A stretch of 64,000 bases of DNA from Eledone cirrhosa (Eukaryota): NCBI GenBank assembly GCA_964016885.1, contig OZ024746.1, forward strand, positions 30,256,001 to 30,320,000, written 5' to 3'. This document shows positions 1-64,000 of the stretch, one piece after another (position 1 is the first letter of the stretch; every line of letters begins with the position of its first letter). Made by a program: the position numbers and the translations under genes. The notes beneath the pieces are model-generated. The model was not told where the DNA came from, did not search any database, and worked only from the letters and a program-made list of their open reading frames with translations.

Positions 1-460
1 GTAGAAGGTGATTGTGGTGTGTTAATGGTGATAGTTGAGTATATGATGATGATGGTAGTGGTAGTGGTGGCTGTAGTGGTGGTTGTGGTGAAGGTGGTGT
101 TAGTGATAGTGATGGTGATGCTGATTGTGGTGGTGGTGGTTGTTTTGGTGTTTGTGGTGGTAGTTGTCGTGGTTGTGTTGGTGATACTGTTCATCTTTAA
201 TATATTCTTGTTGGTAGTGTTGTTGATGTTGTTGGTGTTATTGGTTGTGTTGATTGTGTTGGTGGCGCTGGTAGTGTAGTAGTGTTGTTGTGGGTGTTGA
301 TGGTCATTGTGTTTGTGGTGTTGTTGATGTTTTCGGTAATAGTGTTGTTACTTTTCTTGTTGGTTGTGGTGATGTTGTCTGTGTCGGGGTGGTGTTGTTG
401 TTGGTGGTGGTGGTGATAATGTTGTTATTTTATTTTGTGTTCTTGTGATAGTGGGGGCGG
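1..460. repeat. Degenerate (GTG/GTT)n trinucleotide low-complexity tract
   Basis: Runs of gtg/gtt/gat triplets; the Val-rich ORF 19..279 is its translation. Confidence 0.85.
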
Positions 461-799
461 TGTTGACATTTCTAGCAGCGGCAAATTTGTTTCATAATTT
501 TCTAGTGCAGCGTTGGTGTTGTTCATACAGCTGATGTTGCTGCTACTACTACAGTTGCTGCTACTGATGCAGCTATTACCGGTTTATACAATTTTACCGT
601 TCCATTCTGCGGATTGCCGGCTTTTCCCTTCAGCCGAATAACACGATTCACCCAACAACCTTTTTCTTCAAACAAAAATTGAGGAGCGTGTTTGATAAAC
701 AAACCTTGGTTTCGCTCCTAAGGGCTACAGGTAGAGCTACACTAACCAGCTCACCAAGATACTGGTTATTTTAACTTTAAAAAAAGCAGTCACAAAATT

Positions 800-1455
800 G
801 GAGCGGTAGAAACACTTCTGAATTGGGAGGGTGGGCCAAATTTGGAAAATTTAGTTGCAGTGATTAGTTTTGCTCTTTGCACTCTAAAATGATCAGAAAA
901 CTTCAATATACGATAAACATAACATGTACATAAATTGAAGCGTATATCCAAATAGATGTGTTTTGGTAGTTTGGGGAGAAAATATAATTATAAGAGGGAA
1001 CATGCCCCCTCCCCAGTTCCACCGCCACTTTATATATATAATTGAAAGAAAATATGCCATGTGCCCTTTCCTCTATATCTACTACACGACACTCACTTTC
1101 AATACCCATCTCTATATCAATTAACACCAAACTCTCCCCCTCTCTATATCTATTACACGGAACTCTCTTCCAATTCCCCTCTCTATATCAATAAACATCA
1201 AGCTGTCCATTTCTCTATATCTAATATACAACACACTCTCCCAAGCTTCCTCTCTTTATCAATTACCACGAAACTCTCCCCCTCTCTCTCTCTATATATA
1301 TATATATATCTATCTCTCCCATATATCTCTAAATAACATGTACATAAATTGTAGCGCATATACAAATTGATGTGTTTTGGTATTTGTGTGAGAAAAATAT
1401 GATTATTGGGGGTGGGGCCATGCCTAAACCCACCACCACCCGTTCCACCGACCCT
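800..1455 (+). mobile_element. MITE-like non-autonomous DNA element (CAGGGGCGGTG-type ends, hAT-like) with a duplicated 3' half
   Basis: 815-950 matches 19692-19828 (gtgattagttt.gctctttgcactctaaaat...catgtacataaa), which begins caggggcggtg; ends ccaccgccac (1028) and ccaccgaccctg (1455); ~30-bp ctctatatc repeats lie between. Confidence 0.5.
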
Positions 1456-2244
1456 GAAAAAGTTGAATACGATTAATGACGTTGTTTCGAGACACGACAT
1501 ACTAAAGATAGTTGCAATAATAATAGAGGTGAAACTGAGAAGACAATAATCATTTGCTGGTGAATAATTTAATTTTTAAAATTTATCCCGAGGATATTCT
1601 TCATTCCCCGCCAACTTTATAAGTAATCACGTGTTTGTGTAGTTTGTCCTAATTTAGATGTTTCAGAGTTGAATTAATCACATAAACAAATTAATTATTT
1701 TAATTAAAGGTTGTTTTTAATTAAAGTTTGATTCATCTATAGGTCATATCTGACTTAGTTGACTAACGGTCAAATATATTCTGGTCATCACTATCACACA
1801 TATATATCTAAATTCATCAACGAACAAAAGTATTAAGGAATATATAGCCTTTTAAAAGAAATTTAAAAAAAAAGAGAAACTGAGAAATAAAAAATTGGGA
1901 GAATAATTAAATGTTGAAGAATTGGGAAGCAGGAGTAAATTTTACACTTTGGGGGTGGGTGAAATATCTCAGCAAAACGGCTAAATCATTGCCGTGGAAA
2001 ACAGCCAGTGGCACCTTCTGCATCAAACATTCCACCCCACAGAGCAAACTCAACCTCCTTGTCTGGCCGGTATAATCAAGTGTACTCAGCAGAGAGCAGT
2101 CAATGACATCATTACATCTCGTGGTGTTCTACCTTATGCGGAGTAAAATGTCAGTCTGGGTGCCGAACATATAAAATATCTTGATGGCAGTCTTTAACAT
2201 CCCATTTTTATTTCTTATGGGCTGCAGTGGCAGTGCCTGTCGCT

Positions 2245-2520
2245 GAAACAAAGTTCTTTTCTTCCATGACTCATCCCTGACTGAACTATACTCATGGAAT
2301 TGACGTGCAAGTGCCTGAGCATCCTAGAAACGAGTGCAAACTGAGCATAGTTCTAATGAGGATTCAGAATTGCACCGGGTGTGAACAGCCTGGCTCTTTG
2401 AATTACAAATAAAACCCTATTTCCATCTGAATTAACTGGAACAAAATGACATATGTCGTTGGGAATTGAATTCACGGCATTACGATTGTCAGCAAAACGC
2501 CTTAACCACTAAGCTAGATG
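2245..2520 (-). mobile_element. tRNA-derived SINE family 2, diverged copy
   Basis: acgtgcaagtg.ctgagca...tttgaattaca...gggaattgaattcacg...aaccactaagc, shared with 44453-44731. Confidence 0.75.
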
Positions 2521-3054
2521 TATTCTCTATGTTTTCCTACATAATCTTGGTGGAAACCTGAAGCATTAATTGGAGTATATTTAGTAGCTGTTTAATTATA
2601 GAATTCTAATTCCTTTCCTAGCCAAATCTGAAATATATCGATATAACTTTGATGAATCGTGTTAAAATTAGTTAATAGCCTAAAATTATCAGCGTTCTAT
2701 CTCTTTGGATTATTGCCAATCAGCTTTAGAATATAGAATAACATTTTAATTGAATGTCTGATTGTCTTATTGAAGAACCGGTCTCAGGAAAGCAGAACCG
2801 CACAATGATTACACACAGGTTAAAGATGTTTAACACCAATGCTTTTCTACTACAGGTAAGGAAAGGTTAAATAGATGAACAGTTTTAATTAATTACAGAA
2901 GAAATTTATTATTACGTAATTCTGTTGTTGTAGTTGCTGTCGTGACGACTGATCTTGCTATGATGTTGGTTATCCTACTACTACTAATACTCATCTTCCC
3001 TTCCTTGTCCCACCAAATTACTGGCCTTGCGCCTATACTAGAAATCATTATTAG

Positions 3055-3374
3055 TCGGACACCATGCTTTCCAGCATAGTTACATTTATTTACAGTCTGA
3101 GTTTAAATCCCGCCGAGGTTAACTTTGCCTTTCATCCTTACGGGGTCGATAAAATAAAGTACCAGTAATACACTGGTAATTGCTGGCCTTGTGTCAAAAG
3201 TAGAAACAATTATTATTATTAAGGGCGGTGAATTGGCAGTATCGGTAGAGGGTTGGACAACATGCTTTCTAGCATAGTTACTTCCCTTTACGGTCTGAGT
3301 TCAGATCCCGTCGAGGTTAATTTTGCCTTTCATCCTTACGGGGTCGATAAAATAAAGTACCAGTAATGTACTGT
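3055..3374 (+). mobile_element. Two tandem copies of tRNA-derived SINE family 1 (Meta-domain-like centre)
   Basis: A box tggcagtatcggtagag, B box gagttcagatccc, centre gaggttaactttgcctttcatccttacggggtcgataaaataaagtaccag, (att)n tail. Confidence 0.9.
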
Positions 3375-3735
3375 GTAAGTCGTTTACTCCTTCGCCTTTA
3401 CTCCATCAGAACCAAAATATCGTCTAATTCCTTCTTAAGAATTTACAAGATTCAATTCTTAGTCGGAGTGCAAGAACCGCGGGCTAATTGATTCCCAAAA
3501 GACAAACTAAAGGTGTTTAATTTAATTTTACATTTAATTCAAATTTTCATAGAGGTGTAATTTCATTAGACCAAAATGCTTCGACAGGTAAGTTAAATTA
3601 ACTTGATGTGTTTAAAAAGAGAAAATCTCAGCCTAACAGGATTAAATGTGCAACTAAAAGTCCTTGGTACACACATGCATATATATGTAGGTGTATGCAT
3701 TCATATATACATATACGTATATATATATATATATA

Positions 3736-3830
<95 letters not shown>

Positions 3831-3934
3831 AAAAAAGATGAAATCGAAAAGGCAACTGGAGTCTTTTTTTTTTAGGAATATCAAACTATGCATAACATGC
3901 TTTTGAGGAGGGATCATAGTGTATACTTCTAATG

Positions 3935-3965
<31 letters not shown>

Positions 3966-4253
3966 ATGTGTGTGTGTGCGTGTGTGTGTGTGTGTGTGTA
4001 TGCATGCGTCAGTGTCAGTGTGCGTATCTGTATATTTGTGTATGTGTCCCTGTAATTTTCTAGACATACATAATTACTTAATTAAATTTATACACGTCAT
4101 ACACATACTATATATATATATTTTTATATGTGTGTGTGTGTGTGTAAATGTATATATGCATATGTATGTATACATGTATGTATATGTACATGTATGTATA
4201 TATATATATATGTGTGTGTTTATATACAATATGGAAGTACTTTTGTATGGGTG

Positions 4254-4314
<61 letters not shown>

Positions 4315-4513
4315 ATATATGTACATGTATGAAGTTTTCACACTAATTTTAAATACCATTAGACTAAGACTGAATTAGTACTGATTGTAGAAATTGCTCT
4401 TACTTGAACCACCAAAGAAATAAATGCTATCACCCAAATATATACACTTGTTGACCGTTTCCTCGCAATACCTCGGCTAATTTTCTCTTCGAATATCTCT
4501 CTCTCTCTCTCTC

Positions 4514-4597
<84 letters not shown>

Positions 4598-4840
4598 GCA
4601 CATACATTCGTATATATGTAAATATATACATATATAATTCCGTGGTAATATATCCGTTAATAGTTTTTAGGCATAGATTTATAAATTTCTGTCTACGCAT
4701 TGTTCAGCACTCGACGCAGTATAATGAACTGTCTGATGAGATCGAGTCTGAATATTGCATAATACATGGCATCAAAATACGTATAACATAGAATACATAC
4801 TGAGTAGTATGTGATGAAACTCAAACACTACCTTCTAATT

Positions 4841-4881
<41 letters not shown>

Positions 4882-5047
4882 GGTGTGGGATGCTTAAGGC
4901 GTCCGTAATCGGTAGGCCGTTTGAGCACTCGATGCGCTTACAGAGCAGAGTATGATATCATATAAGAAATGGAGAATCAGTGTTGCGACGAATAAAATTT
5001 ATTCGTCGCAACACTGTTTCTCCGTTTCTTATGTGATATATATATAT

Positions 5048-5093
<46 letters not shown>

Positions 5094-5336
5094 GAGTAGG
5101 AATGAGGTGTCAAAGGCATCTCGTTTGGTGCTAAGATATGTGTCTACCAATCTTGTTTCCTGAGTGCTCTCTTGTATTCTTCTCAGACTTGGACTACATG
5201 CCGACGTCATATCAAGACGTTGGAAATATTCCACCAAAGATACCTAAGGCGTATTTTGAGCATTAAGTCACAGTTATTTACACATAGCCCAATTGTTTTG
5301 CAGCAAGCCAATAGATACAGCTTATAAAAACTACCC

Positions 5337-5910
5337 ATTCGGAACCAACTGCGTTGGGCAGGGCATTTAAGCTGAATGGGAGATGAGAGTTTGTCTAAGC
5401 AAATAGGTTATGGAGAGTTAACACATGCTAAACTTCCCAGATACGAACCCAAGAAAGGTTTCGGAGATGTTGTTCAAGGCAAACTGAAGACACTTGGTAT
5501 TAGATTTGAGGATTGGGAAGATGAGGCAGAGAGAAAATCTGTTTGAAGAAGTCTGGTTTATGATGTTTTTAATCGTTTTGAGGTCAAAAGAATGAAACAG
5601 TCAGTGTTTAAAAGAACGCCCAGGAAAGATAACGTAGACTCAGCATGTCTGTAACATCTGCGGAAAGGTTGTTCTTTCTTGTGCCGCGATTGCTAGTCAT
5701 TTAAGAGCACACAACAATCAGCTGTCAGGGACAGATTATGTTGGTCTCCTCCCTGAAAGGCTTGCGTGGTTTTTGCAACAAAGCCTGTAGGTCTGCTGCT
5801 GGATTCAAGCAGCATATGAAAGTGCATAAGAGGAGGTTACGTTCAGGACTGTCCGAGACACACGTGTGAGTCATATCAGTAAAACAATAGGTTTGCGGAG
5901 TCATTTGTGG
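5337..5910 (+). pseudogene. RTE-clade LINE ORF 3' remnant
   Basis: Hand translation IRNQLRWAGHLS*MGDESLSKQIGYGELTHAKLPRYEPKKGFGDVVQGKLKTLGIRFEDWEDEAERKSV*R, followed by a C2H2-like CGFCNKACRSAAGFKQHMKVH; internal stops. Confidence 0.85.
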
Positions 5911-6176
5911 GCTCATGGCCGTTCAGCACAACGTATAGAACGTAATAATTAAGCAAACAATTAATGAGAACTCTGTGCGAAATGCAGTTTGGCCTAGAGG
6001 TCTAGAACTGAAGCCCCCTTTCACTTGATCCGATAACAGATGGTGAAGGAATTTTATATGCATTTTACATTATATTCCCAATGCATTGTGAATGTAATCA
6101 AAATCACTATTTTCATCACTTCTACCCTTATTTCCAACTCGATATACACACACATATATATGTATATATATATATG

Positions 6177-6256
<80 letters not shown>

Positions 6257-6261
<5 letters not shown>

Positions 6262-6486
6262 GTGAGGTTTTTTTTACAAAATGAAAAATAACCGAGGTGT
6301 CCTACACGAGTGGAAGTATAAAGAAAAAGGGATGAAATCGAAAATGCAACTGAAACCACAGACCCTCCATCTCAACTCACCTTTTGAAAAGCAGAAGAAC
6401 TGCGAAACCGGTAAAGGAACCAAATAAATATATATATTTTTTAAAAAAATAAGACTTCAGTTGCATTTTCGATTTCATCCCTTTTT

Positions 6487-6493
<7 letters not shown>
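6257..6493 (+). mobile_element. PLE-like fold-back element in (TA)n, family A
   Basis: Inverted arms 6316-6353 / 6456-6493 (tataaagaaaaagggatgaaatcgaaaatgcaactgaa); related fragment at 3828-3870. Confidence 0.75.
6380..6417 (+). ncRNA. Minimal hammerhead ribozyme, U3-A8 core variant
   Basis: cctt-TTGAAAA-gcag aagaa ctgc-GAAA-ccgg-TA-aagg: all three stems pair, stem III palindromic. Confidence 0.7.
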
Positions 6494-6522
<29 letters not shown>

Positions 6523-6667
6523 TTAAATTATAGAACTTAATAATTAAGCGAACAATTAGTTAATATCTTCTATCGCGTTAATCAAAAACCAAAAATGAAA
6601 AATACATAGATACAAAATGAGAGAGGAAAAATGTATGAGATAAAACAAAGTTATATATATATATGTA

Positions 6668-6699
<32 letters not shown>

Positions 6700-6741
6700 T
6701 ATATATTTATATACATGTGTGTGTATATATATATATATAAG

Positions 6742-6967
6742 AGAGAGTATTGAAGTTTGCTTGAAGCATTTTTTTGTCGTTTTGAAAGCCTCAACAATGC
6801 AGATGGGTAAATCTCCGGGTAACAGAATCCGGTGGTGAAGAGAGAGATGTAAGGGAATGTAGAATGAGATGTAAGTGTGTAGAGGAACGTAGGAAAGAGC
6901 GTAAAAAATAAAAATAATAACACGAGATAGAGTTAATTTGGGAGAGATTAAATTGTCATATAGTGTG

Positions 6968-6968
<1 letters not shown>
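6742..6968 (-). mobile_element. PLE-like terminal fragment, family N
   Basis: Homologous to 58240-58500; an inverted piece of its end lies at 7603-7630. Confidence 0.65.
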
Positions 6969-7017
<49 letters not shown>

Positions 7018-7532
7018 CAAACACACACACATATAAATATATATATATATATATATTTAATACAATAACAGAGATAGTTTAAAGCTAAACTCTGACTGGT
7101 ATCCATATCACTCAACAAACATTAGGTTATATTTAAATATAAACCCAATTTAAGTGTTTGGGGTGCTAACAATATGTATAATGTGGAAAAACCAGTTGTA
7201 TTATTTTATGAGATATAATTAAAGTTAAAATACATCTCTCTTTCCAAACAATTGTTTCATTATAAGTTTTCTACAAGTTGGGAGAATATATCCAGTTTAT
7301 GTAGAAGCCTAATATATATTCATATAAGAATATATTTAGGTGGGCGCTTATAAATCATCAGTGGAAGCCCATTAAACTTTGATATAAGAAAGAAATTCTT
7401 ATCGCAGTCAAAAATCGTGTCTGTTAAGTTGCTCCTTCTCGCATCAAATGACCGCCAAATTTGAAATTCCAGCAGTTCTTGACTGAGGAAGTATCATAGG
7501 TGTGTATATATTTATATATATATATGTGTGTG

Positions 7533-7600
<68 letters not shown>

Positions 7601-7653
7601 CACACTATATGGCAATTAAATCTCTCCCAAATATATATATATATATATATATA

Positions 7654-7855
7654 TAGGAAAAAGTATGACCCCGACGGCAGAGCTCAAGCCGTTTCGACGG
7701 CTATTTATGGACTGAAAGAGTCCAGAAATAGACGTCGAAACGGCTTGAGCTCTGCCATCGGGGTCATACTTCTTCCTATTACCCACTCTACTACCCTAAG
7801 TATTGAGTACTCTGGTGCGTTATGGTCCATCTGGTTCCTTACCTCAATTCCTTCG

Positions 7856-7857
<2 letters not shown>
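7654..7857 (+). mobile_element. Fold-back element, family B (3' half of a hammerhead)
   Basis: Hairpin 7654-7777 plus unique tail ending ccttcgtt(ta)n; further copies at 7982-8072, 33013, 38168, 41789, 43886 and 47702. Confidence 0.85.
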
Positions 7858-7895
<38 letters not shown>

Positions 7896-7944
7896 TTTAT
7901 TATTTATATATATATATATATATATAAATATATATATATATATT

Positions 7945-7985
<41 letters not shown>

Positions 7986-8091
7986 TTTTCAGCCAGGCTA
8001 AAAATTCTAATTTAGTCCAGAAATACCCGTCGAAACACCTTGAGCTCTGCCGTCGGGGTCATACTTTTTCCTATATATATATATATATAAA

Positions 8092-8548
8092 ATAAAATAA
8101 AATAAAATAAATAAGTCAAATGTTTAAAATTTGGCTTCGTTTATTACTGCTATATATATTTCGGTGACAGCCATCTTTGGCTGTGGTAGAGACGAGTACA
8201 CATGTTGATGAGGTGTATAACTTTGTCAATACTCTGATATGCCCAGTTCCTTAGTGAAATAACAACCCAACCAGGAACTGGGCATATCAGAGTATTGACA
8301 AAGTTATACATCTCAACATGTGTACTCGTCTCTACCACACTAATTCGGACTACCTGAAGAGGTCACAGCCAAAGATGGCTGTCACCGAAATATATATATA
8401 GCTGTAATAAACGAAGCCAAATTTTAAACATTTGACTTATTTATTTTATTTTATTTTACATTACTCCGGAGTAACCAAACCAACCTGCGCACTTCGTCGA
8501 GTGCTCCAATCTGCATACTGAGGTGTTGGTATACAACCAACATATACT

Positions 8549-8550
<2 letters not shown>
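8092..8550 (+). mobile_element. Fold-back PLE-like element, family C
   Basis: Nested inverted arms 8092-8250 / 8273-8457; unfolded homolog at 56575-57082. Confidence 0.85.
8349..8405 (+). ncRNA. Hammerhead ribozyme, family C
   Basis: CTGAAGA-ggtcacagcca aaga tggctgtcacc-GAAA-tatata-TA; consensus stem I actgc/gcagt derived from the other arm and the 56758 copy. Confidence 0.75.
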
Positions 8551-8608
<58 letters not shown>

Positions 8609-9964
8609 TTACGCAGTCTCAGTTACTTGTATTCCGCATATATACTTATATAGCTTTATCGTATACAGCGGTTGCTTAAAGCACACAGACACAGGTACAA
8701 ACCCGCACAGACACACACAAACACACACTCACTTGTGTATGTTTATATATATATATATATATATATATACCAGAAAAGTCAACATAATATACTATTACAC
8801 CAAAACTAACCTGACCACTTATTCGTCATCTGTAAGACCTATCGTCTCTATGCTCAACTTATTTGACTATTAAATAGTGAAACTTGCCTTGCAGCAGATT
8901 ACAATTCGAATTCTCTCAATACTTCGTAAAATGATGCTATATTTGTTTAAAAGTTTATACATAATTGACTAGTGTAGTAGAGAGAGTGTGCCTTGTGCAA
9001 AGTACAGCTGATCTTTAAAAAAACAAGAACACGAACTGCTTGACGGAAATTGGGGATTTAAGTGACTAATCTAATATACATCTGTGAAGATTTTATTCGT
9101 TATGAGATTATAGTTGTCACTAGGAATTGAAACCGTATAAAAGAATCGTGCATAGAAGAGTTTATCTCTAAAATGGTAGTCGTATCATATAGCTTAATAT
9201 AAGATTGGAAAATATCTCAAAACGCCATTGTTTATTTACAATACAGAATTGTGTTATCTTTTTGAAAGTGCACAATGGAAAACTAGGGAGTGACAAAATA
9301 GAATAGAGCCGAATTCAGCAGCAACCTTATCGAATGTATGCTTTTGGCGAAAACTTTTGTACACGAATAACATTTTCCAACACAAAAGCATTTCATGGGG
9401 ACAGATCGTCTCGGTATGGCAAGAGTTTCTAATTGAATTTCAATGTTAAAAGCTTCAAGGATGTTTCTTCTGGCTACAATAGAGTGGAAATAATAACAAA
9501 CTAAAATTGTTATCTTGTTAAATTACTGATAGAAAATCTGATTTCGCCAACGCAAATAATCAACTCAACTTGGAACAAAACAAGAGATAAAATTATTAAA
9601 AATATATTAAATAAACAACCGAATAGAAGATAACTGTTAACCCTTTAGCTTAAATAAAGGCATGGCCGAATGGCTGAGAGGTTCGCTTCATGACATAGGA
9701 ATCCTGGGTTTGACACCTGACTGCAAGGCATCTTCGGTGTGTGCCATTTGCCATAGCTTCGGATCGACCTACGCCCTGAGATATACCATGTATATCTTTG
9801 TAGTAAAAAAAATGCAGACTTAGTAATTTACTTAGTGTGGTCAGTGCAAGAAGTGTCAGAACCTAGATTTATCAGCTTAACAAACAATAAGTTAAAATTA
9901 TTTTCATTGAGTAAATGAAAAACATAACTGATAGAAGCGGGTCCATATGAGAAACGTAGTCAAG

Positions 9965-10335
9965 GGCGCTAAATACCCAGGTGTATTTTGTAGAGGTAGT
10001 TTAGGAGGCTTAAATACCCAGGTGAACTTTGTAGGGGTAGTTTATGGAGCTAAATACCCAAGTGCATTTTTTAAGGGAGTAATTAAAAACCCAGGGATAC
10101 TTTGTAGGGGTAGTTTAAGACGCTAAATACCTAGGGTCGTTTTGTTGAAGTAGTTTAGGTAGCTGAATACCCAGGTGCACTTTGTAAGGGTAGTTTAGGG
10201 GGCTAAATACCAGGTACACTTTGTAGGGGTAGTTTAGGACACTAAATACCTAGGTTTACTTTGTATGGGTAATTTAGAAAGATAAATATCCAGGCTTAGG
10301 TTGTAAGGTTAGTCAAGGGAGTTAAATACCCAGGA
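9965..10335. repeat. ~40-bp minisatellite, ~10 copies
   Basis: Unit approx. ctaaatacccaggtgtactttgtaggggtagtttaggggg. Confidence 0.9.
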
Positions 10336-11648
10336 GTTTCCCTGGTTTTATGTGTATGATGCATGACTAAAAGAATATATTTGTTCTTTTTTAAAATCAA
10401 ATCAGTGGTATTTCTTTCAGTTATATAGTAACAGAAATACAGATAAAACTGTCAATATTAGAGATGTAATATGTTGTAAAGAATCCTCCAACCATAAACA
10501 AGATATTTCAATACATGGAGGCTACGAAAGAATTCAACAACAAGAACGTTTAATTGCATTATAGCTGTCCATAATATTCACCTTCTTTCATATTTTGCTT
10601 CTTTGCCATTCCTCTTCTCCAACCTCCTCCTCTCTTTTCCTTTTTCTCTCTCTCTCTCCCTCCCTCTCTCCCTCTTCCTCTGTTCCTTTCGTCTTCTCGC
10701 CTTCTCTCATTTGTTTCTCAATTATAAGAGTTACTAGATACCCTTCTCCGTCTACTCTCTCTACACGGACATTTAAACTGACTAAATAAATAAATATATA
10801 TATATAGAGAGAGAGAAATGCGAAGAAAAACAAATAAAACAACATTTGCACGTTAATCACGAAAAATAATCACGGAATCAAAAACGACGGAAGAAAATTG
10901 AGAGGAAGAATAACGAAAAAAAAATTTTAAAACAGAAATCAAAAAGGAAAAATAATGGAAGGAGTCTTTTTCTTAAATTGGAAACAGAAATTACATGACA
11001 ACAATAATTAAATTAGAAGTCATTGACTTTAGCAAGAGGTCTTATTTCTTCTTTACAAAAGTTAATCTTCTTTGAAAAGATGGTTTTCGCTAATGTATAT
11101 GCGTATGTATCTATTCTTTATATATATATATATATATATATATAAAGAATAGACTAAAATAAAATTATTTCAGTCATTACAGCTTAAATATCTCAAATAT
11201 TATTTATAGGCTAAAAACCATAACTTGTAGTGCTTCGTTCTTTCAAAATTTATATTTAGGTATAAATATTTACAGTATATTAAAAACTACCATTGCAAGC
11301 AAAATAGACATCTTAAAATAAAAATATAATTTCACCTACAAATTCATGCCTATACCGCGGTTTCGTTCTGACAAAGAAATAGATATTAACTAAGATAATT
11401 AATTAATTATTAAAACTTCATACACTCATCATTAACCAATGTCTTAAAACATACCTTATAGATTTTACAAGAAAATTCAAGGGAAATACCTAATGTTGTT
11501 ACATGCCCTGACAGCAAAACTACCACTCAGAAAAAAGACATACTAATATTATAAATAAGGTTCCATCTGCTTTTAGCTTTAAAACAGTAGGTCTGACGTC
11601 AAAGGCCAGGTATTAAAAGGGTAGCTATAAATAGACCCATAATAACCC

Positions 11649-11689
<41 letters not shown>

Positions 11690-11767
11690 ATGTCTGTGTG
11701 TAATCTAGTTAACTTACAAAGCATATTTAAAAACATAGTCACTACAATACAAATAACTATAATAATA

Positions 11768-11959
11768 AATAATTGTTTCTACTTTTGGCACAAGGCCAGC
11801 AATTACCCAGTGCATTACTGGTACTTTATTTTATCGACCCCGTAAGGATGAAAGGCAAAGTTAACCTCGGCGGGATTTGAACTCAGTCCGTAAAGGGACG
11901 TAACTGTGCTGCAAAGCATGGCGTCCGACCCTCTACCGATACTGCCAATCCACCGCCCT
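11768..11959 (-). mobile_element. SINE family 1, full length
   Basis: Reverse complement of the 3221 copy, with A/B boxes and (att)n tail. Confidence 0.92.
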
Positions 11960-12431
11960 ATAATAATAAATAATAATGGAATAAATCAATTTATCTAACT
12001 ATGTTTTATAGTTATCAATTATTATAGTCATGTACAATTTGGTGACTATATTCTCAAACCCAAATCTTCGTGTACGATTTGTTATCTACATTGTGCACCA
12101 TTTAGCTTTTATTTCCAATAAATTACATTATTTGGTACATTTACACCCGTAGTTTCACTAGACTTTGCATCATCCTATGGAAACTAGTGTTATTTACTAC
12201 CGAAGAGGTTTAATAACTAACAGAAACAGAGTAGGTCTCGCGTTGTCATTGTACTTTATATCCATCACTTATTATGCCGATTTGTGGTCTTTCCGGTCTT
12301 AGAACTGCGAAAACACACACACACATTCTCTCTCTCTCTCTCTCTCTGACTCACTCACTCTCTCCTCTCTGACTCTCTCTCTCTCTCCTTATATACTTAG
12401 AACTGCGAAAACACACACACACACACACACA

Positions 12432-12469
<38 letters not shown>

Positions 12470-12553
12470 ATATATATATATATGTGTGTGTGTGTATGTG
12501 TGTGTGTGTGTTTGTGTGCGTGCGTGCGTGTGTCTGTGTGTGTGTGTGCGTGC

Positions 12554-12615
<62 letters not shown>

Positions 12616-14323
12616 GCGTTTGTCGGGGTGTAAATGTACATTGCTGAGTGACACTATGCTCAATTTGAAAATATATCTACAAAAATGTACCATGAATACC
12701 TTACAATCGAAAATAGATTTATGCCAAAGTCGAACGGCTCTACACACTTCACGTTACATGATATGATATAACCGAAGAAAATCGATATCACAAAAGAACA
12801 GACGCTGATGTCTCAGAATAGATATTTAAGAGAAATTTTTCTATGAGAGAATCATTAGGACTAATATAAAGACTATTAGAAAATGGATCCGCTAGTAAGT
12901 GAAAGCAATAATAGGTTATAGACATGATACGGTTCACTAACTTAACAATTGGTATTGATAAACCGGAATTGTGAGTGGCAATGACAATAGGTAAAGATAA
13001 GTTGAAATAAAGACGACCAAAGAATAGGAATTGTGTGGCAGAACAATACGATATTGATGTATTTCAATCAGAAATCAAGAAATTGACCTGAAATGATTGG
13101 GAGAAGAAGAAAAAAGTATTATGAATGAATAAATGAAAGATATGATGGGAGATAATGAAGATACTTAGTGAAAAGAAAAATAGAAAATGAAGTCAAATAA
13201 GTTGTGAATCACTAATTGATGTTTCTTGTATGTCGTTTTGTTTTATTGATATTGAGAAGAGACTGTGTACATAATTGACAATAGTGTTGGCATTTAACGG
13301 AAGGTTCCAATCGTTCGTACATAACACAGCGCTGTGTGTATCTAAAGAGATCGATTCTCAACCCCGTGGGGCTCCTTTGGAAAGTGTCTTCTTACATAGA
13401 TACTATTTGCTCACTGAATAAATAATACTGTGTGTGAATGTGTTATTTGTATGTGTTTGCATGAATGTTTGTTTGGCTATATGTTCTTAGTGTATGTTAG
13501 TGTATCTCTGTATGCGTCGATTACTGTGCTTTAATGTGGTCGAGTATGTGAATATGTGTGCGTTTGTGTATGTGATCGTTAGTGAATTTGTGTCTTTGTG
13601 GGTCAGTTTATGTTGGTGCATGCGTGTATATGTGCGTTAGAGTGTTTGAGTATCTCTGCAAGTGTGCGTTAGTATAACTTAATATGTGTTAGTATATGTG
13701 TGAATACAACTTTCCTAGTGTATAGAAGTGCGTTAGTGTATGTTAGTGTATTTATGTATGTGTGTATACGTTTAAATTCCTTAGTGTGTATATATGTTTA
13801 GTGTATTTATGTTTTAGTGTAACTCTGTATGTAGGTGTTAGTGTATTTAGTATGATTGGATGTGTGCGTTAATATGTATTAGAGTATCTGTGTATGTGTG
13901 TGTTACTGTGTATATGTATGTTAGTGTATAGGTGTGTTTTTGTGTTGGTGTACATGTGTGTTAGTGAATACGTGTGTGTGTGTATTGTATTTAAACGCCA
14001 AATCAACAAATATTCTACGAGATAACAAGAATATGTATGTAAATATGCCGATTCAGATAGAAATCTCTTACTAAAAATATACAATAAATAAGTATGTATA
14101 TATTAAAACAACAATATTTTCTGTGAAACAATATCTGATAAATCTTGATTGATTTTTAGATATTTTCGATATAAAGTATGCAGCATGTGGTTTTCCTTCC
14201 GTTGAAAACTAAAACTAAAATATTTATCTCTAAATCTATGTATTTCTAAGAAATGCCTTTTTTTTCTTATTATTTACATGTAATTATGAATTAAAACAAT
14301 CTAAATCCACATTAATTCATCTT

Positions 14324-14376
<53 letters not shown>

Positions 14377-14574
14377 CATACACACGCGTATATATATATG
14401 TGTATAAGTATATGTATATTTATATGTATATGATGTATATCTATATGCGTTTGTGTGTGTTAGCTATAACTGGGAGAATAGAGCATACCACTATATCAGA
14501 TCATACTCTTCTGTCTACTTGGCTCGGCGTTCAAATGCTACTTGATATATATCATGATTATCATCTTCCCTAAA

Positions 14575-14710
14575 CAGGTGGAGCCAGTCGTTACTGTGCC
14601 ACTACATATTACCTGGCAGTCAGCAATCGCCACTGCTTTCTTTGTTCCTCCGTCATATGCAAAAGGGTCGCAGTGTTGTAAACTTTCCACTCCTGAATGT
14701 TGTCGGACTT
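14575..14710 (-). pseudogene. RTE-like LINE 3' end remnant
   Basis: Minus-strand DNIQEWK...TATLLHMTEEQRKQWRLLTAR. Confidence 0.5.
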
Positions 14711-14745
14711 AGATTTTTATAAAGATATTCGCTTCATTTCCTATA

Positions 14746-14824
<79 letters not shown>

Positions 14825-14831
14825 ATATATA

Positions 14832-14864
<33 letters not shown>

Positions 14865-14987
14865 ATATATGTATGTATATCCCACATCTTACGTTAACTA
14901 TTTTTCCCTTTTGACGTTATAGTCACTTATATATATTATATTATGAAATACTGTTGGCTTCACGCTCACAACAATTTCTATACTTTA

Positions 14988-15083
<96 letters not shown>

Positions 15084-15234
15084 ACACGGGTGTGTATGAT
15101 TGTGTATAGAAGATTATATTAATAAGAGGAATTCCAACTTTGTCTGATTTACTCGTTTTATTTACAATCCTTTAAAATTTATAATGGTATTATAATGAAA
15201 TAGTATGATAGAATATTAAATTCTAAATGTTAAT

Positions 15235-15273
15235 TGAACAAGTACTTTCATGCTTTCGCAATCGTCAGGTTCA
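15235..15273 (-). ncRNA. Minimal hammerhead ribozyme (mirror copy)
   Basis: Same as 15347-15385 but core CTGACGA. Confidence 0.85.
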
Positions 15274-15346
15274 TAATATGTAGTGACAGTCAAGTTTGCA
15301 ATTTTCAACGTTTGAAAATTGCAAACTTGACTGTCACCACATATTA

Positions 15347-15385
15347 TGAACCTGAAGATTGCGAAAGCATGAAAGTACTTGTTCA
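15347..15385 (+). ncRNA. Minimal hammerhead ribozyme
   Basis: tgaac-CTGAAGA-t tgc gaaa gca t-GAAA-gtac-TT-gttca. Confidence 0.85.
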
Positions 15386-15500
15386 ATTAACACTTACAAT
15401 TTAATATTCTACCATACTATTTCATTATAATACCATTATAAATTTTAAAGGATTGTAAATAAAACGAGTAAATCAGACAAAGTTGGAATTCCTCTTATTA

Positions 15501-15537
<37 letters not shown>

Positions 15538-15541
<4 letters not shown>

Positions 15542-15920
15542 TAAAAAGGAAATGAAAATGCTGAAAAATTTATCCCAGTGAAAAATAGTTTAATTAGGTA
15601 GAAGTATAAATTAGTAATAAGTATTAGTTAGTATTCAGTTTTAGTTTTAAGTGTTTACCGGTTTCGCATTTCTAAAAACAGGAAGAATTTCCAAAACTGA
15701 TCAGATTAGAGCAAAAATCTATCTCAAAATTATTTTTGAAAAGCATAAGAAATGCGCAACCGGTAAAAACTTAAAACTAAAACTGAATACTAACTAATAC
15801 TTATTACTAATTTATACTTATTCCTAATTAAACTCTTTTTCACTGGCAAAAATTTGTCAGCATTTTCTTTTCCTTTTTACTAATATATCACAACTCATGT
15901 GTCACACCTCTATTTTTTTA
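15538..15920 (+). mobile_element. Fold-back element, family E, with U3-A8 hammerhead at ~15733-15768
   Basis: Arms 15538-15673 / 15749-15883; TTGAAAA-gcat aagaa atgc-G(C)AA-ccgg-TA, with GAAA retained in the mirror arm. Confidence 0.8.
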
Positions 15921-15933
15921 AATATATATATAT

Positions 15934-16039
<106 letters not shown>

Positions 16040-17764
16040 CCGTTGTTGTTGTTTAGCACAAGGACTTCTCTAATCGATCAAATACAAACTCAAATGCGTT
16101 CTAACTGTGACCATCTTGATTTTCTGCTACGTCAGGTATATCGTTAAGGAATGTGTTCTTTCTATTTTAAGAGAGTAATGTTTGATTTATGAGAGATTGA
16201 GATATTGTTTCTAATAAATGAAGTAACTTTACTGTTTTGTTTTTTTGTTTTTTACCGTCGATCTTTAACACCTGGTCAATTATAACTAAGCAGAAATACC
16301 ATCACATACAATTTAAATATTACCATACCATTTAGAAGTATATCTTTTGCCAGTACCAGTTATCATTTTAATGAAAGATAGTAACTATTTGTAACAATCA
16401 AACAAACGCTATTAGTTCGGTACATTCCTGTGATACGCTCGGTTCGGTCATACTAAACATCGGTCATTCTACTTTCACAAAAATAAATTTATGTAGTTCT
16501 TGTTTCGATGCAGTTTGTCACCACCATTTCCTTTTTATTAAAGTGGGTCATGACCACAAAATATAATGTAAAAGTGTGTTTTTCTTATTTTACTTTTGAA
16601 AAAGAAACCCTTAACCCAAAATATCTCGAAATCGAATGCAAAAGTGTAAAGTATTGTTTTGTTTTACTTTATTGTAGTTTACACTCTGGTTTTCTAACTT
16701 ACATTTTACCGGTTTTCCCGAAAACTATTCTATACGAAATAAAAAAAATCTCTCGATTCTCTTAAAAATGTGTCTTCAATTATTTCTCTTAAAGAAATCA
16801 TTCTTTTCTATCTGTGTTCACTGATTCCTAATAATATCTATAGTGCTGCTGACAAAGAATTCTATTAAAACCCTAATCTAATTTTCTATTTCTATAGATT
16901 TTTGTCTTTCGTTTTATCCCTCGTATGATAGAATCGATTTATTTTCTGTTGGATTCAGGCCATATTTTATAAATTATTTTCCTTTACCTCAATAAATTGT
17001 GCTGGTTTATTTCAATTAATTAGGCGAATTTTTTGATGTTTTTTCTTTTTTCTTTTTCTACAATCTTTAGAAACTTAACCGTTTGTGTTTTAAATAATGC
17101 AATGTTTTGTACTAAAGAATTTCTATTTTGGTCACCTGGTACGTTCAGTTTTGGCTAATGTCTTCTACGAGGAATTTCAGAAATGGGGGAAGTGATCGAA
17201 AGGGCTCATATGAGGGAAACAGTATTTAACCTCGTTGTTATATGTTCGGGGTTCAAATCTCAACGAAGTCAACAATGGTGTTCATCTCCTCTGGTCACTT
17301 GAATAAGTATCAGTCATATACTGGCGTCTTCCCAATAGACATTCCATAAATCACTGATCGAACGAAGAACTTATAAACATTCTACCGGATTAAACGAGAA
17401 AAAGACCTGTTAGATAATGTAGTATTGTATAATACCTAGAGAGAGTTAGATAATATAGTAATATATTATACCTAGTTATGTTAGATAATATTTCTTTTTA
17501 TAAAATAATTATTTTTGATGTTATTGTATTATATTATAAATAAGATACGTTAGATAATATTGTGTTATATTAAACCCTTGTATACGTTAGATAATATAGT
17601 ATTATATCTAGAAAGATGTGTTGAGAACAACTAGAATATATTAGTCATCGATTACTCCTGTTCATTCAGGATTGATCTGTTTACATTGAACAACAACAAT
17701 CAACAATTGTAAGCTCACGTCATTGAAGATTAAGCATTCATTTATATCGCAAAACATATAATAT

Positions 17765-19135
17765 ACCAGATAGAAAAATGCGTACAGCAAAAAAAAAGTA
17801 ATATTGTTGGAATATAAACCTTTAAAAATACAGGACAAGAAACTAAAATAAAACTTTAAAAGAATAGGACAAGAAACTAAGATAAAACTTTAAAAGAATA
17901 GGACAAGAAACTAAGATAAAACTTTTAAAGAATAGGACAAGAAACTAAGATAAAACTTTTAAAGAATAGGACAAGAAACTAAGATAAAACTTTAAAGAAT
18001 TGGACAAGAAACTAAGATAAAACTTTTAAAGAATAGGACAAGAAACTAAGATAAAACTTTTAAAGAATAGGACAAGAAACTAAGATAAAACTTTTAAAGA
18101 ATAGGACAAGAAACTAAGATAAAACTTTTAAAGAATAGGACAAGAAACTAAGATAAAACTTTTAAAGAATAGGACAAGAAACTAAGATAAAACTTTAAAG
18201 AATTGGACAAGAAATAAAAAATTTTACAATAATATTAGTGGCAAAATTTTTATTGGTAAAAAATTGAGTTCCACATTCATAGGCTCTGGGTACCACATTC
18301 AGAGGTCGTCGTCAGACGGGGGGGGGGGATCATTTGATCCTGGTTTGAACACCAATTGGGCCATAACCATACCCCTATTTCATCATTCGGTGACACGCCT
18401 CATGTGTCATGCATAATGTGAATGGACCCATGGGCCCATGAGCACAGATCTTGAGCAGCAGCGGACGGTCTTGTCGTCCCGCTCATCCTTGATCTTGACC
18501 AACCCGTCCATCTTCTCCTTGCATCTTGTCCTTGAGTTCAAGTCCGGCAGTCCAGATGAATGCGTGCCACAGCTTTCTGGTACAGGAAGGGGGAGCAGGA
18601 GGACTGGAGGGATGACGGGACAGAGGGAGGGAGGACCGGTGGTTGAGGGAGGTGCCGTAGTCGGTGGTCAGAGTCGACATCTTGTCCCGGTCGTCTTTTC
18701 CATCTTCGTCTGGTGTTGCGGGACCAGAAGTGCATTCTTGGAGGAGACCTGCACCTGCATCGGCCAATTCTTCTTGCAATGGTCATTCTGACGGAGCAGA
18801 ACTGCTCAGCCAACCAACCCCAACCAGAACCAACCGCTCAGGGGCAACGCACAATGAGAGCATGACAATTATTATGCACTAATCAAGAAGATACTGGGGA
18901 ATAGCACAGGAAACGAATAAAAAAATGTTGCCACTAATATTATTGTAAATTTTTTTATTTCTTGTCCAATTCTTTAAAGTTTTATCTTAGTTTCTTGTCC
19001 TATTCTTTTAAAGTTTTATCTTAGTTTCTTGTCCTATTCTTTTAAAGTTTTATTTTAGTTTCTTGTCCTGTATTTTTAAAGGTTTATATTCCAACAATAT
19101 TACTTTTTTTTGCTGTACGCATTTTTCTATCTGGT
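17765..19135. mobile_element. Foldback-type element: long inverted arms containing a 34-bp tandem array around a GC-rich core
   Basis: Arms 17765-18254 / 18916-19135 are near-identical apart from array copy number. Confidence 0.8.
17832..18214 (+). repeat. 34-bp tandem array, 12 copies (4 copies in the inverted arm at 18955-19070)
   Basis: Unit aggacaagaaactaagataaaacttttaaagaat. Confidence 0.95.
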
Positions 19136-19676
19136 CTACTATTTTTTAAGGCAAATGCAAGCAACAACTATCTAATAATTAAATGATCATAGTGAATTAC
19201 TGACAAGTGATTGACATTTTAAAGTTCTTTTGAGTATAATTGCAATCTAGTTGAGGCAACTGGCTTAATGACAAAGCTACGTCATTTCTGGATTACCTAC
19301 CCTAGCGTCACGCTTACTATTCCATCACTTGAACACAAGATTTATCAGCAAACTTTGATTATAAACTTTTTCCCGCTGGACCAAATTTCTAGATTTGTAA
19401 GCCAAAAGATGCGTAATGATCTACTGTTCATGCTCATATAAGTTTTATCTCAGTTAAATAAAGTAGAGCCGCACTGTACTGTCGTAAACAGACGATTGCC
19501 AACGAAAACACGACCACAACAATATTACTAAACGGACTACCGTCCGTTTAGGATAAATGGTTTCAGAAAAAAACTCACGTTAAGGGTAAACGTGTTAGTG
19601 AATTGCTTAGTTATTAGTATTACCTCTATCTAACTTTGTCCCACTTTTACTACACTATTGTCCCTTATCTCAGGGT

Positions 19677-19828
19677 CAGGGGCGGTGAAGACACTTTTGA
19701 ATTGGGGGATGGGGCAAATTTGGTTAATTTAGGCGTAGTGATTAGTTTAGCTCTTTGCACTCTAAAATAGTCAGAAAACTTCGATATGCGAAAAACGTAT
19801 CATGTACATAAACTGTAGCGCATATCCT
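19677..19828 (+). mobile_element. MITE-like element 5' half, same family as 800-1455
   Basis: Starts caggggcggtg; direct similarity to 815-950. Confidence 0.5.
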
Positions 19829-20459
19829 AATTATTCCCCACTCTATTTAAAGTTTTCCCTGTTTTACTGTTGCATTGCCCCCAAATCTAATGTTGCCCCA
19901 ATTTTACCACCCTATCTAACATTCCCTAACTGTTACTACCCGCTCTATCTATCGTTGACCCATTTTTGTTATCGCATTGCCCTGACTAACGTTGATTTAT
20001 TAAAAGATTAGAAATGTGTCTTGTCGAATATGTTTGCGTGTGTCAGATTGGCGATTAATAAATAATAAGATCCGTCATTTAATATTCTGATTTATATGTT
20101 AACCTGTATCTTTTGTCTGTCCCACGGGTTTGGAAACCTGTTTGTGAAGGTGGGTTCCATGAGAAATGTGTTTACACCTTACAGATCAAAAGGAAACAAA
20201 TATGAAATCTTGCTCATAAATAAAGCTATGAAAATAGCATGTCTTTTTAACTGTGTTAATGTCATTCCTTATAACATCGAACTTTGCATTCCACTGTCAT
20301 AGCCAACAGAGGAATTCCATAAAAAAATATTTCTTTGTCTGTTTGTTTCCGAGATGAAATGTTTTATAAAATCTTCAGTTGTTCAACAGTTTGCATTCGT
20401 TTCAGAATTCGTTTGTGTTTGTTTAGACGCCCAAGTTTCAAAATAGATAAAAGCCAATC

Positions 20460-20542
<83 letters not shown>

Positions 20543-20695
20543 TTCCCCCACTCTCCCCTTTTATCTGACGAGCTTCCTATTTATATCACTCTCTCTCACT
20601 CTCTCCCTCTCCTTCTCTCTCTCTCCTCTCTCTCTCTCTTTCCCCCACTCTCCCCTTTTATCTGACGAGCTTCCTATTTATATCACGCACACACA

Positions 20696-20726
<31 letters not shown>

Positions 20727-20841
20727 GCTTTCTCTCTCTCTCACCGGCATTCTCTTTACTTTGAAGAGAAAACGAAAGACATTCTAACATACGTTAAATA
20801 TTTTCTGTTTTTCTTTCGCAGTTTATCTTTCTGTCTCCCCA

Positions 20842-20880
<39 letters not shown>

Positions 20881-20901
20881 ATCTCTCTCTCTCTATCTAT
20901 A

Positions 20902-20952
<51 letters not shown>

Positions 20953-21109
20953 ATCTCTTGCCCCAACTCTTCACAAAGAAGAGAAAATACGAGAACCTGT
21001 AAACTACGCCTACATTATCTCAGGAAACAAAAATTCAATTCATTGGTCAATGTCAGGAAATCAGGAAATAAATTCAAAAAGTTATTTGAAATTCCATCGA
21101 GGCTACCTA

Positions 21110-21321
21110 GGGCGGTGGATTGGTAGTATTGGTAGAGCGTCGGACACCATGCTTTTCGACATGGAGTTATGGCCCTTTACGTCCTGAGTTCAAATTTCGT
21201 CGCCGAGTTTAGCTTTGACTTTCCTCCTTACGGGGTCGATAAATTAAAGCTCCAGTAATGCACTGGAATCGATTTAATTGACTTTCCCCGCCTCCTTCTG
21301 CCTAAAGTAGAAACAATTATT
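21110..21321 (+). mobile_element. SINE family 1
   Basis: gggcggtggattggtagtattggtagag...cctcc ttacggggtcgataaa...gtagaaacaattatt. Confidence 0.85.
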
Positions 21322-21753
21322 GGCGAGTCTATGTCACGTGGCCGTCATGGTAGCGACGTCGATGTCACATAGTGAATTGATTACGAAGTTTACGTCACGT
21401 GTCATCGTCATGATTGCAGGTGTGACTGTAGTGATTGCAGGGTAAAAATATATAATAGATTCAATTATTGAAAGTCAATTTGGTGGTGGCGACGAGTTAA
21501 TTGTCTCAAACACTAAAATGTGTGACAGAAATCATTATCTAAGAGCGAGAGATTGGGGGGAGATAATCAGAAAGACAGATAGACAGACAAATAGACAGAC
21601 AGAGGGAGACGAACGACCAGAGAGAGAGAGGGGGTGGGGAGACAGTCGGACGGCCAGAATGAGAAAGAGAGAGAAAGAGATAGAGAGTGAATCAGAAAGA
21701 CAGACAGGCAGACAAACAGACAGACATAGGGAGACAAACAGCCAGAGCGAGAA

Positions 21754-21824
<71 letters not shown>

Positions 21825-22145
21825 GACAGACTGGAAGACAGCAGAGTGAGAGAGAGAGAGTGGGGAGAGAGAGAGAGAATGATGCAAAGAGACAGTCTAA
21901 AACATGTTAATTTCTCGTCTGGGAGACTATGGCTACTGCACCTTCCACCAGGTCTGTCAATTCAAAAATTAAAACAAGTGCCTCGTGAATCAGGTCAAAA
22001 CAGCTTTATCAAGCAAAAATAAACATACACACATATATTTGTATGTGTGTATATATATATGTGTGTATGTGTGTGTGTGTATGTGCACGTGTGTGTATGT
22101 ATATATACATATGTATGTATGTTGTATATTTGTATGTATATATAG

Positions 22146-22224
<79 letters not shown>

Positions 22225-22398
22225 ACATGAACCAATCATCTGTGAAACGTTCGTAATACGTCGGTAATCAATAAAACATAAACGAAATCTCATCGATTTT
22301 TCTTATTATATACACTGCCTGAGCATTGAATGCTCTTATTTGGCGGCACCACCGCTATTAATTCACTGAATCACCTATACAATATATATAAACAGTTA

Positions 22399-22768
22399 AC
22401 TTTTAAGTATCACTTTAGAAGGAGAATCAGGGTGGAGAGAGAGGCACTGCACCCCAGTAAATTTACTGAAAGATGGGTGAATGAAGCGAAAATGGCCCGA
22501 GTGATTGGGCCTTCTCTGTTGATAAGCCTGTAGGTTGAGGAAGAGAGCAAAAGGAAGAAAGGTGCACTTGCACAACACGCTCCTAGAGTTGAGGGTCGTT
22601 CTATCGACGGGGTATTAAACAACCCATTTGTGGCGCCTCCCCTCCTATTGGGAATTTCGATTGTTGTAATTGTTTGTTTTTTATATTTTTTACACGACTG
22701 TATGTAAAATCCCCGGCATGTCTTTGTATTGTCCCCTTTTCTTGTGCGCCCTTGTGGCTAATAAAGAA
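22399..22768 (+). mobile_element. L1/Tx1-like LINE 3' end (ORF2 C-terminus plus 3' UTR)
   Basis: FKYHFRRRIRVEREALHPSKFTERWVNEAKMARVIGPSLLISL*, then a UTR ending in aataaa. Confidence 0.55.
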
Positions 22769-23704
22769 ATATATCTTTACTAGTTGTCCAGATAAACGTA
22801 CTGAAATGTTTATGTTAATATTAGTATAGTATTGTCCCATAAGATCAAAAGTTTTTTTTAATTCTTTCTATATAAACCACAGCTCTGAAACATATAGTCA
22901 TCTCTCTATCATTTACACTAATTCCACTATTTTCTCGGCACATCAATGATATATGATGGTTGCTTCAACTTGTTTTACCATTTGTCTTTTACAATTGAAC
23001 TTGAAATACTGGTAAAATATAATTGAGAGTTACGAGACTGTTGTGTGTTCTTGTGTAGGTGCGTGTATGTGTGTGCCTGTGGCCACTCTGTCTGTTGTGT
23101 CTGTGTATCTGTCTGTCATGTGTGTGACCTCTCTGTTTGCCATGTGTGTGTGTGTGTGTGCCATGTGTGTGTGGTCTCTCTGTCTGTATTTTGAATGTGT
23201 GTGTTTATTTATATTTATTTTATTATTTTTTTTTATGTTTGCCTTTTTATGCGTGAATGTAGCCTAGGAAATGATCTGAAATATTTTAAGTACATTCGAG
23301 CAGCTCTGTCATAATACATTATGTTTACTCACTCCTCCTCCCTCGCCCTACCTCTCTGTCTTGTTCTCTTTCTCTTACTCCGTCTCTCCCTAGCTCACTC
23401 TCTCTCTGTCCCTTTCTCCCTCTCTCTCTGTGTCCATCTCTCCCTCCCCCTCCCTCTCGCCTCTCTCTTTGACGTCTCACTTCTTGATTCATTTCCTGTT
23501 AGTGATCTAAATATTTATACCAGTCAATATTTACATTCACATCGTGTTTAGAGACTATTTTTTTTTTACGCTCTCTTCTTTATTTACTTCTTTTTGCTCA
23601 TTTTATCATCGATAATTTATATTTATGCGCCGTAGAGGGCTGTTTTTATCAGATGCCAAACAACCATCCAAGAGGGCAGTGAATTTTTGTACCCTGTTAC
23701 GAAT

Positions 23705-24035
23705 GGACCTTCGTCGGTTTCGACATTGACTGTTTCAGTTGTTCAATCAATGGAACAGCCTGTTCATTATATTAACGTGTACGTGGTAAAACTTGCCAGA
23801 CGCGTGTATTCCTCAAAGAGATTCAGAGCGAGAAAGTGTATGTCAAGGGTAACCCTTTAAATTACAGGGATAGTACATCCGGCGGACGATATTCGATTAC
23901 CCAATTTGACTAATAAGGCAAAAGTCGTGGCGAGGATGAGGGAAATATTACTTATCCAAGATACAAGGAAGAGGGATTGAACTCATGATCTAATGATTGC
24001 GAAGCAAACTTCTTGATCATTCGACCTTGCCGTGG
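23705..24035 (-). mobile_element. SINE family 2, diverged
   Basis: tggaacagcctgttc...ttaacgtg...gagattcag...aattacagg...gggattgaactcatga. Confidence 0.75.
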
Positions 24036-24054
24036 CCACTTGTATCTCTCGGTG

Positions 24055-24350
24055 ACCTTGTTATCCCCACTTCTATCTACCCAAGACATCTTACAGTGAC
24101 CTTATTGTCTCCAATTCTATCTACCTTAGACAGTCCTCTGTGGTCTTACTGTTTCCACTTCTATCTAGCTAGTTATTTTTTGGCGACCTTACTGTAACCA
24201 CTTCTATCTTCGTATCTCTCTGTGGTCTTACTGTCTCCACTTCTATCTACCTAGATATCTCTTGTTGACCTTATTGTGACCAATTCTAAGATATCTCTTG
24301 GTAGCCATGCTGTGACCACTTCTATCTATCTAAGATATCTCTCGGCATCC
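24055..24350. repeat. Degenerate ~43-bp minisatellite, ~7 copies
   Basis: Recurrent ccacttctatctac...gaccttactgt. Confidence 0.8.
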
Positions 24351-24824
24351 TTGTACATCAAGATGGATCACATAAATGTAACTGAAAGAAGTTGATTATC
24401 AGAACTAAGGTAACAATGTTTCCATTAGTCTTTCTAGTATTTATACTATTTCCTGGTCGCTACTGTTCGCATAACACGGCATAAAACGTTGTTCTGAGTG
24501 GCACGTTTATAAATTTTCAAACTTTCTCGTGTTTGTAATGTTGAATTATGTCCCGTACTTCTGTATAAGTACGATGTGTGTTAACGTCATGTTGTGAGAA
24601 TCTCTAAAGAATTAGCCAGCTTGTTTTAAATAATAGTCAAGGTGAGAGGGTCTGTATACTGTTGGTCGACCTTCTAGAAATAACGAACAAATCTCCCACA
24701 AAAGATAGCCAATAATTGTTTCGAGATAGAAGTTTTTGTGACATAATGTAATTAAGTGAGGTTATATAAACACGTGGGAAATTTAATGTAGTTTTCCTAA
24801 TATGTAGTGGACGCAATGTAGTCG

Positions 24825-25300
24825 AAGATTTTACATGTTTGCTTCACAATCATGGGTCTCGTGGGTCCCGAATTCGATCTCACAAGTATTATTTACCAGT
24901 CCTCCGAGTCGACCCATGCCTTCTGATTGAAATTAGCTAGAGGGAAACTGAAGCCTATCATATGGACTGTACCTATAATCCAAAGGACTTGTCTTGTCAC
25001 ACTCTATATCACGTTGAATGTCTCTGACAATTTCGTTATGGGTGCACGTGTTTGTAGAATACTGAGCCACCTGCACGTTAATTTAGCAAGTAGGCTCTTC
25101 CGTAAGTTAAACAACTGGAACACATTCGTTATCGAAACTGACGAAGAAATGTTGTAGCTCAGGGCGGTGGAATTGTGGAATTGTCAGAGCGTTGGAATTG
25201 ATACCTTTTGGTATTTGTTCCAGCTCTTTGCTCTGTGAGATCACGCAGTTGCCTTTGCCTCTGCCTTTCTTCCTATTGGAGTCAATAAAATAAAGTACCT
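24825..25300 (+). mobile_element. SINE family 2 copy followed by a diverged SINE family 1 copy
   Basis: ctgagccacctgcacgttaattt..aactggaaca; then agggcggtggaattg...aataaaataaagtacc. Confidence 0.7.
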
Positions 25301-25786
25301 GAAATGTAGGATCATTGGACCAGGCGCTTATCAGAATCAGTTCCTGCTATTGTCTATTTGGCGGATAATCGAACTCACGAGAGTATGACCGTGAGCAAAA
25401 ACCCTTACACAGTAAACGACATACCTTCACACAATCTTATTTATTTTAAAGTAGAAATAAATATTCTACACGACATCTAAATCATCTATTTCTCTCTCAA
25501 ATAAACTACCACGACGCGCCGGATCCGCTCTTCTCATAAATCCTCACAAAGTAAAGAAAAGAGTTAAGACAAAGATGTTGCGATTAGAACAGAGTTAGTA
25601 GAATTTAAGTTACTTTTACAGTTCGATATCAGATAAAAGTATAATAAATCTCGGCATTGCTCGGGAACTGAGTGAACCAATTCCTGGGAAACACAGCCTT
25701 ACAATAGACATCCTAGAAATTTATTTCGATTTATAAGCGCTAACGAATAGTGTATGTAGTAGCAACTAGATAATTAGACAAAGGAA

Positions 25787-25846
<60 letters not shown>

Positions 25847-25883
25847 TATGTATATATATATATATATGCATATGTATATATAC

Positions 25884-25934
<51 letters not shown>

Positions 25935-25947
25935 TATGTATATATAC

Positions 25948-25978
<31 letters not shown>

Positions 25979-26029
25979 TATTTTATATATATATATATGC
26001 GTTCCTTTGTCTAATTATCTAGCTGCTAC

Positions 26030-26081
<52 letters not shown>

Positions 26082-26082
26082 C

Positions 26083-26146
<64 letters not shown>

Positions 26147-26152
26147 ATATAT

Positions 26153-26289
<137 letters not shown>

Positions 26290-26363
26290 CATATGGATGA
26301 GAGGAGGGCTGTGTGTTTACTGATAACAGGTGTTAGAAGGTAAGGAAACAAAAACAATGGGTG

Positions 26364-26450
26364 GACATTTCCACCAGTAAAAAAGCCATTGAGAAATAAT
26401 ATATTTTCAACTTAAGTCACTTTAATGAGACTTCACGAAACTACTGTACA

Positions 26451-26500
<50 letters not shown>

Positions 26501-26672
26501 TGTAGAGTGGTTTCGTGAAGTCTCATTAAAGTGACTTACGTTGAAAATATATTATTTCTCAATGGCTTTTTTCCTGGTGGAAATGTCTCCATTAATAGCA
26601 TTTTGTTTACCATTATTCCTCTTACTCTCATCTAAATATAGTAACCTGAGTTATTACATTACTTCAATTTCG

Positions 26673-26673
<1 letters not shown>
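26364..26673. mobile_element. Inverted-repeat element with (TA)n at its centre, family F
   Basis: Arms 26364-26453 / 26498-26587; tail runs to caatttcg(ta)n. Confidence 0.75.
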
Positions 26674-26701
<28 letters not shown>

Positions 26702-26704
<3 letters not shown>

Positions 26705-27098
26705 GGAGGTGAGTTTTATTGTAGTACAATAAAGCAATGCAAATATCGGATAAGAAGCACTCTACAGTTTGTAGGACTGGAGTATACATAATATAAGATC
26801 AAAAGATGGTTAAAGGAGTTCCATGTATTTTATTATGCGCATTTCAAAAACAAACATCATCATGCAATAATATTTGTGTTTTCATCAGGTAAAACAGGAG
26901 AACATGATATGAAGGCTAAAAAACACTTGTGGATAGTGCAGTTGATTTAAAACTGCACTATCCACAAGTGTTTTTTAGCCTTCATATCATGTTCTCCTGT
27001 TTTATCTGATGAAAACACAAATATTATTGCATGATGATGTTTGTTTTTGAAATGCGCATAATAAAATACATGGAACTCCTTTAACCATCTTTTGATCT

Positions 27099-27106
<8 letters not shown>
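26702..27106. mobile_element. Fold-back PLE-like element, family G, copy 1
   Basis: Arms of ~160 bp around gtgcagttgatttaaaactgcac; (TA)n on both sides. Confidence 0.9.
27001..27065 (+). ncRNA. Hammerhead ribozyme, family G (mirror copy 26829-26893 on minus)
   Basis: tttat-CTGATGA-aaacacaaatat...atgtttgttttt-GAAA-tgcgca-TA-ataaa. Confidence 0.8.
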
Positions 27107-27900
<794 letters not shown>

Positions 27901-28411
27901 ATTAATCAGTATACACTGAGGATATATATATATATATATATAATATACGTACTGGAACGCACGCATATATGTGTCTGTGTGTGTTTGTAGTTCCCATTTC
28001 CCGTGGACTAACAATAGTCAGTATACATAATTCCTACAATCACTAGTGTGGTCTACTTTTCCTCTCCTCCCCTCTTCCTCCCTGTCCTCTTCATCCCCAT
28101 CATCATCGTCATGACCGTGTGGGTCTTTTCCAGTATTTACCCATTTTGTTTAAGTTTCAGGGGTTCACTCGCATTTATGATATTTTGTTTTACGCACCAT
28201 ATTTTTTTTATTCGGACGTTCTTGTAACTTATTGTGAAGTTCTGTTGGTTTAAACAGTGTCCATATTGTATTGTATAGCCAACCCAAACACCGTTTAATT
28301 ATAAAACAAAGTCAAGAAGAGAATTTCCGACACAATCATATAGGAATGTCAATGATTTATTATATTGTAAGTCAAATAAATGTATTATACGCACACACGC
28401 ACACGCAGATA

Positions 28412-28553
<142 letters not shown>

Positions 28554-29014
28554 TGCATATATATGTATATGATCTCAGCTATGTGGATGTCTTCATTGGG
28601 ATTATAACTAAATACACAATGAATAGTTTATACAACGAAGGTAATTTGAATATATGTAAATTTTGCAAAGCTGCTTCTGCATTTTACATAAATAATGTAA
28701 CAAATTCGTTTTTAATGCCATATTTATAAAGAAAGTTACTAACTATGATTTAGAAGAAATCAAATATGACCCAGAACGTTCTTATTAAATTGTCGCTGTG
28801 GCAAGCTTGACTCCACGAATCTTTATGAATCGTCTTACAGTCTCGCCATACGAAGCTAAACTCAATTATCAAATGGGGCCTAGTTAGAGTCAGTGTCTCC
28901 ACAATTCTGGAGTCAGCAAATCGTCCATGTTTAATGGAGATGTCTGATGTGGGACGCTATTATTAGCAATGTTTTCTTCTCACATCCTTGATGTTGCATT
29001 AAAGTTGACGATCA

Positions 29015-29250
29015 CTACAAAGAGAGCCGAACACAATCAAATTCTAAAATACATTGAATTATCGACAAACTAGTTTTCAGTCTGCGGTATTCAATACGGC
29101 TTGAGGGAGCTGGATCACTGACAACGAGGTTCTTGTCATTGTTCGTGGGTCGTATCATGTGTTTCACATGAGATAACTTAGCTACGCCACGTTCTAGCCT
29201 CGCTATCAAACGTGGCAATGCTGCGAGTGTGCTTTTATGTACCATCCGAC
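29015..29250 (+). pseudogene. CRE-clade (REL endonuclease) non-LTR retrotransposon C-terminal remnant
   Basis: KYIELSTN*F...GAGSLTTRFLSLFVGRIMCFT*D...SLAIKRGNAASVL, resembling the CRE QRLSxAxQRGNAAxV motif. Confidence 0.6.
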
Positions 29251-30147
29251 GTATTTTCTCGCATATTTCCTCTTTTTTATATAATTAATTTTGTTATATG
29301 ATTTGTGTTTATTTGTATCCATTCTTTAACCATTTATCATTTACATTACTCTAAATTTACTATTGTATTTTGACGGTATTTTCACACAATTATCTCACAT
29401 AATATCAAATCTAAGAGATTTTGGTATCATTTATTTTGAAAACAGTACCATAATGTCAGTATGAACGGCCAATTACGGTTGCTTTGAACAGAAAGAGGTG
29501 AGAGAATTCTGGCCGGTTACGGCCGGTTTCAATGCTGGCATTTAGAACATAACCCAACAAAATATTTATATAAAATTATAATGAAACGATTGTAGATAAG
29601 TTCAAATATTTAAGACTAATAGTTTTATATCATAGAACCAAGCGCAGCTTCTAACGGTTTGGTATCAATAGGGTTAAAACTTTAGTCAAGTGGGAATTCC
29701 TACAGAATGCCTCCTTTATTAATCTTACAGAAAGTGTGACATTCCAGTTTTGCTAGGTTTCTTCTTTTTTATTTACAGCAAGTAAAGCTGAAATGGTTCA
29801 CCGTGAATTTCTAGGCCATCAGCTACTGCCAGGTAACATAACTCACTACAATGTTAAGGATGAAACATTAGTTTCTCAATGTGTAGATGGTGTTAATGTA
29901 GCATTAACAACGAATGAATGCAAATATTATACAATTGATGCTTTCCGGAATTTTATACAATCTTTGTCACTGAATGATGACAGAAAAGAATTTGAATATA
30001 ACCCTAGAGTAATAGGGGTTTTAGTTGTTTGTAATTCCACTATAATGCGACCAAAGATATCTCGCAAAAATATATATCGTACATAAGTATTAGCGAGAGA
30101 TGCTGAATTTAATGCATTGTATATATATTTATATATGAATTAACTAT

Positions 30148-30218
<71 letters not shown>

Positions 30219-30221
<3 letters not shown>

Positions 30222-30460
30222 TACATATTAGTTTAACAATGATAACAAAGGCAAGTTATTTTACGTATTTCATTCACTGTTTTACGATCGTTTCGGAGGG
30301 TCGATCATATTGATATATTGACTGATCTATAGTAGTTAGAGAACTGTAAACTATCAGACATAATATATGGATACGATCATACCGTCTTCTTCGGAAACAA
30401 TGATTCGGATTACATTGACTTCTAATGAGTTCTAATTAGGTTACATAACCTACCAGGAAA
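30219..30460 (-). mobile_element. PLE-like terminal fragment, family K, with long-stem-II hammerhead-like motif at 30278-30399
   Basis: tgttt-CCGAAGA-[~100 nt]-GAAA-cgatcg-TA-aaaca; homolog at 63190-63440. Confidence 0.6.
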
Positions 30461-30462
30461 CA

Positions 30463-30581
30463 TCTTCTTCTTCTTCTTCTTCTTCTTCTTCTTCTTCTTC
30501 TTCTTCTTCTTCTTCTTCTTCTTCTTCTTCTTCTTCTTCTTCTTCTTCTTCTTCTTCTTCTTCTCCTTCTTCTTCTTCTTC
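30463..30581. repeat. (CTT)n microsatellite
   Basis: Direct reading. Confidence 0.98.
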
Positions 30582-30595
30582 ATATCATTATTAAT

Positions 30596-30915
30596 GGATT
30601 GGCAGTATCAGTAGAGAGTCGGACGCCATGCTTTCCAGCATAGTTACATCCCTTTACGATCTGAGTTCAAATCCCGCCGAGGTTGACTTTGCCTTTCATC
30701 CTTACGGGGTCGATAAAATAAAGTACCAGTAATGCACTGGGTAATTGCCTAACGTAGAAACAATTATTAATTGCCAGGTTCGGTACGTTTGACAAACTGC
30801 CTTTTATGCGATTTCTCCCGGCATTTTGCTTTCTGAGTTCAAATCCAGCTGAAGTCAACTTTGTTATTCATGCTTTCGAGGTTGATGAAATACAGTACCA
30901 GTCAACTTGATGCAC
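30596..30915 (+). mobile_element. SINE family 1 copy plus an adjacent diverged copy
   Basis: Same A/B box and central domain. Confidence 0.85.
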
Positions 30916-31609
30916 TAAGTAAATGTCTTTGCAAGCTTAAATTGGGAATGCCCTTCTCAGGACATAGACGTATAACAGCTCAAGCTAGATCATTCCTCGA
31001 TCTCTATGGAGATATTTTTATCATCTATTCTTTCAGTAATTTATATAAGTTTCTAATACATCACCGGGTGCACCCTTGTGTTCTTTTCAGTCATGGGTTG
31101 TTGTGAGGGTTTAGCATGTAGTCTGTTCAAGTTTAGGGTTATTTTATTGGGTATTAAACTTGTAGAATATATGTTGTGAGGGTTGTGTAGTTTTATTTTA
31201 TTAGGTACCTATTGTAAGTGTGGAGATTATTCAATTTGCGTTGCGCAATTGTATTGATGATCTCTTCCGCATGATCACGGCTGCTCGTAACATATTTTAG
31301 ATAATGCGTAATCTTGACACCTAGTTGGGTCCTATATTTTTGTTCCCATTACTACTACTACTACTATTACTATTATTATTATATGTATTATTATTACTAT
31401 CATTGTTGTTGTTGTTGTTAAAGGCAATTTGCAATTTGCAACACAATTGGCATTATGATATATTATATCGTTCACTACCAAGCATGATTTAAAATCCCTA
31501 CTGAGTCAATTCTCTTCCCAACTAATTTCCTCCGAGAATCTATCAGCATCCTTTGAAAAAGAACACATCAACCCCAATACTCTACATCATTTATCATGTA
31601 TATATATAT

Positions 31610-31684
<75 letters not shown>

Positions 31685-31685
31685 A

Positions 31686-31724
<39 letters not shown>

Positions 31725-31910
31725 TTATAATATATATAGAGAGAGAGAATAAGAGAGAGGGGGGAGGTCGAAAAAAGAAACCATATGTGGAAGACATATT
31801 TATTAAATTCATGGCTTCTACTGTGCATGCATGACTGTTGCTAGGGAGGATTTCAGCTCGAAATCATATGAGTTTGGGGTTCGATCCCTCGGCGTATACA
31901 CCCCCCCCCT

Positions 31911-31959
<49 letters not shown>

Positions 31960-32425
31960 TGTAGATAAAGTTAGTTTCTTTGTCTCGTAGTTCAGCGTTT
32001 CAACAAAAAGTGATCGATAAATTATGTACACGCGGTTCAAATACATTTGAAGTGAGGTCGATATGATCGAGTAAATCCATTCAAGTTGGTACTCCAGCAT
32101 GGCCATACTCTAAAGACTAAAACAAATAAAGAATAAAAGAATAGAAGTATACGGTATAAAATACAAACGTGCGAAACCTATTTTAGCATATTTTGATGGA
32201 AAGATGGAAAAAACAAAATGGTTTATATGCTAATGTATTTTTTCTAGAAAGCTTTTCTGGATTATGCCCATTATGTACATTAAGCAAGTAATAAGGAAGA
32301 AACAATATGAAAATAATATAATATACTAATCTAAATTCTATGGAAGCCCTGATTATATCGTCTACAGAAATGTATTTCTGAAGATGTCTTGCTTAAAAAA
32401 TGGATTATACTTTTTTATATTCATA

Positions 32426-32489
<64 letters not shown>

Positions 32490-32561
32490 CAATTATAATG
32501 TGTGTATGAAAATATAATTTTATATATATAATTATAAAATGTGTATATAATTACACAATTA

Positions 32562-32832
32562 CAGTCCTTCCATGTTGTTAACAGGCGTCCACGTTTCCTT
32601 ATTCCACCTTCTGGCTTCCAATGAAGGGATAGCTTTGAGTGTCTTGTTGGTGGCATTCTCAAATAATGTTCAAGAAATCGCAGCCAACGATCTTTCACTG
32701 TGATTGGTAGCCGTTTCTGCTTGGTTCTACCATAGACTTCTTTATTGGTTATTTTGTCTTGCCAAGAGATCTTAAGAATTTTTCTGAGGCACCTCTGGTG
32801 GAATGCATCTAGGTTGCGGGCAATTCCTGCTG
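32562..32832 (-). pseudogene. RTE-clade LINE fragment, post-RT region
   Basis: LDAFHQRCLRKILKISWQDKITNKEVYGRT...KDRWLRFLEHYLRMPPTRHSKLSLHWKPEGGIRKRGR. Confidence 0.9.
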
Positions 32833-32975
32833 TTATTTTTCTCTCAATACGTGAGAAAGAATAACTTTATTTGTAACGAAAACATATTTTCTCGTTGATA
32901 ATGAGACCCCCAAATGTTTATTGTATATAACCATACAGTATATGCTTTCATATATAAACGTTGTATAGACACATA

Positions 32976-33012
<37 letters not shown>

Positions 33013-33014
<2 letters not shown>

Positions 33015-33205
33015 CGGAGGAAATGTGGTAAGGAGCCAAGTGGACCATAACGCACCAAAGTACTCAATACTTAGGGTAGTAGAGTGGGTAATAGGAACGA
33101 GTAGGACCCCAACGGCTGAGCTCAAGCCGTTTCGACGGCTAATTTTAGTCCAGAATTAGCCGTCGAAACGGCTTGAGCTCAGCCGTCGGGGTCCTACTCG
33201 TTCCT
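33013..33205 (-). mobile_element. Fold-back element, family B
   Basis: Tail plus hairpin centred at ~33149; GAAA-cggct tgagctc agccg-TC. Confidence 0.9.
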
Positions 33206-33225
33206 ATATATATATATATATAAAC

Positions 33226-33493
33226 AATTCGAAGTTTGAAAGCGAGGACAATGCCGGTTGGATGGAAATTATTTTACATCGTATAAAACAAGGGTTGTTT
33301 TTTACCTTAATTTACTCATATGTCCTGATATTTCGAGATTATTATCTCTTCTTCCGAGAAAAATATAGGAACAATTCCAGTGTCCGAAATATAAGGACAT
33401 ATAAATAAATTAAGGTAACAAACAACCCTGTTTTATACGATGTAAAATAATTTCCGTCCAACCGGCATTGTCGTGCCTTTCAAACTTCGAATT
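33226..33493. mobile_element. Fold-back element, family H
   Basis: ~110-bp inverted arms; degenerate hammerhead-like gaagaa-gagat aata atctc-GAAA-ta-TC-agg on minus. Confidence 0.75.
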
Positions 33494-33589
33494 CTATATA
33501 CCATATACAATGCTTCAAGTAAACTACAAATTCCTTCCATATATACACACACACACATACATACACACACATATTTATATATTTATATT

Positions 33590-33679
<90 letters not shown>

Positions 33680-33906
33680 ACGAAATATGCATCGCAAAGA
33701 TAGTGGTTCGACAAATAGAGACGATAATATAAGTACGAAACTTTAAGAAATGTGTACAGAATTTGACAATATCGACTAGATCCTTTCTAGACAGAAAGTC
33801 AACATGAACACAGTCTAATTACGGAATCTGTATAAGAATAATAGTGTAAATACATAAATAATCTTATATATATGTATATATAGAGTAAATACGCACACAC
33901 ACACAT

Positions 33907-33964
<58 letters not shown>

Positions 33965-34720
33965 TTTTGTGTGCGTGTGTTTTGTAAGCGTGCTTAAGTT
34001 AGTTTGTTAGTAAATATAGGTTTCTGTGCTTAATTTCACAACACAGTTGTTTCTGTGTGTTTAATATCATAAAACTACTGAACCAAGATGTCCGTGTTTT
34101 TTTCTATTTTGCCGAGAGTGTTAAAATATCACAGCGAATCGTTACTGAGAGATTGAAACAACTTCTTTTTACTCAAGAAACTTGAAAAGGAAAACAAGAG
34201 ACAGTTTAATTTGTTGTGTCGTCATTGTATTGTTTTTGTATAACATTACAGATGTATAACATACACACACACATACACGCGCACGCACATACATGTATAT
34301 ATTTGTACATATACATAGATGCATACACACATATATACATACACATATATATATACATATAATTTTATGTGTGTATATAAGTATGAATATATGGGTGGGG
34401 GGGCGTCTGTCAGTTATTAGCATTTCGGCTGCGTAGACAATAACTGAAGCGTGTATAATGTTAAAATCAATAGTTTGTAAGTTGTTAAGTTCGTCATACA
34501 TTGATTTATATACATGTATATAGCCATATATGTTTATATATGTAAAGAAAGTTTGTAAATATTTACATATTGATATATACATATATGTTTACGCATATAT
34601 ACACACACATACACATACACACCCTTATATATATATGTGGGTTTATGACTGTATTTACGATATATGCATATATTTTATATTTATCCTTTATATATATGTC
34701 TATATGTCTATATATATATA

Positions 34721-34889
<169 letters not shown>

Positions 34890-36208
34890 GATAAATATAA
34901 AATATGTTAATTAAAAAGCACCAGAAACTTTCGTCTGTTAGACGTCAGTTTCATCCTTACAATCATTTCATTCAAGAAGTTTTCTCCTAAATCTTCGACA
35001 TAATACATTCTAAAACTTATCCTCTACTCACAACATTTGAATATAGTGTAAAACCCTGGCAACTTTTCTTCGTCTCCATTTCCATCAGGCAAATACTGTA
35101 GCTATACATCATTGCCAGACCTATAATTAACGCTACATATTATAGAGCGTCCTATTAAATAATGAACAGAAAAACAAAATTCAAAAGGAGAAAGTGAAAG
35201 AATACGAGTATAATATATTTAGATTGTACAAACGTGATTTAGATTGTGCAAATAAAACGTTAATTTACGAAATGTATGAGATGGTAATTCTTTGAAAATA
35301 TAAATTAAAGTGTTGTTTTGTTTTATTTGTCTTTTTATTATTATATGTTTGTTTCTCCCTGTTGTATTTGAAATATATTTTAAGTATTAGGCATGAGTGA
35401 TTTATGTTAAGTCTGAAGTCTGAAGTTATGTCCTAATATTTGAACGTCTACATTTCTTTGCTTACTTTCGGTTCTTTCTACATATGATTATCGTGGCTTG
35501 CACTTCATTGTAATTTGAAGAACGTAACTTGATGTTTTACCCAGACAAATACCAGCCCAGTACCCGGGAATCATTTAGCGTGACATGTAGGCTGCTTTCC
35601 TATCGCAGCTCAAAATAGTACTGTTAGGCTGAGGGGAGAGCAAAAGGCCAGATGGCATCACGTTTTCTGATGTCAGTTTCAGTGGGTGTCGCTAGCCATT
35701 CTCTGCAGCAATGCCTATGACATTTTGTTCACGGAGTGCGACTGAGACACCGCTCAGACTGGGGTGTAGTACAGTGTCTGAAATTGGATTGTCCAAGACT
35801 GTTTGGAAGCCTGTCGGATGGACTGTATTTTCAATTCAAAGGGCAAGCCCGATCGCAATCCACTTGTGCTGAATCTCCTTGAGAATTATATTAAGAACAC
35901 ACGTGTCTGTGGAATTTTCAGCCATGTACACATTAATTTCACGAGCAAGATGCTCCAATGGCCGAACATTTGAAACACTCCCCGTTGAGGCCGATGGATG
36001 TCCACTCATTCCTTGTTACGGCTGCAATGAATAGTTGGCACAGACTGCATGTCATATGCCTAATATAAGGAAATTATCAACGTGCCATTTTATTTACACA
36101 GTTACAGTGAACTTTACAGAAAACCAATCAGCTTTTAGATTTGATATACAAGGTGAGTATTTTGTACACACACACACACATACATACACAAACACACACA
36201 CACACACT

Positions 36209-36209
36209 C

Positions 36210-36297
<88 letters not shown>
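36209..36297. repeat. (GATA)n microsatellite
   Basis: Direct reading. Confidence 0.97.
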
Positions 36298-36298
<1 letters not shown>

Positions 36299-36946
36299 CC
36301 GAAGGTTCAGTGGTATATATATATATATATATATATGTGTGTATGTGTGCGTGCGTGTGAGTGTGTGTAAATTGCAATAATTCATAATTCATAGGTGTTG
36401 TACACATTTAAATAAATTGTGTTCTCAATGTTGACACATCATTATAATAGCTGATATTTTGTAAGTATGAAATTATTGATTTTGTTGGTTTTAACTTAAA
36501 CCAAGATACAATAACTTGATATGTTTAACGACTAAAACAAATGACAAATTTGTATTTCAAGTAGAGCAATTAAATTGTGTGGCCTATTTAGTTTACAACT
36601 AAATATTGAACTGCCACTTGAAATTATCAAGAATATAACGATATTATTTATGATACGAGTTAACATAGAAACTCTAAAAACTTCAGAGTTGTGTTTCTAT
36701 GAATCCGAAAGAGCAGACAGAAACTTAAAATGGCTATAATAACAACATAACCGAGAAATATAAATTTCAAAGACTCTCTTTTCTACGTTTTAGTTATATT
36801 CTTCGCTCCCCAATAAATCGAACGACGCTGCAGTAAAAAATTTAGCAACAAAAGAAATAGAAAAATTGTTAGTGTCTCGAATACGGTTATGCTTAGATAG
36901 GTACAAATATGTACTCAATTGCATTCATACATATGTGTGTGTAAGT

Positions 36947-37213
<267 letters not shown>

Positions 37214-37302
37214 TCTACCTGGAGTTGCGGCCGATAGATAGTACTAACAACTGGAAAGACCGACGAAAACATTGTTTCCACGGTCCGATTGGACGAAAGT
37301 CG

Positions 37303-37333
<31 letters not shown>

Positions 37334-37521
37334 ATAAAAAGGACAATTTGTTATGTCTTCATTGTTATGTCGCTATTGATCAGGTCAGGGTTCAATGTGT
37401 ATCGATCTAGCCCATCTCTGGAATCAAAAACTCGTCGGACCTCAGTTGTTGTAATGACATTACAACCCCTAGATATATGGAGAGGGGTTATGAGTGTGTA
37501 TGTGTGTGTCTATATGTGTAT

Positions 37522-37559
<38 letters not shown>

Positions 37560-38132
37560 AAGTTTATTACTGTCGAAAATCTATGTAACACGACGCCTGC
37601 AGCCTGGTGACGCCCATACCTGTAATTGGTGTATGTTTGTTGAGGTTTTGCCGAAAAGGCTGCAGCATGGTTTTGAAGGACGTGTTTGAATCTTAATTTG
37701 TCTAATGCGGCATTCACCTTGTAGGTGGGCTGGCTTGGACAATTATGGTAGGTGTCCGTGGATAGCATGGGTTTGGTGTAGATTTTTATACGTTCAATTT
37801 AATGCTACTTACCCTTCCATATACAGTAAAGTACTCAATACATTAACAGAGTGTTAACATCAGATTTAATATAGAAATGGTTTCTACGGACAATAAATAT
37901 GTCATTCAAATGAATGAAACAGTTCTAGTCCTGTAGAAGCCATTTCTATATTAAACTGTATACATACAAACATACATATATATATGTGTGTGTGTGTGTC
38001 TATGTGTATGTATATATATATATACATATATATATATATTCCGTCCCCCACCAACACCCCACTCTCCAGAGCGTGAAATTAATAAACATTTGTTGTACTG
38101 CCTCTCTGTTTTGTCCCTGTTCAAATTTTTCC

Positions 38133-38167
<35 letters not shown>

Positions 38168-38169
<2 letters not shown>

Positions 38170-38356
38170 CGAAGGAAATGTGGTAAGGAACCAGGTGGAT
38201 CATAACGCACCAAAGTACTCAATACTTAGGGTAGTAGAGTGGGTAATAGGAACGAGTAGGAGGCCGACGGCTGAGCTCAAGCCGTTTCGACGGCTAATTC
38301 TGGACAGAATTAGCCGTCAAAACGGCTTGAGCTCAGCCGTCGGGGTCCTACTCATT

Positions 38357-38359
<3 letters not shown>
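38168..38359 (-). mobile_element. Fold-back element, family B
   Basis: Near-identical to 33013-33205. Confidence 0.9.
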
Positions 38360-38444
<85 letters not shown>

Positions 38445-38973
38445 CATATAGGTATATTTGTGAAAGAGACGCTTACTAATAAAATGTAATAAAGAGACAA
38501 CTAGATTTATATTAGAATATTTAAAATTGTTATAATAATAAACCGAGATAATTTAATTGCATATAAACATTTATTATCAAGGAATTAAGAATTTGTTTTC
38601 ACAAAACTCAACAATATTGCTATGAGCAACAAAACGTCACACTGTCACAGTTGAATTAAAACCAACCACAGAATGTCAATTAAGTATGCACCTTTCCCAT
38701 AAATGGTCTAGTCTTTCCTATATAAACAAATTATATTCCACACACATATTTGTTGAATCAGGTGATTATTCTGTACAACAAGGTAGTCATTTCTAGGTAA
38801 TTTAATAGTGTATTTTCTGCCAGTTTCTTTGTTTGTTGGTTTATTTCGCTAAGCTGTTTTATTATAGAATATTAGTAAATTTTAATTCGATAGAAACGTA
38901 TTTCTATGGGGAATGATTCTCAACAAAAGACAACCTAACTCAGAATGATTACTCCTTATTATATATGTTGTGC

Positions 38974-39024
<51 letters not shown>

Positions 39025-39119
39025 TATATATATATATAGATATATAGATATATACATATATATAGTGTGTGTGTAGTTTGTGTGTATGTATATATATATA
39101 TAAACGTATGTATATATTC

Positions 39120-39205
<86 letters not shown>

Positions 39206-40084
39206 TTGTGTGTGTTTATCTACATATATATGTATGTGTCGATGAGTTTAGTTGCTGTATATTTGAAATAAATATAGTCATGCTTATCAGGTGGAAAAAC
39301 TTAATTACAGGATGCAGTACTGGGGCACAAAATGTCGAAAACAAAAATGGCGAATGACCAGTTACTTCTATACAAAATAATATAGACGAAGTTTTTACGC
39401 TGTGGAAAAAGGTCACGTATATTGCTTTCCAAAACCCCTCTTTATTTAAACGAATTCTCCAAATGACCTCATCCACCAATTGCAACTAATACCACTCCAG
39501 AATGTTATAGAAACGAGAAAATATATTTATACATAGAGAACAATTGACACCAAATATTGTGTATATATATTATGTTTTTAACAAAGGACATGAAATTGTT
39601 ATATAGGTAGAATGTTAATTAAAAGAAAGAAGTGCTTATAATTACATAAGCATGGATACCATATATTGTTTCATTATTATATCTATTAGAATGTAATAGA
39701 AATTGTTAGAGAGTGAGAATAACAAGCGAAAGAGAGAAATGTTAATAATTCGAAAAAAAGTATACATAATGTTCTGTACATATTATGTTTATACCAAAGT
39801 ATATGGAATTATTATATAGCGAAAAGGATAGAAATCATTATACAATAGAAGGATAGAAACGTTTATACTAAAGAATGGATACATAATAACCTGTTATCTC
39901 TTTGTAAAGAAAAACAGAAAGAAAGAAGTAAAGAACGAAATAGACTAATAAATAAAGATAGAAACAAATAAACAGTTCATATATATATAGACTAATAAAT
40001 AATAATAAATAATGATAGAAAGAAAAAAATCAAAAAAACAGTTTATTGTGTGTGTGTATGTGTGTGTGCGTCATATATATGCAT

Positions 40085-40178
<94 letters not shown>

Positions 40179-40319
40179 CCACTCTTCCTTAATTTAAATG
40201 GTTTATCTTTTTTAACACATCTTACTTTTTTCGTGCTTTTTTCTTCCTTTTCCTCTGTTTCGTTCCCGAGACCTTCGTACTATAAGAAACACCACACGTT
40301 TCCCTGACGTCACTCAAAT

Positions 40320-40606
40320 ACTATGTGTACTTGTTATAGCTTAAATGCTATAAATTAATGTTTTGTACTCTGTCTCTAACTTAACAGTACAGCATTTGTT
40401 TTGTGTCAGACGCTGTCACCAAAGAGAACATGACGACTAGAGCTTCTTCTGTCAAAAAACATCTTGACAGATGCCGCAGCCGAGATATTGAGAACACCGC
40501 AGAGGCGATGGAAAGGAATGTGGGAAATATCAGAATCTAAGAGGCCATTATAATCAACTCGAAAAAGCCAGAGATAAATAATAGATTAGAAAAGCATGAA
40601 GAAGAT
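40320..40606 (+). pseudogene. Penelope-like GIY-YIG endonuclease remnant
   Basis: ...TTRASSVKKHLDRCRSRDIENTAEAMERNVGNIRI*EAIIINSKKPEINNRLE: SSVxxH...EAIxI...PxIN pattern. Confidence 0.7.
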
Positions 40607-40705
40607 TGTCTACTATAACAGCTCCACCCATACATATTTCAGACACAGACCAGTTAGGGAAGAACACATGTAGGGTTCGTTTTTGTTTGGAAGCGATTCC
40701 GTTTC

Positions 40706-40743
40706 ACATTTGAAAAGGGGTTGTCAGCCCTGAAATATCATGT
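40706..40743 (+). ncRNA. Minimal hammerhead, U3-A8 variant, downstream of the GIY-YIG remnant
   Basis: acat-TTGAAAA-gggg ttgtcag ccct-GAAA-ta-TC-atgt. Confidence 0.6.
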
Positions 40744-41101
40744 TGAAATATACGGGGGGAAAACTTTACTTTCTTTTGTTTTATTTGTCATCCTTTGCCA
40801 TTTATATAATTCTACAGCACTCTACGGACTTTTTGAAACTTTATTATGTATACATATAAAGGGAGAGAAAGAGAGAGAGTGGGGGGGGAGTGGGGGGAGA
40901 GAGAGAGAGAAAGAGGCTTGCCAGATATATGTATGTAGGTATGTATGTATGTATGTATGTATACTCTGGTTATGACTTTCGTTTTTGTATACATATATCT
41001 AGTATTTATAGGATATTGTCTATTTACTTTGATTCTGTCTATATATAGCCAATTTTTATTTAATTTCCTTTATTACATATATATACACATATATATATCT
41101 A

Positions 41102-41184
<83 letters not shown>

Positions 41185-41437
41185 TTATTTATTATTTATT
41201 TATGTTGCGTGTATGAGTATTTCATGATATCAACAAATTTTAAATATATAAAACAATATATGAAATGAGAAAAAACAGTGTTTCGAAACAGACATTTGTG
41301 ATTGGTTTTGTTGGATTTTTTATAGGTGTCTTTAGAAGTTGAATATTTTATTTTCAGATTATTTATAACTATCTCCTTCAATTTGTGATTATATACTATC
41401 ATATTTCTACACTATATATGTATATGTCTAAATAATA

Positions 41438-41474
<37 letters not shown>

Positions 41475-41477
<3 letters not shown>

Positions 41478-41712
41478 AATGTTCTATTTAAAGTTGTTAG
41501 GATACAACAAGTAAATATTTTTATAACTGATATAAAGCACTCGACAAGTTTTTGGAGTAGATATACGATATTAATAAATGGAAACTATATTTATAAAACC
41601 ATATCTATTTCATTATACATATTTCAGGGATACCATATTAATATGGTATCCCTGAAATATGTATAATGAAATAGATATAGTTTTATAAATATAGTTTCCA
41701 TTTATTAATATC

Positions 41713-41719
<7 letters not shown>
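41475..41719 (-). mobile_element. Fold-back element, family I, folded in ribozyme stem II
   Basis: Palindrome 41560-41719 centred on ataccatattaatatggtat; homolog at 46945-47221. Confidence 0.9.
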
Positions 41720-41756
<37 letters not shown>

Positions 41757-41788
41757 TTTTTGTTTTTTTCATATATATATATATATAT

Positions 41789-41942
41789 AACGAAGTGAGT
41801 GTGGTAAGGAACCAGGTGAACCATAACGCACCAGAGTACTTGATACTTAGAGTGGGTAATAGTAAAAGGGTCAGGTCAAGACCACCGACGGCTGAGCTTC
41901 GGCCGTTTCGACAGCTAGGTCTGAACAGTTCAGACCTAGCTG
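41789..41942 (-). mobile_element. Family B variant with a short fold-back
   Basis: cagctaggtctgaac a gttcagacctagctg hairpin after gccgtttcg. Confidence 0.75.
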
Positions 41943-42069
41943 ATACGAATGAACCAGTTTTAGTCCTGTAGTGTCATTTCTATATAAACTAAAGATGCCT
42001 ATATTCTACTAAGGTATCACCTCCTTACTCAGCTGGAATCTACGCATCATGTATATATATATATATATC

Positions 42070-42127
<58 letters not shown>

Positions 42128-42624
42128 CATACATATAAATCTCTATTCCTGTCTGTATCTCTTTATTTATTTATTTTCTTGTGTGAGTTACAATAAATGG
42201 TATTACAAGAGATATCACAAAAGGAGCAATGATTTTCTCATCAAACTAACATTAATGATCATTTATAGAAGAATAAAATCAAAGCACACCGTGAACAATA
42301 CCTTATAAAAGGGAATGAGGGGAGGCAGAAAATAATGAAATTTATAAAATGCAATAAACAACATAGAACAACATACTCTCTTTCTATATCATTACAATAC
42401 AGGATATTATATATATATATATATTGTTATACTTGGGGAGGGTCATATTTGTGTAATATTGCCAGAATTAATAACAGAACACACTCACTGTTTGGTTGGT
42501 TTTCGCTTTTCGCTTCTTTTATATCGGTAATCTAATTTATTCGGTCCTCAATGTTGCCATTGACTGACCAACGGTCAAAAATAATACAGATACAATATAG
42601 ACACAAATACATATATATAGTTTA

Positions 42625-42663
42625 TCAAAGTTCTTTCGTTGCACATCTGCAACATCGTCAGTG
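42625..42663 (-). ncRNA. Minimal hammerhead, family J variant
   Basis: ca-CTGACGA-t gttgca gatg tgcaac-GAAA-gaac-TT-tg. Confidence 0.75.
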
Positions 42664-42852
42664 GTGCTATTGTTTCCTCCCGTTACATTGTATTTTCTAC
42701 TGTTAAACTTTGGGAGGGTCATGTTTCCAATAAGAAACACACGCACCAGCTGCTTTCACTCCAATTTATTATAAATTAAATTCATAAATTTAAGAATTTA
42801 TAAATTTCCGGCTGGTTGGTTGGTTCCACAACCGGACGGTTGTTCATATATT

Positions 42853-42895
42853 GTCAAAGTTCTTTCGTCACACATTCTGTGACCTCTTCAGTGAC
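42853..42895 (-). ncRNA. Minimal hammerhead, family J
   Basis: gtca-CTGAAGA-g gtcaca gaatg tgtgac-GAAA-gaac-TT-tgac. Confidence 0.85.
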
Positions 42896-43020
42896 TAGGG
42901 ATTATTTTCTTTGTTTTGTGCCTCTCCTTTGTTCTGTCCTACGCCTTCTTGTTTTTGTGTGTGTTGTGTGCTTAGTTTGCGCATGTGTTACATCCGGGTG
43001 TCTGTGTTTTCATTTTGTCC

Positions 43021-43200
43021 TTAATTGTAAGTTGTGATGTTGCTATTCCATTCATGTTTTCTATTTAATTTTGGTTGGAGTTCATTTATGTTTATTGCCT
43101 CTGTCATTTGTCTAAACATTGCCTCTTTTCTGTGTGTAGATTCTATTTTTATTTCTATATTCTCTAATCTGCCCTTATGTTCTATTTTAGCATGTTGGTG
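43021..43200 (-). pseudogene. PLE GIY-YIG endonuclease C-terminal fragment
   Basis: LHQHAKIEHKGRLENIEIKIESTHRKEAMFRQMTEAININELQPKLNRKHEWN: H...RQxxEAxxI...PxLN motif. Confidence 0.8.
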
Positions 43201-43560
43201 GAGCGTCCGGTTGTGGAACCAACCAACCAACCGGAAATTTATAAATTCTTAAATTTATAAATTTAATTTATAATTTATTGGAGTGAAAGCAACTGGTGCG
43301 TGTGTTTCTTATTGGCTACATGACCCTCCCAAAGTTTAACAATATCGGTTTCAACACACGTTTACAGATAAAGAATCTTGCTAAACAAATTCAGAAACGA
43401 AATATATATATATATATAGTGACGAAACATAAGTCAATTGCATGAGCTCATAATCCTTTATTTACTGCTATATATATTTCGATGATAGCCATTGAATGGC
43501 AGTTAGTCAGTTCTTAGATTTGCCAGCTCTGTGTGTATGGTGTTGATGGTATCAGAGCCT

Positions 43561-43641
<81 letters not shown>

Positions 43642-43664
43642 AATATAAATATATATATATATAT

Positions 43665-43844
43665 AAGTATGTCGCTGGTTCAATCGGGGGTAACCACAAT
43701 AAGTAACGTACTCAATACAAAGCAGAGTATAAATATTTAATATAGAAAAGCTTCTACAGGACTAGAACTTTTTTCATTCGTGAGAAATCATCAGGAGCTT
43801 CCTGATGATTTCTGACGAATGAAACAGTTCTAGTACTGTAGAAT

Positions 43845-43846
<2 letters not shown>
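43665..43846. mobile_element. Fold-back element, family L, with hammerhead at 43798-43843 (+) and a mirror copy
   Basis: ttc-CTGATGA-t ttc tgac gaa t-GAAA-cag ttctagta ctg-TA-gaa; relatives at 37825-37955 and 41945-41990. Confidence 0.8.
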
Positions 43847-43885
<39 letters not shown>

Positions 43886-43888
<3 letters not shown>

Positions 43889-44075
43889 GAAGGGATTGTC
43901 GTAAGGAACCAGATGGACCATAACGCACCAAAGTACTCAATACTTAGGGTAGTAGAGTGGGTAATAGGAACAAGTATGACCCCGACGGCAGAGCTCAAGC
44001 CGTTTCGACAGCTATTTGAGTCCAGAAATAGCCGTCGAAACGGCTTGAGCTCTGCCGCCGGGGTCATACTTGTTC
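43886..44075 (-). mobile_element. Fold-back element, family B
   Basis: Same tail and hairpin as the other family B copies. Confidence 0.9.
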
Positions 44076-44108
<33 letters not shown>

Positions 44109-44282
44109 GTGGTCGACAACCGGGCGGTTAAGGTCATATACGTAGTCGGTAGAGCACTCACTAAAGGGCGTGTTTGGCTTAGAATCAGTTCCACAACAAA
44201 TTAGCAAACTCGGAATTGAAAATCCGCCCGGTAAAGCCCGCCTCCTCAAGTATGGTTTGCTAATTTGTTGTTGAACAAATTT

Positions 44283-44363
<81 letters not shown>

Positions 44364-44452
44364 TTATATATGTATATAGATATAGATATATATGCAAACG
44401 GATTTTTCAATATATATATATATATAAATATGTATACATATATCATGTAAGT

Positions 44453-44731
44453 GGTACTCCGTCGGTTACGTCGACGAGTGTTCCAGTTGATCCGATCAAT
44501 GGCACTGCCTACTCGTGAAATTAACGTGCAAGTGGCTGACCATTCCACAGACACGTGCACGCTTAACGAAGGTCGGCTCTTCGAATTACAGCTACAACTC
44601 TCTGTTACTGTGTGGACTGGAGCAATGTGAATAAAATGTCTTGCTCAAGGACACAATGCGCCGCCGGGAATCGAACTCACGACCTTACGATTGTTGGCCG
44701 AATAACTTAACCAGAAAGCCCCGTGCCTTCA
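44453..44731 (-). mobile_element. SINE family 2, well-preserved copy
   Basis: B box on minus (gagttcgattcccgg), CORE-like gtccttgagcaagaca, tail aactggaacactcgtcg. Confidence 0.9.
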
Positions 44732-45453
44732 CATATATCATATATATATATTGAGAGAGAGAGAGAGCGAGAGATAGGGATGTATGTGTGCGTGTATGTA
44801 TAAGTGTGTGTGTGAGTGTGTGTGGATTAGCGAGAATCCCGGCGCCATGGATTATGTATTTCTCACATAGAAACAATTAGAATTATGAAACAAAACACAA
44901 CTGAAGTAATAATTTAATCATCATCACCATCATCATCACCATCATCGTCAGCAGCATCATCATCATCATCATCATCATCATCAATAACAACAAAAACAAC
45001 AATAGATAATGATTACTTTGGTTCGGTAACGAAGAAATCATATATATATATATATATATTTAATCTTAAATTTAGATGTATATTGACTCACGCATAGACA
45101 CGCAGTTATATACACACATGTGCATATAGCCCCCCCCCCACACACACAGACACACATACACACAAACACACACACACACAAACAAACAATTCATTTAATA
45201 TTTAGACGTATGTTTATACGTTAGTCAGCTTTTATTTTCGTGTAAGCTATAGAGAAAATAATCCACTTATCAAACAACATATTCATATTGTTTTTAGTTA
45301 ATAATTAGTGTATATATATATATATATTTATATATACATATACATATATATAATATTTTGCTTATCTTGTTTATATATTTGTGTGTGTGTGTTTATGTAT
45401 GTATATATGCGTCTATGTGTATGTGTATGTATGTATTCTCTTTCATGAAGTTA

Positions 45454-45514
<61 letters not shown>

Positions 45515-45963
45515 GTGTGTGGGGGTGTGTATGTGCGTGTGTGTGTGTCTGTGTGCATTTATGTGTGTGTATTAACTGATACACCCGCTCGGGAATCGTA
45601 CCTATGTACGTATGTAAACTGTATGTGTGTACGTCTGTCTATATTCACGTGTACGCGTGTGTATGTGTGTGTGTGTGTTTTCTTTTTTCATGAAATTATA
45701 TTTTACACATTTATATAAACGAACAAACATCGCCGCCAGCTGTACGTGTGTGTGTGTGTGTCTATCTGCATGTGTGCGTGTGTGTATGTATATATATATG
45801 TTTGTGTGAGTTTTATGAAGTTATAACTTTATACATTTATATAAATTGACAACCCCGCAGCCAGCTGTTTTCACTTCAAAGACATGAAATGATATACCTT
45901 CGGCTAAATGCTATTATTTTCGATATTATATATACTATATACACGGAAATTATATATATTTGT

Positions 45964-46004
<41 letters not shown>

Positions 46005-46069
46005 TGTGTGTATGTGTGCGTGTATGTGTGTGAGCGTGTGTGTATGCATGTATATATGTGTGTGTTTGC

Positions 46070-46174
<105 letters not shown>

Positions 46175-46464
46175 CATGTATATCTGTGTATGTTTGCTTC
46201 TCTGTGTGTGTGTTCTGTGAATTCAGTCTATTATAGATTTAAGGTTTGATTTCATTGGTCCGAGTTTCGAATTGATTGGAATCCTTATTTGGTGTCCACC
46301 ATTTTACTTTGTAACCACGCTGGTCTCTAAAATATATATTCTCAGTCTTCGTTGAGATTTCACCTCCCAAATGAGTCAATCAAGTGTTAGTGTTTGTCAA
46401 ATGGTAGTAAACAGGGACTATGACTTTACCTACTTGAAGAGTAAGCTTTATGTGCATGTTGGTG

Positions 46465-46770
46465 GTAGCTGACTTTAGGGGCTATAACAGGAATACCAGT
46501 TATATGTAGGTCCTATTTTGTATGTGGATAGATGCTGATTGTAAAGGCTGACAGAAATACCAGCTACAGTAGGTTCTCGTTTGTGGATAGAGATAGTTGT
46601 TGATTGTAGGACCTATAACAGAAATACCAGCTACGGTAGGGCCTATCTCTGCTGATTGTAGGGGTTATAAGGGAAATACCAGCTTCGGTAGGGCATATTT
46701 CTTCTGTGGATAGATGATGATTGTAGGGGCTATGACAGAAATACTAGCTCTGTATAGGTCCCATCTCTTC
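46465..46770. repeat. Degenerate ~55-60-bp minisatellite, ~5 copies
   Basis: Recurrent tgattgtagg..ctataacagaaataccagctac.gtagg. Confidence 0.8.
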
Positions 46771-46790
46771 TGCCGGTACTTAGTACTCTT

Positions 46791-46888
<98 letters not shown>

Positions 46889-46944
46889 TATGGTGAACTA
46901 ACTGTTGTGTTACTACTTCTATATTTATATATATATATATATAT

Positions 46945-47219
46945 GCAAAAGTTCTATTTAAAATTGTTGGGATACAACAAGTAAATATTTTATAACTGAT
47001 ATAAAGCACTCGACAAGTTTTGGGAGTAGATATACGATATTAAATAAATGGAAACTATATTTATAAAACCATATTTATTTCACTATACTTATTTATAAAA
47101 CTGTTTATATATTGTATATTTTCTGATGAAGGCATACCATATTTTAATTTGGTATCCCTGAAATAGGTATAGTGAAATAAATATGGTTTTATAAATATAG
47201 TTTCCATTTATCTAATATC

Positions 47220-47221
<2 letters not shown>
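46945..47221. mobile_element. Family I element retaining the hammerhead core (47123-47170, +)
   Basis: CTGATGA-aggcataccatatt tt aatttggtatccct-GAAA-taggta-TA. Confidence 0.75.
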
Positions 47222-47274
<53 letters not shown>

Positions 47275-47538
47275 GCCACCTCTCCTGCTTGTTAATATCT
47301 GTACCAGGACTTATGCCTCACCAACTTGTATTAATTTGTTCCATTTCTTCGTCCAACATCTGTTGCAATAGCAGTCCGAGAATAGTTATTGATGCACTGT
47401 GGTGAATTGTCCTGTCTTTAAAGAATTCGAAACAATAATGATCCTCAGAATATAGTCGATGAGCGGGAATTGTGTTCGTGTTTTCTGAGTTTTCTGTTCC
47501 TTTTTCTCCCCGTGTTTTACACATTTACACACACACAA

Positions 47539-47847
<309 letters not shown>

Positions 47848-48642
47848 TATATATATATGTGTATGTACAGTTTTTTCTATTATTCTATTCCATGCCTAAA
47901 ACCCTCTGTGGTCTCTGTACGTTATTACTTTTACATGTCCGTTCACAAAATTAAGTGAAAATAATCAAGTGTTTGAAAGGGTATATTAATAGAACTAAAG
48001 TTCCCCCTATTAAGCCGCTGTCTGTTGCATAAATTAACTAAAGTTCACACATAAAATTATTGGGAAAGGATTTTAAATAAATATAAACACTTTAAAACAA
48101 ACACTTTAAACTGGTTTAAGACGTTTTGGTATTAAAAGCGTTAACTGCTCTGAGATGAATTGTAGAATAAATGAATATATGATTAGCCATTTATATGTTT
48201 ATCATTGTTTCTTGTTTCTTGCAGCATCTTTATCGTATTTTAATGATCATTACTATATTATTTGTCACCTAACTCTAATTAAGTTATTAATAGAGCATGA
48301 AGTGTGTACAAAAGTGAAGGTTAATAGAATTTCTAGTCCGCGTATGATTCACCTCTCATCACAAAATGACATATCTACATATGAATGATTTGTACATTAC
48401 CATCAATGGATTATATGAAATAAAATTACTGCTCATCTGGAATATCACATTAATATTTTATATTTCTTTTCATAACATGTAAAATAACTTTTGGCAAAAG
48501 TCATCCGAAATTCCTGTCTGAAATTTAATGAGTTATATTCGGTTTCATCAAATATTCACCGCTGGTAGATAGTTCATACATTATTGGTATTCCTTTAACT
48601 AACCTCGTGTCTCTATGTGTGTATATGTGTGTGGGTGTGTGT

Positions 48643-48688
<46 letters not shown>

Positions 48689-49849
48689 TATGTGTATGTC
48701 CGTGACTGAACGTGCGTGCCAGTATTTGAGCCGCTCTGTATGTGTCTGTATGTGTGTATGTGCATGTGAGTATGTGTATATGTGTATAAGTGCATATGTG
48801 CGTATTTATATGTATGTGTGTGGATGTCTGTTTATTTGCATGTGTTTGTAAGTGTGTGACTATGTATATATGTGTGAGAGTGCGTCTCTGCCTGTGTGTA
48901 TATATGTGTGTATGTGTATGTATGTATCGGTTTGCCTGTCTGTAAGAGTGTGTGTCTATCTGTGTGGCGGTGCGTTTGTTTTTGTGTTGCGTTTGGTGAA
49001 ATAATGCAAGTAATATTCACATCCTAAATAGATTTTCTTCCATTTTAGATTAGTAACTTTATAAATTATGCTGTAGATGTTTGCCAGAAACTACAGGCAG
49101 TTGGAAATATAACAAAAAGAAAAGCTTCCATTTGATTAAATTAGCATTTATTTCAATATCATTTAAAGGAATCTGTTTAATGATTACAAATATCCAAATA
49201 CCTGTTTATATATAAACTATAACAGCACCCGTCAAAAATGATTGGGTTTACTTTATTATAGAATATATTGTTAGAACACATTTTAGTATACATATCGTTA
49301 GCGTATATAATTTTACTAAATACGCATGTTTAACGTATATGATTTTAGTAAACACATAATGTATATAATATTTAGATACACATCTTTAATGTATTTAATT
49401 CCTTTGTAAAATCACTCGATTCTATGAGATACCCATGGTCCTCCACTTCTTCCGGTTAATCCAATTCCTAGTTCTCCTCGGGTGTTCTGGTACTCTTTAT
49501 TTATACTGATTCGGATATTATCAATGTTTACAATATATATTAAGCCCGTCAATTATGTTTTCAGCTGTAATAATACCTGAGTCACTAATTTACCAGCTAG
49601 AAGTAACAACCAAATCTCCTTCAAATTATACCCTATATTTCGAAAGAAAAGGTGAAGTAGACAGTAGATGCCATCAGAGATACACAAATTCTAATAAAAT
49701 TCGAGGTTGTCGCGGCTAGACCACCCTAAGCAAAAAATAGAATAAATAGTCTCGATGGAATTAAGACAGCGAAGAAAGCATTCAAAGAAATTGAAAAATT
49801 TCAATATTTCGGGGAAAAACAACCTCATCGTCTCAGTAATGTCATTATA

Positions 49850-50400
49850 CCCATCACCATCATCTCCCAGTCCCACTATCACCACTAGCAACATATCCAC
49901 CCCAGAACTACCACTGTCGCTCTCACATCCTGCATCACTGCCAGAAACAACACCACCGCCACCGGTGCCACCATCCCCATCTACACCTGTAACATCCTTA
50001 CCACCAGTAATTTAATCTTCTAAGAACCATCACCATCACCACCAACAACATTATCACCATCAGCACCAACATCACCACCGCCACCACAAATATCTTTATC
50101 ACCAGCAACAACATCACCACCAGTAATACAACCTCCAAAGAACCACCTCCACCACTACCATTATCACCAGCAACATCATCACCACCAGTAGTGTAACCTC
50201 CTAAGAACCATCACTATCACCATCACCACCGCCACCAGCACACTACCATTATCACCAGCAGCATCATCACCCTTTCACAACCACCACTGTGAACAGCATC
50301 CACTGCACCAACAATACCACCACCACTACCACCAGCACAACCACAGTAGCCCCACCACAAACACCATGACTACCACCACTACCACTACCACCACCAGCCC
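49850..50400. repeat. Degenerate (CAC/ACC)n low-complexity tract
   Basis: Direct reading. Confidence 0.85.
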
Positions 50401-51752
50401 CTTCGCCAGTTAATAACCGTTAATACAAATGAAGCCTGTAATGTCCATGTGTCGTGTGGAGATCTGGTTATTGTCATCTCGTAAACGTCAAAGATCACCC
50501 CTCTTTACAAGACCTGGATTTAAACATATTGTTATTTACCAAATACAGCGTTGGCTTGCTGAATAATATGAATAATACTTCAAGTTATTTGGACAATACT
50601 TGAATGTACACGGTACAAGAACGGCTTAGAAATGCTATGTTATTTTTGAGACCTTTACAAAGCTCCTTGATACAAACTTTCAAAATGGCTACACTTCTGA
50701 TTGGGAAGAATTATCTTTGACTTTTTTCTCTTGTTTCAGTTTATCCAGTAATATGATCATAAAATTTCATAAGATCACGTTTACATTGAGAAAAGGTTTT
50801 AAGAGACCCAATAAATTCCGAAAGATTTATTGGACAATGAATATTTTCTTCCTAACTGATGCCGTAATTCTCTTTGTATTTTCGAGGTAAATAAGATTAT
50901 ATGCGCTTAGTAGTTTAGCCAAACTTTCTTGCTCTGTTTTTCAAAAGCAAACTAAATAACAGCGTAGAGATAGATATGTGTGTTTACCTTCACAAGTAAG
51001 CTACATTTATTAAGATGGTAGAATTTTCATGTTGACCTTTAGAAGAGATGTAATTGTTTATCTTCATGAACTTGATACGTTATTTCTGTATTTACGGTAA
51101 TATTGCCGTAATGTTACTACAGATATCACTTACATCCAGATATATGTCGAAAGTATCCATGCAGAATAACCATAATGTGTCCCTATTTACCATGTGTTTG
51201 TCTGTCATGCGTTAATATCAAGCTTTCTTTTTTACAGTAGTTAAAAACAACCAATAGGAAGTGATTGCGGTTGTGGGTGTTCTGATATAACTACACATGA
51301 TTCATAGCTTTTGCCATTTTATTTAGTAAGAAATGAAAACAGATCGCGGCTATGTCTCTCGAGATATCTACCTGTTAACTATGATAATACTCTAACAAAC
51401 ATGATCGTTTTAGGCGAATATGTATGTCACTTTTGTAGAGGACATTAGCTGTATAGCGGAAGACATATCAGTGTATCAACACAACTAAAGTTATTAAATA
51501 AAAGCATCTTTTCCTTTAAAATATACAGAATTATATCTACACAAAACGAAAACAATTATCACTTCTGGAAATGTCCACTTTTATATTTCATATACTAAAC
51601 GATCAAACCTCGAAAGATGGAGCAGTGAGTCAGAAGCAGTGAGAAAACGCGCCTCTATCACTTAGTTTTTCTGTCTGTCTGTCTTTCTGTCTAGCATTCT
51701 ATCACACACACACACACACGCACATACACACACACACACACACAAACACACA

Positions 51753-51803
<51 letters not shown>

Positions 51804-51804
51804 C

Positions 51805-52600
51805 AAATTACGTAACAGGCACGCTCGTGGTAATCCATGATCGAACAGAGGATTCATTTCATCAACAGGGACTCCGTTCTGCCATAAATCGGAGTGGACA
51901 AGCTAAATGCGGCCGCTAGTGGTTTGCTAACTCATTCCTATTGTAGGTCGACTTTGCTTGCCCACAGCCAAAGCTTCGATTTTACTAAACTTCCACTTGT
52001 ATTATTTTCTCCTAGATTTAATAATTAACTAATTAATTTAATTAGACAATTCTGTTGATTGGTTAATTATTTGTGTTTGCTTTATAACATCTAGTTGAGA
52101 GCTTTTATTTGGAATGTTAGCGGAAATTATAATATTTCCTTTGTTAATACTTTGAATCTACCCGCCAAAAACCGGGAGTTGCTTCTCTTGTTGGAAATAA
52201 CACGTGACAACTAAGTGTTCGCTGGCTGCCTTCTAGCAGCCGCATTTAGTTTGTCCACTCCGATTTATGGCTGAACGGAATCCCTGTTGATGAAATGAAT
52301 CCTCTGTTCGATCATGGAATACCACGAGCGTGCGTGTTACGTAAGTTCGATAACTGAATTCGGATTCATAGAAACACTTTAAACGTATATCGTATCTTTT
52401 TAACCAGTTAGTTCTTTCGTTACTTTGGTATTATGTGGTTGGGTTTTGCCTACCGCAATGTTCAATTTGTCAAGCTATTTAAACGTAAGTTATTACTCTA
52501 AGGACCTACCCTTATTGAGCGGTTTGCTAACTCATTCCTATTGTAGGTCGACTTTGCTTGCCCACAGCCAAAGCTTCGATTTTACTAACTTTCCACTTGT
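51805..52600 (+). mobile_element. PLE-like composite with both inverted and direct terminal repeats
   Basis: 51807-51918 inverted vs 52233-52344; 51921-52001 direct vs 52521-52601, ending ttccacttg(ta)n. Confidence 0.7.
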
Positions 52601-52702
<102 letters not shown>

Positions 52703-53159
52703 CCAGTAGTAAAAAAACTACAATTTACATGGCAATAAGGAATTGAAAATTGACAAGAAAAGAAAAAAGAGAGGAACTAAGCAACAAAAGAAAGGGAACG
52801 GAGGGGAGAGCCACAGGCTCTACATCCTGTCTGAGCGGTCTTTCGGTTGCATCCCGCGTATAAAAGGACAAAGGTGTTGCCACGGACAATGACCAGCGTC
52901 ACCCTACATTTCGGCGCTCCTTCCTTAGACGAGCTACTGTCTTTCCGATTTTACGAAGGAAATCAGCAGTAATTAATGCACCAATTAGATAAACAATCAA
53001 ACAGCTGTCTACTTAATTGTCACATCTCTTTCATGAAATATCTTCTAATCTTATTAATGTATCTTTAGGCTCTCTATGTCATCTCCTCCCTTTTCACTAC
53101 TTCATCTTTCTCTCTTTTCTTTGTATGCTGTGTGTGTTTGTTGTATGATTATTAATTAA

Positions 53160-53378
53160 TGGTTTCTGATTTAGGTACAAGGCCAACAATTTGGGGGGTA
53201 GCGGAAAGTCGATTAAATGGACCTAAGTACGTTACTGGTGCTTTATATTATCGATTCCGTAAAGATGAAAGACAAAGCTAACCTCGGCGGGATTTGAACT
53301 TAGAATGTAAAGGGATGTAACTATATGTCGCGAAGCATGGTGTCCGACATTCTACCAATACTGCAAACCCACCGCCCC
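53160..53378 (-). mobile_element. SINE family 1
   Basis: Reverse complement of the family consensus. Confidence 0.85.
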
Positions 53379-53983
53379 TTTATGATTATTAATTGATATT
53401 ATGCATGGTTAATAACAAAGTGAATATCACTGCGTGTGTTTTTATTGCTACCACGCCCCTCCCAATATATAACAATATTTGTTCCTGCCCACGATTTCTT
53501 TCTTTTTCATTTCAAGAACCGTGTATAACGAATACAAAACGAAGTCTTCTTGACATTTTTGTACTGTAACAGAACAGCGAAATCTATTCCCCGAGTCAAT
53601 ACTACACCAACTGGAGTCTTACTTGTAATTCCAAACATAACAATACAACATAACAATACAATGGTAACAGTGAAAATATATGCAGGAAATGGCAACTACA
53701 GTTAATGTTATGTTATTTCCAGATCTTTTAATGCCATTATATTTACACATTATATTATCTTTTCATGAATATTCTTGAATAATTCCATAGTGGCGTTGTT
53801 TGATCTGTGAGCTCATCCTGAATAAAGATCAAACGGTTCTAAAATAAGGGGGCGTCACGATCTAGGAATAACTACCACTTTCATCTTTCTCAAATACTTA
53901 TATAAATAATTTCGAGTTTGTCACGTCATTGGAAGAGGCTTCTTTCTCTCTCTCTCTTTATATATATATATATACACACACAC

Positions 53984-54025
<42 letters not shown>

Positions 54026-54042
54026 CTATCTATCTATCTGTA

Positions 54043-54133
<91 letters not shown>

Positions 54134-54749
54134 CTCTATCTCTCTCTCTTTCGCTATTGCACTTCCTCGCTCTCTCTTTTTCTCTTCCTTCCTCTCCTCC
54201 ATCCATCCTCCGCTCTCTATCTCTCCCTCTCTCTCCCCTTATCTCCTCCTATCTCTTCCCTTCTCTCCCCCTCTCCTCTGTTAACAATGTGTACACACAT
54301 AACTTCCATCTCTTTCCAATAACAACGCTGAAATCTTAACTTTCTTTGACTTTCAATAAAATAACTTTTATATACGGCTACTTAACACTTTAATCATTCC
54401 ACTACACGAAGCTCTCTCGTAAACACCAAGCAACTACCTAGCATAAAGCTATATATTTTTACTAAAATCAGTAATCTAAGAGCGTTTCTATTTTTTTTTT
54501 TTTTTTTTTTTTTTTTTTAGTAGTGGGAGGGTTAACAGTGGAATATAACATCTGTAGAGATTCATCGTGATTATTTCCGCTCAGGTAATAAATATATTAG
54601 ACTCCATTTCTACCCTGCAGTAAGACTGGTAAGAATTCTAAGTGGAATGTAACTGCATATTTTCTTAAAATACTTTCTTCAGAGAAAATGGCAGTAAGTA
54701 AAAAAATATCGCTTCAATTTGGAAATGGATGCGTGTCGTTATATCAGGT

Positions 54750-54910
54750 AGGAGGCAGTGAATTGCCTGAGTCCTTGGAACACCGGTTAGAGTGCTTGAT
54801 GATATTCGTTCCGACTCTCTGCTGTTTGAGTTCAAATCCACCCGAGGTCAACTTTGCCTTACATCCTTTCGAGGTAGATAAAAAGTACCAGTCTAGTACT
54901 GGGGTCGATT
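54750..54910 (+). mobile_element. SINE family 1, diverged
   Basis: gagttcaaatcca cccgaggtcaactttgccttacatcctttcgaggtagataaa. Confidence 0.8.
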
Positions 54911-55299
54911 CTTCCTCTATATCTCTTCTCATTTCCTCTCTCTCACTTTCTATCTTTCTCTGGAGGAAATCAGCTGTGCCTAGGCCTGGAGAAGGATGGG
55001 CTCCACCAGGCTTTAAAATGTCCAAGAAACGCATTATGTCAATACTGCGCCCCTACGACACTATTAGGGGTTACGGGATCATACATACAATATCAGGTAG
55101 GAAGGAGATCTGTCTATTAGGTTGCTTTCTTTCCACAAAACTTTAAACTCTATATTTTCCTAGATTGAGTTAAAGAATCTTGAATATATTTTATTTGGGG
55201 AGGGGTATGTTTTTCTTTTCTTTCCGCAAGCAGACATAACTGACCAACGAAACAGCCTGCTTCTGAATTTAACATGCAAGTGCATTCAACTTATTACTC

Positions 55300-55364
<65 letters not shown>

Positions 55365-55366
<2 letters not shown>

Positions 55367-55567
55367 TAAAATAACAGATTAAAGTTTAAGCAAAGAATCG
55401 CTGCTTTCACCCTTAACGGGATCTTCAGAAGATCCCGTTAAGAGTGAAAGCAGCGATTCTTTGCTTAAACTTTAATCTGTTATTTTAATAAATATTTGCT
55501 CTACGGTTCTTATATATTTATCCTTATCGAGCCCTCTTTGGATTTTAGTCTTCAAATTTATTATTAT

Positions 55568-55570
<3 letters not shown>
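55365..55570 (+). mobile_element. Fold-back element folded exactly at the CUGA core
   Basis: Palindrome 55365-55489 centred on cttc-a-gaag (55427); minus arm reads CTGAAGA-t ccc gttaa ggg t-GAAA-gca...tgc-TT. Confidence 0.85.
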
Positions 55571-55641
<71 letters not shown>

Positions 55642-55822
55642 GTTATCTGCATACAAAAACATATCTTACATTATGATTCAATTATATCAAATGAGTTCGC
55701 AGAATATATTCTAGTGTAGTCAAACGAAAACGTTTTGTTTGAAATATACAGAACGAGGGAAAGAAATACACACACACACACATACATACAGAAACACACG
55801 CACACACACATACATACACACG

Positions 55823-55852
<30 letters not shown>

Positions 55853-55854
<2 letters not shown>

Positions 55855-56060
55855 CATTTGAAAAAAGGAAAAAGAATGACTTCACTTGTAGTTCTAAACA
55901 ATTTAATTTTATAATATTATAATTTTACAATTTGGTTCTGTAGATCTACAAAACCAAATTGTAAAATTATAATATTATAAAATTAAATTGTTTAAAACTA
56001 CAAGTGAAGTCATTCTTTTTCTCTTTTTTCAAATGTACCTAACTGTTCACACATTTTCCA
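55853..56060. mobile_element. ~185-bp palindrome in (TA)n
   Basis: Arms 55853-56037 around tagatcta. Confidence 0.85.
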
Positions 56061-56084
56061 ATATATATATATATATAGAGAGAG

Positions 56085-56251
56085 AGGGGTAGAACACTGA
56101 AAGGTAATATCCTTAGTGGTAGAACACTCAGTCGATGGGAAGAGTTAGGTAGAAGTGGCAACACAACAGTTAGTTAACCATACCGAGAACAATTGTTTCG
56201 CTAAGGTGAAACAATTGTTCTTGGTATGATGAACTAACTGTTGTGTTACCA

Positions 56252-56254
<3 letters not shown>
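56085..56254. mobile_element. Fold-back element folded just before GAAA-caattg-TT
   Basis: Arms 56153-56254, centre ~56203. Confidence 0.8.
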
Positions 56255-56287
<33 letters not shown>

Positions 56288-56297
56288 TATATAATAT

Positions 56298-56378
<81 letters not shown>

Positions 56379-56388
56379 TATATAATAT

Positions 56389-56443
<55 letters not shown>

Positions 56444-56449
56444 TATATA

Positions 56450-56528
<79 letters not shown>

Positions 56529-56574
56529 TATATAATTATATATAATATACATATATATATATATATACATATAT

Positions 56575-57082
56575 AAAATAATACGACCAATGGGATGCGA
56601 GAGTGTCCTATGACGCCGAAATTCGTTTGTTTTAGCTCATATGATTCCAGTTCCTCAGAGAAATAACAACACAACCAGGAACTGGACATATCGATGTATT
56701 GACGGAGTAAAACACACTTCAACAACATGTGTACCTGTCTTTCCCACACCAATTCGGACTGCCTGTAGAGGTCACAGCCAATGATGGCTGTCACCGAAAT
56801 ATATATAACAGTATATCTATAATTTATAATAAACGAAGCCAAATTTTACATATTTGACTTAATTATTTTAGTCAATACTCGCCGAGGTTAACTTTGCCTT
56901 TCATCCTTAAGGGGTCGATAAAATAAAGTACCAGTAATACACTGGGATAATTGCTGGCCTTGTGCCAAAAGTAGAAACAATTATTTTGCATTACTCCGGA
57001 GTAAACAAACCAACCTACGTACTTCGTCGAGTGCTCCAATCAGCATACTGAGGTGTCGGTAAACAACGAACATATACTCAAA
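56575..57082 (+). mobile_element. Unfolded family C copy interrupted by a 5'-truncated SINE family 1 (56880-56985)
   Basis: Colinear with 8245-8550; aattatttt flanks both sides of the SINE. Confidence 0.85.
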
Positions 57083-57116
57083 ATATATACTCACATATAT
57101 ATATAGAGAGAGAGAG

Positions 57117-57421
57117 AGTTATGTAATAAACAACATAAGGCAATTATTCCATTTACCAGTGGTTTCTTAAAAGCAAAAAATTTTGCTTTCAATCATCAGA
57201 ATGAAAAAATCCTGGTCTATTTATTGAATTGGATTTTTTTTAAATCCAATTCAATAAATAGACCAGGATTTTTTCATTCTTATGATTGAAAGCAAAATTT
57301 TTTGCTTTTAAGAAACCACTGGTTAATGGAATAATTTCCTTATGTTGTTTATTACATAACTATTAAGCTCTGTTACCTACATAGATCACTCTTTTTTCCT
57401 GGACTTTTCCGACCGAATTAC

Positions 57422-57425
<4 letters not shown>
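57117..57425. mobile_element. 245-bp palindrome plus tail, with hammerhead
   Basis: Arms 57117-57361, centre 57239. Confidence 0.9.
57150..57203 (-). ncRNA. Hammerhead ribozyme with complete canonical core
   Basis: catt-CTGATGA-ttgaaagcaaaa tt ttttgcttttaa-GAAA-cc act gg-TA-aatg. Confidence 0.85.
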
Positions 57426-57461
<36 letters not shown>

Positions 57462-58239
57462 CTACTAATGTTTAATTAGAATTGGGTAGGAAAGTATTGA
57501 TATACTTTTATATACAGCAGCTGTTATTTTCAATTAAGAGATTCTTAATATTAAGTAAATATTATATGAATCCAGTCAGGGTAAATTACCTAAAGGAGAT
57601 ATTAAAACATTGCACGGAATAACAGAAAGTCATTCGGCTGATATTATACAGTATAAAATAAACAAGAATTTCACAATACCAACACTACAGCCGTTAAAAC
57701 CTTCAGAGTAAAACTAAGAAACCTCACAGTTGAATAGGCGAGACTGTATAAACATCACTTCATTTGAGCACAACATTGCGAAACTCATTCAGTATAATGA
57801 AAGATTTCATAGTTAAAATGAGGAATTCAATCGAGTATGTGTATTAATAGCGATATAAGCTGTTGTCTACCAGAACATGGATATATTTATTCTCATATAT
57901 TAAAAACAAAAGTAAAAATGAAAAAAAAAGACCAGAAATATTTTTATGATAGAAAATCAAAGATACAATGCATCTATGAATGAATATTATGTATCGGCTC
58001 CACTATAGCTTAGTAAATAGAGTCCCTGACCAATTGTCAGTGAATCAATATTTACGTATTGTTGTATGCAGTTATACGTAGGTTCATGAAATAGTGATAT
58101 ATTTCTACACTGAAGACATATGCACAAAACAACAATTCTGACATCCAATATATATGATCACTAAGTTATTATATCCTACTCTATTTCTGTCGCTTCTTCC
58201 CTGACATTACTGAATCAAGGAAATTGAAATATATTTTAA

Positions 58240-58560
58240 GAGAGTATTGAAGTTTGCTTGAAGCATTGTGGAATAATAAGGTAAATTTCTTTAAGTCGTT
58301 TGGAAGCCTCGACAATGCAAATGGGTAAATCTCCGGGTAACAAGATCCGGTGGTGGAGAGAGAGATGTAAGTGGGTGTACGTTGAGATGCGTGGCGTGTA
58401 TAAGACGTGTAGAGGAATGAAGGAAAGAGCGTAAAGGATAAAAATAAAAATAACAACATGAGAGAGAGTTACCTTGGGAGAGATTTAATTGTCCCTATAT
58501 ATTTCGGATTCACATCCATCAACTGGGGTTTTTTCCGGGGTGGGGGAAAGGTTGTCTGTC
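58240..58560 (-). mobile_element. Family N PLE-like end with degenerate hammerhead at 58493-58528
   Basis: ccc-CAGTTGA-t ggat gtga atcc-GAAA-tata-TA-ggg. Confidence 0.65.
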
Positions 58561-59177
58561 GGAAAGGTGCAAAACGCGTCCTCCGCTGTTCGTTGTTTTG
58601 AAATATATTTTGAAATATATTTTGTTTTGGCTTTTTATTCTTTAAAGTCACATCAAAAATCTCTAAACTCAGGATTATACCATTTATGCAACCCAACTTC
58701 TGATTTATCCTAGAGTTATACGGATAACAAAACTAGCTAAACTAAAATTGAAATCTAATAGATAAAACTGTTATAAGAAAAAACGAAACGAAGCTAGGTG
58801 GAATAGTTGTTTACATATAGCACCTGTGTATGCGAATTTAGATGTATGTATATGTAAATATGTTTGCGTGTATGTATAGTTATGTACATGTATAATTGAA
58901 TAAAAATATATACTCCATCCACCACTTTATCCTGCCAATCTCACCAGCATTTTCACAAACACTTCTACATTTATTACCTGCCTCCTATTGACCAGTTAAA
59001 ATTCTATGGTTATAGCCATTGAGCAGTTTTATGCCCACTAACCACCCTTTGTTACCTTATTCTTACACACAGCCCTATTGCCCTATTGCCACACCTCAAG
59101 TTTTCTTTATTTATACTGCGTCTGCATAGTTCTTGTTTGATGACCCTGTGATGAACATATCTATAACTCTCTCTCCT

Positions 59178-59234
<57 letters not shown>

Positions 59235-59248
59235 GTATATATATATAT

Positions 59249-59292
<44 letters not shown>

Positions 59293-59825
59293 AGAGAGAG
59301 GGAGAGAGAGAGAGAAAGATATATAGATATATATACTCATATTTCCACAGATATGCCAAAATAGTTCCCAAAGTATTTATATTAGACTTTTCGAATAATT
59401 TATTAACTAAAGCTGACGAAAAGAAAGAAAGAAAAATAAAAGTAGGAGACATTGCGGAATGACGGTTTAGCCGATGAAGACCAGCAATAAAACATGGGGA
59501 GGTATTAATCATGTACGGTTCAAATATAGAACTGATTCTGATAGGAGATATATATATCAAACGTAGGTACATGTAAATATGTTTCGGCCGGACTATAACA
59601 TGTATTGAGTACTACCTTGATTTCTTGTCTTCCTGATCACCCAACCACAAACACTGAATGTGTATATTTAGCTATCTCTCCCCACCTCTCTCTCTCTCTC
59701 TCTTTCACACACACGCACACACACACACACTCTCTCTCTCTCTCTCTCTTTCTCTTTCTCTATGTTTTCTCTATCTATATATATATATATGTGTGTGTGT
59801 GTGTGCGTGCGTGCGTGTGTGTATG

Positions 59826-59912
<87 letters not shown>

Positions 59913-60083
59913 GTGTCTGTGTGTGTGTGTGTCTGTGTGTGTGCGTGTGTGGATGTGTGTGTTTGTCTGTGTGTATGGATATAGAAATGACTTCATGATC
60001 ATCACATTCAGGTATATATGCAGATAAATATATGTGGAAATGTGTAATCTGCATCTGAATACATATATATATATGTTTATATA

Positions 60084-60115
<32 letters not shown>

Positions 60116-60611
60116 AGAGAGAGGAAGAGAGAGATATAGAGAGAGAGAGACAGAGAGAGAAATATATATATACACATACATACATGCATACATATAGACA
60201 CATATGTAAATATAAATATATAAATGTGTATGCGTGTTTTAGTGTGAGCGTGTGTATATATGTGCAATTGTAGGTGTATGTTTGTTTCTGTGTCTGCTTG
60301 TTCATGTGCGTGCTTGTGTTTGTATTATTATATATGCTATATTTTATTCGTTTGTCATTAAATGTGTTATATTAGTTTGTGTGCATTGTCACAACTTAGG
60401 AGCATGAAGAGAGAAACCCCATTACAAAGTTATCGCAATCATTATGGAAATCTAATAAATACAAAATACATCATAGCGAATATATTTCCTATCAGCTTTA
60501 TTTGGCGCTGTAACCGTTAACATAGTTATATGAGAAGAGAAAGAGAGGGGGGAGAGGGGTAGAGAGGGGGGGAGAGAGGGAGGGAGAGACAGAGAGAGTG
60601 AGAGAGACAAT

Positions 60612-60790
60612 GGACCTTCGTCAGTTTCCTCATTGAATTGTCCAGTTGATCAAACGACAGAAGACCGTGTATGTGAAACTAAGGTTTACGTGTCTGAGAA
60701 TGCCACAAACACGTGTACGCTTGGCGTAATTCTAAGATTCAAAGTGACATTGTGATTTGAGGTTTCCCTGTTGAATTAGAACTGCAATCT
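60612..60790 (-). mobile_element. SINE family 2, diverged 3' part
   Basis: ccagttgatc...ccacaaacacgtgtacgc...gattca. Confidence 0.6.
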
Positions 60791-61055
60791 ACCTGACAGG
60801 CTTCCGAACAATATCCGTCTACCCACTTTTATTTACATGCAATTGTAAATGACACTTGCTCGAGATGCCCCACGGTGGGCTGCGTCAATATGTATCAATC
60901 GCACGCTGGTAAAATGACATACAGGGGCGGTGTAAGCATTCCGGCATTGAGGGGGAGGACCAAATTTACGGGACCACATATTTTTATAGATTATATATTA
61001 TGTCTGCATACGTGTATCTATCTATCTATTTAACTCTCTCTCTCTCCCCTCTCCT

Positions 61056-61213
<158 letters not shown>

Positions 61214-61636
61214 AATACATATATATATATATATATATATAGAAATTACATGAATCAAAGTTCTGTTCAAACCATTTATTAGCTTACAATTGTTTCTTCC
61301 AAACCGAGGTTTGGAATCTTCGGAGCAATTTTTCAATGATTGTTTACATACATGACCTCCTTTCCATGTATAACTGTTCTGTAGAACAACTGATGTTATT
61401 ACATTGAGCTATTTATCTTACTGGTAATAAGGTAGTAATAAATTACTGTCTTTCACTGTTTAGGGTTTAAAATATATATAACTATAAAAGATTTTAGTAT
61501 ATACATAACCATAAATAGTATCCTTAATACTATATATATATATATATATATATACATATGCACACACATGCGTGCACGTTCGTTGTTTTGTCCTCTCTTT
61601 GTTAATTTTCTTAAGTTTATATATATATATATATAT

Positions 61637-61940
61637 GTAAAACAAGATGGCGAACAAAGAAGAGGCACAAAAACAAAGAAAAGAATCCCCAGTCACTGAA
61701 GAGGTCACAGAATGTGTGACGAAAGAACTTTGACAATATATAAACAATCATCTGGTTGTGGAACCAACCAACCAACCGGAAATTTATAAATTCCTAAATT
61801 TATAAATTTATTATAATAAATTGAAGTGAAAGCAACTGGTGCGAGTGTTTCTTATTGGCAACATGACCCTCCCAAAGTATAACAATATCGGTTTCAACAC
61901 ACGTTTTCAGATAAAGAATCTTGCTAAACAAATTCAGAAA

Positions 61941-61942
<2 letters not shown>
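61637..61942 (+). mobile_element. Family J PLE 3' end with hammerhead at 61692-61734
   Basis: Ribozyme identical to 42853-42895; ends cagaaacg(at)n like 43400. Confidence 0.9.
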
Positions 61943-61995
<53 letters not shown>

Positions 61996-62399
61996 CTATT
62001 CCATATTATGAGGTGACATAAAGTAGAATTGCATGTGCCGTAGACCAAAGCGTTAACTCCCAATGAGCTGAATTGGTGTGCCATATTTGATTCATGTTTT
62101 CAAGCTAATACACATGACATTAGCTTACTATACCGACCATTCGATATTTATGTAAGATTTTGTAATGATATATTATGAAATAAAATAATACATTTAATCA
62201 AATATATACATAATAGCGCTGGTGTCTAAATATTTATGTGAAATCATTTGATCTGTGTAGAAATACCGTTCACAGCTTCTAGTTTAATTTAGATTAAACC
62301 AGACTCCAACTGGTTTTCTCACACCAACTATCTATCTTTCATTCTATCTATCTATTGATTTATCCGTCTATCCATTTATCTATGTTCTTCTCTCACCAC

Positions 62400-62484
<85 letters not shown>

Positions 62485-62524
62485 TCTCTCTCCCTCTCTT
62501 TCTTTCTTCCCCTATCTCTCTCTT

Positions 62525-62575
<51 letters not shown>

Positions 62576-62682
62576 GTCGAACACCGGGAGGTTATATCTA
62601 TAGTAAGTAGAGCACTCTGTCTATAAGACGAGTTCGGTATAAAGTTAGTTCCATTAATATATTGCGGAACCAACTCTACATA

Positions 62683-62734
<52 letters not shown>

Positions 62735-62796
62735 CTGTTTCTACTTTTGGAAATAGGGCAGCAATTATTCAGTGCATTACTGGTACTTTATTTTAT

Positions 62797-62817
62797 CGCA
62801 AAACTAATTTATCGCCG

Positions 62818-62855
<38 letters not shown>

Positions 62856-63091
62856 CGGCGATGAATTAGTTTTGCGAGGTTTTTTATATGAAATCGTGTG
62901 TCGAAACAAATATTGTTATACTTGGGGAGGGTCATATTTGTGTAATGATATTGCCAGAATTAATAACAGAACACACTCACTGTTTGGTTGGTTTTCGCTT
63001 CTGTGTCTTTTATATCGGTTAATTTAATTTATTCGGTCCTCAATGTTGCCATTGACTGACCAACGGTCAAAAATACAGATACAATATAGAC

Positions 63092-63100
<9 letters not shown>
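62797..63100 (-). mobile_element. Family J-related terminal fragment with a short inverted end across (TA)n
   Basis: 62910-63100 matches 42423-42608; cgcaaaactaatttatcgccgtt mirrored at 62797-62819 / 62853-62876. Confidence 0.75.
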
Positions 63101-63175
<75 letters not shown>

Positions 63176-63189
63176 GTATATATATATAT

Positions 63190-63440
63190 TAGATATTAAT
63201 TTAACAATGAAAATAATAACAACAAAGTCAAGTTATTTTACCTATTCATATCATTGTTTTACGATCGTTTCGGAGGGTTGATCATATTGACATACTGACT
63301 TATCTATAGCAGTTATATACTATCAGACTTCATATAGGTTCGATCAGAATCTTTATTGGTAGTATGGATTACTCACTATCGGATTACATTGAGTTATATC
63401 TACGGTTCAGACCCTACCACGAAGGGTAGACCATATTGAA
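63190..63440 (-). mobile_element. Family K second copy
   Basis: tgttttacgatcgtttcggaggg.tgatcatattga shared with 30278. Confidence 0.7.
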
Positions 63441-63907
63441 AAAGAAAAAATATATATATATATGTTATTTACATGTCTGTCTACATATCTATCTACCTAT
63501 CTGTCTCACTGTCCCATATCTCCCTTTCTCTGAATCTCTTTCCTTCCCTCTTTCATTTTTATAGTTTTATTACTAATACAATTTGTGGAAGATGCAAATC
63601 GTATGCCGTAGTATACAAGTTAATGAAAGCGACGTGGAATTGAGTCTTTACGTAGGGTTTATTTCTTGTGGGTATGAGACAGTCCCATATACATGGCTAT
63701 CTTCCTATCTTTCAGGGCCTGGTGCCAATGTATAGGTTGAACTCTTTTAGGCTTTGAGTATGTAAAGAACTGTCTCTGAATCACGGGTCACCTGACTGGA
63801 AAATATAATTCGTTGTTAATATCGATTTTTTTAAATATATATATAAAAAAATTGATCAAATAGAAAAGAAATGTGATTATGTATATATCTGAATCATCTG
63901 AGTTATG

Positions 63908-64000
63908 TAAATGAGATATTAAAGCTACGGCTTCACTACCTTTAGTTAATATGGGTGGTCGCTAAATGAGATATTAAAGCTACGGCTTCACTACCTTTAG
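63908..64000. repeat. 55-bp-period tandem duplication running off the window end
   Basis: taaatgagatattaaagctacggcttcactacctttag occurs twice. Confidence 0.85.

Follow-up and report, generated by a model that had tools for sequence, protein, structure and literature searches.

The window analysed here, 64,000 nt of the genome of Eledone cirrhosa, contains at 8092-8550 a repeat copy that is folded back on itself, and the question raised by this locus is where its second, inverted arm came from. A preliminary description had proposed that a prematurely terminated cDNA snapped back on a short native stem and primed its own second strand. The feature is a palindromic, two-armed stub of the 3' pseudo-LTR (pLTR) of a Penelope-like element (PLE). 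The earlier reading was right about the location of the fold and wrong or incomplete about the origin of the second arm.

Anatomy of the palindrome and identity of the element

The stem CCAGTTCCT, followed by 21 nt and AGGAACTGG, matched the window at two positions, 8243-8281 and 56647-56685, and had no match in 100 shuffles. The native stem of the unfolded copy at 56647-56685 does form the apex of the fold at 8243-8281, as had been described. The replacement of the sequence 5' of this apex by the reverse complement of downstream sequence was confirmed by alignment of the arms: in reverse complement, the left arm (8093-8251) matches 8273-8458 on the right apart from 2 substitutions, slippage indels of 3 nt and 2 nt, and one large gap. 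Positions in the element were numbered from the first C of the stem (position 0), which places the fixed short end B at about +216 and the fixed long end A at about +310 to +328, varying with the reference copy. The direct arm (8243-8550, plus strand) runs from position 0 to A and includes the tail, the segment between ends B and A (8459-8550, plus strand). The inverted arm (8093-8251, minus strand; locus L033) runs from +30 to B and has no tail. Further to the original observation, its outer stop is the fixed short end of the family, and the right arm continues about 92 nt beyond that stop to the fixed long end. The arms overlap by 9 nt at the apex (8243-8281, plus strand), where the native 9-bp stem encloses a 21-nt loop that reads in the sense direction. 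TA tracts adjoin both outer ends, at 8072-8091 on the left, where the tract is the target microsatellite, and at 8550-8601 on the right. We argue against a sequencing fold-back artefact, because the arms differ from one another and the tail is one-sided; in contigs of three public runs the window locus was not resolvable among the many copies. The locus is ordinary, one of hundreds of palindromic stubs.

A 27-mer from the arm had 6,819 exact matches in the 3.0 Gb of genome searched, and across the family the fixed outer ends A and B lie about 95-100 nt apart. The tail matches the stretch that comes after the pLTR on the way to the ATG, and full-length copies (L144 and L216) continue from it into a 5' UTR and an ORF. 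L216 consists of an inverted pLTR with tail, a direct pLTR with tail, the ORF, and a pLTR ending at B, and thus has direct pLTRs flanking the ORF with an inverted truncated copy adjoining. One of three ORF pieces, that of L073, had a marginal C-terminal GIY-YIG match in Pfam (22.7 bits against a cut-off of 22.6, E = 1e-4). Translations of the linked ORFs gave no Pfam or PDB match to a reverse transcriptase (RT) domain; they contain RMRWKAF, QLDIASYY, ITMGS and LYRDD, which we take to be RT motifs of PLEs. The element resembles the endonuclease-bearing (EN+) PLEs of the Penelope/Poseidon type as described in PMC3846280, PMC8557442 and PMC2377424, with a single ORF comprising a putative RT plus a GIY-YIG domain at the C-terminus, pLTRs, an adjoining inverted 5'-truncated copy, a tail at one end only, AT-rich targets and palindromes at inverted junctions. 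The one-sided tail, a feature of EN+ PLEs, is present here, and at about 95-100 nt it is longer than the 30-40 nt given in those descriptions.

The pLTR carries a predicted type I minimal hammerhead ribozyme with a palindromic stem III, TA, found by a core search, with the stems assigned by sequence and from intact copies. In the window it spans 8349-8405 (plus strand) with a predicted cut after 8400, and it comprises stem I (8349-8353 / 8401-8405), a CUGAAGA box (8354-8360), stem II (8361-8386) and GAAA (8387-8390), all on the plus strand. Its short helix I, long helix II and palindromic helix III match the architecture of the minimal hammerheads of metazoan PLEs (PMC4209133), from which it differs in that stem I is damaged in the window copy and cleavage is here predicted. 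The same source already noted opposite-strand hammerhead pairs 100-700 bp apart in Schistosoma. Among the 150 listed of 242 Rfam matches there was no hammerhead; those listed were microsatellite- or hairpin-driven miRNA matches only, below the gathering score and uninformative. Folding of the whole pLTR was no better than that of shuffles (z = -0.6 as RNA, +0.3 as DNA), and we claim no global structure.

The copied arm had also been said to skip the ribozyme core at 8339-8364. There is a gap, but it measures 28 nt, and no 26-nt placement fits. It can be placed anywhere from 8336-8363 to 8340-8367, a 4-nt CACA repeat making the position ambiguous, and its junction lies on that repeat at 8182-8185 (minus strand). 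The CUGAAGA box is lost in the gap, together with the 5' strand of stem I and a portion of that of stem II; GAAA and the cleavage site are kept. Skipping of the core does not belong to the fold: genome-wide, 2 arms have this junction, and of the 11 folds at the window stem 1 has it. The second arm belongs to another subfamily and has a different apex; both deletions lie on B arms of palindromes, which with n = 2 is too few to interpret. We take the deletion to be an incidental slip on the CACA repeat, outside the fold rule. Deletions specific to the copied arm were considered more broadly and set aside: five of at least 8 nt were found in 58 loci, all on the non-loop arm (one locus being symmetric), which is too few, and two loci dropped by the pattern (L031 and L036) have deletions on the loop arm, contrary to a copied-arm rule.

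Two other copies of the family lie in the window. The unfolded copy (56585-57081, plus strand) is single-armed and A-ended, has its native stem at 56647-56685, and shares 84% identity over 161 nt with the window fold. It is a diverged relative with a 108-nt foreign insert and does not represent the direct parent. This insert, a piece of a different repeat at about 56873-56980, near the B end, has at least 8 further matches in the window. The other copy, at 43454-43492 (minus strand), is a short decayed fragment with the 3' half of the hammerhead.

Further short palindromes occur at 15115-15505, 57117-57361, 55359-55495, 43728-43868 and 15533-15888, the first four with CTGANGA...GAAA cores, and other PLE families are the probable source of these stubs. 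A further dispersed family, which has a palindrome inside it, is found in TA tracts at 7653-8071, 33014-33207, 38169-38361, 43887-44079, 47704-47844 and 41790-41926; the first of these copies directly adjoins the window fold on the left. At 42425-43400 and 61684-61943 there is a family with inverted arms about 360 nt apart and hammerhead cores at 42891 (minus), 42661 (minus) and 61696 (plus). Elsewhere in the genome, three loci (L080, L082 and L085) have ORFs resembling other PLE-type RT or EN families beside or inside them, suggesting nested insertion at TA-rich sites.

Tails, loops and outer ends

A fold-back copy cannot exceed its template, so under snap-back the tail must sit on the arm that bears the loop. 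The window copy agrees with this expectation, and we counted the side of the tail against the side of the loop across the family. Among 61 loci folded in the stem region, 3 lacked the pattern, 5 were symmetric and 53 were asymmetric and scored. The loop arm carried the tail in 24 of these and the opposite arm in 25; 3 had no tail and 1 had one on each arm. In the three skipped loci the loop arm carried it. Hammerhead stem II folds gave 7 on the loop arm and 8 on the other (15 of 19 loci read, one automatic flag being corrected by eye). For both regions combined, 34 tails were on the loop arm and 33 (33/67) on the would-be copy arm, and tail side is thus independent of loop side in this family. 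Even at the window's own stem the counts were 8 and 6, with one of the 15 loci unresolved. The position of the fold stands as described; self-primed second-strand synthesis is not supported as the source of the inverted arm.

A second family, represented in the window at 26690-27111, has at least 371 loci. Fifty were read, restricted to gaps of at most 70 nt, and all 50 had exactly one tail; it was borne by the non-loop arm in 40 of 47 folds. Its B arms mostly extend to the 5' end, and its A arms fall short of it. The copies at 26690-27111 and 27167-27549 are adjacent palindromes of this hammerhead-bearing family, each with a one-sided tail, and the family shows a sharp start at ATATG, several times with a G before it.

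An unbiased sample was taken from the first 100 matches of the 27-mer along contig C1, of which 75 loci were scored after removal of loci that overlapped or were duplicates and of one truncated at the locus edge. Two-armed insertions were the majority outcome (50 of 77), and comprised 43 with one A and one B end, 1 AA, 1 BB and 5 with one arm ending elsewhere. The remaining 27 were single-armed, 15 ending at A and 12 at B. Pairing of one end of each kind in 43 of 45 differs strongly from independent ends, which would give half A+B (p = 6e-11). Both A and B were seen as the 3' end of single-arm copies as well as the outer end of two-arm copies, and we infer that they are priming sites. TA tracts flank most of the loci read.

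Within the 43 A+B insertions, the farther 5' reach belonged to the B arm in 22 and to the A arm in 9, and 12 were symmetric, two or three of these labels being shifted by internal deletions. In 6 of the 43 the A arm consisted of the tail only, so that the tail sequence of the inverted arm is absent from the direct arm. At four loci (L072, L073, L076 and L200) a tail-less B arm keeps part of the ORF, with no second pLTR, alongside a tailed A arm.

Apices, templates and the 5' end of the RNA

Random placement of apices relative to native stems would have spoken against the fold as first described. They were non-random, and favour self-complementary sequence. Microhomology of at least 4 nt was present at 10 of 22 resolved junctions of the unbiased sample (33 given, 11 without a resolved direct join, some owing to inserts and some to polymorphism failures) and, for the stem region, at 22 of 42 (50 given); the figure for random joins is 3%. 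By exact match, the window stem is the apex at at least 11 loci, with differing flanks; at least 100 loci fold in the stem-loop region, at least 356 just upstream of the stem, and at least 19, of one allele class, at hammerhead stem II. The commonest stem-region junction joins -8 to +40 (13 of 50), and 4 of 50 are of the window type. The zero-loop palindrome TCATATGA is the apex in about 26 of the 50 upstream folds listed, by a count made by eye, and ACGT, TTAA and TGCA serve as further zero-loop apices. A cDNA ending at the window stem is predicted to form a hairpin (-6.7 kcal/mol, z = -1.6), and none is predicted for TCATATGA (0 kcal/mol). The microhomology does not decide the mechanism, because fold-back and the pairing of same-sense cDNA ends both need self-complementarity.

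Some apices (such as G000:C1:372380681-372380736 and C1:126960625-126960672) contain the last 9-12 nt of the cDNA reiterated, as if by repeated realignment and copying. At L172 (G000:C3:242030544-242030620), a 26-29 nt inverted piece of tail is caught in the apex between the arms.

The two arms of an insertion are nearly identical. In 118 head-to-head pairs, 66 of the 1,736 sites diagnostic of subfamily differed between them, compared with 44% in random pairs, and the median divergence of the arms was 1.8%. Both arms were therefore copied from the same RNA or the same source, as snap-back would also have it. Templating by two RNAs of different subfamilies was considered and rejected: discordant arms were few (L097, L104, L107 and L178), and later conversion is suspected instead, because the apparent paralogue of L178, L179, is concordant over the same tract. 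L178 and L179 (G000:C4:36.1 and 37.3 Mb) share the same junction, and one arm of L178 carries the tract of the other subfamily. Ectopic conversion thus seems to occur among copies, and some reshuffling of arms after insertion is possible.

Premature termination, part of the original proposal, is not the rule. Of 127 arms, 39 end between -11 and -6, and 5 end at -1 to +1; in that upstream interval, TCATATGA leads the apices among 356 loci, compared with 100 loci for the whole stem-loop region. Single arms often begin exactly at ATATG, at -8, and 705 such starts lack the native upstream C. A count by eye put G before the -8 start in 35 of the 100 listed (p = 1e-4), and in 29 of 94 after excluding six in which the partner arm could supply it (p = 0.004), the expected frequency of about 19% being assumed from base composition. 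Reverse transcription of a cap leaves an added G, and the -8 site reads, in our judgement, like an initiator. Because of the added G and the initiator-like site, -8 is probably the transcription start, i.e., the 5' end of the RNA; the PLE promoter has been placed in the pLTR (PMC2377424). A second ribozyme generating the -8 end was considered, and by eye there was no matching stem I.

Proposed priming from both strands of the target

Because one end of a stub is nearly always long and the other short, two reactions are likelier than one fold-back. We lean towards an origin in which two target-primed cDNAs, one per cut strand of the TA tract, annealed head to head via the 9-bp stem. That two primings took place, whether the ends then paired directly or via a snap-back step, we hold with considerably greater confidence. 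Under this proposal the TA tract would be cut on both strands, with one RT starting from A and another, on the opposite strand, from B; they would copy the same RNA or RNAs from one source. Both cDNAs would be antisense, so their 3' ends could pair only at self-complementary sequence, where fill-in would follow. In the window, the cDNA primed at A would have reached about 0 and that primed at B about +30, with the 9-nt stem as their overlap; many other cDNAs would run to the 5' end of the RNA at -8. In the second family, we speculate, an RT trailing behind a leading one might leave the short A arm.

Several points temper the proposal. The window copy alone, with its tail on the loop arm, fits snap-back equally well, and genomic end-products cannot tell direct annealing of cDNAs from a prior fold-back. 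Copying one RNA twice needs strand displacement, which is hypothetical for a PLE RT, and target-site duplications are unreadable in TA tracts. Nor is priming from both ends obligatory, because 27 of the 77 unbiased insertions are single-armed.

A variant in which A and B are both primed, one cDNA folds on its own stem, and the resulting sense copy pairs with the second cDNA is conceivable, and we think it rather unlikely. True stem-loops do serve as apices, namely the 9-bp stem, hammerhead stem II (19 loci) and the outer ATATG/CATAT stem (13 of 50), the cDNA hairpin is predicted to form, and the short reiterated copies at some junctions resemble self-templated synthesis. Insertions made by R2 show cDNA snap-back, especially after full-length cDNA (PMC11371274). 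The variant requires an extra step, however, and the commonest apex is a zero-loop sequence with no predicted hairpin, which suits the pairing of two like ends; other zero-loop apices (ACGT, TTAA and TGCA) are used too.

Self-priming alone, by which one antisense strand folds and copies itself and the outer ends are set later by endonuclease cuts at A and B or by recombination, is improbable. Junction palindromes beside inverted pLTRs with an optional tail were read in PMC3846280 as self-priming on an antisense template, and PMC8557442, which calls the PLE cycle undefined, ascribes the tail to endonuclease resolution. Junctions at self-complementary sequence and a single template for both arms agree with such a reading, and the internal pLTR and tail of L216 could be the fold-back template for a tail, this copy being compatible with either model. 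The copied arm should never exceed its template, however, yet in 33 of 67 folds, and in 40 of 47 of the second family, it is the supposed copy that bears the tail. The six inverted arms made of tail only have no sequence in common with the direct arm, and neither fold-back nor flipping of the loop yields them, the latter because the required homology is lacking. Collapse between pLTRs fails as a rescue because the ORF would be lost, yet L072, L073, L076 and L200 retain ORF sequence and lack the internal pLTR that recombination would need. Self-priming alone is thus already contradicted at the tail-only and ORF-bearing loci.

Rearrangement of a single-arm copy after insertion, or an assembly artefact, is very improbable: short inverted repeats seed template switching during replication and break-repair rearrangements, and microhomology deletions were found in the arms, but the outer ends are the fixed ends of the family, next to TA tracts, and neither flank is duplicated; substitutions and indels separate the arms; neither the pairing of one end of each kind nor arms of tail alone would be expected; and the same pattern recurs at hundreds of loci in two families.

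Priming of both target strands has parallels in known systems. The green anole PLE protein (PAc Poseidon) cleaves and extends both strands in vitro, from two start sites that bound the tail, and is predicted to form a dimer; its pLTR also has a hammerhead (PMC11167929). There the start sites did not differ between the two strands, and what is accessible of that report neither describes one-of-each pairing nor links the two sites to inverted arms, whereas the genome here shows one of each per insertion. The hammerhead and tail lie upstream of the ATG here and overlap it in PAc Poseidon (PMC11167929). In the twin priming and proposed dual priming of LINE-1 (PMC2837659), both target strands likewise prime and head-to-head cDNAs meet at an internal junction; L1 twin priming uses the poly(A) tail and a variable internal site and gives non-overlapping pieces, whereas the two sites here are fixed and overlap between the cDNAs is usual, which gives palindromes. 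Snap-back 5' junctions of R2 (PRINT) also place an inverted copy of the insert at the 5' side, often after full-length cDNA (PMC11371274). Such a copy never outruns its template and has no fixed outer end; inverted arms here can outrun the would-be template and do have a fixed outer end.

The element class is known, and the family-wide rule represents a variant mechanism that is open to testing. The accessible portions of PMC3846280, PMC8557442 and PMC2377424 treat architecture and self-priming or endonuclease resolution, with no count of tail side against loop side and no proposal of two-strand priming. Priming from two ends was not found applied to PLEs in the literature searched, from which subscription papers are largely missing, and prior art is possible. 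We give roughly even weight, for and against, to a general PLE rule in which an RNP dimer would start one cDNA on each target strand, each from its own fixed site on the RNA, and join the same-sense cDNAs through self-complementary sequence close to the capped 5' end.

The count of tail side against loop side separates the models, and it can be applied to any PLE-rich genome. If two-ended priming is correct, the one-sided tail, the inverted pLTR and the palindromes at the 5' ends of pLTRs would all follow from a single rule, which would replace antisense self-priming, and there would be a function for the pair of in vitro start sites and the predicted dimer in PMC11167929. The many short palindromes in PLE-rich genomes would also be explained. 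If such priming is the normal course, PLEs, unlike LINEs, would do without an ordinary second-strand step at the 5' junction.
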